Positions 1-64,000 of a stretch of DNA of 64,000 nt are shown piece after piece. Made by a program: the position numbers and the translations under genes. This DNA comes from a bacterium (GTDB taxonomy: Bacteria; Electryoneota; JAOADG01), in the NCBI GenBank assembly GCA_963681965.1, contig OY820579.1, forward strand, positions 416,001 to 480,000, read 5' to 3'. The number at the start of each line of letters is the position of its first letter. Positions within the stretch are counted from its first letter, which is position 1. Below the pieces are notes generated by a model. That model saw only the letters and a list, made by a program, of their open reading frames with translations, had not been told where the DNA came from and ran no database searches.

Positions 1-2615
1 ATTTCGAGTTGTTGTTCACCACGATACTGCCGATTCAGCACCAAACTTCGTTGGTTCGCAACAAGCGCTTTTTCGAAGTGGCATTGCTCCAACTCGAACA
101 TTCCCGCTTTGTTATAATAGACTACTGCCTGCGCCCATTCTTCCGCTTGGTCGAAATGAGTCGCGATATCGAACCATTGTTGATAATCATCTTCAAAGAG
201 GTGCACCATCGTATCGGCAGCAAGTTTGTGTAATTTGCGTACCTGTTTCTTGAGTTGCATTTCATAAGCGGCATCGCGCAATAAAATATGACTGAACAAA
301 TAGTGCAATTCATGGATCGCATTCCAGATGTGTTCCTGCTCTCCGGTTGCAAGCTGTTTCGAAAGTGTCGCACTTTTACTTTTTCGTTCCGATACCAGCG
401 ATTTTAGCATTTCTGCCAATACTTGCACGGCAAATTCTCGACCCAGTACGCTGGCGGTATGCACTACTTGCTTCAAACCCGACTGCAATCGGTCGATTCG
501 CGCGACTAATATCGATTGAATTTGTGACGGGAGTTCTTGTGCCGATTCCGAAAGCGTGAAGCGGTTCCCGACCAATTTGAGTTGATTCGTTTCCCGCAAA
601 TAGAGCGCAAGCTGTTCGCAATAAAATGGATTTCCTTGTGAACGCTTGAAGAGATAGTCACTCACTGACTCGGTAATCTCCGATCCGAGTAAGTTAACAG
701 TGAACGCAGAAATTTGTTCGGGGGAAAGGGCATTTAAATCAATTTCGTCGACCGCTACATCATGATCAAGTCTAAGTCGAGGCTTGCTCCCATCGTCGGA
801 ATATCGCGAAGTGACGATCATTTTGAATGGAATCGCTTCGGCGTGTCGCGTTAGAGTAGCAACAACTGCTTTTGATTCATCGTCGAGCCAATGCAAATCT
901 TCCAGAACGAGTACGACGGGTTGAAGCTGACAATACGCTTCGAGAAGGGATTTGATGGCAAACCGTACGACCGTGGATCGCTCTCGCGGGATAATATTCG
1001 CGTAATTTGACCCTTCCCACGCGAGTCCGACCATACTAGCGATGATCGATTCGATTCGAATGAGTTCCTGCTGGAGCGCTGGTGCAATCGAACGACACCG
1101 GTCGGCAAATTTGATCCATTGCTCGCGAAAATAGCTGCGGCGTTGCTCGATTGAATCGATCTCACCGCTGGTAAAAGTATGGCGAATCCATTCGACGAAC
1201 GGATTCAGCGGATTTTGAAGAATCGGATCGGTAGACAACGTTATAACTTGCGCACGATCCGAAATAGCTTGAGCAAATTCAAAGATCAGGCGTGATTTGC
1301 CTTGTCCCGCTTCACCGTAAAGATAGGTAACAGATGCGAATCTTCGATCCTTCCAAATTGCCTCCGAAACAGCTTCCAAGCGTTTCAATTCGGTATCGCG
1401 ACCGATCATTTTCGTTAAATACCTCGGCGCTGCTTGCGATTTTCGAAGTTGAGTAACGCGATAGACCGGGATCGGATTAGAAAACCCTTTGAAATCGTAT
1501 TCTCCAAGTTCGGCAAATTGCCACCGATCCTTAGTCGATTCGAAAATGCGCTGTCCGCACCATACCGCTCCAAACTCGGCATTCATCATCATTCGCGCGG
1601 CAAGATTTACCGATAAACCGAGAGCAGTATATTCGCAACGTCGTTTTGAGCCGACGATACCGGCAAAGGCAGTCCCTTGTGTAAGTCCGATCCGGACGAC
1701 ATTAGCGTACTCATCGCGAATCGTCGTCGCGAATTCGAGGGCACGATGCGACATCTTTTCCAGTGCCGTTGGCGCACCGAATAGAACCAGGATGACACAC
1801 CCTTTGTCACTCACATCGACTTTATTGAAATAGCCACCGAAGCGATCCGATAACGTCAGAATGTGCTCGATTTTTTTCGCATCAATTCGATTCAGGTTGA
1901 TAAAACAAGCGACGATATCGCGAAATTCGCCGGAAGTTTTTTGCGACAATATTGAGCGTGGAACGAACCGTGTATTTACCGCTCGAATATTGTGTCGATG
2001 TTTACTTGGTGGGATTGCACCATTGGTCAATTCACGGAAATCATTACTCAGCTTTTTAGTATTGACTGCCCCGGGATATGGTAACGATTGCAATATACCC
2101 TTTGTTACAACGATCGAATTTAACTGGGCGACATTTTCCGAAATTACTGCCGCTTCGATTGCGAATCCAGAGTACCAATATGTTGCTTGAGGTCGCGAGG
2201 GGAGGATTTGCCACGATACGGTACCCATACCAATTCCGATGCGAACCGAAACGCGAAATTCGCCGAATGGTGTTGTTCGTAATCCATGTTCACGAAAGAA
2301 ATCGCGAATATCGATGGCGGCACCGAGGACATCGTGACCGTTGGCATCGCGTTTTGGAAAGATGGCAGTGAAGGCATCTCCGGCAAAGCTTGCAACGAAC
2401 CCGCCATGTCGTTCAATCGCATCGATTGCCGGAGTAAACAAAGCATTGATCGTGTCGTTAAGGATCTCGCTACCTTCTTTACCGCTCATCATCAATGCAT
2501 TTGTCAACGCAGTAAAACCACTCAGATCGACAAACATGGCGTGACCAGAAAATTTACCGCGATGACTAGACAAGTGGATGAACTTTTGTATCGGTAGTGG
2601 TGAGAAGAACGGCAT
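1..2615 (-). CDS. Class III adenylate/guanylate cyclase (soluble-AC-like, two cyclase domains) with P-loop NTPase domain; 3' end runs off the window
   Basis: Absent from the ORF track because there is no stop in the window. Manual translation from ATG 2615 (GAGG RBS) gives MPFFSPLP...AMFVDLSGFTALT...GKEGSEIL...FAGDAFTAIF, a second cyclase motif DKGCVILVLFGAP (~1770-1810) and Walker A YGEAGQGKSRL (~1290-1320). Confidence 0.85.
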   Translation of the reverse strand, partial: MPFFSPLPIQKFIHLSSHRGKFSGHAMFVDLSGFTALTNALMMSGKEGSEILNDTINALFTPAIDAIERHGGFVASFAGDAFTAIFPKRDANGHDVLGAAIDIRDFFREHGLRTTPFGEFRVSVRIGIGMGTVSWQILPSRPQATYWYSGFAIEAAVISENVAQLNSIVVTKGILQSLPYPGAVNTKKLSNDFRELTNGAIPPSKHRHNIRAVNTRFVPRSILSQKTSGEFRDIVACFINLNRIDAKKIEHILTLSDRFGGYFNKVDVSDKGCVILVLFGAPTALEKMSHRALEFATTIRDEYANVVRIGLTQGTAFAGIVGSKRRCEYTALGLSVNLAARMMMNAEFGAVWCGQRIFESTKDRWQFAELGEYDFKGFSNPIPVYRVTQLRKSQAAPRYLTKMIGRDTELKRLEAVSEAIWKDRRFASVTYLYGEAGQGKSRLIFEFAQAISDRAQVITLSTDPILQNPLNPFVEWIRHTFTSGEIDSIEQRRSYFREQWIKFADRCRSIAPALQQELIRIESIIASMVGLAWEGSNYANIIPRERSTVVRFAIKSLLEAYCQLQPVVLVLEDLHWLDDESKAVVATLTRHAEAIPFKMIVTSRYSDDGSKPRLRLDHDVAVDEIDLNALSPEQISAFTVNLLGSEITESVSDYLFKRSQGNPFYCEQLALYLRETNQLKLVGNRFTLSESAQELPSQIQSILVARIDRLQSGLKQVVHTASVLGREFAVQVLAEMLKSLVSERKSKSATLSKQLATGEQEHIWNAIHELHYLFSHILLRDAAYEMQLKKQVRKLHKLAADTMVHLFEDDYQQWFDIATHFDQAEEWAQAVVYYNKAGMFELEQCHFEKALVANQRSLVLNRQYRGEQQLE

Positions 2616-2891
2616 TAGATCCTCAAGAAACAAGATGTTTTGGTTTATACCGACAGATAGTACTTAAAGTTTCAAATAATTATTCCTGATTTTCGCATGA
2701 TCAATAAACATAAATTCTGCACATTTTGCCACTCTTTTACCTGATTTCGATAGTTCAAGCCGAGTGCTTTGTAAAAACTGGATTGACGACAATGGTGTGT
2801 ATCTGAAACTGAAATTCAAGATCTCCGCGACACCTGATGAGAAGACATAAAGTACGATATTGGATTTCTAGTGCAAAATTTTATTGGGTGG

Positions 2892-3156
2892 CTGATCGTG
2901 TTGAAGCAGAAATCCATGAAAATCGAAAGTCCGTTAAGTACGTTGCAGATCGCGAAGCAGGAAAAACAATCCGCCATCCAGCAAGTCGAGCGGGCGATTG
3001 AACTTGCTACTCGCTTCGTTGTAGGGTCAGTCAAAAAAGCTGGTTTTTCTCTATTCGTCCATTGACACCATCACTATCGTGTTTGCAGGAAAAACCTCGT
3101 TTAGCAAAGTGATTCTGCGCAGCGGTTTCGGCAGTCAGGTCGCGATGGCGGGATGA
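2892..3156 (+). pseudogene. Degenerate copy of the 3' end of the serine recombinase gene
   Basis: Aligns by eye to ~5551-5829 (LKQKSMKIESPLSTLQIAKQEKQSAIQQVERAIELATRF vs LKQESVKIESQLCTLQNAKQEKHSALQQVERAIELATRF). Has an internal deletion/frameshift and ends ...GGCAGTCAGGTCGCGATGGCGGGATGA. Confidence 0.85.
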
Positions 3157-3560
3157 TACAGGAACTTGATAACCGATCATAATCAACATTCACGACACCA
3201 ATAGTAATATAGATTTTTTATATCACTATTTCTTCTCTGTTTCCATTGCGTCCACCAATCGGTTCAGACAATGGACGACTGGGATGTCCTAAGGTTGAGT
3301 AATCAATATAATTACCACTGTAATTCAGAGTTTTAAGTATGCATCTGTTTATGAGAGTTCGGTAAGTACAAGAAATATTTGTGCGGTGGTTATCGATCCC
3401 CTCCCGATGTTTCTTTGCCCACACCCTGAGCAACTCTGCTATCGTCTCAATCATAATGTGTCCAACCTAAAAAGCGCTAAGGTAACTCGGAGTCCGACGG
3501 CAAAATGTCCACTTTTTTCAGATCGCTCCCATCTGTATTAATAAAGGGGGTCAAATCGAA

Positions 3561-3779
3561 ATGGACATTCCAACGAAAAAGCAAATCAAACCAAGAACTT
3601 CGGTGCTGGTCGAAGTTCATGGCTGTTTGACGAATTTAACACTCGAAAGGGAACTTCCCCTAAATGGACGACGAGTTTTGCGACATTTGTCGAAGAGCGA
3701 GCAATGTAACTCATCCCAGAAGAACCAACTTGACTTTTTTGATTTGATTGGAGATGGCGAGGAGGATCAATGCAATTGA
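3561..3779 (+). CDS. Small hypothetical protein, first gene of the recombinase operon
   Basis: AAGGGGG upstream; overlaps the start of the next ORF. Confidence 0.45.
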   Translation: MDIPTKKQIKPRTSVLVEVHGCLTNLTLERELPLNGRRVLRHLSKSEQCNSSQKNQLDFFDLIGDGEEDQCN

Positions 3780-4024
3780 TCTTCGAACCTCGCGCTCAAT
3801 CTCGTTCAGAGGTCGAGGTGAGTGTCGTCTTCACGTCGCAACCTCCCACGGATGCTGACCGCAAATTGCAGAATAGTGGAATGAATTTGTTTGCCCAATG
3901 GTTGACGCGACACCTTCAGAAGCCGCGTACCAAAAGGCTTACGCTGATTGTTGAATTTGACTTCTCGCTGTTTTCATCGCAATGTGTCGATGGAATTATG
4001 ACAGGAGGTCAGGCGATACAATGA
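3770..4024 (+). CDS. Small hypothetical protein translationally coupled to the recombinase
   Basis: GGAGG RBS; its stop overlaps the recombinase start as ATGA (4021-4024). Confidence 0.55.
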   Translation: MQLIFEPRAQSRSEVEVSVVFTSQPPTDADRKLQNSGMNLFAQWLTRHLQKPRTKRLTLIVEFDFSLFSSQCVDGIMTGGQAIQ

Positions 4025-5829
4025 GAGCAAACTCAATATCCGGAAGTAAACTTGCCGTCGGCTACTTACGTCGCTCCACCGACCGGCAAGAGCAGTCGAT
4101 TGGCGACCAGAAGCAAGCTATCGAACTTTACGCAGCGAATCACGATTTTGAAATTCTGGAGTACTATACCGACGATGCGATAAGTGGCGCGACGTCTTCC
4201 GAGCGTCCAGCTTTTCTAAAACTGATAAGCGATGCGAAGCAAATGCACTGCCCGTTCAAGTTTGTGCTGGTATATGACATCAAGCGATTCGGTCGTGTCG
4301 ATAACGATGAGGCGGGGTTCTACCGTCACCAACTTAAAACTTGCGGAACCGAAATCATATACGTTTCGGAAGGATTGAACGGTGACTACTCAGATGGTTT
4401 GGTGCTTGGTGTCAAACAATGGCTTGCAAGACAGGAGTTAATTGATCTCAGTAAAGTGACTGTGCGCGGTCAGCTCAGTCGTGTTGATGCGGGTTGGTGG
4501 GCAGGCGGAGTTCCTCCGTTCGGTTACGACTTGGTGTATTACTCCAGCAGCGGTGAGGTCGTACGCATCGTCCGGTTCATGCCCAATGGCACTCGTGAGT
4601 TGCTCAATCAGCATGGTCATGTTGAGCGAGTACTTCCCAAGGGTGAAGTGATTCCGTCCTCCAGCCGCGACCGATCCAAATTGACTTTGAGTTCACCAGA
4701 TCGCGTAGAACTCGTCAAACGCATTTTTTCGATGTACTTGCATGACGGTTTTGGTTACAAGGGGATAGCGATACGCTTGAATCGCGAAATGCAACCTGCT
4801 CCTTTCGGCAACAATCGATCTTCGCTGAGCAACGAGGGGTGGTGCGTATCAACGGTAGCGTCGATTCTAAAAAATCCCATTTACACCGGCGACATGGTTT
4901 GGAACCGCACAAGCTTCGGAAAATTCCATCGAATCGAAAATGGCTGTGCAACTGCGATAAGATCAATCAAGCCGTTGACCCACCAGTACAACGATTCCTC
5001 AAATTGGATCGTCGTCCCTGAAACGCACCCGGCGATTATCACTCGAGCAGAATTTGATAATGCGCAAGTGAAACGGGAAATCGGTATTTCTTCCGGAGTT
5101 GGGAACGGTTGGAATCGGGGGTACGGTGTTAACTCGCCATTCCTTTTGACTGGTCTAATCGAATGCCTGAACTGCGGTCACAACTTCGTCGGGTACGCAA
5201 TCCACCAAGGTCGGCAGCGTCCTGGGCGCGTTCGCCACAAGAACCATTACTACGTTTGCAACGGGTATTTGACGAAAGGGAAAGACCACTGTCCCCGGCA
5301 TATCATCCCGAAAGACGAACTCGAGAAAAGGATTTTGCGGGAACTTGGGAAGCTGCTGCGCAAACGGTTCGCTACACCGGAAGGGCGTGCGGAACTGCGC
5401 CAGAGCATCGAGAACCTCAGCTACGAGCGGAATCCACAACTCGAACGCGAGATCGAGCGGTTGGAAAAACGGTTGCCGACAATTCGGCAGACAATCTCAA
5501 ACCTTGTCGACAGTCTCTCGCCGACCACACGGGAGTTTGTTGAACCCCGATTGGTCGAGCTGAAACAGGAGTCGGTGAAAATCGAGAGTCAGTTGTGTAC
5601 GCTGCAGAATGCGAAGCAGGAGAAGCACTCCGCCCTGCAGCAAGTCGAACGGGCGATTGAGTTGGCAACTCGCTTCGAGGAAGTATTTGAAGAGGGGTCG
5701 GTCGAAGAGAAGCGGGTCTTCCTGAATTCGTTCATCGACCGAATAACAATCGAGTTCGAAGGTTCGACCGCCGTCACCAAAGTGATTCTACGTAGCGGTT
5801 TCGGTAGTCAGGTCGCGATGGCAGTATAG
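4021..5829 (+). CDS. Large serine recombinase (resolvase + recombinase + zinc ribbon + coiled coil)
   Basis: AGGAGG RBS before ATG 4021; catalytic YLRRSTDRQ..S...Q; DIKRFGR; GG.PPFGY; ILKNPIYTG; zinc ribbon LTGLIECLNCG...YYVC...C. Confidence 0.95.
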   Translation: MRANSISGSKLAVGYLRRSTDRQEQSIGDQKQAIELYAANHDFEILEYYTDDAISGATSSERPAFLKLISDAKQMHCPFKFVLVYDIKRFGRVDNDEAGFYRHQLKTCGTEIIYVSEGLNGDYSDGLVLGVKQWLARQELIDLSKVTVRGQLSRVDAGWWAGGVPPFGYDLVYYSSSGEVVRIVRFMPNGTRELLNQHGHVERVLPKGEVIPSSSRDRSKLTLSSPDRVELVKRIFSMYLHDGFGYKGIAIRLNREMQPAPFGNNRSSLSNEGWCVSTVASILKNPIYTGDMVWNRTSFGKFHRIENGCATAIRSIKPLTHQYNDSSNWIVVPETHPAIITRAEFDNAQVKREIGISSGVGNGWNRGYGVNSPFLLTGLIECLNCGHNFVGYAIHQGRQRPGRVRHKNHYYVCNGYLTKGKDHCPRHIIPKDELEKRILRELGKLLRKRFATPEGRAELRQSIENLSYERNPQLEREIERLEKRLPTIRQTISNLVDSLSPTTREFVEPRLVELKQESVKIESQLCTLQNAKQEKHSALQQVERAIELATRFEEVFEEGSVEEKRVFLNSFIDRITIEFEGSTAVTKVILRSGFGSQVAMAV

Positions 5830-5855
5830 GCGTTCCGTACAGCGATGAGAAAGGG

Positions 5856-5886
5856 CGAGGTTGGGTTTCCAGCCTCGTTTTCTTTT
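5856..5886 (+). terminator. Intrinsic terminator after the recombinase
   Basis: CGAGGTTGG-gttt-CCAGCCTCG followed by TTTTCTTTT. Confidence 0.6.
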
Positions 5887-5983
5887 GTGCCCAAGGTTTG
5901 GATACCAAGTCCAGATAGGTCGCGCTGAGGGGCGCAGTAAAGTGATTTTCAAATGCGATGGTGGGCAATCGACGCCGAGCTGG

Positions 5984-6075
5984 TCGACCGAATGAAAATG
6001 GATTCGAAGGCAAGACCGCCGTCACCTAGGTGATTCTACGCAACAGCTTCGGTAATCAGGTCGCGATTCAGGTAA
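5984..6075 (+). repeat. Third, short degenerate copy of the recombinase 3' end
   Basis: TCGACCGAAT...TTCGAAGG...GACCGCCGTCACC..GTGATTCTACG...TCAGGTCGCGAT matches ~5735-5829. Confidence 0.85.
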
Positions 6076-6122
6076 GTTTAATCTTAACTTAAACGAGGCA
6101 ATTGAAATATATGCTGTACAAG

Positions 6123-6698
6123 TTAATTATGAAGCTCTTGGGGTAAGAAGGCGTTGATTTCGTCTTTCGAAAAAGTCATCTCTTGGTCTTTTTGAAGTGC
6201 CTTTTGCGCTTTCTTGTATGCTTTCGATGTGGTACTGGGAGCCCCAGAATATACCGATCCGAGCTCAGAAATTAGCTCATCTCTGATTTGAGTTATGCTC
6301 TCGATGCTCTCCGATTCACGTTTTACGTCACCGATTAGTGAGGTCAACTTTTCGCGAATCAGCCAGAGTTCATTGGCAGCTTGTTTATGTTTCTGAGCGA
6401 TCTCACCTAAGTCGTAGTTTTTTGTGTAAGCGGTAAGAACTAACAAAGTGACTGAAATCAACAGCCCAACGATAGTCGTAATATGCGACTCACCGAAAAT
6501 TGTACCGATGAAACTTGCAGTAGTTAGAGCACTCAGAATAATCTGCAGGAGTTTAATACTCGCAAGTCTTGACAAAAGGATTTCGGCACATTTTTCATGC
6601 GTTTTGTGTGAATACACAACTCGCCCAAAGCACTCACGGATTTGGGCACCCACGATTGAATATCCATACTTCGGGTCATTCTGGGAATATGGTTCCAA
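6123..6698 (-). CDS. SLATT-family 2TM effector of a CBASS-type system
   Basis: IRECFGRVVYSHKTHEKCA motif, two hydrophobic helices, C-terminal APSTTSKAY..AQ.AL...E.TFS..EI..FLP. Likely TTG start at 6698 with GGAG RBS, overlapping the nucleotidyltransferase stop. Confidence 0.85.
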   Translation of the reverse strand: MEPYSQNDPKYGYSIVGAQIRECFGRVVYSHKTHEKCAEILLSRLASIKLLQIILSALTTASFIGTIFGESHITTIVGLLISVTLLVLTAYTKNYDLGEIAQKHKQAANELWLIREKLTSLIGDVKRESESIESITQIRDELISELGSVYSGAPSTTSKAYKKAQKALQKDQEMTFSKDEINAFLPQELHN

Positions 6699-7557
6699 AA
6701 ATTTCTCTCCACTTTTGTTTTGCAGACCATTCATGTTTTGGGGAAGCAGATTCATACCCAATTGCTTCGACCGATATGTTGTAACATCTCGTTGATTTGT
6801 ACTGAAAGTTTCCTTTCTTGTATACCCATTGCCCACTTCCAGGTGCGCGCCAATAATCTTGTTGTTCGTTTTGGTTAGCCATATAGCGAAAAAAATCTCG
6901 ACACATATAGTCGTAGTAAAGGTAGGATTTGTCTCTATATTCGTAATTTTCGATAAATTGATATGCCAAGGTGTCGATTAATAAGCCACCAATTGGAACT
7001 TCCCACTTTCTTTTCCATGCGCGCATCATTCGACAAAGTGGGATTAAATTGTAATTACAAGCTTTATTTCTGTCTCGAATAGCTTGAATTTCTGGTTTCG
7101 GGTCAGTATGCTTCCATTTTCCACCGTTGTTAGTATCCGGATACATATAAGTACCATTCTTACAAACAAAAGCGGGAACAATCTCAAATGTCAAGTTATC
7201 TGTGAACGCAATCACCAACACTTGCCCATCAGCACCTGTCGTTGTGGTTGGATATGTTTTCTGCAATGAGCTTCGTACAGCTTGCAGTAAAGCAGACTGC
7301 CCGTTACCTGCATAACTATTGAATTGTTCGTAAGTGGTATAAGGAAGTTCGTATATCATATCCAAGTCACTAAACCCTTGGATAGCGGTATTTCTACCGT
7401 AAGAACCGACGTATAGACTATGGGCAGAATCGGAAGATGTAGACCAAAAATCAGAATTCAGGCACCGAGTTATTCGTTTGTATCTGCTTGAGATAGATTC
7501 AACGTCCTTCACTTGAAGGTTTTTATTGAAAGTTTCGAACCACTCCGCCAAACCCAT
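6676..7557 (-). CDS. SMODS / cGAS-DncV-like nucleotidyltransferase (CD-NTase)
   Basis: Pol-beta motif VGSYGRNTAI..FSDLDM; FEIVPAF; YPDT..GG.W..T.P; RMMRAWK; C-terminal W..IFG..FP. Adjacent to SLATT gene. Confidence 0.9.
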   Translation of the reverse strand: MGLAEWFETFNKNLQVKDVESISSRYKRITRCLNSDFWSTSSDSAHSLYVGSYGRNTAIQGFSDLDMIYELPYTTYEQFNSYAGNGQSALLQAVRSSLQKTYPTTTTGADGQVLVIAFTDNLTFEIVPAFVCKNGTYMYPDTNNGGKWKHTDPKPEIQAIRDRNKACNYNLIPLCRMMRAWKRKWEVPIGGLLIDTLAYQFIENYEYRDKSYLYYDYMCRDFFRYMANQNEQQDYWRAPGSGQWVYKKGNFQYKSTRCYNISVEAIGYESASPKHEWSAKQKWREIFGTIFPE

Positions 7558-7642
7558 TTTTCCCTCGAAGTCGAACTTACTTGAGTTGTTGACAGTTCTA
7601 AGTTTATTTGCCTCTCTAAATTCCCGAATGTGTTGAAAAGTA

Positions 7643-7675
7643 CAAAAAAAAAGACCTGCTCGACAAGCAGGTCTT
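7643..7675 (-). terminator. Intrinsic terminator downstream of tRNA-Met
   Basis: Minus strand AAGACCTGCT-tgtcg-AGCAGGTCTT followed by a T run. Confidence 0.8.
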
Positions 7676-7687
7676 CAGTAATATCCG

Positions 7688-7761
7688 TAGCGGGAGAGGG
7701 ATTCGAACCCCCGACACGTGGATTATGATTCCACTGCTCTAACCAACTGAGCTACCCCGCC
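7688..7761 (-). tRNA. tRNA-Met (CAU), probably elongator; CCA not encoded
   Basis: Reverse complement GGCGGGGTAGCTCAGTTGGTTAGAGCAGTGGAATCATAATCCACGTGTCGGGGGTTCGAATCCCTCTCCCGCTA forms a cloverleaf with CAT anticodon. It lacks the initiator GGG/CCC anticodon stem; Ile2 is not excluded. Confidence 0.93.
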
Positions 7762-7966
7762 GAGGTTCTGCAAATATATAACACTTCACCGCGGAACGCA
7801 ACCATCCGTTTAGCACTGAAAAACCATCAAATTATCCGCTACTAACACATGGTGGCAGCCCGGTTAATGGCAGTTATCGATTTAAATGATCCCAATCATC
7901 CGGCTTTTTCTCCCTCCCTTTCATATCCCATTGCAATCCCTTAAAAAACCTCCGATATTGTAAGTT

Positions 7967-9211
7967 ATGATTCCTCTTGAGTATCAATCCTTCGGACTAG
8001 CGATTTTCCTCGGTGCATTGATCGGTACCGAACGCCAATTTGCCGCTGGCGAAGCCGAAAAATATTTCGGCGGTATCCGCACTTTTGTGTTTGTATCGAT
8101 GGGTGGTGCCGTTGCTGCCTTCATTAACGACGCCCACGTCCCCGGCTTCTTCTTACTCTCATTCGCCGGATCGACCATTCTCGTCGCCGTTAGCCATGTC
8201 ATCGCAATCTTCCGCGGCAGCGACGAAGGAACGACCACCGAGATGGTCACACCAATAGTGTTCGGTCTGGGTGGACTCTGTTGGTGGCAATACTACAGCC
8301 TTTCCATCGCACTGGCAATCGCCGTGCTCGTATTCCTTTCGTCAAAACGGTTATTGCGATCACTTACCATGCACCTCTCCTACGAGGATATCCGGGCTTC
8401 GGTAACATTGCTGGTGCTGACATTCATTATCCTCCCGATCGTGCCCAACCGCGGAATGGGTCCGTATGATGCGTTAAATCCCTATCGTATCTGGCTCTTC
8501 ATTATTCTCGTCGGAACCCTGTCATTCGCAGCTTATATCGCTTTACGTGTCTTCCGCCAGACCATGGGTGTGATCGTAACCGGTCTATTGGGTGGTATTG
8601 TTTCTTCCACAGCAGCAACGATGACGCTTTCACGCCAATCGAAAGACACTCCCGAACACGCCGATACGTTTGCGACTTCCACCGTCATTGCATCGGCAAT
8701 CGTGCCATTGCGCGCGATGGTGTTATCACTGTTTGTCGCCCCACAACTGTGGGACCGCGTTATTCAAATCGTCATACCAGGACTACTTATCGGAGCGCTG
8801 ATCTCCTTCCAACTGCTACGACGACACGGTGAACATGTCACTTCGCTGAAATTGAATAACCCGTTCCGCCTGAAAGTCGCGCTGAATTTTGGTCTACTTT
8901 TCGGTATCGCAACGCTACTATCCCGAGTGGTGGTGGAATTAACCGGTGCCAGCGGTGTATTGCTTGTAGCCGCATTTTCCGGATCGGTTTCGGTTGATGC
9001 CGTGGTGCTGTCATTAGGCGACTTCATCAGTTCCGGTTTGCCTGAGAAATTCCTGATCGGCGGTGTTGCGATCGCAATTTTTGCCAATTGTATACTTAAA
9101 GCAGGTATTGCTCGATTTGTCGGAACCAGAACCTATTGGCGAAAAACAATACCGCTAGTCCTGTCTATCGGTTCTTCTACGTTGATTCCATTGATTTGGC
9201 TGCTTCGTTGA
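7967..9211 (+). CDS. MgtC/SapB family membrane protein with DUF4010-type C-terminus
   Basis: GALIGTERQ, GGIRTF, GTTTE, LNPY.IW, GGIVSSTA.T motifs; polytopic. Confidence 0.85.
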   Translation: MIPLEYQSFGLAIFLGALIGTERQFAAGEAEKYFGGIRTFVFVSMGGAVAAFINDAHVPGFFLLSFAGSTILVAVSHVIAIFRGSDEGTTTEMVTPIVFGLGGLCWWQYYSLSIALAIAVLVFLSSKRLLRSLTMHLSYEDIRASVTLLVLTFIILPIVPNRGMGPYDALNPYRIWLFIILVGTLSFAAYIALRVFRQTMGVIVTGLLGGIVSSTAATMTLSRQSKDTPEHADTFATSTVIASAIVPLRAMVLSLFVAPQLWDRVIQIVIPGLLIGALISFQLLRRHGEHVTSLKLNNPFRLKVALNFGLLFGIATLLSRVVVELTGASGVLLVAAFSGSVSVDAVVLSLGDFISSGLPEKFLIGGVAIAIFANCILKAGIARFVGTRTYWRKTIPLVLSIGSSTLIPLIWLLR

Positions 9212-10086
9212 CCGCAATTCGATACAAAGAGTATGGTGCGATCTTACTGTTGACCGCGATTTGGGGGTCGGCATTCGCATTCATTAAAATTGCACTGGAG
9301 TCGTTTTCTCCCGGACAATTGACTCTCGTACGCTTTGTTCCGGTGCTCCCGGTTTTTGCGATAATGATGTATCATTACCGCAAGCGGCTGCGAGGATTGA
9401 CGAAAATCGAGTGGTTAAAACTTAGCATCGCCGGAATCGCTGCGACGACCTTATATAATCTGGCACTCAATAACGGCGAAACCCATGTAGGAGCGGGATT
9501 AGCCAGTCTGGTTATTTCTCTAAATCCGGCATTTATAATTATTGGCGCCTATTTCATGCGTGGTGATCGGATATCCAAACGCTTCTTTATGGGTCTCTTG
9601 ATCTCGTTTGTCGGTGTTTTCGTCTTAACATTAGCTCGCAACGGCATCGGATTCGATCGCACCGCTCTTTCGGGCATCTCGTTTATTCTGCTTTGTCCCT
9701 TTAGTTGGGGACTTTATACAACTTTATTACACGATGCGATCGATCGGGTCGGAGTGATGGCTGCAACCGCAGCCTCATCAACGATTGGTATTGTGACGAT
9801 GTTACCGGCTATTCCATTTGCTTTCGATCAGTCGATTCCAACAAATTTCATCGGTTGGTCCTGTGCACTCTATTTGGGAATTTTTTCGACCGTAATCGGC
9901 TATACGATTTGGTCATGGTTATTGCAACGACGTGGTGCGGCACGTACCGGAATGGTAGTATATTTGAATGTGGTGTGGGGGTTGTTGTTTGCGGGGTTGT
10001 TCTTGGGTGAGGTGATGACATGGCAAACGGTATTTGGTGCAATATTAATTTTATCGGGTGTCGCAGTTGCGCGACGCGCCGGTTGA
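9208..10086 (+). CDS. EamA/DMT family transporter
   Basis: IWGSAFAFIK...RF; two 5-TM repeats; probable TTG start overlapping the upstream stop. Confidence 0.9.
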   Translation: MTAIRYKEYGAILLLTAIWGSAFAFIKIALESFSPGQLTLVRFVPVLPVFAIMMYHYRKRLRGLTKIEWLKLSIAGIAATTLYNLALNNGETHVGAGLASLVISLNPAFIIIGAYFMRGDRISKRFFMGLLISFVGVFVLTLARNGIGFDRTALSGISFILLCPFSWGLYTTLLHDAIDRVGVMAATAASSTIGIVTMLPAIPFAFDQSIPTNFIGWSCALYLGIFSTVIGYTIWSWLLQRRGAARTGMVVYLNVVWGLLFAGLFLGEVMTWQTVFGAILILSGVAVARRAG

Positions 10087-11093
10087 TCGTTACGATCCTA
10101 CTGTCGATCGCATTTATCTATCTATCGGGTTGTAATCTCGGGAAGAAAACCACTGGTCCCGATGATACTATCACAGAAGATACATCCAGCTATTTTCATC
10201 TCGACACAATCACCTTGCCGCAAGTCGGTCTTCGACACCTTAATGTTCTTCGTTATTACAACGGAACGATTTATATCGGTGGCGAATCGGGGACACTACT
10301 TTACGGATCACCCCGCTCTGGGTTCTCTCACGGTCGGTTACAAACAGTCGTATCGATCTGGGATGTCGCAGTCGGCTCTGGCAATCAATTTGCATTCGGT
10401 GGTGACGGAAATATTTTCCGATTGACGAACACCGGAATTTGGGATACTATCTATCACCTTAGTCAACATGACTTTCGCCGAACTGCTTTCGATGGATCAG
10501 ATCGATTGTGGGCGCTTTCAGTGAATTCTACACCAAGTGTGGCGATACCTCCGTACAGTGTGTGGAATCAATACTCTGCTGTCGGTGGAACAACAGTCAC
10601 CAATTTTACTGCAATAAACTTTCATCCTCCTTCGAGTCGCGGTTACTTAACCAGCTCTTCACAATGTTTCCGCTCTTATGATAACGGGATTACTTGGTCA
10701 GGCGGAATTCCATTGAAGTATCTTGCCAACGACATTCTTTTTCTGAACCAAGACGAAATGCTCCTTGCATGTAACAATGGTAAGATCATGCGGTCCTACG
10801 ATTTCGGTTTGAATTGGGAATTTGCACAGATCGATTCAAAAGTCGAAGAACAGATGAATCGAGTGATCACTTTAAGTAGTCGACTCTTTCTTGCCGTATC
10901 TGGGTATTACTATACCGACGATAGTACCGGGGTGACTTCTCGCCGTGGACGCATGTGGCGAAGTCGCGACAAACAGAATTGGGAACTCTTGACCGACATT
11001 CCGCACAACATTAACGATATTGCATACAGCCCGCTTGATGGTTTGTATATTTGCGGTTCCGAAGGATTTTTTGCTCTTGTGACCGTACGATGA
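10083..11093 (+). CDS. Lipoprotein with BNR/Ycf48-like beta-propeller repeats
   Basis: Lipobox LSGC; Asp-box-like RSYDNGITW and RSYDFGLNW; TTG start overlapping the upstream stop. Confidence 0.7.
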   Translation: MIVTILLSIAFIYLSGCNLGKKTTGPDDTITEDTSSYFHLDTITLPQVGLRHLNVLRYYNGTIYIGGESGTLLYGSPRSGFSHGRLQTVVSIWDVAVGSGNQFAFGGDGNIFRLTNTGIWDTIYHLSQHDFRRTAFDGSDRLWALSVNSTPSVAIPPYSVWNQYSAVGGTTVTNFTAINFHPPSSRGYLTSSSQCFRSYDNGITWSGGIPLKYLANDILFLNQDEMLLACNNGKIMRSYDFGLNWEFAQIDSKVEEQMNRVITLSSRLFLAVSGYYYTDDSTGVTSRRGRMWRSRDKQNWELLTDIPHNINDIAYSPLDGLYICGSEGFFALVTVR

Positions 11094-12394
11094 AATCAAA
11101 TCACGTAATCGTTATCGCAACGGATCTGGGGGTATCGGGCGAAGCAGTCTTTCGTCATGAAGGACGCGTCGGTTTTGTTCCCGGTCTTCTTCCCGGCGAA
11201 AGTGGTGAAGTATCATTATCGGTTCGTAGCGGAGTCTGGCGCGGTCAATTGATCCGCCGATTATCCGATGCACCCGAGCGGGTGAATCATCCCTGCCCGC
11301 ACGCCGCACAATGCCCCGGCTCGCGATTTGGTTGTCTGAGTCGTTCTGCCGAAATCGAATATAAAAGAACTCATGCCCAATCCACATTAAAGAAGATTGG
11401 CGGTGTCGACTTATCAGTCTCCGAATTTGTAACTGCAGGTACGGAATGGGGCTACCGGAATAAAATCGAATTAAGTGTATCCGAGCATGGCGGTCGAATT
11501 CTGATCGGCTATCATCTATCTTCCGATGCCGAAACCATCATCCCGATTAAAGACTGTTATCTTGCCGAGGAGCCAATTCGACAATTAATTGAAACGATTA
11601 CCACCTTAACCGACCGAAATTGGCGAAAGCTGTTGCTTCAAACCACTCGCCTCGTTATTCGCTCGGGCGACGGTCTTCACCTTCATTGGTCGTTAACGCA
11701 GCTCCCCGATAATTCCGCTCGCGAGCTACTGCAAACACTGTTTCGCGAATATTCCGGTCTCGTAGGGATTACCATTGCGGTGCCACAAGAAAATATCGGA
11801 AAGCAAACCAGCGAGGCGATCGTTCGAACGATTGCTGGAGAACTTTTATTGACCGGACATGATGGTGTCGCTTTACACCCACAGACTTTCCGCCAAGTGA
11901 ATGATGCCGTTGCGAAACGTTTGGTGCAAGCGGTGGAAGAGTGGAGTACCGATCTTTCCGGACCGCTGTTTGAATTATATGGTGGATTTGGACCATTTGC
12001 CCGCCGTATCGCATCTGTTCGCGGCATTGAGGTGCATGTTATAGAGAAAAGTGAAACCGCGATTCAAGATGGACAGCGTGCACTCAAGAAAAAACCGCTA
12101 CCGGTAACATATTATCGGGGCGATGTTGCGAAAATACTCCCGACGACACTTCCCAAACTCCGACCACAAGGCATCTTACTCGATCCATCGTATAGCGGTG
12201 CTGGTAACGCGGTGATTGCCGAAATGATTCGACGGAAACCAAAGAAAATCGGTTATATCGCTTGCCACGGCGCGGCACTGGCTCGCGATCTCAAACCCTT
12301 ACTCGAGAACGGTTATCGGTTGTCCAATATTCGGCTGTTTGATATGTTCCCCAAGACTCCTGATGTCGAGTGGTTTGCCGAATTGGAACGGTAA
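11090..12394 (+). CDS. rlmD: 23S rRNA (uracil-C5)-methyltransferase, RlmD/TrmA family
   Basis: TRAM-like N-terminus (FVPG.LPGE), YRNK, F.QVN, YIAC...LARD, FDMFP.T..VE. Confidence 0.8.
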   Translation: MKSNHVIVIATDLGVSGEAVFRHEGRVGFVPGLLPGESGEVSLSVRSGVWRGQLIRRLSDAPERVNHPCPHAAQCPGSRFGCLSRSAEIEYKRTHAQSTLKKIGGVDLSVSEFVTAGTEWGYRNKIELSVSEHGGRILIGYHLSSDAETIIPIKDCYLAEEPIRQLIETITTLTDRNWRKLLLQTTRLVIRSGDGLHLHWSLTQLPDNSARELLQTLFREYSGLVGITIAVPQENIGKQTSEAIVRTIAGELLLTGHDGVALHPQTFRQVNDAVAKRLVQAVEEWSTDLSGPLFELYGGFGPFARRIASVRGIEVHVIEKSETAIQDGQRALKKKPLPVTYYRGDVAKILPTTLPKLRPQGILLDPSYSGAGNAVIAEMIRRKPKKIGYIACHGAALARDLKPLLENGYRLSNIRLFDMFPKTPDVEWFAELER

Positions 12395-12438
12395 GCTTGA
12401 GGAGTTCGTTTCTGAACCGAAAATAAAACGTGCGACTT

Positions 12439-14289
12439 TCACTGAAGTTTGAGCACACCTGCAGTTGAATTTTGTACTCTGCGAAATACCAATACCCGCA
12501 ACCATCCCGGTGGATCAACCAACACCCGCTGCTCGTCGGCGATTAATTCCCATCCCGGAACGACCGAAGTAAGATCTTTTCGACGAATCCGATGCAACGG
12601 GCTATCCGTTACAATCAACCAGTCACAACCATTTCGAATTGCAATTTGAGTCGCAGTTGTCAAGTCGCGATCAGGTTCGATAGGGATAACAATACGGGGA
12701 TTGTTGCGAGGTGTACTAAGCGACCACAAATCGATCCAATCGGCAGGATACACCGCAATCCGATCGGGAAGAGGGTACTGAGAGATGAAATTTGGAAATT
12801 GAGTCGGTAGGTGAATCGGTGTTCGCGATTTGAATTGAAGATTGGAAACGACTGGAATTGTGAACATAACAGTGATGGCAACTGGAACAACTGCTATCAA
12901 CAACATCCACTCGCGAATCCTCGAAATCTTTTGGAAAAAGAAGCCACTCCCAATTCCTAATAGTATTGTAACAGCGATGAGGGGGGTCTGACGCCAAATT
13001 GGCGATGGAACAAGCAAAATGCTTGTGACAAATATCAGGGAAAACCCGATAAACACCGGATCGACAACAACCTTTCGCAGAGATTGGCGCAGTAACAGCA
13101 ATAATCCGGGGATACCGGCGAGTAGTAAACCGGCTCCGACCGAAGCCCCGGCATCGGATTCCGAAAGAGGAATCGGCATAATCATTGCCGAACAGCGCGA
13201 TACCATCCGCGAAAGCGATATCATGCCATTGGAAGTTAGAAATAATTGATTGAAAACGGCGTTATTTGCTTCCGGTTGTTGAAACAGCGATGGTAACATT
13301 GGCGCAATTGGATTACCTAATTCAACCCACATCCAAATTCGATTCCACCCCCCAATTAAAAGAAACAAAATGAAACCGCGGATGATTTCCCGTTTCCTTA
13401 TTTTCGGGGCAAAGAGTAGGATCAAGGCAGCACAGATGATTAGATCGATCGGTAAATCCGGCTGCATCGCAACACCCGTTCCAAGCATTACAACAGCAAC
13501 AAGAAAAGCAAATTCAGAGTGTCGCGGACGGTTATGTGCAATCGTCAGAAAATGCAATCCCGCGATAATGAAGCCAATTTGCCAACCAGTTTGATCGATT
13601 CCGGTCGAGAGCGATAGCAAACTGGGTGCAAGCAGCGCCATGCAAACCGATATAACTGCAGCAGCACGCGATTCCAACCAGCGCGTCGCGACACTGTAAG
13701 AAGCAATTCCGCAAAAGAGCCAACCGAACCAACTCCAAATACCGATCATCCGATCGGAATGAAAGAACAAGATCTGAAAAAGCGCCGGCAACTCTAGTGG
13801 AACTGGAATCGCAATTGCTCGAGGATCGCAGGCGCGATTCAATTCGATTGAATGGATTCGAATCCAATCGGCTATCCGGGAGAGGTGAACCGTGTGATCG
13901 GTATAGGAAAGTGAAGAAAAGACATTGACTAATAAACTGTATGTAGCTACGACAACAACCAAAATACCTAGCGCTAAACCGGAATTTCGCAATCCCGATG
14001 TATCGGTTCGATCACCGATCGGAAGTTTCAGCAATGGCGCTGGATCAAATCGTGCTGCGATTAAAAAGACGATTGCCAACCAGAACGCTGCGGTGAAGGT
14101 TACCCATAACGGTTCAAGGGCTCCAACCCATCCGGGTAGCAACAGCGATAATTGAAGATGAAGAAATATCCCGCTGATTGTGATGAGTAATCGCTCGGAA
14201 GCGCGCAACGTACCGGGTAACCGGCGATGTATAATTATTCCGGAAACGGCAAACAAACAAAGTGATATTATTCCTAGTAGGATCGACAT
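12439..14289 (-). CDS. Polytopic membrane protein, possible GT-C (ArnT/PMT-like) glycosyltransferase
   Basis: 616 aa with many TM helices, an early loop YTDHTVHL and a GNPIAP motif. Family assignment tentative. Confidence 0.55.
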   Translation of the reverse strand: MSILLGIISLCLFAVSGIIIHRRLPGTLRASERLLITISGIFLHLQLSLLLPGWVGALEPLWVTFTAAFWLAIVFLIAARFDPAPLLKLPIGDRTDTSGLRNSGLALGILVVVVATYSLLVNVFSSLSYTDHTVHLSRIADWIRIHSIELNRACDPRAIAIPVPLELPALFQILFFHSDRMIGIWSWFGWLFCGIASYSVATRWLESRAAAVISVCMALLAPSLLSLSTGIDQTGWQIGFIIAGLHFLTIAHNRPRHSEFAFLVAVVMLGTGVAMQPDLPIDLIICAALILLFAPKIRKREIIRGFILFLLIGGWNRIWMWVELGNPIAPMLPSLFQQPEANNAVFNQLFLTSNGMISLSRMVSRCSAMIMPIPLSESDAGASVGAGLLLAGIPGLLLLLRQSLRKVVVDPVFIGFSLIFVTSILLVPSPIWRQTPLIAVTILLGIGSGFFFQKISRIREWMLLIAVVPVAITVMFTIPVVSNLQFKSRTPIHLPTQFPNFISQYPLPDRIAVYPADWIDLWSLSTPRNNPRIVIPIEPDRDLTTATQIAIRNGCDWLIVTDSPLHRIRRKDLTSVVPGWELIADEQRVLVDPPGWLRVLVFRRVQNSTAGVLKLQ

Positions 14290-14295
14290 GTATCC

Positions 14296-15411
14296 TTACT
14301 GTTGAGCATCAGTTCCGTGCTCGAAGTTTTGTTGAAAGCCACGTTCAGGTATTGGTTCGGTTTCGCGTTCCGTCACATACGCCAATAAGCGGGTAGCGAC
14401 ATCGGTCAGATGATCCATTACGACAACTTCCCGTCGAACATGCGCAGCGTTGTAGGCGCCACAGAGAAATCCGGGTAGAAACTTTCGCATCTCGATCACC
14501 GCTTTGTACTCACCTTTCTCGGGAATCATTTCCTCAATCATGCCGAGATACTGCTCAATTCGGAAGCGTAGAGATGGAACTGGTGGAACCGGTTGCCCTT
14601 GAAGAACTGCCAAGGCATCACGGAACAACCAAGGTTGCGTGATCGCACCTCTGCCAATCATCAATCCATCCACACCAGTTTCTTCCCAACGTTGTCGAAC
14701 CAATCCGGGATTAATCAGATCGCCGTTCCCGATGAGCGGGAGTTCGCTGGCTTCTTTCGCCGCGCGGATATAATCCCAATTCGCCGTGCCGGTATAGGCT
14801 TGTTCCTTGGTTCGAGCGTGAAGTGCAACAAATTGTACGCCCCATTTTTTAAACCACTGCATCGATTCTACAACGTAAATCGTCTGCTTATCCCACCCGA
14901 GACGGGTTTTTACCGTCACCGGAGTCGAGACGGCATCGACTACGGCACAAACCACCTTCTCGAGATTTTGTGGAGGAATTTGAAATGCACAACCGGGATT
15001 GGATTTTACGTAACCATCTGGTTTTAGCAAACCGGCACCATCGCCTCGACCGGCAATTTTCTTCACCGGACAACCGAGGTTGATGTCGATAAAGTCCGGT
15101 TGCACCATTCGTTCGACCATTTTCGCCGCTCGCGCCATCTCTTCGGCATTCGAACCGTAGATTTGCACGGAAAGAGGGCGTTCAGCCTCTTCGTATTCCA
15201 GTTTCCGGATACAGGCATTTATTTCCCGAACCAATCCCGCTGCAGGAATGAACTCAGTATAAACGAGATCGGCGCCATGCCGTTTCATGATTCGTCGAAA
15301 TGGAAGAATTGTTACATCTTCCATCGGTGCAAGCGCAAGAATTGGACGATTCTTGCCCAGAAACAGATGTTGGACATTAGGATGGAGAGATTGCCAGTTG
15401 ATGGGTGCCAT
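14296..15411 (-). CDS. dusB: tRNA-dihydrouridine synthase
   Basis: LAPMEDVT..PFR, DINLGCP, TVKTRLGW, HART, GNGD, MIGRG. Confidence 0.92.
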   Translation of the reverse strand: MAPINWQSLHPNVQHLFLGKNRPILALAPMEDVTILPFRRIMKRHGADLVYTEFIPAAGLVREINACIRKLEYEEAERPLSVQIYGSNAEEMARAAKMVERMVQPDFIDINLGCPVKKIAGRGDGAGLLKPDGYVKSNPGCAFQIPPQNLEKVVCAVVDAVSTPVTVKTRLGWDKQTIYVVESMQWFKKWGVQFVALHARTKEQAYTGTANWDYIRAAKEASELPLIGNGDLINPGLVRQRWEETGVDGLMIGRGAITQPWLFRDALAVLQGQPVPPVPSLRFRIEQYLGMIEEMIPEKGEYKAVIEMRKFLPGFLCGAYNAAHVRREVVVMDHLTDVATRLLAYVTERETEPIPERGFQQNFEHGTDAQQ

Positions 15412-15507
15412 TGCGATTAATATAAGGAATCGTCGAGAAGAAATTGACTGTTATCCCGGAGTCGGAATCAATCGAAGGGTACTGTTATTACGTAAGTTCG
15501 AGAATAA

Positions 15508-16278
15508 TCAATCACCCCGAAGTTTGCGTGAAGCTTCATCCAGCCGTCGTCGTTCTTGATCGCTTAGGGAATCAAGTCCAGTACGATTTACTTTATCGAG
15601 CAAACCATCGACTTCTTTTCTTAAATCGTTCAGCTTTTCTCTTTCCTGTTCGCGTCGATTCCATTCCCGCGCATATTTTCGGTTAGCATACCAGCGTTTA
15701 ATACGATAACTGAAGTATTTCTCGGTCACCAATACAAAACAGGCTCCAGCGATCATCCCGCCAAGATGCGCTTCATGAGAAATCGAACCATGATCGTAAA
15801 ACAGCGATACAAATTCATACAGCCCCATCCCAAGGATCAACCATTTCGCACGAACTGGAACGATCATCCAAAGGTAGATCAAGGAATCGGGGTAAAGGAT
15901 GGCACTAGCAGCCAGTACGCCGTAGACGGCACCGGAGCAGCCAATAACCGGAATGATCGAATTGGGCGCAAGCAAAGTAGTCAAGACGCCACCGGCGGCT
16001 CCACACCCGAGGAAGAATGCTAGAAATCGACCGGTACCCCAACGCTCTTCCAATGGTGGTCCAAAGAAGAATAAACCCATCGCGTTGAAAATAACGTGTA
16101 GAAATCCGCCGTGAATAAATTGGTAGGTGATAAGTTGATAAACATATCCGCGTCTGACCAAAGCCGGGACTAGTCCAAAAGTGATTGCCCAATCGGCACG
16201 AAGGATCCATTCGAGGACGAAAACGCCCACGATGCCAATCAATAAAATTTTTACGCCTTCGCCGATTCGCCCGAACAT
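15508..16278 (-). CDS. Rhomboid intramembrane serine protease with helical C-terminal tail
   Basis: TYQFIHGG..H..FN, catalytic GCSG and AHLGG; tail VDGLLDKVNRTGLDSLS..E. Confidence 0.9.
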   Translation of the reverse strand: MFGRIGEGVKILLIGIVGVFVLEWILRADWAITFGLVPALVRRGYVYQLITYQFIHGGFLHVIFNAMGLFFFGPPLEERWGTGRFLAFFLGCGAAGGVLTTLLAPNSIIPVIGCSGAVYGVLAASAILYPDSLIYLWMIVPVRAKWLILGMGLYEFVSLFYDHGSISHEAHLGGMIAGACFVLVTEKYFSYRIKRWYANRKYAREWNRREQEREKLNDLRKEVDGLLDKVNRTGLDSLSDQERRRLDEASRKLRGD

Positions 16279-16359
16279 TACCACCACCTGTGTAAAAAAT
16301 GACTTTACAAAATACTAGTTATGCGAACGGAAACCAACAGATCGGAAAAAGTAGTCGGT

Positions 16360-16477
16360 TATAGTGGTTCTAGAAAATAAGTTGTCATGATTCGGTGTCA
16401 GGCTTCGCCTGACCTACGGGCGGACACGGGGGTCCGCCCCTACTACCGATAACAACATATTTTCAAGAGATACTTTA
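16360..16477 (+). mobile_element. MITE-like element, copy 1 (TA-ended ~26 bp imperfect TIRs, internal REP-like hairpins)
   Basis: TATAGTGGTTCTAGAAAATAAGTTGT...ACAACATATTTTCAAGAGATACT; near-identical to 37882-37999. Confidence 0.8.
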
Positions 16478-16537
16478 CTAACGAACTACCAGTCGATCGG
16501 CACGAATTCATCGAATACATATAGTAAAGGACTCGAA

Positions 16538-17431
16538 TTATCGAGATAACATCCACCTTGTGTCGAGTGTTCCACTGAAAACGATTCGAGCCGGTCCTGC
16601 CAAAGTCGTTGCATATTCCTTCGAAGACACTTCCATCGTCAAACTTCCACCCGGCAAGTACATTGCTAATGGACGATCAGCGTCCATCAATCCTGCTCGC
16701 ACCAATGCCGCGGCAGTCGCCGTAGCGCCGCTCCCGCATGCAAGTGTAATTCCGCAACCGCGTTCCCACACCCACAACTTAGCTTCGTGTCGATTGAGTA
16801 TTTCAACAAACTCGACATTCGCACGTTCCGGGAACAGTTCGTGAATTTCCAATTGCGAACCGATTTGGATTGCCAATAGTTCATTTGATTCCGTAACCGG
16901 AATTACAAAATGAGGATTTCCGACATTCACGCCATATCCGTGCCACCGATTGCCAGCCAATTCAATCTCAGCTTCGGCATTGCCATTTCCGACCATAGGT
17001 ATTTGATGCCGGTCGAATACGGGAAGCGGCATTGCTACACGGTAATGATTGTCGTCAAGCACGGTGACTTCGACGTTATCGCTTCCATTGGGGAGTGCGA
17101 TCTGCGTAACTGTATGCTGCAGATACCCACGGAAACGTGCAAAGTGCATTGTACAGCGCAATCCGTTACCGCACATCCCGGCGATACTTCCATCGGAATT
17201 CCAGTAGCGCATCCAGAAGGGTGCTTCGCTGGTTCGATCTAATACAATGATACCATCGGCACCAATTCCAAAATGCCGATCGCAGATTCGTTGAATCGTC
17301 GCTTCGGAAAGCAGTGGAAGTATTTGTTTCCCTTCGTTGGTTAGTCCATCGAAGAAGATGAAGTCATTGCCCACGCCTTCCAATTTCCAGAACGGAATAT
17401 TCGCGATTGTTCGATTGGTTTCTGTAGTCAT
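16538..17431 (-). CDS. dapF: Diaminopimelate epimerase
   Basis: F.K..G.GNDF, GIGADG, MCGNG, GNPH, NVEF, ERG.G.TLACGSG. Confidence 0.95.
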   Translation of the reverse strand: MTTETNRTIANIPFWKLEGVGNDFIFFDGLTNEGKQILPLLSEATIQRICDRHFGIGADGIIVLDRTSEAPFWMRYWNSDGSIAGMCGNGLRCTMHFARFRGYLQHTVTQIALPNGSDNVEVTVLDDNHYRVAMPLPVFDRHQIPMVGNGNAEAEIELAGNRWHGYGVNVGNPHFVIPVTESNELLAIQIGSQLEIHELFPERANVEFVEILNRHEAKLWVWERGCGITLACGSGATATAAALVRAGLMDADRPLAMYLPGGSLTMEVSSKEYATTLAGPARIVFSGTLDTRWMLSR

Positions 17432-17455
17432 TTGGATTGACCTACTAGGCTGTGT

Positions 17456-18346
17456 TTAGTTGCCAACCACCGGGTTGGTCAAAGTACCAATACCCGAGAT
17501 TGAGACTGACACGACATCACCATTTTTCAACGGCGATACCCCTTCCGGGGTTCCGGTTAAAATGATGTCGCCAGCTTCTAACGTTACTTTTTGCGATACA
17601 AAGTACAATAGTTGCCCGACAGAAAAAATAAAGTCGCAAGTGTTTCCCTGCTGCTTGACCACACCATTTACATCGACACGAACATCCACCGAAGCAGGAT
17701 CGAATTCATCGGCGGTGACAAGCACCGGTCCCAACGGGCAGAATGTATCGTAGTTCTTCGCACGTGTCCAAGGTTGACCAACGGCACCAGCGGCTTTCTG
17801 GAGATCGCGTGCAGTGACATCGTTCGCAATGGTGTAACCGAAGACTGCGGCAAGCGCTTCATCCATACTCTTCGGTTTCCGAAGTCGCTTACCTACTACT
17901 ACCGCCAATTCTCCTTCATGATCCACTCGCTGCGATTCCGTCGGCATTTCAATCGCTTCGCCGGGAGCAATGATCGTGCTCGCAAGTTTTGCAAAGTAAA
18001 TTGGTTCGGTCGGCGCCTCGTTCCCCAGCTCTTTCGCATGAGCGGCATAATTGCGACCGATCGCAATCATCTTGGCGCCTTTCGCAAACGGTGCTAAGAT
18101 GCGGACTTTGTCCACTTCATGAGGAGCAATTTGCTGTTCAGCTAACACTCGAGCCATGCGTAGTGTTTCAAATGAAGCATAAGATGGCGTTGCGAATAAA
18201 TCGGCAAAATTCGAAATTGGGAAATACTGCCAATCCTTTGCATTAGCAACAGCCAGCATCGCTTCGCGTAAATCCCACACCCGCTGTTCATCCAAAATTC
18301 CCAATCGTTGCTGGTGACCGTCGATTGTATAAGAAATCAGTCGCAT
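17456..18346 (-). CDS. Fumarylacetoacetate hydrolase family protein
   Basis: GRNYAAHAKE, DHEGEL, NDVTARD, KNYDTFCPLGP, GDIILTGTP.GV. Confidence 0.92.
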   Translation of the reverse strand: MRLISYTIDGHQQRLGILDEQRVWDLREAMLAVANAKDWQYFPISNFADLFATPSYASFETLRMARVLAEQQIAPHEVDKVRILAPFAKGAKMIAIGRNYAAHAKELGNEAPTEPIYFAKLASTIIAPGEAIEMPTESQRVDHEGELAVVVGKRLRKPKSMDEALAAVFGYTIANDVTARDLQKAAGAVGQPWTRAKNYDTFCPLGPVLVTADEFDPASVDVRVDVNGVVKQQGNTCDFIFSVGQLLYFVSQKVTLEAGDIILTGTPEGVSPLKNGDVVSVSISGIGTLTNPVVGN

Positions 18347-18373
18347 AGTATCCTCTCACGTGCCGCGATAATT

Positions 18374-19144
18374 CTATTTCCGAAATAACTGATGAAAATT
18401 ATCCGCCAATTGATTTTGTAATGCCGCTGGCGACAGACCCAGCGCCTTTGCTAAAAACTCGCCGGTCTGAGCGACAAATGCCGGCTCGTTGCGTTGCTTC
18501 CGATTCGGTGCCGGGGTTAGCCAAGGGGCATCCGTCTCGATCAGCCAGCGATCTAATGGTACGACTTTCGCGACCTCAAGCAGGGTCGCTTTCTCATAGG
18601 TAATGTTACCGGCAAAGCTGACGTAAAATCCCCGATCGATAACTACCCTAGCCAATTTCTCGTCTCCGGAAAAGCAGTGAAAGATCCCCCCGATGTCAAA
18701 CCGACACTCGTTCAGTAATTCGAGGATTCGGTCTGCTGCTTCGCGATTGTGTATGACGACTGGTTTTCCAATTTTTAGAGCGCACTGCAGTTGTAATCGA
18801 AAATTATGCTCTTGATTCACTACCTCGGCATAATCTCTAAAGAAGTCAAGCCCAATTTCTCCGATTGCAATACATTGCGGGTCATTCCACAGCAGTTCTA
18901 ATTCTTCGATTTTTGATTCGACCGGTTCCTTATCGGATTCATGCGGGTGAATACCCGCACAAAACAAAACAGTTTCCGGGTGGCATCGTGCCAGATTGCG
19001 TGCCAGAAAACTTGAAGCGGTATCGACTCCTAGCGAAACGCAACGTGACACCTGTCGATCGGTTAACCGCCGCAGGACTTCGAGGCGATCTTTGTTGTAG
19101 ATCGTATCGGTAATATGACAATGAGTATCAATCCAACCAGACAT
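18374..19144 (-). CDS. tatD: TatD family hydrolase/nuclease
   Basis: IDTHCH, GIHPH, GEIGLD, IHNR, HCFSG, ETDAP, RNEP; ATG at 19144. Confidence 0.92.
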   Translation of the reverse strand: MSGWIDTHCHITDTIYNKDRLEVLRRLTDRQVSRCVSLGVDTASSFLARNLARCHPETVLFCAGIHPHESDKEPVESKIEELELLWNDPQCIAIGEIGLDFFRDYAEVVNQEHNFRLQLQCALKIGKPVVIHNREAADRILELLNECRFDIGGIFHCFSGDEKLARVVIDRGFYVSFAGNITYEKATLLEVAKVVPLDRWLIETDAPWLTPAPNRKQRNEPAFVAQTGEFLAKALGLSPAALQNQLADNFHQLFRK

Positions 19145-19220
19145 GAAGAGCTTCACCATTCCTTTGTAGCTGATTTCTTGAGTGTTTTGTTTCAATCTAC
19201 CACAGTAGCAGATTTCATGC

Positions 19221-19250
19221 AAACGAAAACCCCTGCTCTTGAGCAGGGGT
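19221..19250 (-). terminator. Intrinsic terminator after the histone H1-like gene
   Basis: ACCCCTGCTC/GAGCAGGGGT hairpin followed by TTTCGTTT on the minus strand. Confidence 0.75.
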
Positions 19251-19276
19251 CTCGAAACATCACAGCCTACTAGTGA

Positions 19277-19717
19277 TTAGTTGGCATTCTCATTCGGCAT
19301 CACCGGGCTGACTTCAGACTTGATTTCCTTTTTTACCGCCTTCTTCGGAGCGGCTTTCTTCACTGCTGCCTTTTTCGGAGCGGCTTTCTTCGGAGCGGCT
19401 TTCTTTACGACTGCCTTCTTCGGTGCTGCTTTCTTTGGGGCGGCTTTCTTCACGACTGCTTTCTTCGGTGCTACCTTCTTCGGTGCTGCCTTCTTGACGA
19501 CTGCTTTCTTCGGTGCTGCCTTCTTCGGTGCGGCTTTCTTTACGACTGCCTTCTTCGGTGCGGCTTTCTTGACGACTGCTTTCTTCGGTGCAGCCTTCTT
19601 CGGTGCGGCCTTCTTTACGACTGCCTTCTTCGGTGCGGCTTTCTTTACTGCCGGCTTCTTTGCCGGAGCTTTCTTTACTGCCGGCTTTTTGGGTGCGGCT
19701 TTTTTCGCTTCTGCCAT
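19277..19717 (-). CDS. Histone H1-like (HC2/AlgP-type) Lys/Ala/Pro-rich nucleoid protein
   Basis: Tandem pentapeptides KKAAP/KKAVV (15-bp period) over ~125 aa; GGAG RBS; downstream terminator. Confidence 0.85.
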   Translation of the reverse strand: MAEAKKAAPKKPAVKKAPAKKPAVKKAAPKKAVVKKAAPKKAAPKKAVVKKAAPKKAVVKKAAPKKAAPKKAVVKKAAPKKVAPKKAVVKKAAPKKAAPKKAVVKKAAPKKAAPKKAAVKKAAPKKAVKKEIKSEVSPVMPNENAN

Positions 19718-20628
19718 TTTCTTCTCCGTAAGGGGGTTGCCAATTCAATTGATGATGCTCGAGATTAATCGGGCATCCTCCCCAACTAATTCCATCGAAA
19801 CGGCTCCTCTTCCGTGTTCGATGACCAACTCCTGCGCGCAATCGAACAACTGGGGAGAATTATTCGACGAGATGGTTGCAGGCGGTGCGATCGAGTAAAA
19901 AACCAATTTTTGGAAAGATCCTCACCCGATTCGATTCACACATGTCTAACATAATTTCATCTGCTACTCAAATGCAAGTGGTATGAGAAAAATTTTTGGA
20001 GAATTTTTGAGATCGAATTCGCATCGTCAGCATCGTTTTTTTATCTTGACCACCCGATTTCAAGAGAATATTTTTTCTCGATGAATCGCCATAATCATTG
20101 CCAATTGTGCCTTACATGAATTCGTTTGCTTATTTTGCTTCTCTGAATCGATCCATTATCCCACGCGATTTTAGCTTTTTCATTTCATCCCCCGCTCGCG
20201 AGCTCACCAAGAAAAAATTAAATCACTCTCATACTCTCGGAAATGATTCCTAATTGGATCGCAAACAAATTTTGTCCGAAGACGAGTTGCTCAATCACCG
20301 ATCAACCATTGTAAATACTCGTCATCGGTGCTCTCAATTGAGATCGAAGACAGAAAAATCCCACTCAGTATTTCTAGAATCGAAGACCAATCACATCCAA
20401 AAGTGGAGTTAAAATGCTTCCGAGAGTATTTGATGCAATCATCGGATACCGAATTTTTCTCGGATTTGTTCAACCAGAAAATCGCATTTATCCATCACCC
20501 GGTCACCGCAGAATTCCCTTGAAAATAGGTGTGATGCCGTTTTCACAATCCCTGAGATTATCCGTATTTTGGTTCAGTGATAAGCGATCCGTCGCTTTTC
20601 ATTCAACCGGCATTGTTGGGAGCTACTC

Positions 20629-21543
20629 ATGTTTTTGCGATTTAGCATCTGGTTCGGCTTTTTGTTCGTCATGGTTGTCGGGTCAGGGTGCAGTAAAAAT
20701 AATAATGATACTTCGAAACCGATCGCCAAGCATGAGCCAACTGCGACCGAATTGTTTAACCAATATCCTGTCAGTGTCTGGCGAGGCATTGCCGGAATGG
20801 ACTATGCTGCGATTCAAATGATGAGTCCGGGTTTTCTGATTCAGTTAAATCAAACACTACTGCTTGCTCGAAATGCCGGCGAGCGGATGGAACGGCATTC
20901 TTCAACCGATACGATCGGGTACGTCTTTACCGGAGAGTGGTATTCGCGTCAGTTCGATTCGGTAACCACCCAATTTTCCGACCGGTGGAAGTTAACCCCC
21001 GACCCGTTCCACAACGGCGGCAGCCCCTCTAGACTGGATCGCTCGTTTTCCCTGACGCTCTCCGACAGTACGCATACATCGAGCAATCTCTTCGCCGTGA
21101 TCTATCATAGCCTACTTATCGACAACCATTATCAAGGTCACGTTGCCGGTCAAACCGTCGTCACACTTCGGATCTCCGGAACGACCCAAACCAACTGGGT
21201 TGATTTTCCCATCGATTATTCGCAGCTCGATAATCGGAAATCAAGTAACCGGTATCGATCTCCCGAATTCACAGCAAGTGGCGCCGGATCAATTAACCTC
21301 GGATTGAATGAGGAAACACTGACAATCCAAACGTACTCATATTCCGGGAATTGGACTGTGCCAGCAAATCCATCAGTTGGTGCGACAATCGGCACGTTGT
21401 CTGTTGGCGGTGAACCGTTTGCGATATATACTTATACCGGCTTCGATGATTCTACCGGTTTGTATCGCGGTGAGTATCGGTTTGTGGGTCGAAGTGAACC
21501 GGCGATCAATTTCGTTATGACAAATTCAACCGTTTTGAAATAA
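20629..21543 (+). CDS. Hypothetical lipoprotein
   Basis: 304 aa ORF; signal peptide with lipobox GSGC; beta-rich. Confidence 0.7.
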   Translation: MFLRFSIWFGFLFVMVVGSGCSKNNNDTSKPIAKHEPTATELFNQYPVSVWRGIAGMDYAAIQMMSPGFLIQLNQTLLLARNAGERMERHSSTDTIGYVFTGEWYSRQFDSVTTQFSDRWKLTPDPFHNGGSPSRLDRSFSLTLSDSTHTSSNLFAVIYHSLLIDNHYQGHVAGQTVVTLRISGTTQTNWVDFPIDYSQLDNRKSSNRYRSPEFTASGAGSINLGLNEETLTIQTYSYSGNWTVPANPSVGATIGTLSVGGEPFAIYTYTGFDDSTGLYRGEYRFVGRSEPAINFVMTNSTVLK

Positions 21544-21595
21544 TAGTTCTTATTTCAAAAAATAATACTTTTAATCTTTAATCGAGTCTTAGCGC

Positions 21596-22816
21596 ATGAT
21601 GAGAGAACCAGATTTGCCCGATGAAATTGAGGAAGTACCACCCGATCTTGAATCGGTTGAACTACCGAAAACATCAATTTTAAGTGATCCGAAAGCGTGG
21701 GCACCCATCGCAATTCGTCGTCGGCACATCGCAATATGCATTACCGGACACGGCTTCGGTCATGCCGTTCGAGTCTTACAGGTGGCAAAACGATTGTTGG
21801 AAGTTGAGCCATCGTTGACATTTACAGTTATAACTCCGGTCGCCGAGTGGTTCCTCCGCGATGTCATGCCGACCCCCTTCCGGTTGATTCCAACCCGTAT
21901 CGATATTGGAACAGTTCAGAGCGATGCAATCGAAGCTGATCCACTAGTTACTCTAAAACAATACTCGGACTTCGTGCAAAATCGGGAAGTGCTATTTCAA
22001 AAACTAACCAACGATCTGGGTGAGTCACCCATCGATCTGGTTCTCGTCGACCTTCCACCACTCGGTTGCGAACTCGGGGCATGGTTAGGTGTTCCCACGG
22101 TAGCGATCGGTAATTTTTCGTGGGACTGGATTTATGGTGAGTACACCCAGACATATCCGGAATACGAGTGGATTGTCGATGAAATCCGCACTCAGTATAG
22201 CACCACTGATTTACTGTTAGAATTACCTTATGCTGGCGATCTATCCGCATTTCCCAATCGCGAGGAGATTCCGTGGATCTGCCGTCGTCCCCATATCGAT
22301 CCCGAAGACGTGCGAAAGAAACTGAAGATTCCACCCAATAAACCGATTGCCTTAGTATCCTTTGGGGGTATAGGAATGAAGCTCAAATTACCGGAAGGGA
22401 GTTTGAGTGACAACATCGAGTTCATTGTTACCGCACCACTTAACGGAATGATTGGCAAAGGGCGTGTCATCGATAATGCGCAATTGGCAGCGTTGGGTCT
22501 GACCTTCACCGACGTTTTGGGCGCATCGTCGGTGGTCGTCTCGAAACCTGGTTACGGCATTGTCTCGGAGTGTATTGCAGCCAAAGTACCGATGCTCTAT
22601 GCTGGCAGACAGCATTTCCGGGAATACGATCTGTTGGTCGCGGGAATGAAGCGGCACATTCGGTGTGAGTTATTGTCAGCAGAGATGTTAAGTTCAGGGA
22701 ATTGGCAAACGGCTTTCGAAAGTCTTTTTTCTCATCGAACTTTGGCGAGTGATCCCGATCCCGATATCGAAGGCGATACGATTGCCGCCGAAGAGATTTT
22801 TAAACTACTGGGTTAA
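21596..22816 (+). CDS. GT-B glycosyltransferase-like protein (resembles the arabinokinase N-terminal GT domain)
   Basis: ITGHGFGHAVR, NFSWDWIY, VSFGG, VVSKPGYGIVSEC. Confidence 0.75.
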   Translation: MMREPDLPDEIEEVPPDLESVELPKTSILSDPKAWAPIAIRRRHIAICITGHGFGHAVRVLQVAKRLLEVEPSLTFTVITPVAEWFLRDVMPTPFRLIPTRIDIGTVQSDAIEADPLVTLKQYSDFVQNREVLFQKLTNDLGESPIDLVLVDLPPLGCELGAWLGVPTVAIGNFSWDWIYGEYTQTYPEYEWIVDEIRTQYSTTDLLLELPYAGDLSAFPNREEIPWICRRPHIDPEDVRKKLKIPPNKPIALVSFGGIGMKLKLPEGSLSDNIEFIVTAPLNGMIGKGRVIDNAQLAALGLTFTDVLGASSVVVSKPGYGIVSECIAAKVPMLYAGRQHFREYDLLVAGMKRHIRCELLSAEMLSSGNWQTAFESLFSHRTLASDPDPDIEGDTIAAEEIFKLLG

Positions 22817-23453
22817 CTTGTCTGAGGAAGTCGATTAATTCTTGTTCATCCAACCGACCATCGGTTCGAACACCACTACAAACATCAACCCCAAAGGGGT
22901 GAACCTGCGCGATCGCCTCGGCAACGTTTTGTTTGTTTAGTCCTCCAGCCAGAAATACTGGACGTGAAACTGTGGCGACAATTTCACGACTGATCTCCCA
23001 ATTGTGAATTCGCCCGGTTCCACCTAACTCTTTTACTTTCAGCATCGGATTGCCAGAATCGAGCAGAATTGCGTCGACTAAAGGAGCAACATTCACTGCC
23101 TCTAGAATCGATGATTGATCGATTACATGAATAACCTGAACCAAAGCGATACCGGGAAGTCGTGTGCGAAGCAGCTCGAGTTCAGAATGAAGAACGCCAT
23201 CGCAGAGTTGAATGGTATTACATCGGCAGCGTTGTTGTTGTGCGATTATCTCTTTCGCGGTTCGCTTGCTCGTCAATAAAAATGTCGCTACTGCTGGTGG
23301 TGTTTTCGCTGCAATTTCCGAGATTGTCGCTTCATCGATTACTCCCGGACCACTGGGCATTTCCGATACTAAGCCGATTGCTGCGACTCCAGCGCGAACC
23401 GCAAGTTGCATCTCTGCAACCGATTGAATACAACAAATCTTACACCGGATCAT
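22800..23453 (-). CDS. trpF: Phosphoribosylanthranilate isomerase
   Basis: KICCI, LLDS...GGTG..HNW, FLAGGL...NV, GVDVCSGV. Confidence 0.88.
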   Translation of the reverse strand: MIRCKICCIQSVAEMQLAVRAGVAAIGLVSEMPSGPGVIDEATISEIAAKTPPAVATFLLTSKRTAKEIIAQQQRCRCNTIQLCDGVLHSELELLRTRLPGIALVQVIHVIDQSSILEAVNVAPLVDAILLDSGNPMLKVKELGGTGRIHNWEISREIVATVSRPVFLAGGLNKQNVAEAIAQVHPFGVDVCSGVRTDGRLDEQELIDFLRQVNPVV

Positions 23454-25233
23454 GAGGTTCCTCGATCCGGGATACGGGAATCCAACCCCTCACCGAATTG
23501 ATCAGATACACTGACGTAGCCGAAAACCACTCTGCTTTAGTAATAACACGCTCGCGAACCCGGTAGATTTCCAATAGATGTTCCCGAAAGGTACCGGCAA
23601 GTAAACCACAACTTATTGGTGGGGTGTATAGAACATTGTCGATTTTCACTACGACATTTGCCCGGGTCGATTCGGTAATTTCACCGCGGTCATTCCAAAG
23701 AACGACATCGTCGTATTGAAGATATTCCCGAAGTGCCTGTTCATATTGCTTGCGATGGGTGGTCTTGTGAAACAGAAAGCGATCATTCGAATCAACCGGT
23801 TTGCTAGACAGCGCCACGTTCCACCGTCGTTTCGGTTTTTCCGGTATGTAAGGTTTTGACTGAAAGTGAATTTGACCCGATCGATCCAGCAATATGCGAA
23901 CGATCCGGTACTCGTCACCAAGCGATCGGGCGTAATTCATCAATTCATTCTCAAGAGTTTGCTGATAGAAAGGATACCCGAAATAACTGGCTGACGCTGC
24001 CAATCGCTTGAGGTGATACTCCAATAGAAAATATCGTGCGGATTTAGTCCACAGGATCGTTTCGAGTAATTGAAAGGGGGATTGATCCTGAGTTACGACG
24101 AGTGCTTTCGTCAGCGATTCCTGATATTCATCACCGATTTTCGAATCCCAGACGATACCACCTCCGGTACCGTATTCCGCCTGGGATTGAATCGGATCAA
24201 CCGTAGCTGTCCGAATCGCGACATTGAATTGGGCATCATGATCGGGTGCTAAATATCCAATGGCACCGGTGTAGATCCCTCGTGGATCCGTCTCTAATTC
24301 GGATATAATTTGCGTTGTCCGGATCTTGGGTGCACCGGTGATAGAAGCACAGGGAAACAGTGCTGACAATATTTCGGTAAATGATTTTGTGGTTTGGGCG
24401 GTAATTTGCGAAATCATTTGCCACACTGTCGGGAAACGCTCAACCTCGAACAGTTTGGGGACTTGCACTGAACCAGCCTCGGCAATCCGCCCGAGATCGT
24501 TTCGAATCATGTCGACGATCATCACATTTTCGGCACGATCCTTTTCCGATTGCTGTAACTTAGTGGCGTTTTGTCGATCCTCGCCCCGCCATCGTCCGCG
24601 TGGTAATGTCCCTTTCATCGGACGACATTCGATTTGAGTTCCAGTCAACTTGAAAAACAGTTCCGGCGAAGCCGAACAGATTCGATGGTCGCCCGTGTTC
24701 AGAAATGCGCCATATTTGCACTCTTGCGCTTGCATCATGTTGAGAAAAAGTTGCCAAGCACTACCCGCGAACTGCGAGCGCAATCGGTAAGTGTAATTGA
24801 CCTGATAGGTTTCCCCGCTTGCAATCAGATCGTGGATCGTACGCAACGATTGTTCGTAAGTCTCTGAAGTGATCGAAGGCAGCCAATTCAATAATACATG
24901 ATCTGATTGGGGTTTAAGTAAATCTGCACGCTCTTCGAACTGGTCGTAGATCCCAAACCATAATAGGGGAACGGGAGAGAATGAAAATGCTTTCATGGCA
25001 GGATCGAATGCCGGAGTCGCCTCGTAGGAGATAAAACCTGCGGCATGATAGCCTTTACTTACTTTGTTTTCAATTTCGGAGAGAGCCGGAATTACCTCGT
25101 CCAACTGCCGAGTGGTAATGATCGATTTCGGTGAATGATAACACCGCCACAGGGTACCGTCGGCAATCTGCATGACGACAGTACCAATTTCGGAATCCGG
25201 TAGCGCGGGTAGCGATTTAGCAGAATCGGTCAA
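23440..25233 (-). CDS. pabB: Aminodeoxychorismate synthase component I fused to a class IV aminotransferase (PabC-like) domain
   Basis: GETYQVN, SASPELF, PMKGT, KDRAENVMIVD..RND, FPCASITGAPK; C-terminal LLET, HKTT.R, E.TES.RAN, GLLAGTFR. Confidence 0.9.
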   Translation of the reverse strand: MTDSAKSLPALPDSEIGTVVMQIADGTLWRCYHSPKSIITTRQLDEVIPALSEIENKVSKGYHAAGFISYEATPAFDPAMKAFSFSPVPLLWFGIYDQFEERADLLKPQSDHVLLNWLPSITSETYEQSLRTIHDLIASGETYQVNYTYRLRSQFAGSAWQLFLNMMQAQECKYGAFLNTGDHRICSASPELFFKLTGTQIECRPMKGTLPRGRWRGEDRQNATKLQQSEKDRAENVMIVDMIRNDLGRIAEAGSVQVPKLFEVERFPTVWQMISQITAQTTKSFTEILSALFPCASITGAPKIRTTQIISELETDPRGIYTGAIGYLAPDHDAQFNVAIRTATVDPIQSQAEYGTGGGIVWDSKIGDEYQESLTKALVVTQDQSPFQLLETILWTKSARYFLLEYHLKRLAASASYFGYPFYQQTLENELMNYARSLGDEYRIVRILLDRSGQIHFQSKPYIPEKPKRRWNVALSSKPVDSNDRFLFHKTTHRKQYEQALREYLQYDDVVLWNDRGEITESTRANVVVKIDNVLYTPPISCGLLAGTFREHLLEIYRVRERVITKAEWFSATSVYLINSVRGWIPVSRIEEPHDPV

Positions 25234-25808
25234 ACGATTGGCTCCGTGATCTGGATAAAGTTCTTTAAAATCAAACTGCCGCTTGGTGATAAAATTGATT
25301 CAGGGTGAAACTGAACCCCGAAGATGGGTCGACTTCGATGTGCTAATCCCATAATCGTATCGTTGTCAGAAGTCGCTGTCACAACCAGCTCTTCAGGTAA
25401 ACTCTCCGGTTTAACTTCCAACGAATGATACCGCATCGCTTCAAATGGATTCGGCAGATCCTTAAAGATTCCCGAGTCATTATAGGTAATCCAAGATGTT
25501 TTGCCGTGTCGTGGTTCGATCGATGGACCGATCTCAGCTCCAAATACCGCGGCAATGCATTGATGACCGAGACAGATTCCAAGAATTGGGATTTGCTCTC
25601 CTAACTCACGGATTACCTCGCATGAGATTCCGGCATTTTCCGGACGTCCCGGACCGGGAGAAATTACGATGCGTGTTGGCTTGAGTTGTTTTAACTCGGG
25701 CAGATCGATTTGGTCGTTGCGAATAACGTGCGCACCAAACCCCAGCGTGGCAAATGCTTGTACCAGATTATAAGTAAAGGAGTCGTAATTGTCGATGATG
25801 ATCAACAC
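25230..25808 (-). CDS. pabA: Glutamine amidotransferase, PabA/TrpG
   Basis: IDNYDSFTYNL, SPGPG, GICLGHQ, RYHSL, QFHPES. Confidence 0.92.
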   Translation of the reverse strand: MLIIIDNYDSFTYNLVQAFATLGFGAHVIRNDQIDLPELKQLKPTRIVISPGPGRPENAGISCEVIRELGEQIPILGICLGHQCIAAVFGAEIGPSIEPRHGKTSWITYNDSGIFKDLPNPFEAMRYHSLEVKPESLPEELVVTATSDNDTIMGLAHRSRPIFGVQFHPESILSPSGSLILKNFIQITEPIV

Positions 25809-25811
25809 ACA

Positions 25812-26750
25812 CTATTCCTGAGTGAATCCGAGTACAATCCAGGAATGCGACTTCCGGCGAATCGCGACTGGACCCATTGCACGTCCCAGTTTCTTCCCTT
25901 GACCAACGAGCAACCCGGTGACGATGACTCTGCCCCCCGGATTCAATAGAGTTGGTACCGTCTGCCACCACGCCTTCAGCACATTTAAATGAATGTTGGC
26001 GAGGATCAGATCAAATTTATCGGCTTTCCCGAATTTGGTCGTGAGAATGGATCCTTCACGTACCGCCATCTTTCCCTTGAATCCGTTTCGGAGAACATTC
26101 TGACGCGCTTCCCGTACGGCATCGGCTTCAATATCGATCCCGAGACAATAGGATGCCCCTTGTGCCAGCGCGACCAATCCGAGGATTCCGGTACCACATC
26201 CAGCATCGAGTACCCGATCCCCGGTTTGCGTCCATTCGGCGGTCAGTTTGCATGCCATGCGGGTGGTTTCATGTTCGCCGGTTCCGAATGCCATGCGCGG
26301 TGGCACGACCAACCACTGCCGGCGATCCCTCGGAATCATCGAGCGCATCGGTGCAACGCCAATTCGCGGGGATAGAACAAATCGCTTCAGATCCTTTCGC
26401 CAGCGTGCGATGCTGTCGAAATCCGGCAGCTTTTCACAGGAATGTGTAATATCCGGTACCATCGGTCGGATCATGTCAATCAACTTCAGAAATCCGGGTT
26501 GGATCTTTTCCCACTCGGCTTCGGGAAATGCCGCCAACAACTCGCGCTCGATTGCCGTCTCCGGTGGGGGTTCGACACCAAATTCTTCGATACCGAAATC
26601 GGTGTCGAGATCCAATTCTCCCTCAGTACCTTTCGCTCGCTCTTCGATTCCCACGGCACCAAGTTCGATCAGTCGTTCGCCGATAATCTCTGCTAACGGT
26701 GCACTGCCAACGATGATCACTCCGATATAACTCTTAGTCGTTTTCGCCAC
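25812..26750 (-). CDS. prmA: Ribosomal protein L11 methyltransferase
   Basis: P.MAFGTGEHETT, LD.GCGTGIL, ANI. Probable GTG start at 26750 with AAGGA RBS; the longer ORF in the track just reads through the MITE. Confidence 0.88.
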   Translation of the reverse strand: MAKTTKSYIGVIIVGSAPLAEIIGERLIELGAVGIEERAKGTEGELDLDTDFGIEEFGVEPPPETAIERELLAAFPEAEWEKIQPGFLKLIDMIRPMVPDITHSCEKLPDFDSIARWRKDLKRFVLSPRIGVAPMRSMIPRDRRQWLVVPPRMAFGTGEHETTRMACKLTAEWTQTGDRVLDAGCGTGILGLVALAQGASYCLGIDIEADAVREARQNVLRNGFKGKMAVREGSILTTKFGKADKFDLILANIHLNVLKAWWQTVPTLLNPGGRVIVTGLLVGQGKKLGRAMGPVAIRRKSHSWIVLGFTQE

Positions 26751-26780
26751 GATCGCGTCCTTTAATTGCATTCGAACAGA

Positions 26781-26935
26781 TATAGTATCTCTTGAAAATA
26801 AGTTGTTATCGGTAGTCGGAGCGGATCCCCGCGTCCGCCCGCAGGAATCTTTAGTAGGTACAGACACTCTTGTCTGTACATGTTCGGCAAAGCCGAACAC
26901 CGAATCATGACAACTTATATTCAAGAACCACGATA
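26781..26935 (-). mobile_element. MITE-like element, copy 2 (inverted, carries an extra REP hairpin)
   Basis: TATAGTATCTCTTGAAAATAAGTTGT...ACAACTTATATTCAAGAACCACGATA; extra GTAGGTACAGACACTCTTGTCTGTAC at 26854-26879. Confidence 0.8.
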
Positions 26936-27065
26936 ACCCACTGATATAGATAAAGGTAATGTATTCCAGAGGATTGCGCATCTGAATCCGGACCGGGTGC
27001 CTGAGGATTTGAGCATTCGACCAGTTCAATGTAAATTACGTATTGCTGAATTTTGAGGATTTGCC

Positions 27066-28187
27066 ATGGCTCATAGCTATACCCCCGGTCTGCGCGTAGC
27101 GGAACAGACCAAAATCGTGAAAGAGCGCCAACTACCAACCGAACCGGACAAAACCGCGGTGCTGGTGAAAACCGGCGACAAGGTAACTGCCGAGACGGTC
27201 ATTCTTCGCAGTGAAATGCCGGGCAATGTGCAACCGGTGAATGTTGCCAACTTGCTGCAGGTACCACCGGCTGACATTCCAAAACTGCTGATCAAAAAAG
27301 AGGGCGACAAGGTTGAAAAAGGGGAGATGCTCGCCGAATCGAAAGGTCTGTTCGGGCTATTCAAGTCGCAGGTAAAATCTCCGATCACCGGTTTTGTCGA
27401 AACGATTTCTGCCATTACCGGGCAGATGATGTTGCGCGAACCCCCGATTCCTATTGAAATGACGGCTTATGTCGATGGTAAAGTCACAAACGTGACGTCG
27501 GATCGGGAAGTGACGATCGAGACCAACGGCTGTTTGATCCAAGGTATTTTCGGAATTGGCGGCGAGGCAGTCGGCGAATTGTTGTTGATCGCCAAAAGCC
27601 CAGCCGATGTGATCGATTCGGCGCAAATACCGGCAAATGCCAAGGGGAAAATTCTGGTCGGCGGCGGTCTTGCGACACTTGCCGCAGTACGCCAAGCGAT
27701 TAAGAGCGGTGCGACTGGATTCGTCAGTGGCGGTTTTGACAATCAGGATCTAAAAGAACTGCTCGGTTACGAACAGGGTGTGGCAATCACCGGTACCGAA
27801 CAAATCGGTTTGACGTTAATTCTGACTGAAGGGTTTGGTTCGATCACGATGGCGGACCGCACGTTCCAATTGCTCAAAGCTTTCCAAGGGAGAAAGACGT
27901 CGATCAATGGTGCGACGCAGATTCGCGCCGGTGTGATTCGTCCCGAAGTGGTGATTCCGCATACCGACAAGGGTACGGAATCGGTCTATGTCCTCAAGGG
28001 TCTCGAACCGGGAGATGTCGTTCGGGTCATTCGCGAACCGCATTTCGGGAAGATCGGGAAAGTGGTTGAGTTACCTGCCGAATTGCAGGTACTCGAATCC
28101 GAAGCGAAGGTTCGCGTAATGAAGGTCGAGCTGGATGGCGTAGTCGTCATGGTTCCGCGTGCGAATGTCGAGGTCATCGAAGGATAA
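27066..28187 (+). CDS. Conserved hypothetical protein with barrel-sandwich-hybrid-like N-terminal repeats and KOW-like C-terminus
   Basis: GAGG RBS; LVKTGDKV / KKEGDKVEKGEMLA...SPITG; IQGIFGIGG; LTEGFG; TQIRAGVIRPE; PGDVVRVIREPHFG. Confidence 0.75.
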   Translation: MAHSYTPGLRVAEQTKIVKERQLPTEPDKTAVLVKTGDKVTAETVILRSEMPGNVQPVNVANLLQVPPADIPKLLIKKEGDKVEKGEMLAESKGLFGLFKSQVKSPITGFVETISAITGQMMLREPPIPIEMTAYVDGKVTNVTSDREVTIETNGCLIQGIFGIGGEAVGELLLIAKSPADVIDSAQIPANAKGKILVGGGLATLAAVRQAIKSGATGFVSGGFDNQDLKELLGYEQGVAITGTEQIGLTLILTEGFGSITMADRTFQLLKAFQGRKTSINGATQIRAGVIRPEVVIPHTDKGTESVYVLKGLEPGDVVRVIREPHFGKIGKVVELPAELQVLESEAKVRVMKVELDGVVVMVPRANVEVIEG

Positions 28188-28214
28188 CAATTTCCCACTT
28201 CATTTTATTTTATT

Positions 28215-28244
28215 AAGGCGACTCGCGAGGGTCGCCTTTTTTTT
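28215..28244 (+). terminator. Intrinsic terminator
   Basis: AAGGCGAC-tcgcgagg-GTCGCCTT followed by a T run. Confidence 0.8.
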
Positions 28245-28246
28245 CG

Positions 28247-28714
28247 GTAGCCGCAAGCTTCAGCCTGCGTTTTTGTGTCATTTTTTATCTTGCATCATGT
28301 ATCCTTTAGTAGTGGCGCCTCCCCGCGGGCGCCCATTCTTTTTTTTATCTTTTCCTAATCCCCATCACCTACCACCTAACACCCATTTTGTAGGTGGCGC
28401 AGGCCTCCGAGCCTGCGTGATTTTGTTTTTTGTAGTACTGCCCAACTCCGATTGGGCGATTCCCTTCTTTTCCGTAGGTCAGAACTTGTTCTGACCACCT
28501 CTTGCATCCTGATTCCTATATCCTGATCTGTCGTTGCGAGGATCGAAGGGCGTCCGCCGGCTGGCGGATGCGCCCGAAGCGACAAAGCAATCTATCTTTT
28601 CCATTGGTAGCGGCGGACTTTAGTCCGCGTATTGATTTTTTATTGATTTTACAGGAATGGCGGACTAAAGTCCGCCGCTACCAAAAACGGTCGGGCGTGT
28701 GGGTCCGTCCCTAC
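28247..28714. repeat. Heterogeneous array of REP-like palindromes, mostly GTAG-led
   Basis: Hairpins at 28247, 28309, 28390, 28432, 28474, 28529-28593, inverted doublet 28606-28682, and 28689-28714. Confidence 0.85.
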
Positions 28715-28727
28715 TTCACAATATGAA

Positions 28728-31493
28728 TTACTTTAATAGAACGATCTTCTGCGTCTTCGAAAACGCACCCGCTTGCAATCGCACAAAATATGTTCCACTC
28801 GCTAATCTCGAACCATCGATCTGCAATCGATATGTACCTGCAGTCTGATTCCGTTGCACAAATGAGCTGATTTCGCGTCCGGTAAGATCGAACAACTTTA
28901 GTTCGACAAAACCGGATTTCGGAAGCGAATACGAAAGGGTGGTAGTGGCGTTGAAGGGGTTGGGGTAATTCTGAGATAGGCTGAAATTGGTAAGTAAGGG
29001 TACGCTAAATGCTGGTACAGAAGTTATTATCCCAGAAATCGAAGTAATGAAGCCATCTCTTGAACCACTTAATGAGCTATCAATTGAGGCTGGAGCATTA
29101 GGAAAGTTGGGACTTCTAGTAAATCCACACACAAGAATGTTATTGCTATTGTCTATGCAGAGTCCATAAGGAGTTTCTATACCTGAGCCACCAAGAAAGC
29201 TACTATAAAATATTTGTGAACAATCAATATTCAATCTCGAGATAAAACAATCACGCAAGCCACCACCATAAAAACTCTGAAAAGCATCTGTAGTGATTGG
29301 AAACGAGTTGCTGGATGTCTGACCGGTTACTACAAGAGCATTGTAATTGTCAATCAGTATTTTACTTGCACTATTCGTCCCAGAATCACCCAAAAATGTA
29401 CTTGTTAAAACATGAGACAGCGTGCTATCAAGCCTAGAGACAAAACATGCAGATCCCTGAACCAGAGTGGTATCAAACGAACCAGGTGTAACTGGAAAGT
29501 TAGTACTTCCAGTAGAACCAGCAACAACAACGTTTCTGTTAGAATCTCTAATTAAATCGGATACACCATCATCTAACGAGCCGCCAAAGTACGTGCTTGA
29601 AACAAGTTGTGTTCCAATTGCACTTAAATGAGAAATGAAACCATCCATTCCACCGCTATTGACCGAAGAATAGGCACTTGGAGTCGTTGGCAAATTGTCA
29701 CTAGAGGTCCAACCACTAACAATTATCGAATTATCATTGCATTTGAGAATCGCACTGGGACAATCATATCCATTTCCACCCAAATAAGTACTATAAAGCA
29801 GAGTTGCTAAATTGTTTACATGAGCTGCAAAGCAATCATAGCTCCCCCCATTATAGGATGTATCAAAAACTCCAGTGGTAACTGGAAAATCATAGCTATT
29901 TGTATATCCGGCAACAAAGCAACCACCTAATCCATCATTGACAATTGCACTTCCAACATCGCCAGTATAATTGGTTGAGTCACCTGTAGAACCACCGAGA
30001 TAGGTACTGAATATGAGTTGTGATCCACTTGAACTAAACCTTGTTATAAATGCATTGTTGATGGGTGGAAAACCTACGCCTCTGTAACTACTTAAATTGG
30101 TGACAGGCAACGAATTGTCTCGAGTATACCCAGTGATAATTACTCCGTTAAACCCATCATTGCAAATAGCATTTGCGGAAGTAGCATTGAGAAAAGTACT
30201 ATACAGTAACTGACTTCCACTTTCAGTTATTTTAGTTACAAAACAGCAAGTATTATATGTGATAGAATCTAAGCATCCTGGTGTAAGAGGAAAGCCCTGA
30301 CCTTCAGTTGAGCCAGTTACAACTAATCCGTCACTTAAACCAGTAGCTGCGTATATGTAATCCATACTACTTCCCCCCAAATACGTACTATACACCAGTG
30401 GATCGATTCTCAGCGTCTGAGAGGCATCGTACCCATTCGGCAAATCGATCGCGAAGAGATTTTCCGACAAGAGTCTGAATTGTGCTGTGACAGCGTTTCC
30501 GCGAGCGCCATTTACGGTGGTTTGATAGGCACCCGGAATCGTCATTCGCAATTCACCGAGGGAGATGGGAAGCGACAGTTCATTCGATAATCGGAGGTCG
30601 GACACTCCTGTCCGACTCCTATTTGTGATAGAATTAATTGAGTCGACGGACAAGAGTGTCCGTCCTCCGCCTGCTATCGGCGCATCCAACCCCTCACACA
30701 CCATCTTAATTTGCTTGGGATCGGCACCGGGATGCACCACGAAATCGAATTCGAGATGGCCCTTGCTCTCATACCACTCGACATCGATTCCATTCCACAC
30801 ATCATGATACACCACGCGTGTAAAGTTCCGGCAATCCGGCGCCCACTTCGATGAGTCATTTCCGAGGAAATAATTATTGTGCCACGAAAGTTCGCCTTGT
30901 GTGTCGATCCATTTCGCTTGCGCGAAGGGTAGGTCGGAATTTATTCCGACATCCTCTTGTGTCGTGCATTTATCCGTAGGGGCGTATCGCATACGCCCTG
31001 TGGGCGCGAACGCGCCCATATTGGTTGGTGCATCTTGATCGGATAGGGGCGAATGCGATTGCCTTCGGCGAGCACTTTGTGGTTCGCCCCTACGGGAGTC
31101 GACAAATTTGAATTTGAGCGCGTGGGATTTTAATGCATATCGAGGAAGAAGGTTGCGATCCAAAGGATCAAAAGATGCGGGCGGATGCGGGGATCCGCCC
31201 CTACTGGCGTCAATGGGTTTCGTCGAATCGATCACAGACGTAACGAGGGTGACACCATCGCGCTCAAGGAACCAGGTGAAACCGTCGCGCCGCACCTCGC
31301 ACTTGTAGAGGACGGCAGAATCCCATTGTCCCCTGTTCTCGGTGAATTGGAATGGGTGCGGAAGGCGCGAGGATTGCACCGACACCGCAAATGTTTGTTG
31401 TGGGAGTAGTGAAAGCAAAAGCGATAGAGCGAAAACGAGCCTTGTCGCGGAGGCGAGTGTGCGAGTTCGCGGAATAGGATGGCGGACGTTCAT
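28728..31493 (-). CDS. Secreted SBBP (beta-propeller) repeat protein with conserved N-terminal domain and PNPFN-type C-terminal sorting domain
   Basis: Signal peptide; FTENRGQW, NYFLGND, DFVVHPGADP, IDPLVYSTYLGG; repeated STYLGG...G.T.S.NFP.T; SQNYPNPFN...KIVLLK. Start taken at ATG 31493. Confidence 0.9.
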   Translation of the reverse strand: MNVRHPIPRTRTLASATRLVFALSLLLSLLPQQTFAVSVQSSRLPHPFQFTENRGQWDSAVLYKCEVRRDGFTWFLERDGVTLVTSVIDSTKPIDASRGGSPHPPASFDPLDRNLLPRYALKSHALKFKFVDSRRGEPQSARRRQSHSPLSDQDAPTNMGAFAPTGRMRYAPTDKCTTQEDVGINSDLPFAQAKWIDTQGELSWHNNYFLGNDSSKWAPDCRNFTRVVYHDVWNGIDVEWYESKGHLEFDFVVHPGADPKQIKMVCEGLDAPIAGGGRTLLSVDSINSITNRSRTGVSDLRLSNELSLPISLGELRMTIPGAYQTTVNGARGNAVTAQFRLLSENLFAIDLPNGYDASQTLRIDPLVYSTYLGGSSMDYIYAATGLSDGLVVTGSTEGQGFPLTPGCLDSITYNTCCFVTKITESGSQLLYSTFLNATSANAICNDGFNGVIITGYTRDNSLPVTNLSSYRGVGFPPINNAFITRFSSSGSQLIFSTYLGGSTGDSTNYTGDVGSAIVNDGLGGCFVAGYTNSYDFPVTTGVFDTSYNGGSYDCFAAHVNNLATLLYSTYLGGNGYDCPSAILKCNDNSIIVSGWTSSDNLPTTPSAYSSVNSGGMDGFISHLSAIGTQLVSSTYFGGSLDDGVSDLIRDSNRNVVVAGSTGSTNFPVTPGSFDTTLVQGSACFVSRLDSTLSHVLTSTFLGDSGTNSASKILIDNYNALVVTGQTSSNSFPITTDAFQSFYGGGLRDCFISRLNIDCSQIFYSSFLGGSGIETPYGLCIDNSNNILVCGFTRSPNFPNAPASIDSSLSGSRDGFITSISGIITSVPAFSVPLLTNFSLSQNYPNPFNATTTLSYSLPKSGFVELKLFDLTGREISSFVQRNQTAGTYRLQIDGSRLASGTYFVRLQAGAFSKTQKIVLLK

Positions 31494-31778
31494 GGCGGCT
31501 CCGATCAGACAGGTAGTATCATCATTATTATAATGCTGACATAGTCTGTTTACAAACAAAATGGTGTGATACTGAAAGCTGAATAACGATTCCCCCAACA
31601 GTCGTTCCACCGCTTCCCAGCAATTGCCTTTCCTGAATTCGATCATTGCGGCGGGTGACTTCTGAAGAATACCGCCACTACCGAAATTAAATGATTGTGA
31701 TGGCTTTGATCCTGAGATCGACCCTATGTCGCTGCTCCCCGATTTCGTATATTCGATCGAACTGACACAAGGAACTGT

Positions 31779-32405
31779 ATGCCCGACCGTATCGGTCAAG
31801 TAATCGTCTGGATTCTGCTGTTGCCGCCCTTTATCATGTCATTGACTCTTCACGAGTTCGGACATGCGTATGCGGCGTACCGGCTGGGTGATCCAACCGC
31901 CAAAGCGATGGGTCGCTTGACCCTGAATCCGCTCAAACATCTCGACTGGTTCGGGTTGTTGATGATGTTCATCGTCCATTTCGGCTGGGCGAAACCGGTA
32001 CCGGTCGATCCGCGCTGGTTCCGCAATCCGCGTCGCGACATGCTCTGGGTCGCGTTGGCAGGACCGGCAATGAATTTTCTGCTGGCAGTCATCTCGGCAC
32101 TCCTGATCCGGTTCACGATCGCCCCCGACTCCGACAGTATCCTCGGTGGGGTACTCTGGTATACTATGATCGTAAATGTCACATTGGCAGTATTTAACCT
32201 GATCCCTGTCCCGCCACTAGACGGTTCCCGCGTACTCACCGGACTTTTACCGGAAAATCTGGCAGTATGGTATGCCGGGCTCGAACGCTATTCGATGTTT
32301 CTTCTGGTCGGACTTTTTCTTTACATTCAGTTTGTATCACCCGGGTTCATTAATACCCTGGTTCGCCCGTTTACGCAATTTTTTGCCGGATTAGCCGGAG
32401 GTTGA
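31779..32405 (+). CDS. Site-2 protease (peptidase M50) family protein
   Basis: HEFGH, GRLTLNP, GWAKPVP, AGP, NLIPVPPLDG. Confidence 0.93.
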   Translation: MPDRIGQVIVWILLLPPFIMSLTLHEFGHAYAAYRLGDPTAKAMGRLTLNPLKHLDWFGLLMMFIVHFGWAKPVPVDPRWFRNPRRDMLWVALAGPAMNFLLAVISALLIRFTIAPDSDSILGGVLWYTMIVNVTLAVFNLIPVPPLDGSRVLTGLLPENLAVWYAGLERYSMFLLVGLFLYIQFVSPGFINTLVRPFTQFFAGLAGG

Positions 32406-32412
32406 CCGCCGC

Positions 32413-34107
32413 ATGACTTTTCGCAGCATTTTATCGCTCGTCGCGTGTTTCGCGATTCTTCATATTTTTAGCGCCGGATCGCCGGTCATCGCGAAAACAT
32501 CGCGAAAACACCGCACTCCGAACGTGAATCCGATCGAAGCTGCAACCGCCGATTCGATTGAGCGCGCTAAAACTCACGATACCGATGAAGAAGCACCGGC
32601 AGTGCCACTCGACTCCTTGTCGCGTGCTAAAACGCTGCAAGAACGGCTTGATGAGTGGATGAACAAACCGCATGTGAATCAGGGTCAATGGGGCGTTCGC
32701 GTCGAGCATTTAGCCAATCGGGCAATCGTATACGACCACAATGGATCCAAACCGCTGATTCCCGCTTCTAACGCCAAGCTATTCACCGCCGCTGCCGCGT
32801 ATGAGAAACTCGGACCGAATTATCGCTACCGCACCGCATTCGTAGGAACCTGCCCACTGGACAAGAACGGCGTACTCAACGGTGATTTGCAGTTGGTTGG
32901 ATCGGGCGATCCGACGCTTTCGCGCATCTTCCACGACGACGATCTCTCGTCGCTTTTGCGGAGTTGGGCTGACTCGCTGATCGGTCGCGGTCTCAAACGA
33001 ATCACCGGAAAAATTGTCGTTCCGGAAGTCTTCTGGGCAGAATCGGGACCCGTTAAGGGATGGGAATGGAATGATCTTGCCGAAGAGTATGCCGCATTCC
33101 CCGACATCATGGCAATCAACGATAATTGTGTCGATCTGGTTGTCGATCCGGGCAAACAAGTCGGCGAACCAATCAAATGCTCGTTCGAACCACCCGAACT
33201 AGAGGGGGTGGAGGGTGTCGAAGTCGATGCCGTCACTGCCGAACAGAACACCGAATACAAGCTTTCAATCATCCCGGCGATCTGGACTGGACAATGGAAA
33301 GTGATGGGATCCATTCCGCTCGCAGCAAAGACGCGACGCACCCGCATGACGATTCGCAATCCGCGGGAAGTCTGGCGTCGCACATTCGAGTCAATTTTGA
33401 AATCGCGTGGCGTTGTCGTTGGCGCCGAACCGAAAAAGAAAAGGATCGCAGGGTTCGATGCCGAAGCCGCTACACTGAAACCGCAGAGTAAACCCGATAC
33501 CCTCTTGATCGTGGAATCGCTGCCGATGAAGCGGATTGTACACGAAGTGCTGAAACGATCGCACAATCTTTCCGCGGAACATCTCTTTCGTACGGTCGGA
33601 TATTTCGAAAGCGACGAATGGTCTACTGACGCCGGACGAGAAGCCGTCACCGAATTGATGAAAAAGTGGGGTTTGGACACCAAAACATTCGAATTGCAGG
33701 ATGGAAGCGGTCTCGGTCGCGGTGCGTGTGTTCCGCCGGCAGTATTTTGTCAATTACTCGAAGTCGTTGCCCAAAAACCCTGGTTTCCCGATTTCTATGA
33801 AGAAATGGCAGCCGCGGGCGAACAGGAAACAACGATGCAAAAACGCCACCTGTTGCTTCCCGATAACATTACGATCAAAGCCAAGACTGGTACGTTGCAT
33901 AAAGTATCGACGCTGTCCGGTTATATTTGCAGCCCAAGCGACACGTTGACTTTTTCCATTTTGAGTAACTTTTATTACGGCAGTGTACGTCGTGTAAAAG
34001 AAATTCAAAACGGTATTCTAACCGAATTGGCATGGTCGATCGCCGATCGCGGACCACAGAAAAAAGAAATTAGCGAACCGCCACCGGCGAAACGCTTCCC
34101 GAAATAG
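32413..34107 (+). CDS. dacB: D-alanyl-D-alanine carboxypeptidase/endopeptidase (PBP4, peptidase S13)
   Basis: PASNAK (SxxK), GSGDP, SHN, DGSGL, KTG. Confidence 0.93.
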   Translation: MTFRSILSLVACFAILHIFSAGSPVIAKTSRKHRTPNVNPIEAATADSIERAKTHDTDEEAPAVPLDSLSRAKTLQERLDEWMNKPHVNQGQWGVRVEHLANRAIVYDHNGSKPLIPASNAKLFTAAAAYEKLGPNYRYRTAFVGTCPLDKNGVLNGDLQLVGSGDPTLSRIFHDDDLSSLLRSWADSLIGRGLKRITGKIVVPEVFWAESGPVKGWEWNDLAEEYAAFPDIMAINDNCVDLVVDPGKQVGEPIKCSFEPPELEGVEGVEVDAVTAEQNTEYKLSIIPAIWTGQWKVMGSIPLAAKTRRTRMTIRNPREVWRRTFESILKSRGVVVGAEPKKKRIAGFDAEAATLKPQSKPDTLLIVESLPMKRIVHEVLKRSHNLSAEHLFRTVGYFESDEWSTDAGREAVTELMKKWGLDTKTFELQDGSGLGRGACVPPAVFCQLLEVVAQKPWFPDFYEEMAAAGEQETTMQKRHLLLPDNITIKAKTGTLHKVSTLSGYICSPSDTLTFSILSNFYYGSVRRVKEIQNGILTELAWSIADRGPQKKEISEPPPAKRFPK

Positions 34108-34197
34108 CGAACTTGATCGGTTCGGTCGTTCGCAACTCTAGCGTGAAAATTACTTGATCTTTTTTGCAGTAACAGTACTATCGAAAGGAGTGTATTT

Positions 34198-35889
34198 ATG
34201 CGCGCTCTAGTCGAGTGCGTCCCGAATTTCTCGGATGGACGTAACCAAGACACAATTCAAGCCATCTCAGCGGCAATTTCCTCGGTACCGGGTGTTGCAC
34301 TATTGAACGTCGAACCGGATCCGGATTACAATCGCACCGTGGTAACATTTGTCGGCGATCCATTGGCTTCAGTTGAAGCGGCATTCCGTGCTCATAAAGT
34401 TGCCGCGCAACGGATCGACATGACGAAACAAACCGGTAATCATCCCCGAATGGGTGCGGCGGATGTCGTTCCATTTATTCCGATTGCCAACAGTTCGATG
34501 AAAGAGTGCGTTACGCTGGCAGAATTGTACGCCGAGCGAGTTTGGACTGAATTGGGCATTCCGATGTACCTGTACGAAGCAGCCGCGCGGAAGCCCGATC
34601 GCAGAAACCTCGCCTCGATCCGAGCCGGTGAATATGAAGGATTGGAAGCAAAACTGCGCGACGAGAATTGGGCGCCAGATATCGGCAAACCGGTATTTGT
34701 TCCAAAAAGTGGCGCCACTGTAACCGGCGCACGTTTCTTCCTAGTGGCTTACAACGTAAATATCGACACTCCCGATTCGAAGTTAGTGAACGAAATTGCA
34801 CTCGACATCCGTTCGCTCGGTCGCCCCAAAGTCGATGAAAATGGACAACCGGTACTCAATGAAAAGGGCAAGAAGATTTTCATCCCCGGTCGATTGAAAG
34901 AGATCAAGGCAATGGGAGTTCCGTTGGAACGCGATGGGCGTTCTTTATCTCAAGTATCGATCAACGTGATCAACTATCGTATCACCGCACCGCATACCGC
35001 ATTCGATGAAGTTGTCAACGACGCGACCAAACTTGGATTAAAAATTACCGGAAGTGAAATTGTCGGACTTGTACCGCAAGAAGCATTGGTCCTTGCAGGA
35101 AAACATTCCCTCGAAAAGAAGGGTGTATCATCCAATGCGATTTCCGACGACGACTTGATGATGAAGGGTGTCGACTATCTGGGTCTGAACGATTTGTATC
35201 CATTCGATGTTTCGGAAAAGGTGATTGAGAAAATCGTCGAGAAGAAATTCGGCAGTAGCTCCACAGAAGCACTCGTTGATTTATCGGTCGAAAATTTTAC
35301 CAACAAGGTTGCTTCCGATAGCCCCGCCCCCGGCGGTGGCTCGGTCGCGGCAGCAGTCGCAGCACAAGGCGTAGCGCTGTTGGAAATGGTCTGTTGTTTA
35401 ACCGTTGGAAAGAAAAAATACGAAGCGGTTTGGGATGAATTATCGAAGATCCGCGAAGAAATCATGCCCTATCGTCAGGAACTGGTACGCGCAGTCGATC
35501 GCGATACCATCGCATTCAATTCCTTGATGGCTGCGATGAAGATGCCGAAAGAAACCGAACCGGACAAGGCAATTCGAAAGCAAGCGATCCTCGATGCAAC
35601 GCGCTTTGCCACCCAAGTACCGCTGCATGTTGTCCGAATTGCTTCTACAGCTCTTCAATTCGCTCAAGACATTGCCGCCAAAGGTAATACGAATGCGCTA
35701 TCGGATGTCGGGGTTGGTGCATCGATGTTACTTGCCGGCGCGCGCGGCGCAATGATGAACGTGATGATCAATCTGCCGGGATTACCAGAACCCGAACAAA
35801 TTATTATTCGTCATCAACTCGAGCAACTCATGGAATCGACTGAACGGGTTGCAGCGTCGGTTGTTGCTGAAGTGCAATCTAAGCTTTAA
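34198..35889 (+). CDS. ftcD: Glutamate formimidoyltransferase / cyclodeaminase fusion
   Basis: ECVPNFS.GR, G.HPRMGA.DV.PF, IR.GEYEG; C-terminal SDSPAPGGGS, GN.NA.SD. Confidence 0.93.
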   Translation: MRALVECVPNFSDGRNQDTIQAISAAISSVPGVALLNVEPDPDYNRTVVTFVGDPLASVEAAFRAHKVAAQRIDMTKQTGNHPRMGAADVVPFIPIANSSMKECVTLAELYAERVWTELGIPMYLYEAAARKPDRRNLASIRAGEYEGLEAKLRDENWAPDIGKPVFVPKSGATVTGARFFLVAYNVNIDTPDSKLVNEIALDIRSLGRPKVDENGQPVLNEKGKKIFIPGRLKEIKAMGVPLERDGRSLSQVSINVINYRITAPHTAFDEVVNDATKLGLKITGSEIVGLVPQEALVLAGKHSLEKKGVSSNAISDDDLMMKGVDYLGLNDLYPFDVSEKVIEKIVEKKFGSSSTEALVDLSVENFTNKVASDSPAPGGGSVAAAVAAQGVALLEMVCCLTVGKKKYEAVWDELSKIREEIMPYRQELVRAVDRDTIAFNSLMAAMKMPKETEPDKAIRKQAILDATRFATQVPLHVVRIASTALQFAQDIAAKGNTNALSDVGVGASMLLAGARGAMMNVMINLPGLPEPEQIIIRHQLEQLMESTERVAASVVAEVQSKL

Positions 35890-35914
35890 CAATCCAACTC
35901 AATTTGAATATCGT

Positions 35915-35940
35915 AAAGGGCGCGTAATGCGCCCTTTTTT
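35915..35940 (+). terminator. Intrinsic terminator
   Basis: AAAGGGCGC-gtaat-GCGCCCTTTTTT. Confidence 0.8.
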
Positions 35941-36143
35941 GGTGCCCTGAGAGTCCGATGCTACCGACATTTTCTCGTTTGCGTCGAATCAATCAATCTC
36001 CAACCTCAATCAATGATTGTAACAAAAATGATTGCAACTTTCGATCTTATATTTGCACCAGTTTAGTAGAAACCATTGCTTACCTCTAAACCGACGTGTT
36101 ACATTTAAGTCATACTAAGAGACACTAACTAGCCGAGGAAGCT

Positions 36144-37715
36144 ATGAGCCGCAAACTGGTGGTTTCAATATTTTTGCTTACAGCAATTCTCCACTTTGCT
36201 ATCTCCTCGACCGGAACTCCAGAAAAAAATCTCAACGCTGCCAATCCCGAAATAAACCGAGTACAAATCGAAAAGGCGATCGCATACTATCGTCAATTAG
36301 GGGATTCGTTGAAATTTGAGGCGTTGCGATTATTGATAACAAATATGAGTCGTCTCTACTACGAAGAGTATACATTAATCGATTCGTCGCGCGTTGAGGT
36401 TCCTTTCGATGTTATGTCGTTTACCACGTATGACGATGCAACTGAAGCGATGTCAAAATTAGCAACATCGTATCGCGGACTACATTTCGAATTGAAAAAA
36501 CGAGATTTCGACATTGAGTCAGTGCGAGCAGAATTTATCATCAACAACATCGAATTGGCGTTTAAGGCTTGGCGAACAAAACCGTGGGCCCGGTCGCTGC
36601 CATTTCGAACCTTTGAAGAGTATATTCTTCCCTATCGCGGATCGCATGAAAAGCTTTCAAACTGGCGTGAATACTTCTACAATAAATTCCGAGATGTACC
36701 AACTCAGTTGGAAGATCCAACCGACCCGGTTGCCGCGGCACGGGTAATTTGTAAAGGTGTCCTCGATAGTTTTCAAGTCGATTCGCGCTTTTATTATCGT
36801 CCTACAGATTTAACTTTCGACGAGATGATGACACTTAAGCATGGTCGGTGCGAAGATGTATCGAACATGGTTCAGTATGCCGGTCGTGCCAACGGAATCG
36901 TGATCTACAGCGATTTTGTACCTTGCTGGGCGAATGCTGAAAACAATCACATCTGGAATGTCGTTCGTGGTCGCAATGGAAAAGCCGTATCGATCGAAAC
37001 AGGTGAAGACCTTCACGAAGCATTTGCGCTGCAAGGTAAAGCACCCAAGATTTATCGGACGACGTTCTCCGATCAAAAATCAAGTTTAGCGATGCAAATT
37101 CGATCCGGCGAAGAAATACCGCCGTTGCTAATTCTTCGCTCGATGATCGATGTTACGAAAGATTATGTGGACGTAGCCGACGTCGATATCGATATACCGG
37201 TACAGGTTCCGACGAATTCGCGGTTCGCTTATCTCTGTGTCTTTAACAGTGGATCTTGGAAACCAGTCGACTGGGCGCGAATCAATAAAGGTCATGCGAA
37301 CTTTCGAAATATTGGAAAATCGATTGTCTACTGTCCGGCGTTTTATGTGAACAGTACGGTTGTCCCGTTCGGAGATCCATTCTTATTGGACGAAAATGGC
37401 GAGACGCATCCTCTAACAAGCGATTCATTGCAAATGGCGACCTATTCTCTCAAAACCTTACTGCGGAAAGAGATTATCGGTGTAACTGTCGAACGTAATG
37501 TGATGGATCTCGATTCCGGAGCTACTTACGAATTGTACTACTGGAAAAATGGCTGGAAGCCAGTCGGTTCCGAGGTTTACACAAAAGAAAATGGATCGCT
37601 GGTATTTCAGCAAGTTCCGGTCAATCAACTATACTGGTTGGTCAAGCGGGAATCGGCAAAAAAATTCGACGAGCGGATTTTCACTATTCAAAAAGGGAAA
37701 CAAGTTTGGTGGTAA
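36144..37715 (+). CDS. Secreted transglutaminase-like (papain-fold) protein, paralog 1
   Basis: Signal peptide; F.EYILPYR...E...WR; GRCED; DFVP.WAN..NNHIWN; paralogous to 44813-46435. Confidence 0.8.
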   Translation: MSRKLVVSIFLLTAILHFAISSTGTPEKNLNAANPEINRVQIEKAIAYYRQLGDSLKFEALRLLITNMSRLYYEEYTLIDSSRVEVPFDVMSFTTYDDATEAMSKLATSYRGLHFELKKRDFDIESVRAEFIINNIELAFKAWRTKPWARSLPFRTFEEYILPYRGSHEKLSNWREYFYNKFRDVPTQLEDPTDPVAAARVICKGVLDSFQVDSRFYYRPTDLTFDEMMTLKHGRCEDVSNMVQYAGRANGIVIYSDFVPCWANAENNHIWNVVRGRNGKAVSIETGEDLHEAFALQGKAPKIYRTTFSDQKSSLAMQIRSGEEIPPLLILRSMIDVTKDYVDVADVDIDIPVQVPTNSRFAYLCVFNSGSWKPVDWARINKGHANFRNIGKSIVYCPAFYVNSTVVPFGDPFLLDENGETHPLTSDSLQMATYSLKTLLRKEIIGVTVERNVMDLDSGATYELYYWKNGWKPVGSEVYTKENGSLVFQQVPVNQLYWLVKRESAKKFDERIFTIQKGKQVWW

Positions 37716-37757
37716 TACACTATCTTTCCGATTAACCACAGGTGAATCTAATTCGAT

Positions 37758-37786
37758 ATGGGCGATCTTCTCGCCCATTTTTATTT
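37758..37786 (+). terminator. Intrinsic terminator
   Basis: ATGGGCGA-tcttc-TCGCCCAT followed by TTTTATTT. Confidence 0.7.
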
Positions 37787-37881
37787 GTCTTGGGTTTAAT
37801 TATGGATCGTTGCCTCAATTCAATGTCAGAGATCACCTGACTTCGGGAGGACGACCGACGACACCTACTCTAGTGAACCGG

Positions 37882-37999
37882 TATAGTGATTCTTGAAAAT
37901 AAGTTGTCATGATTCAGTGTCAGGCTTCGCCTGACCTGCGGGCGGACGCGGGGATCCGCCCCTACTACCGATAACAACTTATTTTCAAGAGATACTATA
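37882..37999 (+). mobile_element. MITE-like element, copy 3
   Basis: TATAGTGATTCTTGAAAATAAGTTGT...ACAACTTATTTTCAAGAGATACTATA. Confidence 0.82.
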
Positions 38000-38035
38000 T
38001 ACTTGCAATCTGAATCAGTAAACCTGATCAAGAAT

Positions 38036-38068
38036 GAAAAAAGGCGAACCGGATGGTTCGCCTTTTCT
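38036..38068 (-). terminator. Intrinsic terminator of the S8 peptidase gene (possibly bidirectional)
   Basis: AAAAGGCGAACC-ggat-GGTTCGCCTTTT. Confidence 0.8.
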
Positions 38069-38088
38069 CGCAATCGATGAATCGATGC

Positions 38089-41000
38089 TTAGCGCATCAG
38101 CATCAATTTCTGCGTGCTATTGAAATTCTTTCCGGAAATTACTCGAACCAGATAAACGCCGCTCGGGACATCGTGACCGGCAGCATTCTTGCCATTCCAG
38201 CGCAAAGTATGGAAGCCAGCCGCCAATTGTCCACTTTGAATCGTCGCAATATGACGACCCATGACGTTGAATACGTCGACAGTTACATCGTCGTTTTTTG
38301 GCAATCCAATCTGGAATTTCGTTTCGGGATTGAATGGATTCGGTGCTGCTGGATACATCGCGTATTCAGTCGGAATACCGCTTAGGTGATCTAATACGCT
38401 TGAGGAACCGATCGAAAAATCGCCATCGCTAGTATCGGCAAACGATGGGGTACCCGCGTACGAAACCCGGAACCGACAGTGTTGCGATGCCCCTGACGCC
38501 GTCCACGGCATACTACCATTGTTTTCAAAGTTGTTGTAAAGTACCGACCATTGGGCGGAGGGGAACGATCGATTCAATTCAATTTTCACAATACCACCCA
38601 TATTCGATTCCCAGCGCAGGGTTTGAACAGTACTCATTGGCCAAACTTCGCCGCCGTTAGGATAAGTGATATGGATCCAACCGATCAACATCGTGTTGTC
38701 GGTATTGGAGATATTTGAAACAGTCGTATCGGTTACCGATGTGACCTTAAATCGAATCGTATTCGATAATTCACCACCCGGCGTCCAGCGATAGGCACCA
38801 TTGTTCGCAGTCGATACAACGACCTGTTCCCAAGTTCCCGAGGGATAGGTTCGATTCATTTGAATGCGAATATTTCCCAATACGCCGATCGAAGTCCACG
38901 TGACATTCAATGGCAATCCACGGAAAATCGTATCGTTGTCGGAAGGATAGGTTACTGAAATCGCCGGTCGAGCGATTGTAAAGCTTGCATTCGATTCGTC
39001 ATACTGGGTAAGATTAGCCGGATTAACCAATCGGATTCGACAATTTGTCGATGCCGGACTGGTGATCGTCCATGCATACGCAGTATCCGAATTCAAACGA
39101 TTGACGGCAACGGTGTCCCAAGTACCGGTAGGATAGTTGGTATTGACCAGAATATTGACGCGCGAGAAGCCTAGTGGTTTCCACGTGATCATATGCTGGG
39201 TGTTCTGCGTCCAATTTTCGCCACCGTTGGGAATTTTTACTTCGATTGTCGATGCCAGAATCGTGAAGTTTACATCGGAAGTATCGCCCATCGTCGCATT
39301 TTGCGCGTTAATTATTCGAACACGGGCACTATTGGAAACTGGACCGGTCACAGTCCAATTATAGGTTCCATTGCTCGCATAATTTGCAAACAAGGTTTCC
39401 CACGTACCGGTAGGATAGGATCGATTGATCTCGATATTGACGGATCGAACGCCCATCGATACCCAATGCACGGCATAGATCATACCGATATGTGTCGTAT
39501 CGTTACCATTTGGCGCTGTGACCGTAAGATTCGGCGTTAACACCGTTAAATTGGAATCGGACATATCGGCAAACGTTGTGTCATTGGCTTTCGTGATCCG
39601 CAGACGGGCAGTCGTTGTTGCCGGTCCGGTAACAATCCAACCATACTGACCGGTATTACTGATTCCACCAGCGATACGTTCCCACGTTCCACCGGGATAA
39701 GTCCGCATAAAATCGATATCGACCGAATCGATGCCTTCCGAAGTCCAATCGATCGCCAGCGGAACGCCAAGACGCAAGACATCACCGCCATTGGGAGTCG
39801 TTAGACTGATCGATGGGCGTTTGACACTAAATTCAGTTCGGCTAGTGTCGCCTTGTAACGGATGATCGGGATTGTAAACCCGAATGCGAGCCGTACTAGT
39901 CGTATCGCCACCAACTGTCCACGTTTCAGAACTATCGTTAATTGTACTGGTAAACAAGGTTTCCCAAGTTCCCGTCGGATAAGTGCGATTGATCTGAATA
40001 CACACGTCCGAGACACTGTCGGCGGCTGCCCAGCGAATGGGTCTCCGTTGCGAGTGCCACCACACTTCGCCGCCACGCGGGCTCAATAACGTAATGACTG
40101 ACGGTTCGAAAAGCTGCATTGCCAAATTGGCATCAATCTCTCCGGCTCCCAGCATACTGTCTAATTCGGCTGGATTGTCCGGATAAATATCCCATGCGGA
40201 AATACGAAGGAGCGTATCCACCAGATCGGGGGTAAGATTGGTATTTCGCGATAAAATCAGCGCACCGACCGAAGCTGCCAACGGCGTTGCAACGGAAGTA
40301 CCCTGCATTTGAGCATAAGGATCGGTGTGATATGTATTCACGACCATGGTCGACCAAAGGTCGATACCGGGTGCACAAATATCAACAAATCGACCCCAGT
40401 TGGCACCGTCGAGCTTCGTGTTTTGAGGTGTCGTTGCCGTAACGGCAATCACATGATCGAATGCTGCGGGATAGCGCGATACCGGTGTTGTTCCTGTATT
40501 ATTACCCGCCGATGCGAAGACGCAAACGCCATTGCGGTAAGCGTAATTGATGACATCGCGATACGCTTGCGAAGCTTGTGTCCATGCCCAGGAAATACTA
40601 ACAATTCGAGCACCACGATTGACGGCATACTGAATACCGGCAATAAAATCATCGTCATATCCGGCGACGAATAATTGATTCTGCGATGTAACGGCACAAG
40701 CCGCTTTTACCGCTAGGGTCTTGATCCCGAATGAAGCTGCGGGAATACCGACTCCATTATTGGTCTGTGCCGCCAACGTTCCAGCGACATGGGTACCATG
40801 CCCGTAAACATCCATCGGCCACCAGTCGCGAGCACCGTAACGTTCGCCTTCAGCGGCATCGGCACCTTGGAAATCCGCCAACGGGTGCGACATAAAGTTG
40901 TAACCGATCGCGTCGTCGACAAATCCGTTACCGTCGTTATCTACACCGTTGCTGTCGGCAATCGTCATAAGCGTATCGCCGTTAATGTGTTCAGGGGAAT

Positions 41001-41628
41001 ATAAAAATTGATTGACTAAATCGGGATGAGTGAAATCGACACCGGTATCGATCGATACTGCAAGAACGTTGGTACTTCCGCGTTGCCGATCCCAGGCTTG
41101 ACGAATATGAATCGTGTCCAACTGCCAGAGATCCCGGTTATCAAGACTCCAATCCGACGGGGTGAAACAGGCTTGTCCACCGTTGACCGAACTGGCTTCA
41201 TCGATACCACTGCAGTTTTTGATTCGTGTGGTAAGTTTATCGATCACCGACTTGTCGGCTGACCATTTGGATTTATCGCCGATGTTGAACACGTAATATC
41301 GATCTAGTCCAATTTCATGGAACAGTGGATTTCGCATGGAAATCGGGTCGTGAGTCAACAGAGGTTTCAGCGATGAAACTTGATACTCTTCCATTAACCG
41401 GTCGAGTCCAAGGTTGTGAGTCGGATATAAAATCGAACCATCCGATTGGGGTTGTAGCGAGGCGTATTGGTAAGGTGCAAATTGCAGCCAAACCCGGCTC
41501 GCAGCATAATATTCATTCGCAAACGGGTTGGCAATCGCCCCCGAGCATAATATCGACAAAACGACCAGCACTGCCGCTATTTTCAGGCAGGAAGTCATCA
41601 TACATAATTTTCGATTCATCCTAAACAT
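38089..41628 (-). CDS. Secreted S8 (subtilisin-like) serine peptidase with ~6 Ig-like repeats and FlgD-Ig/PNPFN C-terminal domain
   Basis: Triad IDTG, HGTHVAG, GTSVATP; repeats P.GG....I.W...V.I..NR.YP.GTW; APNPFNP...SGVY...KLMLMR; GGAG RBS before ATG 41628. Confidence 0.92.
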   Translation of the reverse strand: MFRMNRKLCMMTSCLKIAAVLVVLSILCSGAIANPFANEYYAASRVWLQFAPYQYASLQPQSDGSILYPTHNLGLDRLMEEYQVSSLKPLLTHDPISMRNPLFHEIGLDRYYVFNIGDKSKWSADKSVIDKLTTRIKNCSGIDEASSVNGGQACFTPSDWSLDNRDLWQLDTIHIRQAWDRQRGSTNVLAVSIDTGVDFTHPDLVNQFLYSPEHINGDTLMTIADSNGVDNDGNGFVDDAIGYNFMSHPLADFQGADAAEGERYGARDWWPMDVYGHGTHVAGTLAAQTNNGVGIPAASFGIKTLAVKAACAVTSQNQLFVAGYDDDFIAGIQYAVNRGARIVSISWAWTQASQAYRDVINYAYRNGVCVFASAGNNTGTTPVSRYPAAFDHVIAVTATTPQNTKLDGANWGRFVDICAPGIDLWSTMVVNTYHTDPYAQMQGTSVATPLAASVGALILSRNTNLTPDLVDTLLRISAWDIYPDNPAELDSMLGAGEIDANLAMQLFEPSVITLLSPRGGEVWWHSQRRPIRWAAADSVSDVCIQINRTYPTGTWETLFTSTINDSSETWTVGGDTTSTARIRVYNPDHPLQGDTSRTEFSVKRPSISLTTPNGGDVLRLGVPLAIDWTSEGIDSVDIDFMRTYPGGTWERIAGGISNTGQYGWIVTGPATTTARLRITKANDTTFADMSDSNLTVLTPNLTVTAPNGNDTTHIGMIYAVHWVSMGVRSVNIEINRSYPTGTWETLFANYASNGTYNWTVTGPVSNSARVRIINAQNATMGDTSDVNFTILASTIEVKIPNGGENWTQNTQHMITWKPLGFSRVNILVNTNYPTGTWDTVAVNRLNSDTAYAWTITSPASTNCRIRLVNPANLTQYDESNASFTIARPAISVTYPSDNDTIFRGLPLNVTWTSIGVLGNIRIQMNRTYPSGTWEQVVVSTANNGAYRWTPGGELSNTIRFKVTSVTDTTVSNISNTDNTMLIGWIHITYPNGGEVWPMSTVQTLRWESNMGGIVKIELNRSFPSAQWSVLYNNFENNGSMPWTASGASQHCRFRVSYAGTPSFADTSDGDFSIGSSSVLDHLSGIPTEYAMYPAAPNPFNPETKFQIGLPKNDDVTVDVFNVMGRHIATIQSGQLAAGFHTLRWNGKNAAGHDVPSGVYLVRVISGKNFNSTQKLMLMR

Positions 41629-41817
41629 GGGATTTTCTCCTATCGGAATGGCACCGCATCTTTGCAATCCAAGTCTTCCGAATTCGATTTCGGCGGGATA
41701 ATGCAATATGCACCGTAGAGATCCGCTAGTCAAGCTTTGATGAGGAATTCAAGGGAGAAAACGAGGACAGGGGCACAACTTGCACCCCTGTCGCAATTCA
41801 ATATGAACCTGAAAACA

Positions 41818-42723
41818 CTAATTAACCCTGTACATTAATCCCCAGATATCGGCGGCATAAGGCGCATCGCTATCGTGAACCGTGCCATCGGTCATAAAGT
41901 CGATGTACAATCTTCGAAGCGCCCCGTTTTGCGAGGCGGGGATCTGTCCAGTAATGGTAAACACCGAGTCGTTTTCGGTTATGAATGCCCGTCGATAACC
42001 TGCCATTCGCCACGGGCGATAATGAAGGACGCCAAACCAATTTCCGGCATGACTCATGGTTACTTCTACGCGAATCAAATCATTTGCAACGTAATGCGGT
42101 ATACTGTCGCGGAGCTGCCAGAACGAAGTGGGATTGACGACCGTAGTACCAATTTGGATCCAATTAACGTCGTTCGATGCTTTTTTATACCATTTGACCG
42201 ATCCGATTGCGACATCCGTGGTATTTTGCGTTCTCCCTTCGATGCCACTCACTCGTACTAGCACCCAATTACGGTACCGGTGCGATGTGCGAGCGATCCG
42301 GTGAAAGACGCCGTACCTGTGGTAGATATCGGTAAAGGGTTTTTCGATCCTCGAGTTATTAACCACTAGCCGCATCACGCCGCTCACGGTTCGAATCACA
42401 TGAATTCTTGCCGTATCGGGTGCAAGACTATCGATCGAAACTTCCCGGACAATATTTTCCGATCGAATGACCCGACCCCAGCGAGTTGGGGCAATCGTGC
42501 TGTCCAGTTCATCGGTTGGTGACGTTGTACTTCCATTGTCGAAGGTCGCATCATTCTCTTCGAGATCGTCGAAGGTGAAATAGTCTGAGTATTCATTTGA
42601 AGACAATTGCTGGATTTGCTCTTGATCGGTTCCGTCCGACTCAGTGCTGGTCGAATTTTTCGAGCAACTAGCTGCAAATAAAATTACAGCGATGCTAATT
42701 GCCAGCCCAATAATCCGATTCAT
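41818..42723 (-). CDS. Hypothetical lipoprotein
   Basis: GGAGG RBS; lipobox AASC; acidic linker. Confidence 0.75.
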   Translation of the reverse strand: MNRIIGLAISIAVILFAASCSKNSTSTESDGTDQEQIQQLSSNEYSDYFTFDDLEENDATFDNGSTTSPTDELDSTIAPTRWGRVIRSENIVREVSIDSLAPDTARIHVIRTVSGVMRLVVNNSRIEKPFTDIYHRYGVFHRIARTSHRYRNWVLVRVSGIEGRTQNTTDVAIGSVKWYKKASNDVNWIQIGTTVVNPTSFWQLRDSIPHYVANDLIRVEVTMSHAGNWFGVLHYRPWRMAGYRRAFITENDSVFTITGQIPASQNGALRRLYIDFMTDGTVHDSDAPYAADIWGLMYRVN

Positions 42724-42958
42724 TATTAATCCTCCCTAATCCGTTCGATCGGCGAGTTACCGTTCGAATTGTGAGTTTCATGCGGTCGAGGATGAGACGA
42801 TGGGAATTTAAAAACGGTTTAGCGTTCCCGAGAGTCGGTACCGAATAACAACAAAACCCAGAAACTTAGTGTAAGTGCATACTTTCATTCGACGTTTGGT
42901 AGTATATTGTTTTTGTTATTGATTATACAAACCCATGCCGTGATTGTCGGAGATCGTT

Positions 42959-43432
42959 ATGAAATACACTATTATTCTATTGACACTGTTACTAATTAAC
43001 GGGCTTGCGCTAGCCGAAACAACTCAAATCACGAGCTTTACATCGTTATTGGAATCCCTAACCAAAGGCGAAGAAGTCACTGCAATTATGCACTACGGGA
43101 AGTGTACGCTTGTTGCCGATGGTAAAGAAGAGGGAAAGGGTCCCGAAGCGATCGGTGGCATGAAAATGATGCCGTTCGAGTATTTTGCAGTTGGTTCAGT
43201 ACACAATAAGAAAGCGTATGTTTCCTGTTCGGAGAATATCCTGATTTCGATGCCTTCGGGGTATGTCTACGATTACGTAAAAATTCGCATTTTCGACGAC
43301 AATACGATCGAAATCGTTGCCAGATATCTGTCTCCCAAAGATTTAGAAGTAAAGATGGACGAGAAATTTTTGACCACGATCAACGATGGCAAAAACGAGG
43401 GTGGCGTCTCCTTTTTCCACCAGTCGAAATAA
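42959..43432 (+). CDS. VirK family exported protein
   Basis: Signal peptide; F..L...L..G..V....HY.KC, YDYVK.RI..DN, GV.FF pattern. Confidence 0.7.
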   Translation: MKYTIILLTLLLINGLALAETTQITSFTSLLESLTKGEEVTAIMHYGKCTLVADGKEEGKGPEAIGGMKMMPFEYFAVGSVHNKKAYVSCSENILISMPSGYVYDYVKIRIFDDNTIEIVARYLSPKDLEVKMDEKFLTTINDGKNEGGVSFFHQSK

Positions 43433-43499
43433 CCAATTTTAGCACGGGGTGACGCACTTACCGGTAGAATTGTGTCCAAATCACTGAAAAGGATCGATT

Positions 43500-44684
43500 A
43501 TGCACCGAAAATCAGGGTATCTTCTCATTGCTCTCGGACTCGTAATTGCTTTGACCATACCTGCATCAGCGATCAGTCTGACCGAGTATACCTTCCCGAC
43601 GAGTCGCTCGCAGGAAGCTTATATGAATGGTACTTTCAGCTCGGATGGTAGCACCAGCAAAAACTCGCAGACCGGTTACAATGCTTCCGGTGGCGCATCC
43701 TACAATTATTACTATCTCTCGCTCCCCTTCACCACGAAGTTGCTAAGTCAGGGATACTATCGAGTTAGTCGCGGTGATAGCATTTCGAATCCAAGAAATA
43801 GCAGCTATGATTTTACCGTAGCACCGAGTGTTAGTCGATACTTTCGATCCGAAGATAAATTCTTCAGTTTCGGAAGTGGACAAATCGAATATTTAAAGAC
43901 ACCGAATAATGATCACGCTTATAAACCATACATTCAGGTAACCACGGGTATCGGCTACGGTCGAACGATTAATGCGACGGTATTGAAACAAGCGGTTCGG
44001 ATGTCTGAAGATTTCAAGCGATTTCAGGTAACAAAGGGTGATATTCCGGATGAATCATTGTTGAAGTTGGCGCAAATTATCAACAATGAAAGTGAGTATC
44101 GCACTAAATACGGTAGTGAAGAGTATGGTAAATATTGGTATAATGCGATGGAAGAAGTTCTCCGCGAGACGGGAATGCTAAACGGGGATCGGTTGAGTGC
44201 CATTGGCATCTTACGTATCCAGGAAGTATTAAAAGAATTGACCGGACAACGATTTTACGGTTGGGAAGCTCGGATCGGATTCAGTAAGGTTGTTTCCGAT
44301 ACTTTCGGTAAATCCTACCCGGCTACCGTTCAACTCTCGCTCGATTGGTCGCGTCCTATCAGCATGGCACTACAATTGAACAACAATTTTTATTGCAACA
44401 CTAATTCCGATTCCATTTTCAATATTGGAAACAGGTTCCAGATTTATTACGAATTCAGCAATAGGATACACTGGAACAATTATCTCGACATCAATGCCGT
44501 GTTACGGACGAAATCGGGACACAAACACTCCCACCAGAGTACTGTATACAGCGATTTTCAATTCTACATCGAGAATCAATTCTGGTTCAATACGACATTC
44601 CGGCTGGATCGCTCGGACAATCGGATTGACAAACCACTATCGACATGGTCCTATACTAGCGGTATAAATTACCGGTTAAGATGA
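43500..44684 (+). CDS. Hypothetical secreted protein, probable outer-membrane beta-barrel
   Basis: Signal peptide; amphipathic beta strands; GIGYGR; C-terminal GINYRLR. Confidence 0.7.
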   Translation: MHRKSGYLLIALGLVIALTIPASAISLTEYTFPTSRSQEAYMNGTFSSDGSTSKNSQTGYNASGGASYNYYYLSLPFTTKLLSQGYYRVSRGDSISNPRNSSYDFTVAPSVSRYFRSEDKFFSFGSGQIEYLKTPNNDHAYKPYIQVTTGIGYGRTINATVLKQAVRMSEDFKRFQVTKGDIPDESLLKLAQIINNESEYRTKYGSEEYGKYWYNAMEEVLRETGMLNGDRLSAIGILRIQEVLKELTGQRFYGWEARIGFSKVVSDTFGKSYPATVQLSLDWSRPISMALQLNNNFYCNTNSDSIFNIGNRFQIYYEFSNRIHWNNYLDINAVLRTKSGHKHSHQSTVYSDFQFYIENQFWFNTTFRLDRSDNRIDKPLSTWSYTSGINYRLR

Positions 44685-44711
44685 GCCGCTCGGACGATGT
44701 ATGTTCATTAG

Positions 44712-44747
44712 AAAAGACTTCATTGGGAAAATGAAGTCTTTTTTTTT
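44712..44747 (+). terminator. Intrinsic terminator
   Basis: AAAAGACTTCATT-ggga-AATGAAGTCTTTT followed by a T run. Confidence 0.8.
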
Positions 44748-44812
44748 CGCCTGATCGCAGACCTTATATTGATGGCATCATGAAATCCAAGCAAACAACC
44801 GACGAGGTATCC

Positions 44813-46435
44813 ATGAAATTCCGCATCATCGTTGTCGCAATCGTTCTGTTAGCGATCGGTGTATCTCTTGCTTTCGCAGATCAGTACACCGAAAAGATTA
44901 CAAGGAATCTCGATAGCGCCAAAGCCAACCGTAGCGAATTGGAAAAAACGATTGGGTATTTTGAAAAGAAAGGGGACGCACAGCAACTCGATGCCGTTCG
45001 TTTTCTGATTGCCAATATGGACGACGCCTGCTATTCCGAAACCGCCATTTTCGATAGTAACAAAGTCGAGATTGCCTTTAACATCCTCGATTATCCCAAT
45101 ATCGATTCGGCATCGAAAGCACTTGAAGCCATCGAAAAAAAACGCGGTCGGTTAAAATTCGATCGGAAACAATTGGTTTTCGATTTGGAAACAATGAAAG
45201 CCGATCTATTGATCCGCAATGTCGAACAAGCTTTCTCCGCATGGAAAACCCGTCCGTGGTCGAAAACCATCCCCTATTCCGACTTCCGCGATTACATCCT
45301 GCCGTACCGTGGGAGCAACGAACCGATCGAAGACTGGCGGACCTATTTCATCGACAAATACCGTGATTTACCGAAGACGATGAAAGATTCGACCGATCCG
45401 ATCGAAGCAGCCACTTTGATCAATCGCGAATTGGCAAAAATCTTTACTTTCGACAGCCGCTACTATCTTCACCCTACCGATCTGGGCCTAACGGAAATGT
45501 TGAAAACCCATCTCGGTCGTTGCGAGGATATGACGAATTTTACCATTTTCGCATTGCGCGCAAATGGCATCTGTGTGGTTAGCGACTACACGCCGTATTG
45601 GGCGAACAGTGGCAACAATCACGCTTGGAATGCGGTGATGGATCGCGACGGCAAAGCCATTCCGTTCATGGGTTGCGAGGCGGATCCTAAAGCTTACAAG
45701 CTTAGCGGTAAGATCGGGAAAGCGTATCGAAAATCGTTCGGACACCAGCGTGACAATTTGTCGGCGAAATTGAACAAAAACGAGCGTTCACCGGGCTGGT
45801 TGTCTGGCGACGAATTTATCGATGTTACCAAGGATTATGCCACCATCGCCGATGTATCGCTTAAGTTGACCGACCCCATTCCCGACAGCGTTCGCTTTGC
45901 CTACCTTTGTGTCTTCAATTCCGGCGAATGGAAACCAATTCACTGGTCATGGATCAAAGGCAAGAAAACCAATTTCACAGCGATGGGTTGCGATGTGATG
46001 TATGCCCCGGCTTTCTATTACAAAAAGAAACCGGATGAAAAAGCAAAATTGGAAACGACCGGTTCAGCTTTCATTCTGACCCATCGAAAACTGCTCGGAA
46101 TATTTCCGCAATCCGGTAAGTGCATTACGCTGGATGGCGATACTGCCAATAAAATCTCGGTCGCGCTATGGTCGACGACGAAGAAGGTGTATGCCAACGC
46201 TACGGAAGAGAAGCGAATTGCGGCGCTTGATAGCGGTGCGACGTACGAATTATCCTATTGGGACAAGGAGTGGAAATCACTCGGTAAGAAACTGTTTTCC
46301 GATAAGAGCAAGCCGCTGGTTTTCGATAATGTACCCGCGAATCGGGTATACTGGTTGGTGAAGGATATTGTGAGCGACGAACACGAAGAACGAATATTTA
46401 CGATCGATCCCCAGGGTGCACAAGTCTGGTGGTAA
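44813..46435 (+). CDS. Secreted transglutaminase-like protein, paralog 2
   Basis: Signal peptide; A..NRSEL; YILPYRG.NE; GRCED; DYTP.WAN.GNNHAWN; ends ERIFTI...G.QVWW like paralog 1. Confidence 0.82.
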   Translation: MKFRIIVVAIVLLAIGVSLAFADQYTEKITRNLDSAKANRSELEKTIGYFEKKGDAQQLDAVRFLIANMDDACYSETAIFDSNKVEIAFNILDYPNIDSASKALEAIEKKRGRLKFDRKQLVFDLETMKADLLIRNVEQAFSAWKTRPWSKTIPYSDFRDYILPYRGSNEPIEDWRTYFIDKYRDLPKTMKDSTDPIEAATLINRELAKIFTFDSRYYLHPTDLGLTEMLKTHLGRCEDMTNFTIFALRANGICVVSDYTPYWANSGNNHAWNAVMDRDGKAIPFMGCEADPKAYKLSGKIGKAYRKSFGHQRDNLSAKLNKNERSPGWLSGDEFIDVTKDYATIADVSLKLTDPIPDSVRFAYLCVFNSGEWKPIHWSWIKGKKTNFTAMGCDVMYAPAFYYKKKPDEKAKLETTGSAFILTHRKLLGIFPQSGKCITLDGDTANKISVALWSTTKKVYANATEEKRIAALDSGATYELSYWDKEWKSLGKKLFSDKSKPLVFDNVPANRVYWLVKDIVSDEHEERIFTIDPQGAQVWW

Positions 46436-46461
46436 CGAATTATAACCAGTATGAAAACATC

Positions 46462-46487
46462 AAAGGCGGATCTTTCGATCCGCCTTT
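46462..46487. terminator. Bidirectional terminator between convergent genes
   Basis: AAAGGCGGATC-tttc-GATCCGCCTTT. Confidence 0.75.
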
Positions 46488-46515
46488 AGTATTGATGGTA
46501 GAAATCAAACGCAAC

Positions 46516-46869
46516 TTAACTTGGGTTCCGTACGAAATGAGGCATCTCTTGGGGAATTTCCAACGACAGCTCGACCAAACCTCGATATTCGCCTTCTTCG
46601 TACCAAGGTTGTTGATAGATCAGTTTTTTGGTTCCGTTTTTTTCGATCGTATAAGAATTGGATTCTCGGGTGACCAACATTCTTTTAACCTTCGATCGCG
46701 AGGGTTCGGGATGACAGTCAATCAGATTCGTTCCAATTAGAGCCGCGCCACCGTCCTTTTCAAAGGTCTTGATGGCTTTCTCATTCATGGCAAGGATAAC
46801 TCCATCTACATCGCAGATGGTTACTGCTCCAGTAAATTCTGCTACCCATGCTTCCAGCGCTTTGTTCAT
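46516..46869 (-). CDS. Stand-alone PAS-domain protein
   Basis: AVTICD.DG.I..MN.KA...F...GG..LIG.NL.DCHP; GAGG RBS. Confidence 0.8.
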   Translation of the reverse strand: MNKALEAWVAEFTGAVTICDVDGVILAMNEKAIKTFEKDGGAALIGTNLIDCHPEPSRSKVKRMLVTRESNSYTIEKNGTKKLIYQQPWYEEGEYRGLVELSLEIPQEMPHFVRNPS

Positions 46870-47241
46870 TTCAATCCTCTCGGTATCCTCAGCAAGCGCC
46901 TTAAGATACAGCGATTCCCGCTCTCGTCAAAATCGGCAAAAAGTTTCCAATTATTAATCACTTTCCCAGAGGTTCCGCGATGAGTTTGAGTTAACCAATG
47001 TACCATTGAGCTACTGATTCGAACTCGCTTTACGAGGTGTGATTTGTGAACAATGAAATAAGAATATTATCGCAATTCATTACTTCATAATGTATTAAGG
47101 ATGTTAGAAGCGAAACCACCGGCATGATAAATCAACCGAAGAGATGAATTAATTGTAGGGTAGTGAGTTACTCAGCTACCTTTTCATACATCGCAATTCC
47201 GTTTCTTCACCTTCTTCCTCATACTAGATGGAGTGAGCCAA

Positions 47242-48432
47242 ATGAATAGATTGTTCTTTACTAGCGCTTGTGTCCTCATTTTTCTCTCCATGGTGCTGCC
47301 CGTTTTTGCTCAGGATAGTGCCTATGTATCCACTCAATCCCGCTTGGCAACCCAAAATAATGGTGCACTTGCCGTAGCGATATCCAACAATATTGCAGTG
47401 TTAGCCAGTGGATCTTATGGATTGAAAACGATCGATATTTCCAATCCAACCATACCGGTTCAAGTTGGCAATTTGACACTTGCCGGTCTAGCACGTAAAG
47501 TATATCTGGTTGACACGCTCGCGTATATTGCCGCTAGTGCAAGCGGATTGCGAGTGGTCAATATTGCCCATCCCACATCACCGAGTGAAATTGGATTCGT
47601 GGTTCCACCGAATAATTGTCAGGGAGTGTTTGTTAAAGAGGGTATTGCTTACTTGGCGATGTCGAACGGTATTCGAACCGTTGATGTATCGAATCCCGCC
47701 AATCCCGTACAGCTCGGATATTTGAACACCGGCTCTGCGGCTGATATCTGTGTCGATGGTCAATACGCATATGTCTGTTGTATGCAGAATGGATTGAAAA
47801 TTATCGATGTTCAAAATCCCACTCAGATGCAGCTAGTGAGCACCTACGATACCCCCGGCAATGCCTTTGCAGTGGTCGTTTTCAATAGCTACGCCTTTGT
47901 TGCCGACTATACTTTTGGATTGCAAATCATCGACGTTCACGATCCTCTCCATCCGGCTCTGACCTCTACCTTCGATACCCCCGGTACGGCTGTCGCGCTT
48001 TCCGTGAGCCAGTATAATGTGATTGTCTGCGATTACGATCGCGGTTTCGAGATAATCGATATCTCCGATCTAACGCAACCGATGCAGGTCGGTAATTTTA
48101 ACACACCCGGCTATGCCTATGGTCTGACGGAGTTCAATAATTCGGTATTCGTTGCCGACATCAATGCGTTGGGTATTTACGATGTTTCCGCAGCATCCAA
48201 CGTCCAAACCCCCGGTAGTGTTTCCATTAGTATCTCAGAATCCAGCACAAGTTCGGAATTAGTTTGGAATGCTACCCCGAATATTATCAGAGGGTATAAA
48301 ATCTACTCATCCAACAACGCTTACTTTACTCCGAACGCTTCAAATTTATTTTCAACTGTTCCAACCTCGACCACATCGCTAGTCGTTCCGACCAGTGGAT
48401 CCAGTTACTATCGAATTGCCGCCTACCGATAA
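47242..48432 (+). CDS. Secreted LVIVD-repeat protein
   Basis: Signal peptide; ~7 repeats of AYVA....GL.IIDVS.P..P..VG..TPG.A. Confidence 0.88.
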   Translation: MNRLFFTSACVLIFLSMVLPVFAQDSAYVSTQSRLATQNNGALAVAISNNIAVLASGSYGLKTIDISNPTIPVQVGNLTLAGLARKVYLVDTLAYIAASASGLRVVNIAHPTSPSEIGFVVPPNNCQGVFVKEGIAYLAMSNGIRTVDVSNPANPVQLGYLNTGSAADICVDGQYAYVCCMQNGLKIIDVQNPTQMQLVSTYDTPGNAFAVVVFNSYAFVADYTFGLQIIDVHDPLHPALTSTFDTPGTAVALSVSQYNVIVCDYDRGFEIIDISDLTQPMQVGNFNTPGYAYGLTEFNNSVFVADINALGIYDVSAASNVQTPGSVSISISESSTSSELVWNATPNIIRGYKIYSSNNAYFTPNASNLFSTVPTSTTSLVVPTSGSSYYRIAAYR

Positions 48433-48497
48433 ATGAATTTCGCAATTTGATTTGTTGCGGTGAGTAGATCAGTATTTCTACGGAGCATTCTAAAGCG

Positions 48498-48522
48498 AAA
48501 AAGGCAGCCAGATGGCTGCCTT
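48498..48522 (-). terminator. Intrinsic terminator
   Basis: AAGGCAGCCA-ga-TGGCTGCCTT with A run on the + strand. Confidence 0.7.
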
Positions 48523-48548
48523 ATCGTTATGATATCTGAGTGCTCACG

Positions 48549-50561
48549 TTACTTGAGCAATACTGCTTTGCGGGTTGCAACCGCCTTCGGGGTTGTCATT
48601 GTGACGAAATAGATACCCGACGCAACTCGCAAACCGTTGCGATCCGATCCATTCCAATTCACTTCGAATTTACCTGCCTCGAAGTTTCGATCCGCCAAAG
48701 TAACGATTTCGCGTCCATTCGCATCGAAAACGGAAATATTCGCGTGACTTGCTTCCGACAGTTCAAATCGGATCAGCGACGATGCATTGAAGGGATTCGG
48801 ATACACCGGCAACAAATTGATCGTTTGCGGTAGTTTCACCGCCGGGTTAGACTGAATTTGCGCATCACTGCCCATCATCAATTCGTTAAACTCTGCCAAT
48901 CGACGAATATTGGCTTGATTGCGTGCCGCCTCGGATTGAACCCCGACCTTCATAGTCGACGGTCGCAGCACTTGCGATACATCGATATCGTAAGCTACCC
49001 GCAACGAGTCGCGATGACGAGCGTGGCGCAAGATTTGATTGCGAATTCGGTCGGCTTGTGCAAACTCATTTTCGGCATCGTAACCGTAAGACGCCGAGAA
49101 TCGCGATGCCTGTTGCAAATCTTGACCGACTTCGGGCAAATCTTCGGGATTGATTTTGGATAATTGTTTCAATGAATAAACCGCTTCCGAGGTCGAGTCG
49201 CCGGATTCTTCGATTGCCAGCGAATAGGTTGCCACGGCACTGGAAACCATACCGTTTGCGGCATAAGCACTCGCAACCATCGCAGTACCACCGGTTTCCA
49301 AAGCATAGCTTCCAAGCTGAGCACCGCAATTGGTTCCGGTGCTCTGGGTGCCGATTTGCCACAACACTGGATCGGCAGGAATAAAGTGAGAGATCGATGC
49401 ACCGTTGGCAAATTGATTCAATTTGAGATAATGAGTCACTGGTTTTGCCGATGCCTCTTGCATATAGATGTCGCTTGAAGTTGCCAGATGGAAGGTATTT
49501 TCACCATACAGGAAATAGGGAGCAGCTTCATTGATGTAAACGATTGGATGACCTTGGATTCCGAAAAACTCGTTGCCACCGACTTTGCTGTTGGCAATGT
49601 CGAAAAATGCCGGTGCGGCATTACCGCTTAGATTCAGTGCGTAGGGATGATTGTCTTCAAACCGATTGCAGAGAAATACCGGATCGCAGGCATACCCAAC
49701 AAAAGCGCCTAAATTCGTGTTGTGACCATTATGCATGAATACGCATTCTTCAATTTGACCAGTGTTTGGTCCAGGATAGTCATGCGACCACCGAATCGCG
49801 CAGTCGCCGGCATATTCCATTGAATTACCCTTAAGGTGCGGGCTGCTATAAAGAATATCGAATTCGGAAGTCCAGTCGATCAAATCGGAATAATCGGTTT
49901 TGAGCGTATCGCACGATTCCATTTTGATCGCAGTACCCACGCCATAGCCTTCAAACGAGCAGTATTCAATCGTGCCCTTTAATACTTTATACAGGTCGAT
50001 TGCCGATTCGGTCGGTCCGACAAATTGATTGTTTGCTAGATACAAAAAGCAGTTCGCCGAACCATTCGAGCAAGCTTTAATGTGATTCGTTCCCTCGAGG
50101 AAATAGGAATTCGTGATGGAAATCGTGTCACAGTAACTGGCAATTTTCACAGAATAGGTATTACTGGAGAATTCTACCGAGTCTAGAATGACTTTACCGT
50201 CATTGACATACAGTGCAATCGGGAGACTCTGGAAAACAACATGTTTACCAGTCACCTTGCCGGTAGGATTCACTTCGATCGCTGACCATCCGGTTGGCAT
50301 TGTTCCACTTTTGACGAACGTTGTTACATCAGTCGATAAGGAATTCGACTTTCGACCTTCAAACAGAAGCGTTGCGCCAGCAGAAACGACAAAATGTCCG
50401 GTGTTGGAAAAAACATAGCGTGTAGCCACAGGTATAGAATACACTGTATTCTGTGGGATGACTACCGGTTGCGAAATCGTGATAACTGTTTCAGCCATCG
50501 CTACCATCGCAGAAAGACTAAGAATTGCGATAATTAGTAATGGTAAACGGTTTCTAAGCAT
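48549..50561 (-). CDS. Secreted right-handed beta-helix protein with FlgD-Ig/PNPFN C-terminal domain
   Basis: GGAGG RBS; signal peptide; beta-helix-like repeats; YPNPFN...WNG.D..G..VASGIYF...KAVLLK. Confidence 0.8.
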   Translation of the reverse strand: MLRNRLPLLIIAILSLSAMVAMAETVITISQPVVIPQNTVYSIPVATRYVFSNTGHFVVSAGATLLFEGRKSNSLSTDVTTFVKSGTMPTGWSAIEVNPTGKVTGKHVVFQSLPIALYVNDGKVILDSVEFSSNTYSVKIASYCDTISITNSYFLEGTNHIKACSNGSANCFLYLANNQFVGPTESAIDLYKVLKGTIEYCSFEGYGVGTAIKMESCDTLKTDYSDLIDWTSEFDILYSSPHLKGNSMEYAGDCAIRWSHDYPGPNTGQIEECVFMHNGHNTNLGAFVGYACDPVFLCNRFEDNHPYALNLSGNAAPAFFDIANSKVGGNEFFGIQGHPIVYINEAAPYFLYGENTFHLATSSDIYMQEASAKPVTHYLKLNQFANGASISHFIPADPVLWQIGTQSTGTNCGAQLGSYALETGGTAMVASAYAANGMVSSAVATYSLAIEESGDSTSEAVYSLKQLSKINPEDLPEVGQDLQQASRFSASYGYDAENEFAQADRIRNQILRHARHRDSLRVAYDIDVSQVLRPSTMKVGVQSEAARNQANIRRLAEFNELMMGSDAQIQSNPAVKLPQTINLLPVYPNPFNASSLIRFELSEASHANISVFDANGREIVTLADRNFEAGKFEVNWNGSDRNGLRVASGIYFVTMTTPKAVATRKAVLLK

Positions 50562-51212
50562 GACATACCTCCCAATAGAAATAAATCAAGTCCCACCAAA
50601 ATATTCTACCAACAATTATCGTGTTAAACAGAATCTCGATTCATCGATCATTGTCAGGGCTTGATGTAATATGAACTAGATTGAAGTTTTCTTCTAGTTG
50701 AAAAACATTTTCAAACATCCGACCGCTTTAAGAAATAACGGGATCAGAGATTTCAAGATGATTCAATCAATTGTCTACTCGTACATCCACTCGAATGAAA
50801 AGTCGGTGCAACTGATTATTTGATAAAAGCGGTTTAATATAACATAAAAACTATTTTAACAAAAATTGTATCGCAATGTCTATACAAAGGTCGTGTTAAA
50901 ACTCGTAAAAAGTCAACTCTTTACAAAATATTTTGTGTTTTTTAGCAGAGGAACCAAGTGCTAATCTTTTGTATCTCTAGAATATTCTTAGAAATTTACT
51001 TGCAGGATTTTGGATTGATTGCTTTTACTCTGGGAGTTTCACGGGCAGTCAAAACAACGAAAGTGAAGAAAAACAGATTAATGGGTGCTGAGTTGAACAG
51101 AATAACCCCATCACTGGAGTGAAACATTTTTTAACAGTTGATAATTTTTATTGTTTTTTAACAACATAAAAATTGATGGTATGAATTAATAAATCTTGTG
51201 TGCAAGATCACA

Positions 51213-53450
51213 CTACATTAGTACCCAGCTAATGAGGAGTACGACACTCAGACCTATCGCAGTGAACTCCATACCGAATAATGGAACGATGAAAATTGCA
51301 CTGATCCAGCACGCGAGTAGGCTTCCAAAGGCATCGGCAGCAAAAATTCTTCCCCCACTTTTATTCGAGCCCAACAACTGATTGCAATATCCAAACAAGC
51401 CTCCGACCGATATTCCAACAATTATTAAACTTGTACAAATGACTCCAAAACTACTTCCAAACTCAAACCACCGATCAATGAGGGTAATGCAAACCGTCAA
51501 CAGAAAAACCGTAAAGAGATTTCTCGAACTGATCCATCGTTTCATCCCGTGATTTTGTGCGACATTTTTATGAAGCAAACTAACGTTTCCAAACCGATGA
51601 AATAAGATCGCTCCAACCGCCATACCAACCATGAATAACACCATTAACCAACCCAAGTCGCGGTATAGCACACCATTCGTCGATTGGTAGCGGTACAACA
51701 AAACGGTTTCGATCGTCATTCCACAAAACCCGACTAGTATCATTAATACGATTGGGCGGAATCTCGACTTGCGAATTCTCATTGCGATAGCAAGTCCAAT
51801 AATGAGTACCGCAATCAGTGAACAATAACCGGAAATAGTATCAATCTCTTTAAAATTCCAACGATCAGACAACAATGTGTTGGGATAAAATTTCGACAAC
51901 CAGATCAACTGAGTATTAAACACAGTTGCAGAGAGTGCATCTCGATTGATTTCTGTCTTCGAAGCTGTGAGTAATTGTTCGACAGTTCCTATTCGGTCGG
52001 TTTGAAACCGGTAGCGGATATATTCGGGAATCACCAGGTGCGGGTGTAACCTTCGGTGTTCGAACCGCGCGATGAGAGATTCGGCATCCCGACTAAGTTC
52101 CGTTTGCGATGCAACGACGATACTGGTTGCATCGGGTAAGAGCACCACCGATTTGAAAGCACTCCTCAATGCCGCGATAATTCCACCAGTTCGCAACGTT
52201 AACGCTTTCGTCCAGTAGTTTTCCGCCGATTGAAAGCGGAAAGCAACAATTCCTCCCGGCGAAAGATGTCGATTGACAAGATCAAAGAATTCTTTCGTGT
52301 AAAATCGATTATTTTGAATCGTCGATGGTTCTGGCATATCGATCAGGATCGCATCGAAGCGACTCGTGTGCTGCAAGTAGTTGCGGAGATCGTCGACGAC
52401 AAACTCTACCGATGGATATGAATTCGAATTCAAGTTGACCAAGTTCTTTTTGCGATGCAATAATTGAAAAGCGGTGTTGTCCAATTCGCAACAAACAACC
52501 TGTATAGGATGGTGTTGCAGGATTTCTTCAATTGCACCATTGATACTGCTCCCCAACAGCAAAACCGATTGCGGATTGGGGTGTTGTAAGAGTGAAAGAT
52601 GAACCAATTCTTCAATCGAATGCCCTTCAGATTCGTAGGCAAGTGCATCATTCTCATAGACGACAATTTGTTGCTCGCGACTGGTAATGATTACTCTTCC
52701 GTACGGGGTGTCTTTTAAACCAATTAAAGTCGGATGATTCCATTTTGTGGATGCCCAATCAATTTTTCCCGACCACGGTATCACCCCTAAACCAACGATC
52801 AACATCAAAATGGATACATATTCGCGGAATGAGTGTTGCCAAGTCTCATTGTTTCTCCGAAAAATCGAACCACAGAATTGAATAATAATTGGTGTAAGGG
52901 CAATGAAAGCAGTGACAATGATTGCGGTAAAATTGGGGATCGACCAAATCAGTATCAGTACGGAAAGAAACGCACCAAATGCCGCACCGAAACACTCTAA
53001 TCCATACGCAAGCGCGACACTACGATTGGATTGTAACAATCGATTTGCACTGATCTGAAAGATCCGACCGGAAAAAAATCCCAGCGGAAATAGTGTAGTC
53101 ATCATCTCGAATAAGAGAAATGGAGGGGATATATAAGCGCCTGCAGTTGCACCAATTACAATGCGGAAACCACGTATAAGAACAGTACTAGTTGGTAATA
53201 CTAAGGAAAACAAAATCCATAAACTATCGACATTTGTTCGATTGCGGTTTATCTTAAGTTCGCCAATCCACGATCCACAAGCGGTTCCCAGTAACCAGAA
53301 GCCAATTCCCAGAATGTAGAGTAATTCAATTCCCAGCGAGGTCGCAATCAATTCACGCAATATCAGTACTTGTCCGAATTGCGAAACGATACCCACAACG
53401 ATGAGGTTTAACGAAGGATGAATTCCTGTTGGATCACGACTCATTGTCAT
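51213..53450 (-). CDS. Fused MFS-like membrane protein / spermidine-synthase-like SAM-binding domain
   Basis: ~7 TM + soluble domain (TPYG, EELVH, VLLLG, ELD, DDLR.YL, FDAILID.P.P, NRFYT.EFF) + ~7 TM. Confidence 0.8.
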   Translation of the reverse strand: MTMSRDPTGIHPSLNLIVVGIVSQFGQVLILRELIATSLGIELLYILGIGFWLLGTACGSWIGELKINRNRTNVDSLWILFSLVLPTSTVLIRGFRIVIGATAGAYISPPFLLFEMMTTLFPLGFFSGRIFQISANRLLQSNRSVALAYGLECFGAAFGAFLSVLILIWSIPNFTAIIVTAFIALTPIIIQFCGSIFRRNNETWQHSFREYVSILMLIVGLGVIPWSGKIDWASTKWNHPTLIGLKDTPYGRVIITSREQQIVVYENDALAYESEGHSIEELVHLSLLQHPNPQSVLLLGSSINGAIEEILQHHPIQVVCCELDNTAFQLLHRKKNLVNLNSNSYPSVEFVVDDLRNYLQHTSRFDAILIDMPEPSTIQNNRFYTKEFFDLVNRHLSPGGIVAFRFQSAENYWTKALTLRTGGIIAALRSAFKSVVLLPDATSIVVASQTELSRDAESLIARFEHRRLHPHLVIPEYIRYRFQTDRIGTVEQLLTASKTEINRDALSATVFNTQLIWLSKFYPNTLLSDRWNFKEIDTISGYCSLIAVLIIGLAIAMRIRKSRFRPIVLMILVGFCGMTIETVLLYRYQSTNGVLYRDLGWLMVLFMVGMAVGAILFHRFGNVSLLHKNVAQNHGMKRWISSRNLFTVFLLTVCITLIDRWFEFGSSFGVICTSLIIVGISVGGLFGYCNQLLGSNKSGGRIFAADAFGSLLACWISAIFIVPLFGMEFTAIGLSVVLLISWVLM

Positions 53451-53459
53451 TGACTTTTA

Positions 53460-54992
53460 CTACTTCAATTCGTGCTCGGAAAATACGACTGCTTGGAAGG
53501 TTAAAAATTCCGCCTTCGATTTCCAGGCATCACGTGGTAACCCGGCTTTTAAACAGAGATTATCCAGCAACTCAGTTCGAGACCAATTTTGCTCGGTAGC
53601 GACTTGAGGAAGAAATACCGCCGATCGACCATCTTTTCGAATTACGACACCATCGCGACCTATGACAATGGCATCGGTACTAGCGATCGGTTTGATCGGG
53701 GTTAATACCGATATTTCCACCTCAATTGACGATAGCTCATCGCTGGTTACCGGATCGAACCGGCGATCTTCGAATGCGGCTGCCAACGCCATTTGACCAA
53801 CTGTATTCATTAATGGTTGATCTTCGGACATGTGACCGATACAACCACACAGTTCACCTTTTTTCTTCAGTGTTACAAAAGCACCTTCGTTTATATTTAA
53901 AGCTGCGGAGGAGGATCGATTCAATGGTGTCGTCGAACTTGATAGATACCACTCAATCGATTTTCGGGCATGATTAAGCAACCATCGTTTCTCTACCTCT
54001 GTTAATTGCGTATTGGATGAAGCAGTCAACTGATCATCATGACATTTAAACCAAGATGTATCTATTTTAGAGCCTTGACCCAACACGATTGCACCATACC
54101 CAACCACTCGATTTCGATCGCCGACCGAACAGTCACCGGAATTGGCATACGAAATCACACGACTACCCGGTATTCCGACTGACAGAGCAGCATACATCGC
54201 AGTTAAAATCGGTGCTTCGCCGCAAGCGCAAGTCTCGAGATTATGAAAGCGATCAAGTTCGGATTGCGTACATGCCGTTTTCAATCGGCCTGGATTTATT
54301 GTTGCAATTGCTTTCACGGTTTCGCGATCGACCGAATTCGCCGTTTCGTAATCCGGATAATGAGATAGATCGGAACTTGCGACAATGAGTAAGTCGTATT
54401 GTTTGGACAAATTTGCAAGCGCTTGTCCAAGATGCTCGCACATTCGGGAATCCGGTTCTCCCACAACAATCGGAAGGATTTTGGCGGTAGGGAATAGCGT
54501 TTGCACAAAGGGGAGTTGTACTTCGATCGAGTGTTCACGCTCGTGAACCATCGTCTCGGAGCTGAAAGATTGATCCGAAGACAATAGTCGATTCGCGGCA
54601 GTTTCATCGATTCGGACTTTCCCTAACGGAGTTTCGAAGGTTCCTCGGGGAAAGATCGAAACGCCCGAAAAACCCGCGATCGTATGATTGGTACCGAGTA
54701 ATACTATTAGATTGTATTTGTAGTTTTTCGTTTGAGCGAAGGCATCGGCGGCGATTTGCCCACTAAAAATGAATCCGGCATGAGGGACGACAATCGCGAA
54801 CGGTTTTTGTGAATTGATCGGTTCGGCATTTTCGAGGTAGCGGTTGACTGCGAGTTTTAGTGCAACGGGATCGTCAGGATAGAATTTTCCCGCTACGGCG
54901 GGTCGTCGATTGATATCCTCTTTTCCTGCCGCATGACAACCCGTTAACAGGATCGACAGAAGCAGCAGTATGATTACTCGATTGGTCCGCAT
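53460..54992 (-). CDS. amrB: AmmeMemoRadiSam protein B (Memo) fused to protein A (AMMECR1); predicted lipoprotein
   Basis: RRPAVAG.FYP, PHAG, EHSIEVQLPF, SSDLSHY; GAFVTL....LCGCIG, FEDRRF, EISVL, FLPQV; N-terminal lipobox LTGC. Confidence 0.9.
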   Translation of the reverse strand: MRTNRVIILLLLSILLTGCHAAGKEDINRRPAVAGKFYPDDPVALKLAVNRYLENAEPINSQKPFAIVVPHAGFIFSGQIAADAFAQTKNYKYNLIVLLGTNHTIAGFSGVSIFPRGTFETPLGKVRIDETAANRLLSSDQSFSSETMVHEREHSIEVQLPFVQTLFPTAKILPIVVGEPDSRMCEHLGQALANLSKQYDLLIVASSDLSHYPDYETANSVDRETVKAIATINPGRLKTACTQSELDRFHNLETCACGEAPILTAMYAALSVGIPGSRVISYANSGDCSVGDRNRVVGYGAIVLGQGSKIDTSWFKCHDDQLTASSNTQLTEVEKRWLLNHARKSIEWYLSSSTTPLNRSSSAALNINEGAFVTLKKKGELCGCIGHMSEDQPLMNTVGQMALAAAFEDRRFDPVTSDELSSIEVEISVLTPIKPIASTDAIVIGRDGVVIRKDGRSAVFLPQVATEQNWSRTELLDNLCLKAGLPRDAWKSKAEFLTFQAVVFSEHELK

Positions 54993-55017
54993 GGCAAATT
55001 TCCCTGAATAGAAAGTA

Positions 55018-56274
55018 TTAACTCCAAATTCCAGCAATCGGTTCACGACAATACTCACACTTCCCATCCTTCATCTGCATCGATTGTACAAAGAACCCTT
55101 CCCGACTAATCACCTTTTTATGGCAACTGGGACAATATGTGTGATTCCCTTCGCTACCGGGTACGTTTCCAACATAGACATAGTGCAATCCGCTATTCAT
55201 TGCTTTTTCGCGTGCACGTTCCAGTGTCGCAACCGGTGTCGGAGGAAGATTGAGTAATTGATAGTCAGGATGAAAGCGGGTGAAATGCAGTGGAACATCG
55301 ACACCAATTTCGCCGACGAGCCAGTCGATTAAATTGGTAAGCATCGCATCGGAATCATTTAACGTCGGTACAACTAAATTTACGATTTCGAGATGTGTCC
55401 GCGATTTTGCGATCTGTTTGATCGATTTCAAAACCGGTGCCAATTCTGCCGAACAGACAGTTCGATAAAAGTCGGGACTGAACCCTTTTAAATCGATTTT
55501 AATTGCATCCAATACCGAGCACAATTCCGTTAACGGTTCGGGATTCATAAATCCGCAACTGATCATTACCGTCCGCAGTTGCTGATTTCGGGCTGCCCGC
55601 GCGATGTCGGTCAGATATTCGATAAAGACCGTTGGTTCATTGTAAGTAAAAGCGATTATGGGAGTGTTATTTTCATTCGCACTCGATACAATCGTATTGG
55701 GAACCGTATAGTTGGCACTGTACTCTTCGGGGGATATTTGCGAGATTTCCCAATTTTGACAAAACTTACACTGCAACGGACATCCGGAAGTTGCCAGTGA
55801 ATACGCCAACGATCCTGGCAAAAAATGATAAAATGGTTTCTTTTCGATCGGATCGGTGTGAATCGCAATCGGACGTCCATACACTAATGATCGCAGCTCC
55901 CCATTTCGGTTGATTCGGGTTCGGCAGCGACCGCGCTCTCCCTCATTAATTCTACAGTTTTGGGCACAGAGCAGGCATTTTATCTGATTCTTTCGATGGT
56001 GGTGCTGGGCTTCTTGCAAATCCTCCTCAGCACCATGACAATCGAGACAGTGCCCTGTTGCGGAATTCGCGCCGATCCAATACCGTGCAAGTGGTGCTGC
56101 TTGCGCAAGAAGATCCAAGCGGTTGGCAGCAAATGCTTGATCCGCTTTGGTTAAGAGTGATGTAAGCCAACCAAACTGCGACAACAATAAGTAAGTGCTC
56201 GCTGCAGAAATCCCCGTCTTTCCGGTTTGTTTTAAAAATTCCCGTCGAGGTAGCAGATCATTAGAAGGTGTCAT
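55018..56274 (-). CDS. amrS: AmmeMemoRadiSam radical SAM enzyme with twin-arginine signal
   Basis: C..C...C......G.C, DPIEKKP.YHF.PG, CPLQCKFCQNW (CxxxCxxC), FTYNEP, HFTRFHP, YVGNV, T.CP.C; N-terminal PRREFLK. Confidence 0.93.
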   Translation of the reverse strand: MTPSNDLLPRREFLKQTGKTGISAASTYLLLSQFGWLTSLLTKADQAFAANRLDLLAQAAPLARYWIGANSATGHCLDCHGAEEDLQEAQHHHRKNQIKCLLCAQNCRINEGERGRCRTRINRNGELRSLVYGRPIAIHTDPIEKKPFYHFLPGSLAYSLATSGCPLQCKFCQNWEISQISPEEYSANYTVPNTIVSSANENNTPIIAFTYNEPTVFIEYLTDIARAARNQQLRTVMISCGFMNPEPLTELCSVLDAIKIDLKGFSPDFYRTVCSAELAPVLKSIKQIAKSRTHLEIVNLVVPTLNDSDAMLTNLIDWLVGEIGVDVPLHFTRFHPDYQLLNLPPTPVATLERAREKAMNSGLHYVYVGNVPGSEGNHTYCPSCHKKVISREGFFVQSMQMKDGKCEYCREPIAGIWS

Positions 56275-56588
56275 TTCGAATCACCTTCCCCACAATCGTG
56301 ATTTTCAAAAAGCTCGACGATTGTCGCACCCCAACTCGATCCGTCGGGTGCGAGATAAAATTCACGAATCTGGGGTAGTTTCCGTAAAATTGCGTGAACG
56401 CGTTCTCGCAGTGCACCCGTTCCTTTACCGTGAATGATTCGAACGGTTAATATGTCGCGCGATTGACATTGAAGAAGATATTCGGGGATAAGAAGCTTGA
56501 CATCTTGTGGGTGGAAGGTGTGTAAATCGAGGACACCGTCGATCGGTACCTCGAAAATCGCATCGGACTGTTCTTCGTCACTGGTCAT
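56271..56588 (-). CDS. Smr/MutS2 C-terminal domain protein
   Basis: LDLHTF, IIHGKGTG.LR, WGAT.V; stop overlaps the amrS start. Confidence 0.9.
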   Translation of the reverse strand: MTSDEEQSDAIFEVPIDGVLDLHTFHPQDVKLLIPEYLLQCQSRDILTVRIIHGKGTGALRERVHAILRKLPQIREFYLAPDGSSWGATIVELFENHDCGEGDSK

Positions 56589-56770
56589 AGAGTCAAGTTA
56601 CGAACGGAATTTAAAACGTGCATCTCTAATTAGAAGATTGCACAATTCAATCCAAATCGAATTGGTAATTTCTTAGGCGAATTTTTTGAGTAAGAATGAT
56701 AATTCCGATCAATGGGGTCGGGTAAATGAAAAGTAAAGAAGAGGTTTAACAAAATGAGCGATGTTGGGTG

Positions 56771-56959
56771 TTAATTGTTATTTTTTGGCGATACTTGTTC
56801 CTGTGAATTGTTGTTTGTAAATACGAATTCAAACAACGAGGTTTCAATTAAGGGAAAGTTCAATGAAGGTACAACGGCAATCGTCATTGAAAATTGTGGT
56901 GAACTGTTTTCGACACAAAATGTAAAGCGTGTACCCAATGCGTCATGTTTGCGGTGCAT
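56771..56959 (-). CDS. Possible 62-aa small protein
   Basis: GGAGG RBS upstream of ATG 56959; no recognisable motif. Confidence 0.3.
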   Translation of the reverse strand: MHRKHDALGTRFTFCVENSSPQFSMTIAVVPSLNFPLIETSLFEFVFTNNNSQEQVSPKNNN

Positions 56960-57407
56960 TAAGTAATCCTCCAGAAACTGCACTACGGTAATGAAGACTG
57001 AAGAAAAAAAGTTGTACTGTAGAAAAGCTTCAGCGACAATCGTACTAATTTATTAGTCAATCTACTTGATACAAAATAATACATTTGTTGGTGGATTTCC
57101 ACAACTATTAACGACAAAATAAATGTATCCGATAACTGTATTTAATATTTAACCGATCATTAATTATAATTCCAATAATATTATATTCTTACTAATATTT
57201 GCTGTAATAATTTACATGCATATTGTTTTACATATAAACATATAAATAACGTTTTTGTCGGTTTATTATTAACCGATCCCTACTCGGTGAGATCAAACAA
57301 ACTCATTATAACATGTTAATATTACTTAATATAACTGGATTAATAAAAAAAATGGGGATCTGGTTCGAATGCGTCGTTTTGGTGCATATTTGTCTGTCGC
57401 TAACAAG

Positions 57408-57430
57408 AAACCCCCAAAGAATGGGGGTTT
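57408..57430 (-). terminator. Terminator after the AraC regulator
   Basis: AAACCCCCA-aagaa-TGGGGGTTT. Confidence 0.65.
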
Positions 57431-57448
57431 AGAGAAGCTTATGATTAG

Positions 57449-58333
57449 TTATCGTTGAACCGGGATATAGATATCGATCTCGGTTTCGTCGTTGTCAACC
57501 CCTTTGAAGCGCTCATCGTAATATTCAAAATCGATTTTACCGATCGTCTTCAATTCCGATTTCGGAAACCATGTTCCATAAATATAATCGTACGATTTCA
57601 TCAATCGATCGGGGAAAAAACGTCCTTTGTGGGTGAATACTGCATATTCCTGTGCCGGAACTTGCCGATGAACCATCCCTTGGGGAATTTTGTCGACTTT
57701 AGACACCGGTACCGACACCACCGCAGTAAATGGTGAGTCGTCATCGGCAGTTTTCGGATCGAATGGTTCATTCATCATACACAATCCATAACAGATTTTT
57801 TTTCCGATTTTGTGTTGTACTTCGTGTGCTCGGGGTAGAAACTGCTCCCACAAATCTGGGATAATATTATTGTTCTTCGTTGAGACCCCTTCGATTCCGA
57901 CCACATCGAACGCGTCTTTTTTCACGAATCGCGGTTCGTGACTGATACCGTCAAATAAGTGCATAATCATTTCTCCAGTTAGTTGTTTTTTATCGAATAT
58001 TGGCATCACTTGTCGATTTTTTCGGTATTGACTCGGTGTCATACCGTAAACCGACTTAAATGCGCGGGTAAATGCCTCATGGGATTCAAAGCCAAAATCG
58101 AGTGCAATCCCAAGAATTTGTTGTTTTGTGGTTAGCAGAATATTTGCTGCCTCGGTCAATCTTCGACGACGGAGATAATCACCAGGGGTCGTACCGACAA
58201 TTGCGTAAAAGATGCGGTAAAAATGATAAAGGGATACTCCAGCGGTTCCAACGGCTGTAGTTAAGACATTCCGATCTAAAAGATGTTGTTCGCAATAATC
58301 AACTACGAGTTGGATCCGCTCGACACCAGTCAT
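57449..58333 (-). CDS. AraC/Rob-type regulator with GyrI-like effector domain
   Basis: S.YHF.R.F...G.T...Y.RRRRLT.AA; GFESHEAFTRAFK..YG.TP..YR; YAVF.H.G, IY..W, DFE.YD, IYIP. Confidence 0.93.
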   Translation of the reverse strand: MTGVERIQLVVDYCEQHLLDRNVLTTAVGTAGVSLYHFYRIFYAIVGTTPGDYLRRRRLTEAANILLTTKQQILGIALDFGFESHEAFTRAFKSVYGMTPSQYRKNRQVMPIFDKKQLTGEMIMHLFDGISHEPRFVKKDAFDVVGIEGVSTKNNNIIPDLWEQFLPRAHEVQHKIGKKICYGLCMMNEPFDPKTADDDSPFTAVVSVPVSKVDKIPQGMVHRQVPAQEYAVFTHKGRFFPDRLMKSYDYIYGTWFPKSELKTIGKIDFEYYDERFKGVDNDETEIDIYIPVQR

Positions 58334-58634
58334 CGTTCATCCTTTGTTTTCATAAAGTACACAACTTTTGAGGTAGAAATCTTGACTTTTTTTGCGCTCA
58401 CCGATAGTGCAGTAAATCCTTTCGAAATCATTTCATCATTCGGTTTTTCAAATACTTCTCTGAAGTTATCGGATCTAGCAGTTCGGTCGCAAATCATTGC
58501 TAACGTTTCAATTTTACTGCATATTATTTTCAACGAACATATCTTCTGATAGTTACAAAGCCATTTTTAAATCGGATGTCAATCGTTACCCAATTCGGAT
58601 CGGTGGTAAGATCTGTTTCTTACCGGGAGGCACA

Positions 58635-61600
58635 ATGATCAACTCACGTGTCAGGTTGCGCTACTGCTTCCTTACAATCATACTAATCGCGAGCTACCAC
58701 ATTGCGATTGCCCAATCGATCATTTCTAATGTACTGGTTTCCCCTCCCGAAAATACCCCGCAAGCGATCGATAACTGGGGTGCTCCCGATAACGATGGAT
58801 ACATGTGGCGCGACAACTTTGAACCGAATGGTCCAACCTATCGGTGGTTCGACATTTCACTCACTGGTACTGACGCTGGAATTTACGGTACCGATCGGCG
58901 TTCGCGCCGGTTTCCGCTGGGAATTACGTTTTCGATTTACGATTCGCTCGTCGATATGTTCAATATCTCGACTGACGGTGAACTCAAATTATATCGCGGT
59001 TTGATTGTAAGATATTCATTGCTTCCCTTTTTTACCCACATGTCCATCGATTCTGCACGAGGCGACTGGATTAAGTATCAGAATTTAGGAACCGACACAT
59101 TGGTTGTCAGTTGGCGAGCACACATTTTGCCGGGAACCAATCGGCTGATCGAATTTCAAGCGCTTCTGGTAACACATAGTTCAATTTTATTCCAATACCG
59201 AACAGTTCCGCAGCCAGCGCTGGCGCGTATCGGATTGAAAAACAGTCTCAACACGCAACTGATGTTGATGAGCGATTCACTTTCATCGTACGCGCTCCCG
59301 GAATTAGCAATCGCAATTAGTCAAACTTCTCACCCGGTATCACCGGTCAATAATTCGTTTATCGCTCCTTCCCAACCGGTCACACTGCAATGGTCTCGGG
59401 ATATTTTCAGCGATTATGTCGATCTCTACCTTTCCGACAATCGCGATAGCATAAGTAATTTGGCGGCTTCAGCCCGAATCGGTTCGAATTTGACGACATC
59501 GAGTTATGTGCTACTAAACAACTTGAACCAGTGGACCAATTATTACTGGACAGTGGTGGGAGTAAATTCAACGACTCATGAACGGATCCCCGGACCATTG
59601 TTCACATTTTTGATCACCGGTTTACCGATGTCGGGGAATTACACAATCGGCGGATTGTACTCGAATTTTGCCTCGATCCATGATGCGATTCGCGTATTGA
59701 ACATTGTCGGAACCACTAGCGACGTTACCTTTCTAATCCAAGGTGGAACCTATTCCGAACCGAGCGATACAATTCTCGCAAGTGCCGGAAGTGGTGCTTC
59801 GCATCGAATCTGCTTCCGACCTGCCAGCAGTTCAGCCGTTCGGATAAATTTTCTTGGAACAGCTGATACGCCCGGTTTAACGCTATTGAATGCCCCGTAC
59901 ATCACATTTGATGGGCGACCGAATAATTCGACCGATTCATCTTTCCTGACCATCACGACACCTGCGAGCCGGGCGATTCTGGTTGCGGAAGCGAGTCACT
60001 ATTGTTCATTCCGCTATCTAACTATATCGATCACCGATTCGGTTCACTCCTCGCATGGCGTGATTGGCGTATCCTTCGATGTGACAGCACCGCAGAATGA
60101 TTCGATCATCCACTGTCAAATATCGGGAGGAGCCAACGGAATTTACTTGTTCGGTGGATCGAGTGCGGCACTGAATGGTTGGTGGATCGAGCAAAACGAG
60201 ATCGTCAACAGCTATAACAAAGGGATTGTTTTAAGTCATAATGTGAATCGTACGACGGTCGTACGCAACTATCTGCATTGGTCGGATCGACATAACGCCA
60301 TTACGGGAATCGAAGTATTGTCGCCTTCGGTAAACGATTCCCTGATTGGAAATAAAGTAATTTGTCCGATCACGTCTGGAGCTGCAACCGGTATCCATTT
60401 TCAAAGTACTACCAGCGGCACGATTGCAAACAATATGATCAGTTTAACTTCGCAATCCGGTAATAGTGTTGCAGGTATTCTGGTGCAGGGTTCCGGAATT
60501 CGAATCTTGCACAATTCGGTCTATGTTTCTTCTGCAGTCAATCCTACAGCGTTCTCGTATGCATTTGGTACGGAAGACATTTTTCCCGGATCGAATTCGA
60601 TTTCTGCGTTCAATAATTTTTTCATATTGATCGATCGTCAGCAGTCGAGTTGCCTGCAACTGGACAATCTGGATAGTAATTCGCAGATCGATTACAACCT
60701 GTATTCGGTAGGGTACAACGGAACGGAAGACACGCAGTATCTTGCCCGTGTCGATGGTACACTGTATAACGATCTGAGTGAGTTGCAATCGTTAATCAAC
60801 GATCAATGGAATATGCATTCCTGGGAAAACTACCCCCCGTTTTTGTCTGCTACCGATCTTCATTTTCCTTCACAAGTATCGACGATAATTGAAAGTCGCG
60901 GAACCCCGACATCGATTCGCTCCGATATCGATGGTCGGCTTCGTAATAGTATGACTCCCGATATCGGATGTGTAGAAGGGGATTTTACCTTTACTACAGA
61001 TTTCACCCCTCCACTCATTCAACACGAGACGTTAACCAATACTTCGTTACGAACACCACGAGTCTGCGTTGCGACAATTACCGATTCGCAACTAGCAACG
61101 GGACCCTTGGCTCCGCGAATCTATTTCAAATCAAAAACTGCGACCACATGGACTAGTGCATCTGCCGATTCGATTCGGAATAACCGATTTTACTTTACCA
61201 TTTCCGGCTATATGACCGGAACAATCGTACAATATTATTTTCTCGCTTGCGATAACAGCAACAATGTGGCGACACTTCCCCTTGGCGGATTCGGTGCAGC
61301 TCCCTACGGTCAGTATCGTCCTCCCACCTTTTTCGAATACACTGTCGAGTTTGGTGCCAGTGCGACTGTCGGTTCCAGTAATGCCGATTTCAGAACGCTC
61401 ACAGAAATTGTAAGAATATTGAATCAAATTGGAATTTCAAGAGACGTTACCGTGTATATCCAAGGCGGCTACTATTATGACTCCACGTTAACTTTTACCA
61501 GATCCATTCACTCCGGCTCCAATGCGCATTTAACTTTTCGACCTGCAGCTGCTCAGGCGGTTGTGGTAATTTCTCGATCGGGACCGAATATTGTATTAAA

Positions 61601-64000
61601 TCAAGCCGACGGAATTACATTCGATGGAAGTACAACCAGTTCCAATACGAACAACTACTTCAATTTCTACGCTAATCTTACGAACATTGAGATCGAAAAC
61701 AGCAGTTTTTGCACGTTCAGCAATATTAATTTTCACGGATACGACGACTCACACGCTTCGGAAACCGCGATTAGCGCAACGGGTGGTCAGTTAACGGTAG
61801 CCAACACGGTTCGACGGTGTGCGATATACTCGAATTACGGGATTTCATTCGAAACGAACGAGCTAACATCCGATTGGACTATTCACAAAAACACTTTTTA
61901 TGGAGACACTTTCGGATATTCAGTTGCCATTTACTTACGTTATGCCGAGAATTTCCGAATCATTCAAAATCAATTAAATCAAACACACATTGTCGGAGTG
62001 AGAGCCGACCGTCTATCGAATTCCATTCTCGATGGCAATTATTTTCCCGTCTCCTCATACGGTATTCAAATTCTCTCGGGTGGCGACAATCGCTTCTCGA
62101 ATAATATGATTGCAGTCAATATGCTTTCGAGCGCCTCGGCATACGGAATCTCCACCGTTCAAGGCAGTAACAATGTTTTTGTTTATAATACGATTCGCGT
62201 CGATGGCCCCCCCTCAACGAACACCACCGTATGCCTCGATATCAAATTGAATTCCGGGATCACGACGATTCACAACAATATTCTGGTAAATGCCCGGTCG
62301 ATGGAAGTAGCAAACCGTTTCAGTGCCTGTCTATCGATCGACTCGCTTTCCGAAAACGATTCGATCGATTACAATGTGCTATCACTTGTCAACGAAACTC
62401 AATACGGTTACCAAAGTGTGTATAAATTCGGCGATCGCACGTTTTTATCAGTCGATGAGCTTCAACTGGATACTACTTATCGTATCGAACGAAATTCAAT
62501 CGGATTGATGCCGATTTTTACCAGCAATACCGATTTAAGCATCGACCCGTTTATTCCCTCACCCGTCGCAGATCGCGGTACTCCACTACTAATTGCCGGT
62601 TTCGATATGGATAGTATACCCAGAAATCGGTTAACTCCGGATATCGGTTGTCAGGAGCGAAATTACCTGTTTCTCGCCGACGTCAGATCTCCGCGCATCA
62701 AACTTACTCCGCTGGCATCGACCTCGGAAACGACACCTCGTGTCGTTCGCACCATTATTACCGACGATCATGCGATTGCATCGGGAACAAACGCTCCACG
62801 GATTTATTACAAGAATTCGACATCGCAGAATTTGAGTTGGCAATACGCCGATTCGATTCGATCAGATTCGGTCTACTATTTTTCGATCCCCGGGTTTCCG
62901 TATGGTTCGGAGATTGAATATTATATTGCGGCACAAGATTCGGTTGAGCATGTGTTCTCAATGCCAGTAGGGGGGCATCGCGCAAATCCTCCTCAAATGA
63001 TCGGGAGTCTCAATCTATACTCTTATTTTGTAATCAGTCCACTTGTCGGCGTAAAAACGATCGGCGGAATCAATCCCGACTTCACCTCACTTAGCAGCGC
63101 ATTTCGTGCACTGAACCTGATGAATGTTGAACCCGGTGGTGTAATTTTTCGAATTCGCGACGGTGTTTACCACGATTCCGATCTTTTTCTTCAGTGCGCG
63201 ACACAATCCAATCGGTCGATACTATTTACGGTCGATTCCGGTGCCACCGTTACGATCGATTTGTCCGGTACACTGTCATTGCAATCTTCCTACACCAGTT
63301 TCGATGGACGGTGGGTCGGATATGCCACCGGCACTCATCTCACGTTTCGAACAAGCGCGCAACTTCCAGCGCTAATCGCCATTGGCGAGAATGTACACAA
63401 TACCCAGTTAACCAACTGTAGGCTGGATCTGTCGCAGCAACTCAATTCTCCCACCTGTCTGACAATTCACACGGGTAATTCCAATTTACCCACATCCGAT
63501 ATCACCATCCGGAATTGCGAAATCATTGGAGGAACCAACGGTATCGTAATCGGTGGATCAAGTACCACAACCGACTCGACGCTCATCTCGAATGTTCAAA
63601 TCGACAATTGTCAGATCGATCGATTTATTCAAAACGGAATTCAAGCAAATATCAGTCGCGGTTTGAGTATCGCACACAGTCGAATTTCAACGGCTTCCAC
63701 CGCCGACACGAATGTCACGGGAATATATCTTGCCGATCATATTGTCGATGGTACGATCAATGGCAACCGGATCGGACCGCTGAGTGGCGGTGCTCAATCG
63801 AAAATTTACGGTATTTTATCACGCGCTTCCCGATCGACGATCATCAACAATATGCTGCTTCTGGGCGACTCAGTATTGAATCGACCAATTAGCGGAATCT
63901 CCCTGAATGGATCGACGATTGGGTCTAATAAAATTCTATTCAACTCGATCGCAATCAGAGGAACATCCACTTCAACCAGCGATGCACTCGAATATAATCG
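58635..64000 (+). CDS. Giant secreted protein with repeated parallel beta-helix modules; 3' end runs off the window
   Basis: Absent from the ORF track (no stop). GGAGG RBS, ATG 58635, signal peptide MINSRVRLRYCFLTIILIASYHIAIAQ, then G.PD.DGY.W.D. Frame spot-checked at 59628, 60951, 62631, 63042 and the window end. Confidence 0.85.
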   Translation, partial: MINSRVRLRYCFLTIILIASYHIAIAQSIISNVLVSPPENTPQAIDNWGAPDNDGYMWRDNFEPNGPTYRWFDISLTGTDAGIYGTDRRSRRFPLGITFSIYDSLVDMFNISTDGELKLYRGLIVRYSLLPFFTHMSIDSARGDWIKYQNLGTDTLVVSWRAHILPGTNRLIEFQALLVTHSSILFQYRTVPQPALARIGLKNSLNTQLMLMSDSLSSYALPELAIAISQTSHPVSPVNNSFIAPSQPVTLQWSRDIFSDYVDLYLSDNRDSISNLAASARIGSNLTTSSYVLLNNLNQWTNYYWTVVGVNSTTHERIPGPLFTFLITGLPMSGNYTIGGLYSNFASIHDAIRVLNIVGTTSDVTFLIQGGTYSEPSDTILASAGSGASHRICFRPASSSAVRINFLGTADTPGLTLLNAPYITFDGRPNNSTDSSFLTITTPASRAILVAEASHYCSFRYLTISITDSVHSSHGVIGVSFDVTAPQNDSIIHCQISGGANGIYLFGGSSAALNGWWIEQNEIVNSYNKGIVLSHNVNRTTVVRNYLHWSDRHNAITGIEVLSPSVNDSLIGNKVICPITSGAATGIHFQSTTSGTIANNMISLTSQSGNSVAGILVQGSGIRILHNSVYVSSAVNPTAFSYAFGTEDIFPGSNSISAFNNFFILIDRQQSSCLQLDNLDSNSQIDYNLYSVGYNGTEDTQYLARVDGTLYNDLSELQSLINDQWNMHSWENYPPFLSATDLHFPSQVSTIIESRGTPTSIRSDIDGRLRNSMTPDIGCVEGDFTFTTDFTPPLIQHETLTNTSLRTPRVCVATITDSQLATGPLAPRIYFKSKTATTWTSASADSIRNNRFYFTISGYMTGTIVQYYFLACDNSNNVATLPLGGFGAAPYGQYRPPTFFEYTVEFGASATVGSSNADFRTLTEIVRILNQIGISRDVTVYIQGGYYYDSTLTFTRSIHSGSNAHLTFRPAAAQAVVVISRSGPNIVLNQADGITFDGSTTSSNTNNYFNFYANLTNIEIENSSFCTFSNINFHGYDDSHASETAISATGGQLTVANTVRRCAIYSNYGISFETNELTSDWTIHKNTFYGDTFGYSVAIYLRYAENFRIIQNQLNQTHIVGVRADRLSNSILDGNYFPVSSYGIQILSGGDNRFSNNMIAVNMLSSASAYGISTVQGSNNVFVYNTIRVDGPPSTNTTVCLDIKLNSGITTIHNNILVNARSMEVANRFSACLSIDSLSENDSIDYNVLSLVNETQYGYQSVYKFGDRTFLSVDELQLDTTYRIERNSIGLMPIFTSNTDLSIDPFIPSPVADRGTPLLIAGFDMDSIPRNRLTPDIGCQERNYLFLADVRSPRIKLTPLASTSETTPRVVRTIITDDHAIASGTNAPRIYYKNSTSQNLSWQYADSIRSDSVYYFSIPGFPYGSEIEYYIAAQDSVEHVFSMPVGGHRANPPQMIGSLNLYSYFVISPLVGVKTIGGINPDFTSLSSAFRALNLMNVEPGGVIFRIRDGVYHDSDLFLQCATQSNRSILFTVDSGATVTIDLSGTLSLQSSYTSFDGRWVGYATGTHLTFRTSAQLPALIAIGENVHNTQLTNCRLDLSQQLNSPTCLTIHTGNSNLPTSDITIRNCEIIGGTNGIVIGGSSTTTDSTLISNVQIDNCQIDRFIQNGIQANISRGLSIAHSRISTASTADTNVTGIYLADHIVDGTINGNRIGPLSGGAQSKIYGILSRASRSTIINNMLLLGDSVLNRPISGISLNGSTIGSNKILFNSIAIRGTSTSTSDALEYN

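Follow-up and report, generated by a model that had tools for sequence, protein, structure and literature searches.

On the minus strand of the window, the whole stretch of 64,000 nucleotides that was analysed, we found a locus that very probably encodes an exported, periplasm-facing AmmeMemoRadiSam system. We further suggest, tentatively, that its membrane partner handles the adenosyl cosubstrate. In such a system AmrS would fold and be loaded with its iron-sulfur cluster in the cytoplasm before passing the membrane through the Tat machinery, the Memo-AMMECR1 fusion would leave the cytoplasm as a lipoprotein, and the central loop of an MFS transporter would have become two extra helices and an outward spermidine-synthase-fold domain that sits on the active-site mouth of AmrS. 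The membrane protein would stand in for the service that the cytoplasm gives to ordinary radical SAM enzymes: its MFS part may move S-adenosylmethionine outward and/or 5'-deoxyadenosine and methionine inward, and the adenosyl-binding domain would retain the compound beside AmrS, preventing its loss from the periplasm. Electrons may be admitted, in this clade, by a CxxCH insert of AmrS. It is from the gene products that we infer the extracytoplasmic radical-SAM chemistry, its substrate and the transport of SAM; a literature search found no published description of such a system.

All elements of the four-gene operon claimed in the original prediction, namely an Smr gene, amrS, an amrB/amrA fusion and a gene for a membrane protein, are present (Table 1), and the 4-nt overlap and short gaps that it described were read as ATGA, 25 nt and 9 nt. 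Within the ATGA the stop codon of the Smr gene runs into the start codon of amrS, and this overlap fixes the upstream start of amrS. The amrS gene stops at 55018 and the probable start of amrBA, ATG 54992, lies 25 nt on with AGGGAAA upstream of it. The amrBA frame is open to 55067 and the annotated long ORF has 50 nt in common with amrS; of the two starts, 54992 is the likelier, and the lipobox is retained with either. The last gap, between the amrBA stop and the start of the membrane-protein gene, is that of 9 nt. The Smr protein has no signal peptide, its gene was absent from all 159 other loci examined (79 + 80), and it is outside the conserved cassette. Terminator-like sites are not in excess in the region (4 found against 6.5 expected from shuffles).

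Table 1. Features of the AmmeMemoRadiSam locus (positions in the window).
Feature	Position	Strand	Basis
Terminator-like hairpin across the stop codon of the membrane-protein gene	51198..51213	-	weak
Membrane protein, 745 aa	51213..53450	-	PF01564, 65.1 bits; AlphaFold2 model
Spermidine-synthase-fold domain, residues 228-537	51840..52769	-	PF01564; profile vs 1uir
AmrB/AmrA fusion (Memo + AMMECR1), 510 aa from ATG 54992	53460..54992	-	TIGR04336, TIGR04335
Putative lipoprotein signal MRTNRVIILLLLSILLTGC, lipobox LTGC	54936..54992	-	sequence
AmrS, AmmeMemoRadiSam radical SAM enzyme, 418 aa, long (predicted exported) type	55018..56274	-	TIGR04337, PF04055
Radical SAM cluster motif CPLQCKFC (C165, C169, C172)	55759..55782	-	invariant columns; PF04055, PF13353
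CLDCH (CxxCH), residues 76-80 of AmrS	56035..56049	-	conservation
Tat-type leader of AmrS, residues 1-50	56125..56274	-	sequence and conservation
Smr-domain protein, 105 aa	56271..56588	-	PF01713, 64.2 bits

The canonical AmmeMemoRadiSam system, whose function is uncharacterised, is defined by TIGR04335 (AmrA), TIGR04336 (AmrB) and TIGR04337 (AmrS), and all three models are matched above their cut-offs by adjacent genes here. AmrS scored 369.7 bits against TIGR04337 (cut-off 220), with the model match beginning at residue 91 and the canonical CX3CX2C motif intact. The Memo-AMMECR1 fusion scored 254.6 bits with TIGR04336 and 176.3 bits with TIGR04335, and also matched PF01875 and PF01871. It holds PHAG and SSDLSH, which we take to be the defining motifs of Memo, and CGCIG, presumably that of AMMECR1. 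A genome search found no second copy of AmrS, and the fusion is the sole Memo and the sole AMMECR1 of the genome. Unlike the canonical system, this one has export signals on every part and a fourth, membrane component, and AmrS carries a 90-residue N-terminal extension with a Tat leader and the CxxCH insert.

The Tat-type signal claimed for AmrS can be read directly in its N-terminus, MTPSNDLLPRREFLK, which includes PRREFLK and is followed by a 23-residue uncharged stretch (h-region) and AFA-A. R10 and R11 are invariant among 30 aligned relatives. In the 120 closest relatives, a pair of arginines stands within the first 35 residues in 116, the fuller pattern of RR, any residue and two hydrophobic residues is kept within the first 40 in 115, and RR followed by an uncharged stretch of at least 13 is seen in 104. 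Within the phylum all 20 long copies have the RR leader and none of the 20 short ones does. The N-termini in a scan of genome contigs, judged by eye, were Tat-like at 41 of 79 loci and Sec- or anchor-like at 15, and a script called 40 of 44 intact AmrS N-termini beside the membrane gene in metagenomes as Tat-like. Short TAT-signal HMMs did not match the AmrS leader. The starts do not lie downstream of the signals, an objection that the original prediction had named: relatives from many phyla keep the leader at the protein level.

Hydrogenase small subunits and Rieske proteins are iron-sulfur proteins exported by Tat. AmrS resembles them in its twin-arginine leader and in the need for cytoplasmic loading of the cluster, and TatC is encoded in the genome. 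No radical SAM enzyme is known to us among the Tat-exported iron-sulfur proteins, nor any protein that depends on a diffusible cosubstrate (such as SAM) beyond the cytoplasm. Some AmrS relatives have Sec-type or lipoprotein-type leaders, which are hard to square with cytoplasmic cluster loading. The lipobox proposed for AmrB/A is likewise borne out in the translation from ATG 54992, MRTNRVIILLLLSILLTGC, and related cassettes have signal peptides or lipoboxes ahead of the Memo domain.

The CxxCH motif lies in an insert of about 30 residues that follows the leader and precedes the canonical N-terminus of AmrS. C76, C79 and H80 do not vary among the aligned relatives, and H93 is kept in at least 90%; the motif occurs in 120/120 of the closest AmrS relatives and in 15/20 long-type copies of the phylum. 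AlphaFold2 modelled this region poorly (pLDDT 55-61); it may bind a c-type heme or serve as another kind of metal site.

The membrane protein was modelled by AlphaFold2 with pLDDT 89 and pTM 0.91, as a 14-helix MFS fold in which seven helices precede residue 236 and another six or seven follow residue 538. In the model the spermidine-synthase (SpeE)-fold domain is inserted between helices 7 and 8, and two extra helices part the MFS halves. VIA-align matched it to MFS transporters with Z 22-25 over 330-350 residues spanning 5-745. Both bundles match the DHA1/vesicular amine transporters VMAT2, VAChT, SotB and NorA (rmsd 3.4-3.9), and the protein shares with MFS transporters an internal two-fold repeat and conserved membrane-embedded acidic residues. 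It differs from them in that its sequence similarity is marginal and that the place of the central cytoplasmic loop is taken by the two extra helices together with an enzyme-fold domain of 310 residues. Pfam MFS_1 matched only 2 of 43 relatives (E up to 0.1) and missed the window's own protein. The two bundles flanking the SAM-type domain had been described as related to each other, and hhalign agrees (probability 96%, E 4.5e-9).

Whether that domain faces the cytoplasm, which would undo the proposal, was also considered, and it is predicted to be outside. Mean K+R counts over 43 relatives are 1.9-3.9 in inside loops and 0-0.65 in outside ones, and this positive-inside pattern, the seven preceding helices and the MFS fold with two extra helices all point to the periplasm. 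Five acidic residues embedded in the membrane (E33, E42, E152, E581 and D706) are either invariant or conserved to 90% or more, which fits a cationic cargo. The SAM carriers of Rickettsia, Chlamydia and mitochondria move SAM, some of them in exchange for a by-product, and SAM transport is what we propose for the membrane protein; those that we know of have other transporter folds and no fused SAM-fold domain.

The profile of the inserted domain matched PDB 1uir with E 1.4e-37, and SpeE aligned with the membrane-protein model with Z 25.9 (284 residues, rmsd 3.2). As in SpeE (PF01564; Thermus thermophilus 1uir/3anx), the fold, the ribose-binding Glu and the adenine-binding Asp are kept. Among 43 relatives the adenosyl site shows GGG in 40-42, E322 in 41 and D354 in 43. 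The window's own copy has a degenerate glycine loop, GSS in place of GGG, which makes SAM binding by this copy less certain. Residues for aminopropyl transfer are largely lost, since the first Asp of D-x-x-D-P is found in 7/43 relatives and 31/43 have Ala for the Tyr of YHE. The domain departs from SpeE in its insertion within a membrane protein, its predicted outward orientation, the loss of the catalytic Asp and Tyr from most of the family, and the score of the window's copy, which is under all NCBIfam SpeE cut-offs. The best NCBIfam match of the membrane protein was PRK03612 (membrane-anchored SpeE-like proteins of about 520 aa), with 120.6 bits over residues 140-421 against a cut-off of 472. 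These proteins, for which we know of no characterised function, also begin with a helical part that leads into a SpeE fold, whereas in our protein a second helical bundle past the domain completes the MFS fold.

The same features could be read as those of an exported system in which the task of the membrane protein is to deliver or pre-modify the substrate, not to handle the cosubstrate, which we consider rather unlikely. A cationic amine, for example a polyamine, or some other precursor of the envelope would leave through the MFS part, be bound or alkylated by the outward domain, and then be modified by AmrS, Memo and AMMECR1 while lying in the juxtaposed clefts. True homology to polyamine aminopropyltransferases (the 1uir and Z values above) speaks for it, as do amine and cation transporters (VMAT2, VAChT, SotB, NorA; Z 22-25) as the nearest MFS structures, an acidic residue at position 374 in 40/43 relatives, and a genome that makes dcSAM and has SpeD and an ordinary soluble SpeE elsewhere. 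Moreover, mapping of motifs to SpeE would place hairpin 256-277 and E410-N411-x-W413, both part of the predicted interface with AmrS, along the cleft's amine end. However, the residues for aminopropyl transfer are mostly gone, the rank of MFS folds is no firm guide to cargo, and cytoplasmic AmmeMemoRadiSam systems have no SpeE-like neighbour, which puts the domain outside the core chemistry.

The handling of a cosubstrate by the membrane protein is consistent with its predicted contact with AmrS. Complex models, built without SAM or cluster, place the outward domain at the AmrS active-site mouth (ipSAE 0.92, 0.92 and 0.91; best control 0.00), the runs sharing at least 88% of contacts with a partner pLDDT of at least 84. 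The docking mark was reached by 116/157 solved complexes and 2/215 mismatched pairs, counts that apply only approximately here, own alignments having been used. The models support direct docking of the domain on AmrS, which would fit a role in supply or removal of the cosubstrate. The lowest-error contacts join N411 and Y412 of the domain to AmrS residues 136-139, 161, 174-177 and 211, which form the DPIEKKP loop, the TYNEP motif and the stretch next to CX3CX2C on its C-terminal side. The domain contributes to the predicted interface with its N-terminal hairpin (256-277) and with the E410-N411-x-W413 loop. Residues 300-302, 322 and 354, which would bind the adenosyl group, are absent from the interface residues listed, so a direct hand-over pocket is only conjectural. 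On AmrS the interface is not enriched for conserved positions (17/32 against 153/296 in the core) or for long-type-specific ones (8/32 against 69/296). On the partner it is weakly enriched at 60% conservation (20/33 against 107/277) and not significantly at 75% or 85%.

It is improbable, in our judgement, that the outward domain is instead the protein target or activation partner of AmrS, with its E-N-x-W loop entering the active site and being modified there, as the PFL loop is in its activase. The next-best scores of AmrS are those of PFL-activating and other glycyl-radical activases (TIGR02493, TIGR02494; E 2.6e-15), its nearest characterised relatives, and the binding of an activase to its target resembles the modelled partner loop at the active-site mouth. 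The lowest-error contacts of N411 and Y412 and the conservation of the loop (E410 in 39/43 relatives, N411 in 38/43, W413 in 33/43) agree with such a role. Against it, the loop lacks a conserved Gly or Cys (409 may be A, S or G, and 412 varies), a cavity left empty in the model may draw in a partner loop, signal-less systems have no such target, and the likeness to the PFL activase binding mode is qualitative, not based on a structural superposition. Unlike the activases, AmrS scores 56 bits against a cut-off of 231.75, stands at a locus without a glycyl-radical enzyme and has an export leader.

The original prediction proposed that a lack of correlation between the signals and the membrane gene would count against it; the two were found to be correlated. 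Among 79 genomes of the phylum, 33 have long AmrS with the membrane gene, one has long AmrS alone, three the membrane gene alone and 42 neither; the gene is thus present in 33/34 long-AmrS genomes and 3/45 of the others, although such counts overstate the statistics because kin are not independent. The one exception is a 77% complete genome. A membrane gene lies within 9 kb at 22/41 loci with Tat-like AmrS, 7/15 with Sec-like and 2/23 with signal-less AmrS, and both signal-less loci carry lipobox Memo fusions. None of 12 short-AmrS loci has it within 5 kb. Many phylum genomes hold a short signal-less AmrS beside the long type; this one does not. Of 26 metagenome loci in which the membrane gene has 3.5 kb or more of flanking DNA on each side, 21 have Amr genes and 5 have none nearby. 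No soluble SpeE-like partner was found near signal-less systems, which fits a role needed solely outside the cytoplasm.

Slightly less probable again is that AmrS is exported with SAM bound and regenerates it as a cofactor like lysine 2,3-aminomutase, the membrane protein serving to anchor, to sense or in unrelated transport. This would do away with the question of SAM supply and with most of that of the reductant, and Tat does carry folded proteins with their cofactors bound. At 27/56 signal-bearing AmrS loci, moreover, the membrane gene is absent from the available DNA, many of the contigs being short, and one long-AmrS genome of 34 has none. The other 33, the incompleteness of that exception and the modelled docking argue the other way, and the conserved adenosyl-binding residues would be left unexplained. 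Very improbable is that the proteins stay cytoplasmic, their leaders being mis-called starts, remnant motifs (as are known in cytoplasmic enzymes, e.g. NarG) or cytoplasmic membrane tethers: the TAT HMMs gave no match and all radical SAM enzymes that we know of are described as cytoplasmic, but the RR, uncharged stretch and small-x-small site are conserved as protein, three kinds of signal on three proteins point to one common side, the phylum's short cytoplasmic paralogues have no N-terminal extension (0/20), and the ATGA overlap with Smr sets the upstream start.

We thus favour the exported system with a membrane partner that would handle the adenosyl cosubstrate. If this is true, radical-SAM chemistry may run outside the cytoplasm.

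Four ORFs are arranged head to tail on the minus strand of the window, and the operon of the original prediction was thus recovered with its family matches and its signals in place (see the table). The stop of Smr and the start of amrS have ATGA in common. The gene for the Memo-AMMECR1 fusion (amrBA) most plausibly starts at ATG 54992, 25 nt past the amrS end at 55018 and downstream of AGGGAAA; the alternative longer ORF, which begins at 55067, would share 50 nt with amrS. The gap between the fusion and the membrane gene is 9 bases. A weak terminator-like hairpin straddles the stop codon of this last gene, and in the region promoter-like sites were at the level of shuffled sequence (18 seen against 16 expected), terminator-like sites likewise not exceeding it.

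Features of the operon, its surroundings and related loci (window positions unless a locus or genome is named)
Feature	Coordinates	Strand	Family match or remark
Operon	51213..56588	-	four ORFs
Smr	56588..56271	-	PF01713, 64 bits
AmrS	56274..55018	-	TIGR04337, 369.7 bits (cut-off 220); model match starts only at residue 91
CLDCH motif of AmrS	56035..56049	-	AmrS residues 76-80
Memo-AMMECR1 fusion (ORF)	55067..53460	-	TIGR04336, 254.6 bits (cut-off 26); TIGR04335, 176.3 bits (cut-off 99)
Membrane protein, 745 residues	53450..51213	-	sole Pfam match a spermine/spermidine synthase domain, residues 280-413 (PF01564, 65.1 bits)
Neighbours of the operon	47233..50561, 50562..51212, 57449..58333		LVIVD-repeat protein; type IX secretion sorting-tail protein (PF18962); AraC/GyrI-like regulator
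AmrS-Memo-AMMECR1 triple fusion	L058:8950-11394		815-residue open frame
Small cytochrome c gene	L107:9154-9588	same as membrane gene	PF00034
Shorter membrane SpeE-like paralogue, 526 residues	G048:C9:8055-9299		profile positions 28-437
Shorter membrane SpeE-like paralogue, 546 residues	G051:C94:7928-9109		profile positions 28-437

All the profiles that define the AmmeMemoRadiSam families are matched, and on these matches the system is assigned to them. In AmrS, the radical SAM enzyme, the cysteines of the cluster motif CX3CX2C (C165, C169 and C172) are invariant in 30 relatives. The system of the window shares its profiles with the canonical AmmeMemoRadiSam systems but differs from them by its signals, an N-terminal insert and a fourth component, the membrane protein. 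The genome of the window has one AmrS, one Memo and one AMMECR1, that is, the exported-type set only.

Smr was considered as a component of the system and rejected, having no match in the 159 other loci that we collected with AmrS and membrane-protein alignments (L numbers). In this comparison, the conserved unit consists of three genes (amrS, amrBA and the membrane gene, here called the cassette), and the stand-alone Smr-domain gene, translationally coupled to amrS in the window, is a local addition. The neighbours of the operon look unrelated to it, and an AT-rich spacer of 650 bp (GC about 0.36-0.38) follows its end.

AmrS begins with MTPSNDLLPRREFLK, followed by 23 uncharged residues (mean hydropathy 0.92) and then AFA. 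Residues 9-15 (PRREFLK) were counted as a match to the twin-arginine consensus (S/T)-R-R-x-F-L-K, and the leader also conforms to a simplified rule for Tat signals, which asks for a moderately hydrophobic, uncharged h-region followed by a small-x-small cleavage site. From ATG 54992 the fusion starts with MRTNRVIILLLLSILLTGC, which is a lipobox; the consensus asks for [LVI][ASTVI][GAS]C preceded by a hydrophobic leader with positive charge. TatC is encoded in the same genome (221.7 bits).

The curated TAT-signal profiles TIGR01409 and PF10518 did not match the AmrS leader, the HMMER filters dropping most weak matches to short profiles, and for residues 1-97 no family was reported in NCBIfam or Pfam at E up to 10. 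Since the profiles are silent, the case for the leader rests on its conservation. We examined the 120 best AmrS relatives in the protein collection, which have about 410-430 residues and 59-66% identity over 92-100% of the query, and the source names of which include Calditrichota, KSB1, Latescibacteria, Deltaproteobacteria and Syntrophus. An RR pair with two hydrophobic positions after it occurs within the first 40 residues of 115 of them; four of the other five apparently start inside the leader and one has KR. In 104 of the 120 an uncharged stretch of at least 13 residues comes directly after the arginine pair, and R10 and R11 are invariant in the alignment of 30 relatives. This conservation as protein across phyla argues that the leader is translated, and therefore against true starts downstream of the signal peptides, which the original prediction had named as a finding that would undo it.

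At most loci with a signal-bearing AmrS the Memo-AMMECR1 partner also bears a signal peptide or a lipobox, and at the signal-less loci L058, L071 and L074 it bears neither. L058 encodes AmrS, Memo and AMMECR1 in a single leaderless, cytoplasmic triple fusion, which argues that the three act as one unit. At two loci (L067 and L070) a separate, signal-less AMMECR1 accompanies an AmrS with a Tat leader and an adjoining membrane gene, so that AMMECR1 may there be exported by hitch-hiking or be cytoplasmic. In Omnitrophota and some further lineages (L015, L024, L030, L033, L049, L052 and others) the AmrS leader is of the Sec type, even of the lipoprotein type (LVTC in L033), and not Tat; an Fe-S protein exported by Sec would need its cluster to be inserted outside the cytoplasm. 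Taken together, three kinds of signal on three proteins agree on the side of the membrane, are conserved across phyla and are missing from the cytoplasmic paralogues, and for these reasons it is likely that the AmmeMemoRadiSam system of the window is exported.

The membrane protein was modelled from an alignment of 43 relatives (24-36% identity to the query, about 720 residues), with a pLDDT of 89 and a pTM of 0.91. In the model an alpha/beta domain separates seven helices that precede residue 236 from six or seven that follow residue 538. A Foldseek search of the PDB with the whole protein returned SpeE structures only, the MFS fold surfacing only in the wide VIA-align search. In the latter, SpeE 1uir was matched with a Z of 25.9 (284 residues aligned, rmsd 3.2), and matches over model residues 5-745 were obtained to the MFS proteins VMAT2 (25.3), VAChT (24.8), SotB (23.7), OxlT (22.6) and NorA (22.6), with 330-350 residues aligned; these Z values are well above about 13-14, the noise level stated by the tool for helical models. 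The N-terminal helix bundle is a homologue of the C-terminal one (hhalign probability 96%, E 4.5e-9). At the sequence level the link to the MFS is marginal, Pfam MFS_1 matching 2 of the 43 relatives at E up to 0.1 and not the protein of the window. The model thus points to an MFS core of twelve helices, with helix 7, a domain of 310 residues and helix 8 in place of the central loop.

With helix boundaries taken from family-averaged hydropathy, the mean number of Lys and Arg over the 43 relatives is 1.9-3.9 in loops 2, 4, 6, 8, 10 and 12 and 0-0.65 in loops 1, 3, 5, 9, 11 and 13. MFS transporters have their N-terminus inside. The loop pattern places the N-terminus inside and loop 7, the SpeE-fold domain (residues 228-537), outside; this domain is therefore predicted to face outwards and, as far as prediction goes, a cytoplasmic SAM domain, which would have counted against the original prediction, is disfavoured. 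Conserved buried acidic residues were also found in the family. Two genomes of the phylum (G048 and G051) encode shorter membrane SpeE-like paralogues in addition to the full 14-helix form.

The homology of the outward domain to SpeE is not in doubt, since the family profile matches the Thermus polyamine aminopropyltransferase (1uir) with an E of 1.4e-37. The scores of the domain are nevertheless below all the NCBIfam SpeE cut-offs (PRK03612, 120.6 against 472; TIGR00417, 71.4 against 249.55; PRK00811, 68.8 against 260). The residues that hold the adenosyl group are kept in the family of 43 sequences: GGG in 40-42, the ribose-binding Glu in 41 and the adenine-binding Asp in all 43. The complete glycine loop GGG(D/E)G is absent: the window has GSSING, and in the relatives the acidic residue is displaced by one position. 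Only 1-2 of the 43 aligned sequences, that of the window included, have GSS at the GGG site. The residues needed for aminopropyl transfer, which we take to be the Tyr of YHE and the first Asp of D-(S/T)-x-D-P, are mostly lost: the Tyr position is Ala in 31 of the 43 relatives and Ile in the window, and the Asp is present in 7 of the 43, the copy of the window among those that have it. With sub-cut-off scores, few transfer residues and a degenerate glycine loop, the domain was not classed as a spermidine synthase; an ordinary soluble SpeE and a SpeD are encoded elsewhere in the same genome.

The association of the membrane gene with exported AmrS was followed in three collections. Searching one genome per species with the AmrS alignment, we obtained 79 loci, at which the AmrS N-termini were classed by eye from stop-to-stop translations: 41 were Tat-like, 15 Sec-like, lipoprotein-like or anchor-like, and 23 had no signal. 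In neighbourhoods of up to 9 kb on each side, often less, a relative of the membrane protein was found at 22 of the 41 Tat-like loci, at 7 of the 15 in the second class and at 2 of the 23 without a signal. At both of these exceptions (L034 and L043) the Memo-AMMECR1 fusion carries a lipobox and the AmrS frame is truncated at its N-terminal end.

A metagenome scan with the membrane-protein alignment gave 80 loci, 58 of them with an Amr gene, usually in the order amrS, amrBA, membrane gene on one strand. Where at least 3.5 kb was available on both sides (26 loci), 21 have Amr genes and five do not (L121, L126, L133, L134 and L135). Our script called Tat-like 40 of the 44 adjoining AmrS with an intact N-terminus; the other four are two in which an RR leader was recognized by eye (L138 and L159), one with a hydrophobic leader and one seemingly truncated.

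The third collection comprised 79 genomes of the phylum (G numbers), the window's own included, in which a full-length membrane protein was taken as a match with E at most 1e-100, and a long AmrS, the copy with the N-terminal extension, as a match with E at most 1e-100 and an open frame of at least 370 residues. The membrane protein was found in 36 genomes, the long AmrS in 34, both in 33 and neither in 42. One genome (G076, 77% complete) has the long AmrS without the membrane gene, and three (G004, G046 and G051) have the membrane gene without the long AmrS, each of them with a partial AmrS match. We give this co-occurrence as counts and without a P-value, since kin are not independent; it is at odds with the lack of correlation between signal and membrane gene that would have told against the original prediction. 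Every one of the 20 long copies fetched has an RR leader, and 0 of 20 short copies has any extension. No Memo, AMMECR1 or SpeE-like gene was found within 5 kb of 12 short copies. Since many genomes hold both a long AmrS, of the exported type and in the cassette, and a short one of 330-350 aa that stands alone, the two types are not redundant.

The three nearest relatives of the window's genome, in the same genus and family (G042, G043 and G044), have neither AmrS nor the membrane gene, and both are present in most of the more distant families of the phylum. The distribution is patchy and suggests loss or transfer.

The leader of AmrS is of the Tat type, as had been proposed; an insert of about 30 residues between the leader and the canonical N-terminus is an addition to that description. 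It has the form ARYW-x6-10-CxxCH-x8-14-HxH. Among the 30 relatives C76, C79 and H80 do not vary, and the conservation of H93 is at least 90%. The CxxCH is confined to the closest AmrS clade, being present in all of the 120 best relatives and in 15 of the 20 long copies of the phylum. CxxCH is the attachment motif of c-type heme, and this region would be outside the cytoplasm if AmrS is exported. No cytochrome family in Pfam matched residues 1-97 at E up to 10, and in the AlphaFold2 model of AmrS the insert has a pLDDT of 55-61, so that the model does not separate a heme from another metal site. A cytochrome c assembly gene is found in the genome of the window and equally in 79 of the 79 genomes of the phylum, and so it says nothing about the CxxCH clade. 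On the motif, a c-type heme in the insert is a real but minority possibility, and the insert could equally be another metal site. At one of the 24 cassette loci with flanks scanned (L107), the membrane gene is followed after 42 nt, on its own strand, by a small cytochrome c gene, a possible electron donor.

A model of the complex, which had been put forward with the original prediction as a way of checking it, was built from mature AmrS (residues 51-418) and the outward domain, and it supports the binding of the two: docking scored 0.92, 0.92 and 0.91 (ipSAE), where the best of three controls reached 0.00, the agreement between runs was at least 88% of contacts, and the partner pLDDT was at least 84. 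Of 157 solved complexes 116 attained the same mark, as did 2 of 215 mismatched pairs, a calibration that is rough here, where we used our own alignments. On the AmrS side the predicted interface comprises residues 136-142, 161, 173-177, 211, 336-350, 371-373 and 392-395, which correspond to the DPIEKKP loop, the TYNEP motif and the positions that directly follow CX3CX2C and jointly make up the mouth of the active site. On the side of the domain it comprises residues 256-277, 409-417, 471-486 and 520-521, with the tightest contacts at N411 and Y412; each of E410, N411, W413, Y477, Y480, D485 and R486 is retained by 33-40 of the 43 relatives. The adenosyl-binding residues of the domain are absent from the predicted contact list. 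Conservation at the AmrS interface does not exceed that of the remaining core (17 of 32 against 153 of 296), nor is this interface more specific to the long type (8 of 32 against 69 of 296). Conservation of the partner interface is weakly enriched at a lenient threshold only (20 of 33 against 107 of 277, P 0.02), with no enrichment at 75% or 85%.

Radical SAM enzymes depend on an Fe-S cluster, on SAM and on a reductant of low potential. Outside the cytoplasm an exported AmrS would lack SAM, a route for the removal of 5'-deoxyadenosine, and a reductant. The membrane partner might carry SAM out, by-products back, or both, holding them beside AmrS. The strongest argument on its role is, from the gene content of the loci, a negative one: AmmeMemoRadiSam systems without signals lack a SpeE-like partner of any kind, soluble ones included, so that this partner would not belong to the core chemistry and would be needed only outside the cytoplasm. 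A cation/amine-type transporter fold, buried acidic residues, an adenosyl-binding domain without its transfer residues and the docking on AmrS all point to the handling of cosubstrates, and we tentatively favour this role for the partner at somewhat less than even confidence.

Put together, a Tat-exported AmrS, a lipoprotein Memo-AMMECR1 and an MFS partner docked by its outward SpeE-fold domain and shuttling SAM out and 5'-deoxyadenosine back, together with a single c-type heme which in this clade would sit in the AmrS insert and accept electrons from the periplasmic redox pool, would amount to radical SAM catalysis outside the cytoplasmic membrane in many anaerobic bacteria; as a complete scheme this is possible and still rather doubtful. 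The original prediction had envisaged such chemistry on an envelope substrate, with the membrane protein supplying SAM or removing by-products, and it is upheld in part, by the translated leader, the predicted outward domain, the co-occurrence with the membrane gene and the modelled docking.

Other roles can be proposed for the partner. It might deliver or pre-modify an exported amine substrate, which we regard as unlikely. A Pfam scan of 90 flanking ORFs at 24 cassette loci (the two nearest on each side, of 132 ORFs called) showed no family recurring beyond near-identical contigs, so that the flanks give no clue to the substrate. The outward domain might itself be the protein target of AmrS, and a loop of the domain does sit in the active-site mouth in the complex model; even so we hold this to be improbable. 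It is similarly improbable, and slightly more so, that SAM is exported together with AmrS as a regenerated cofactor and that the partner has some other role. That there is no export at all seems, with the signals conserved as they are, very improbable. The handling of SAM and its by-products by the partner remains the reading that we prefer, at the tentative strength already stated.

The AMMECR1/Memo/radical-SAM trio is in part conserved from archaea to humans. To our knowledge, radical SAM enzymes have been treated as strictly cytoplasmic. The main comparative study of Memo gene contexts is that of Burroughs et al. 2019 (J Biol Chem 294:10211), which may already mention exported or membrane-linked forms. 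The literature that we searched, PMC7159879, PMC10924467 and PMC7694686 included, yielded no account of radical SAM enzymes that are exported, nor of this membrane fusion. Judged from titles, none of the papers found on AmmeMemoRadiSam deals with its function, and nothing relevant appeared among the records on membrane or fused spermidine synthases. The abstract of the HXS defence paper describes a radical SAM enzyme that matures an effector acting in the periplasm.

If the proposal is true, a conserved and widespread exported version of the trio with a transporter-like partner would mean that radical SAM chemistry reaches the cell envelope, and that cells deliberately transport SAM, or an adenosyl compound related to it, from one side of the membrane to the other. 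The predicted complex between AmrS and the outward domain offers a concrete, testable interaction. The exported form would also narrow the possible location of the substrate and so provide a handle on the AMMECR1/Memo/radical-SAM trio.
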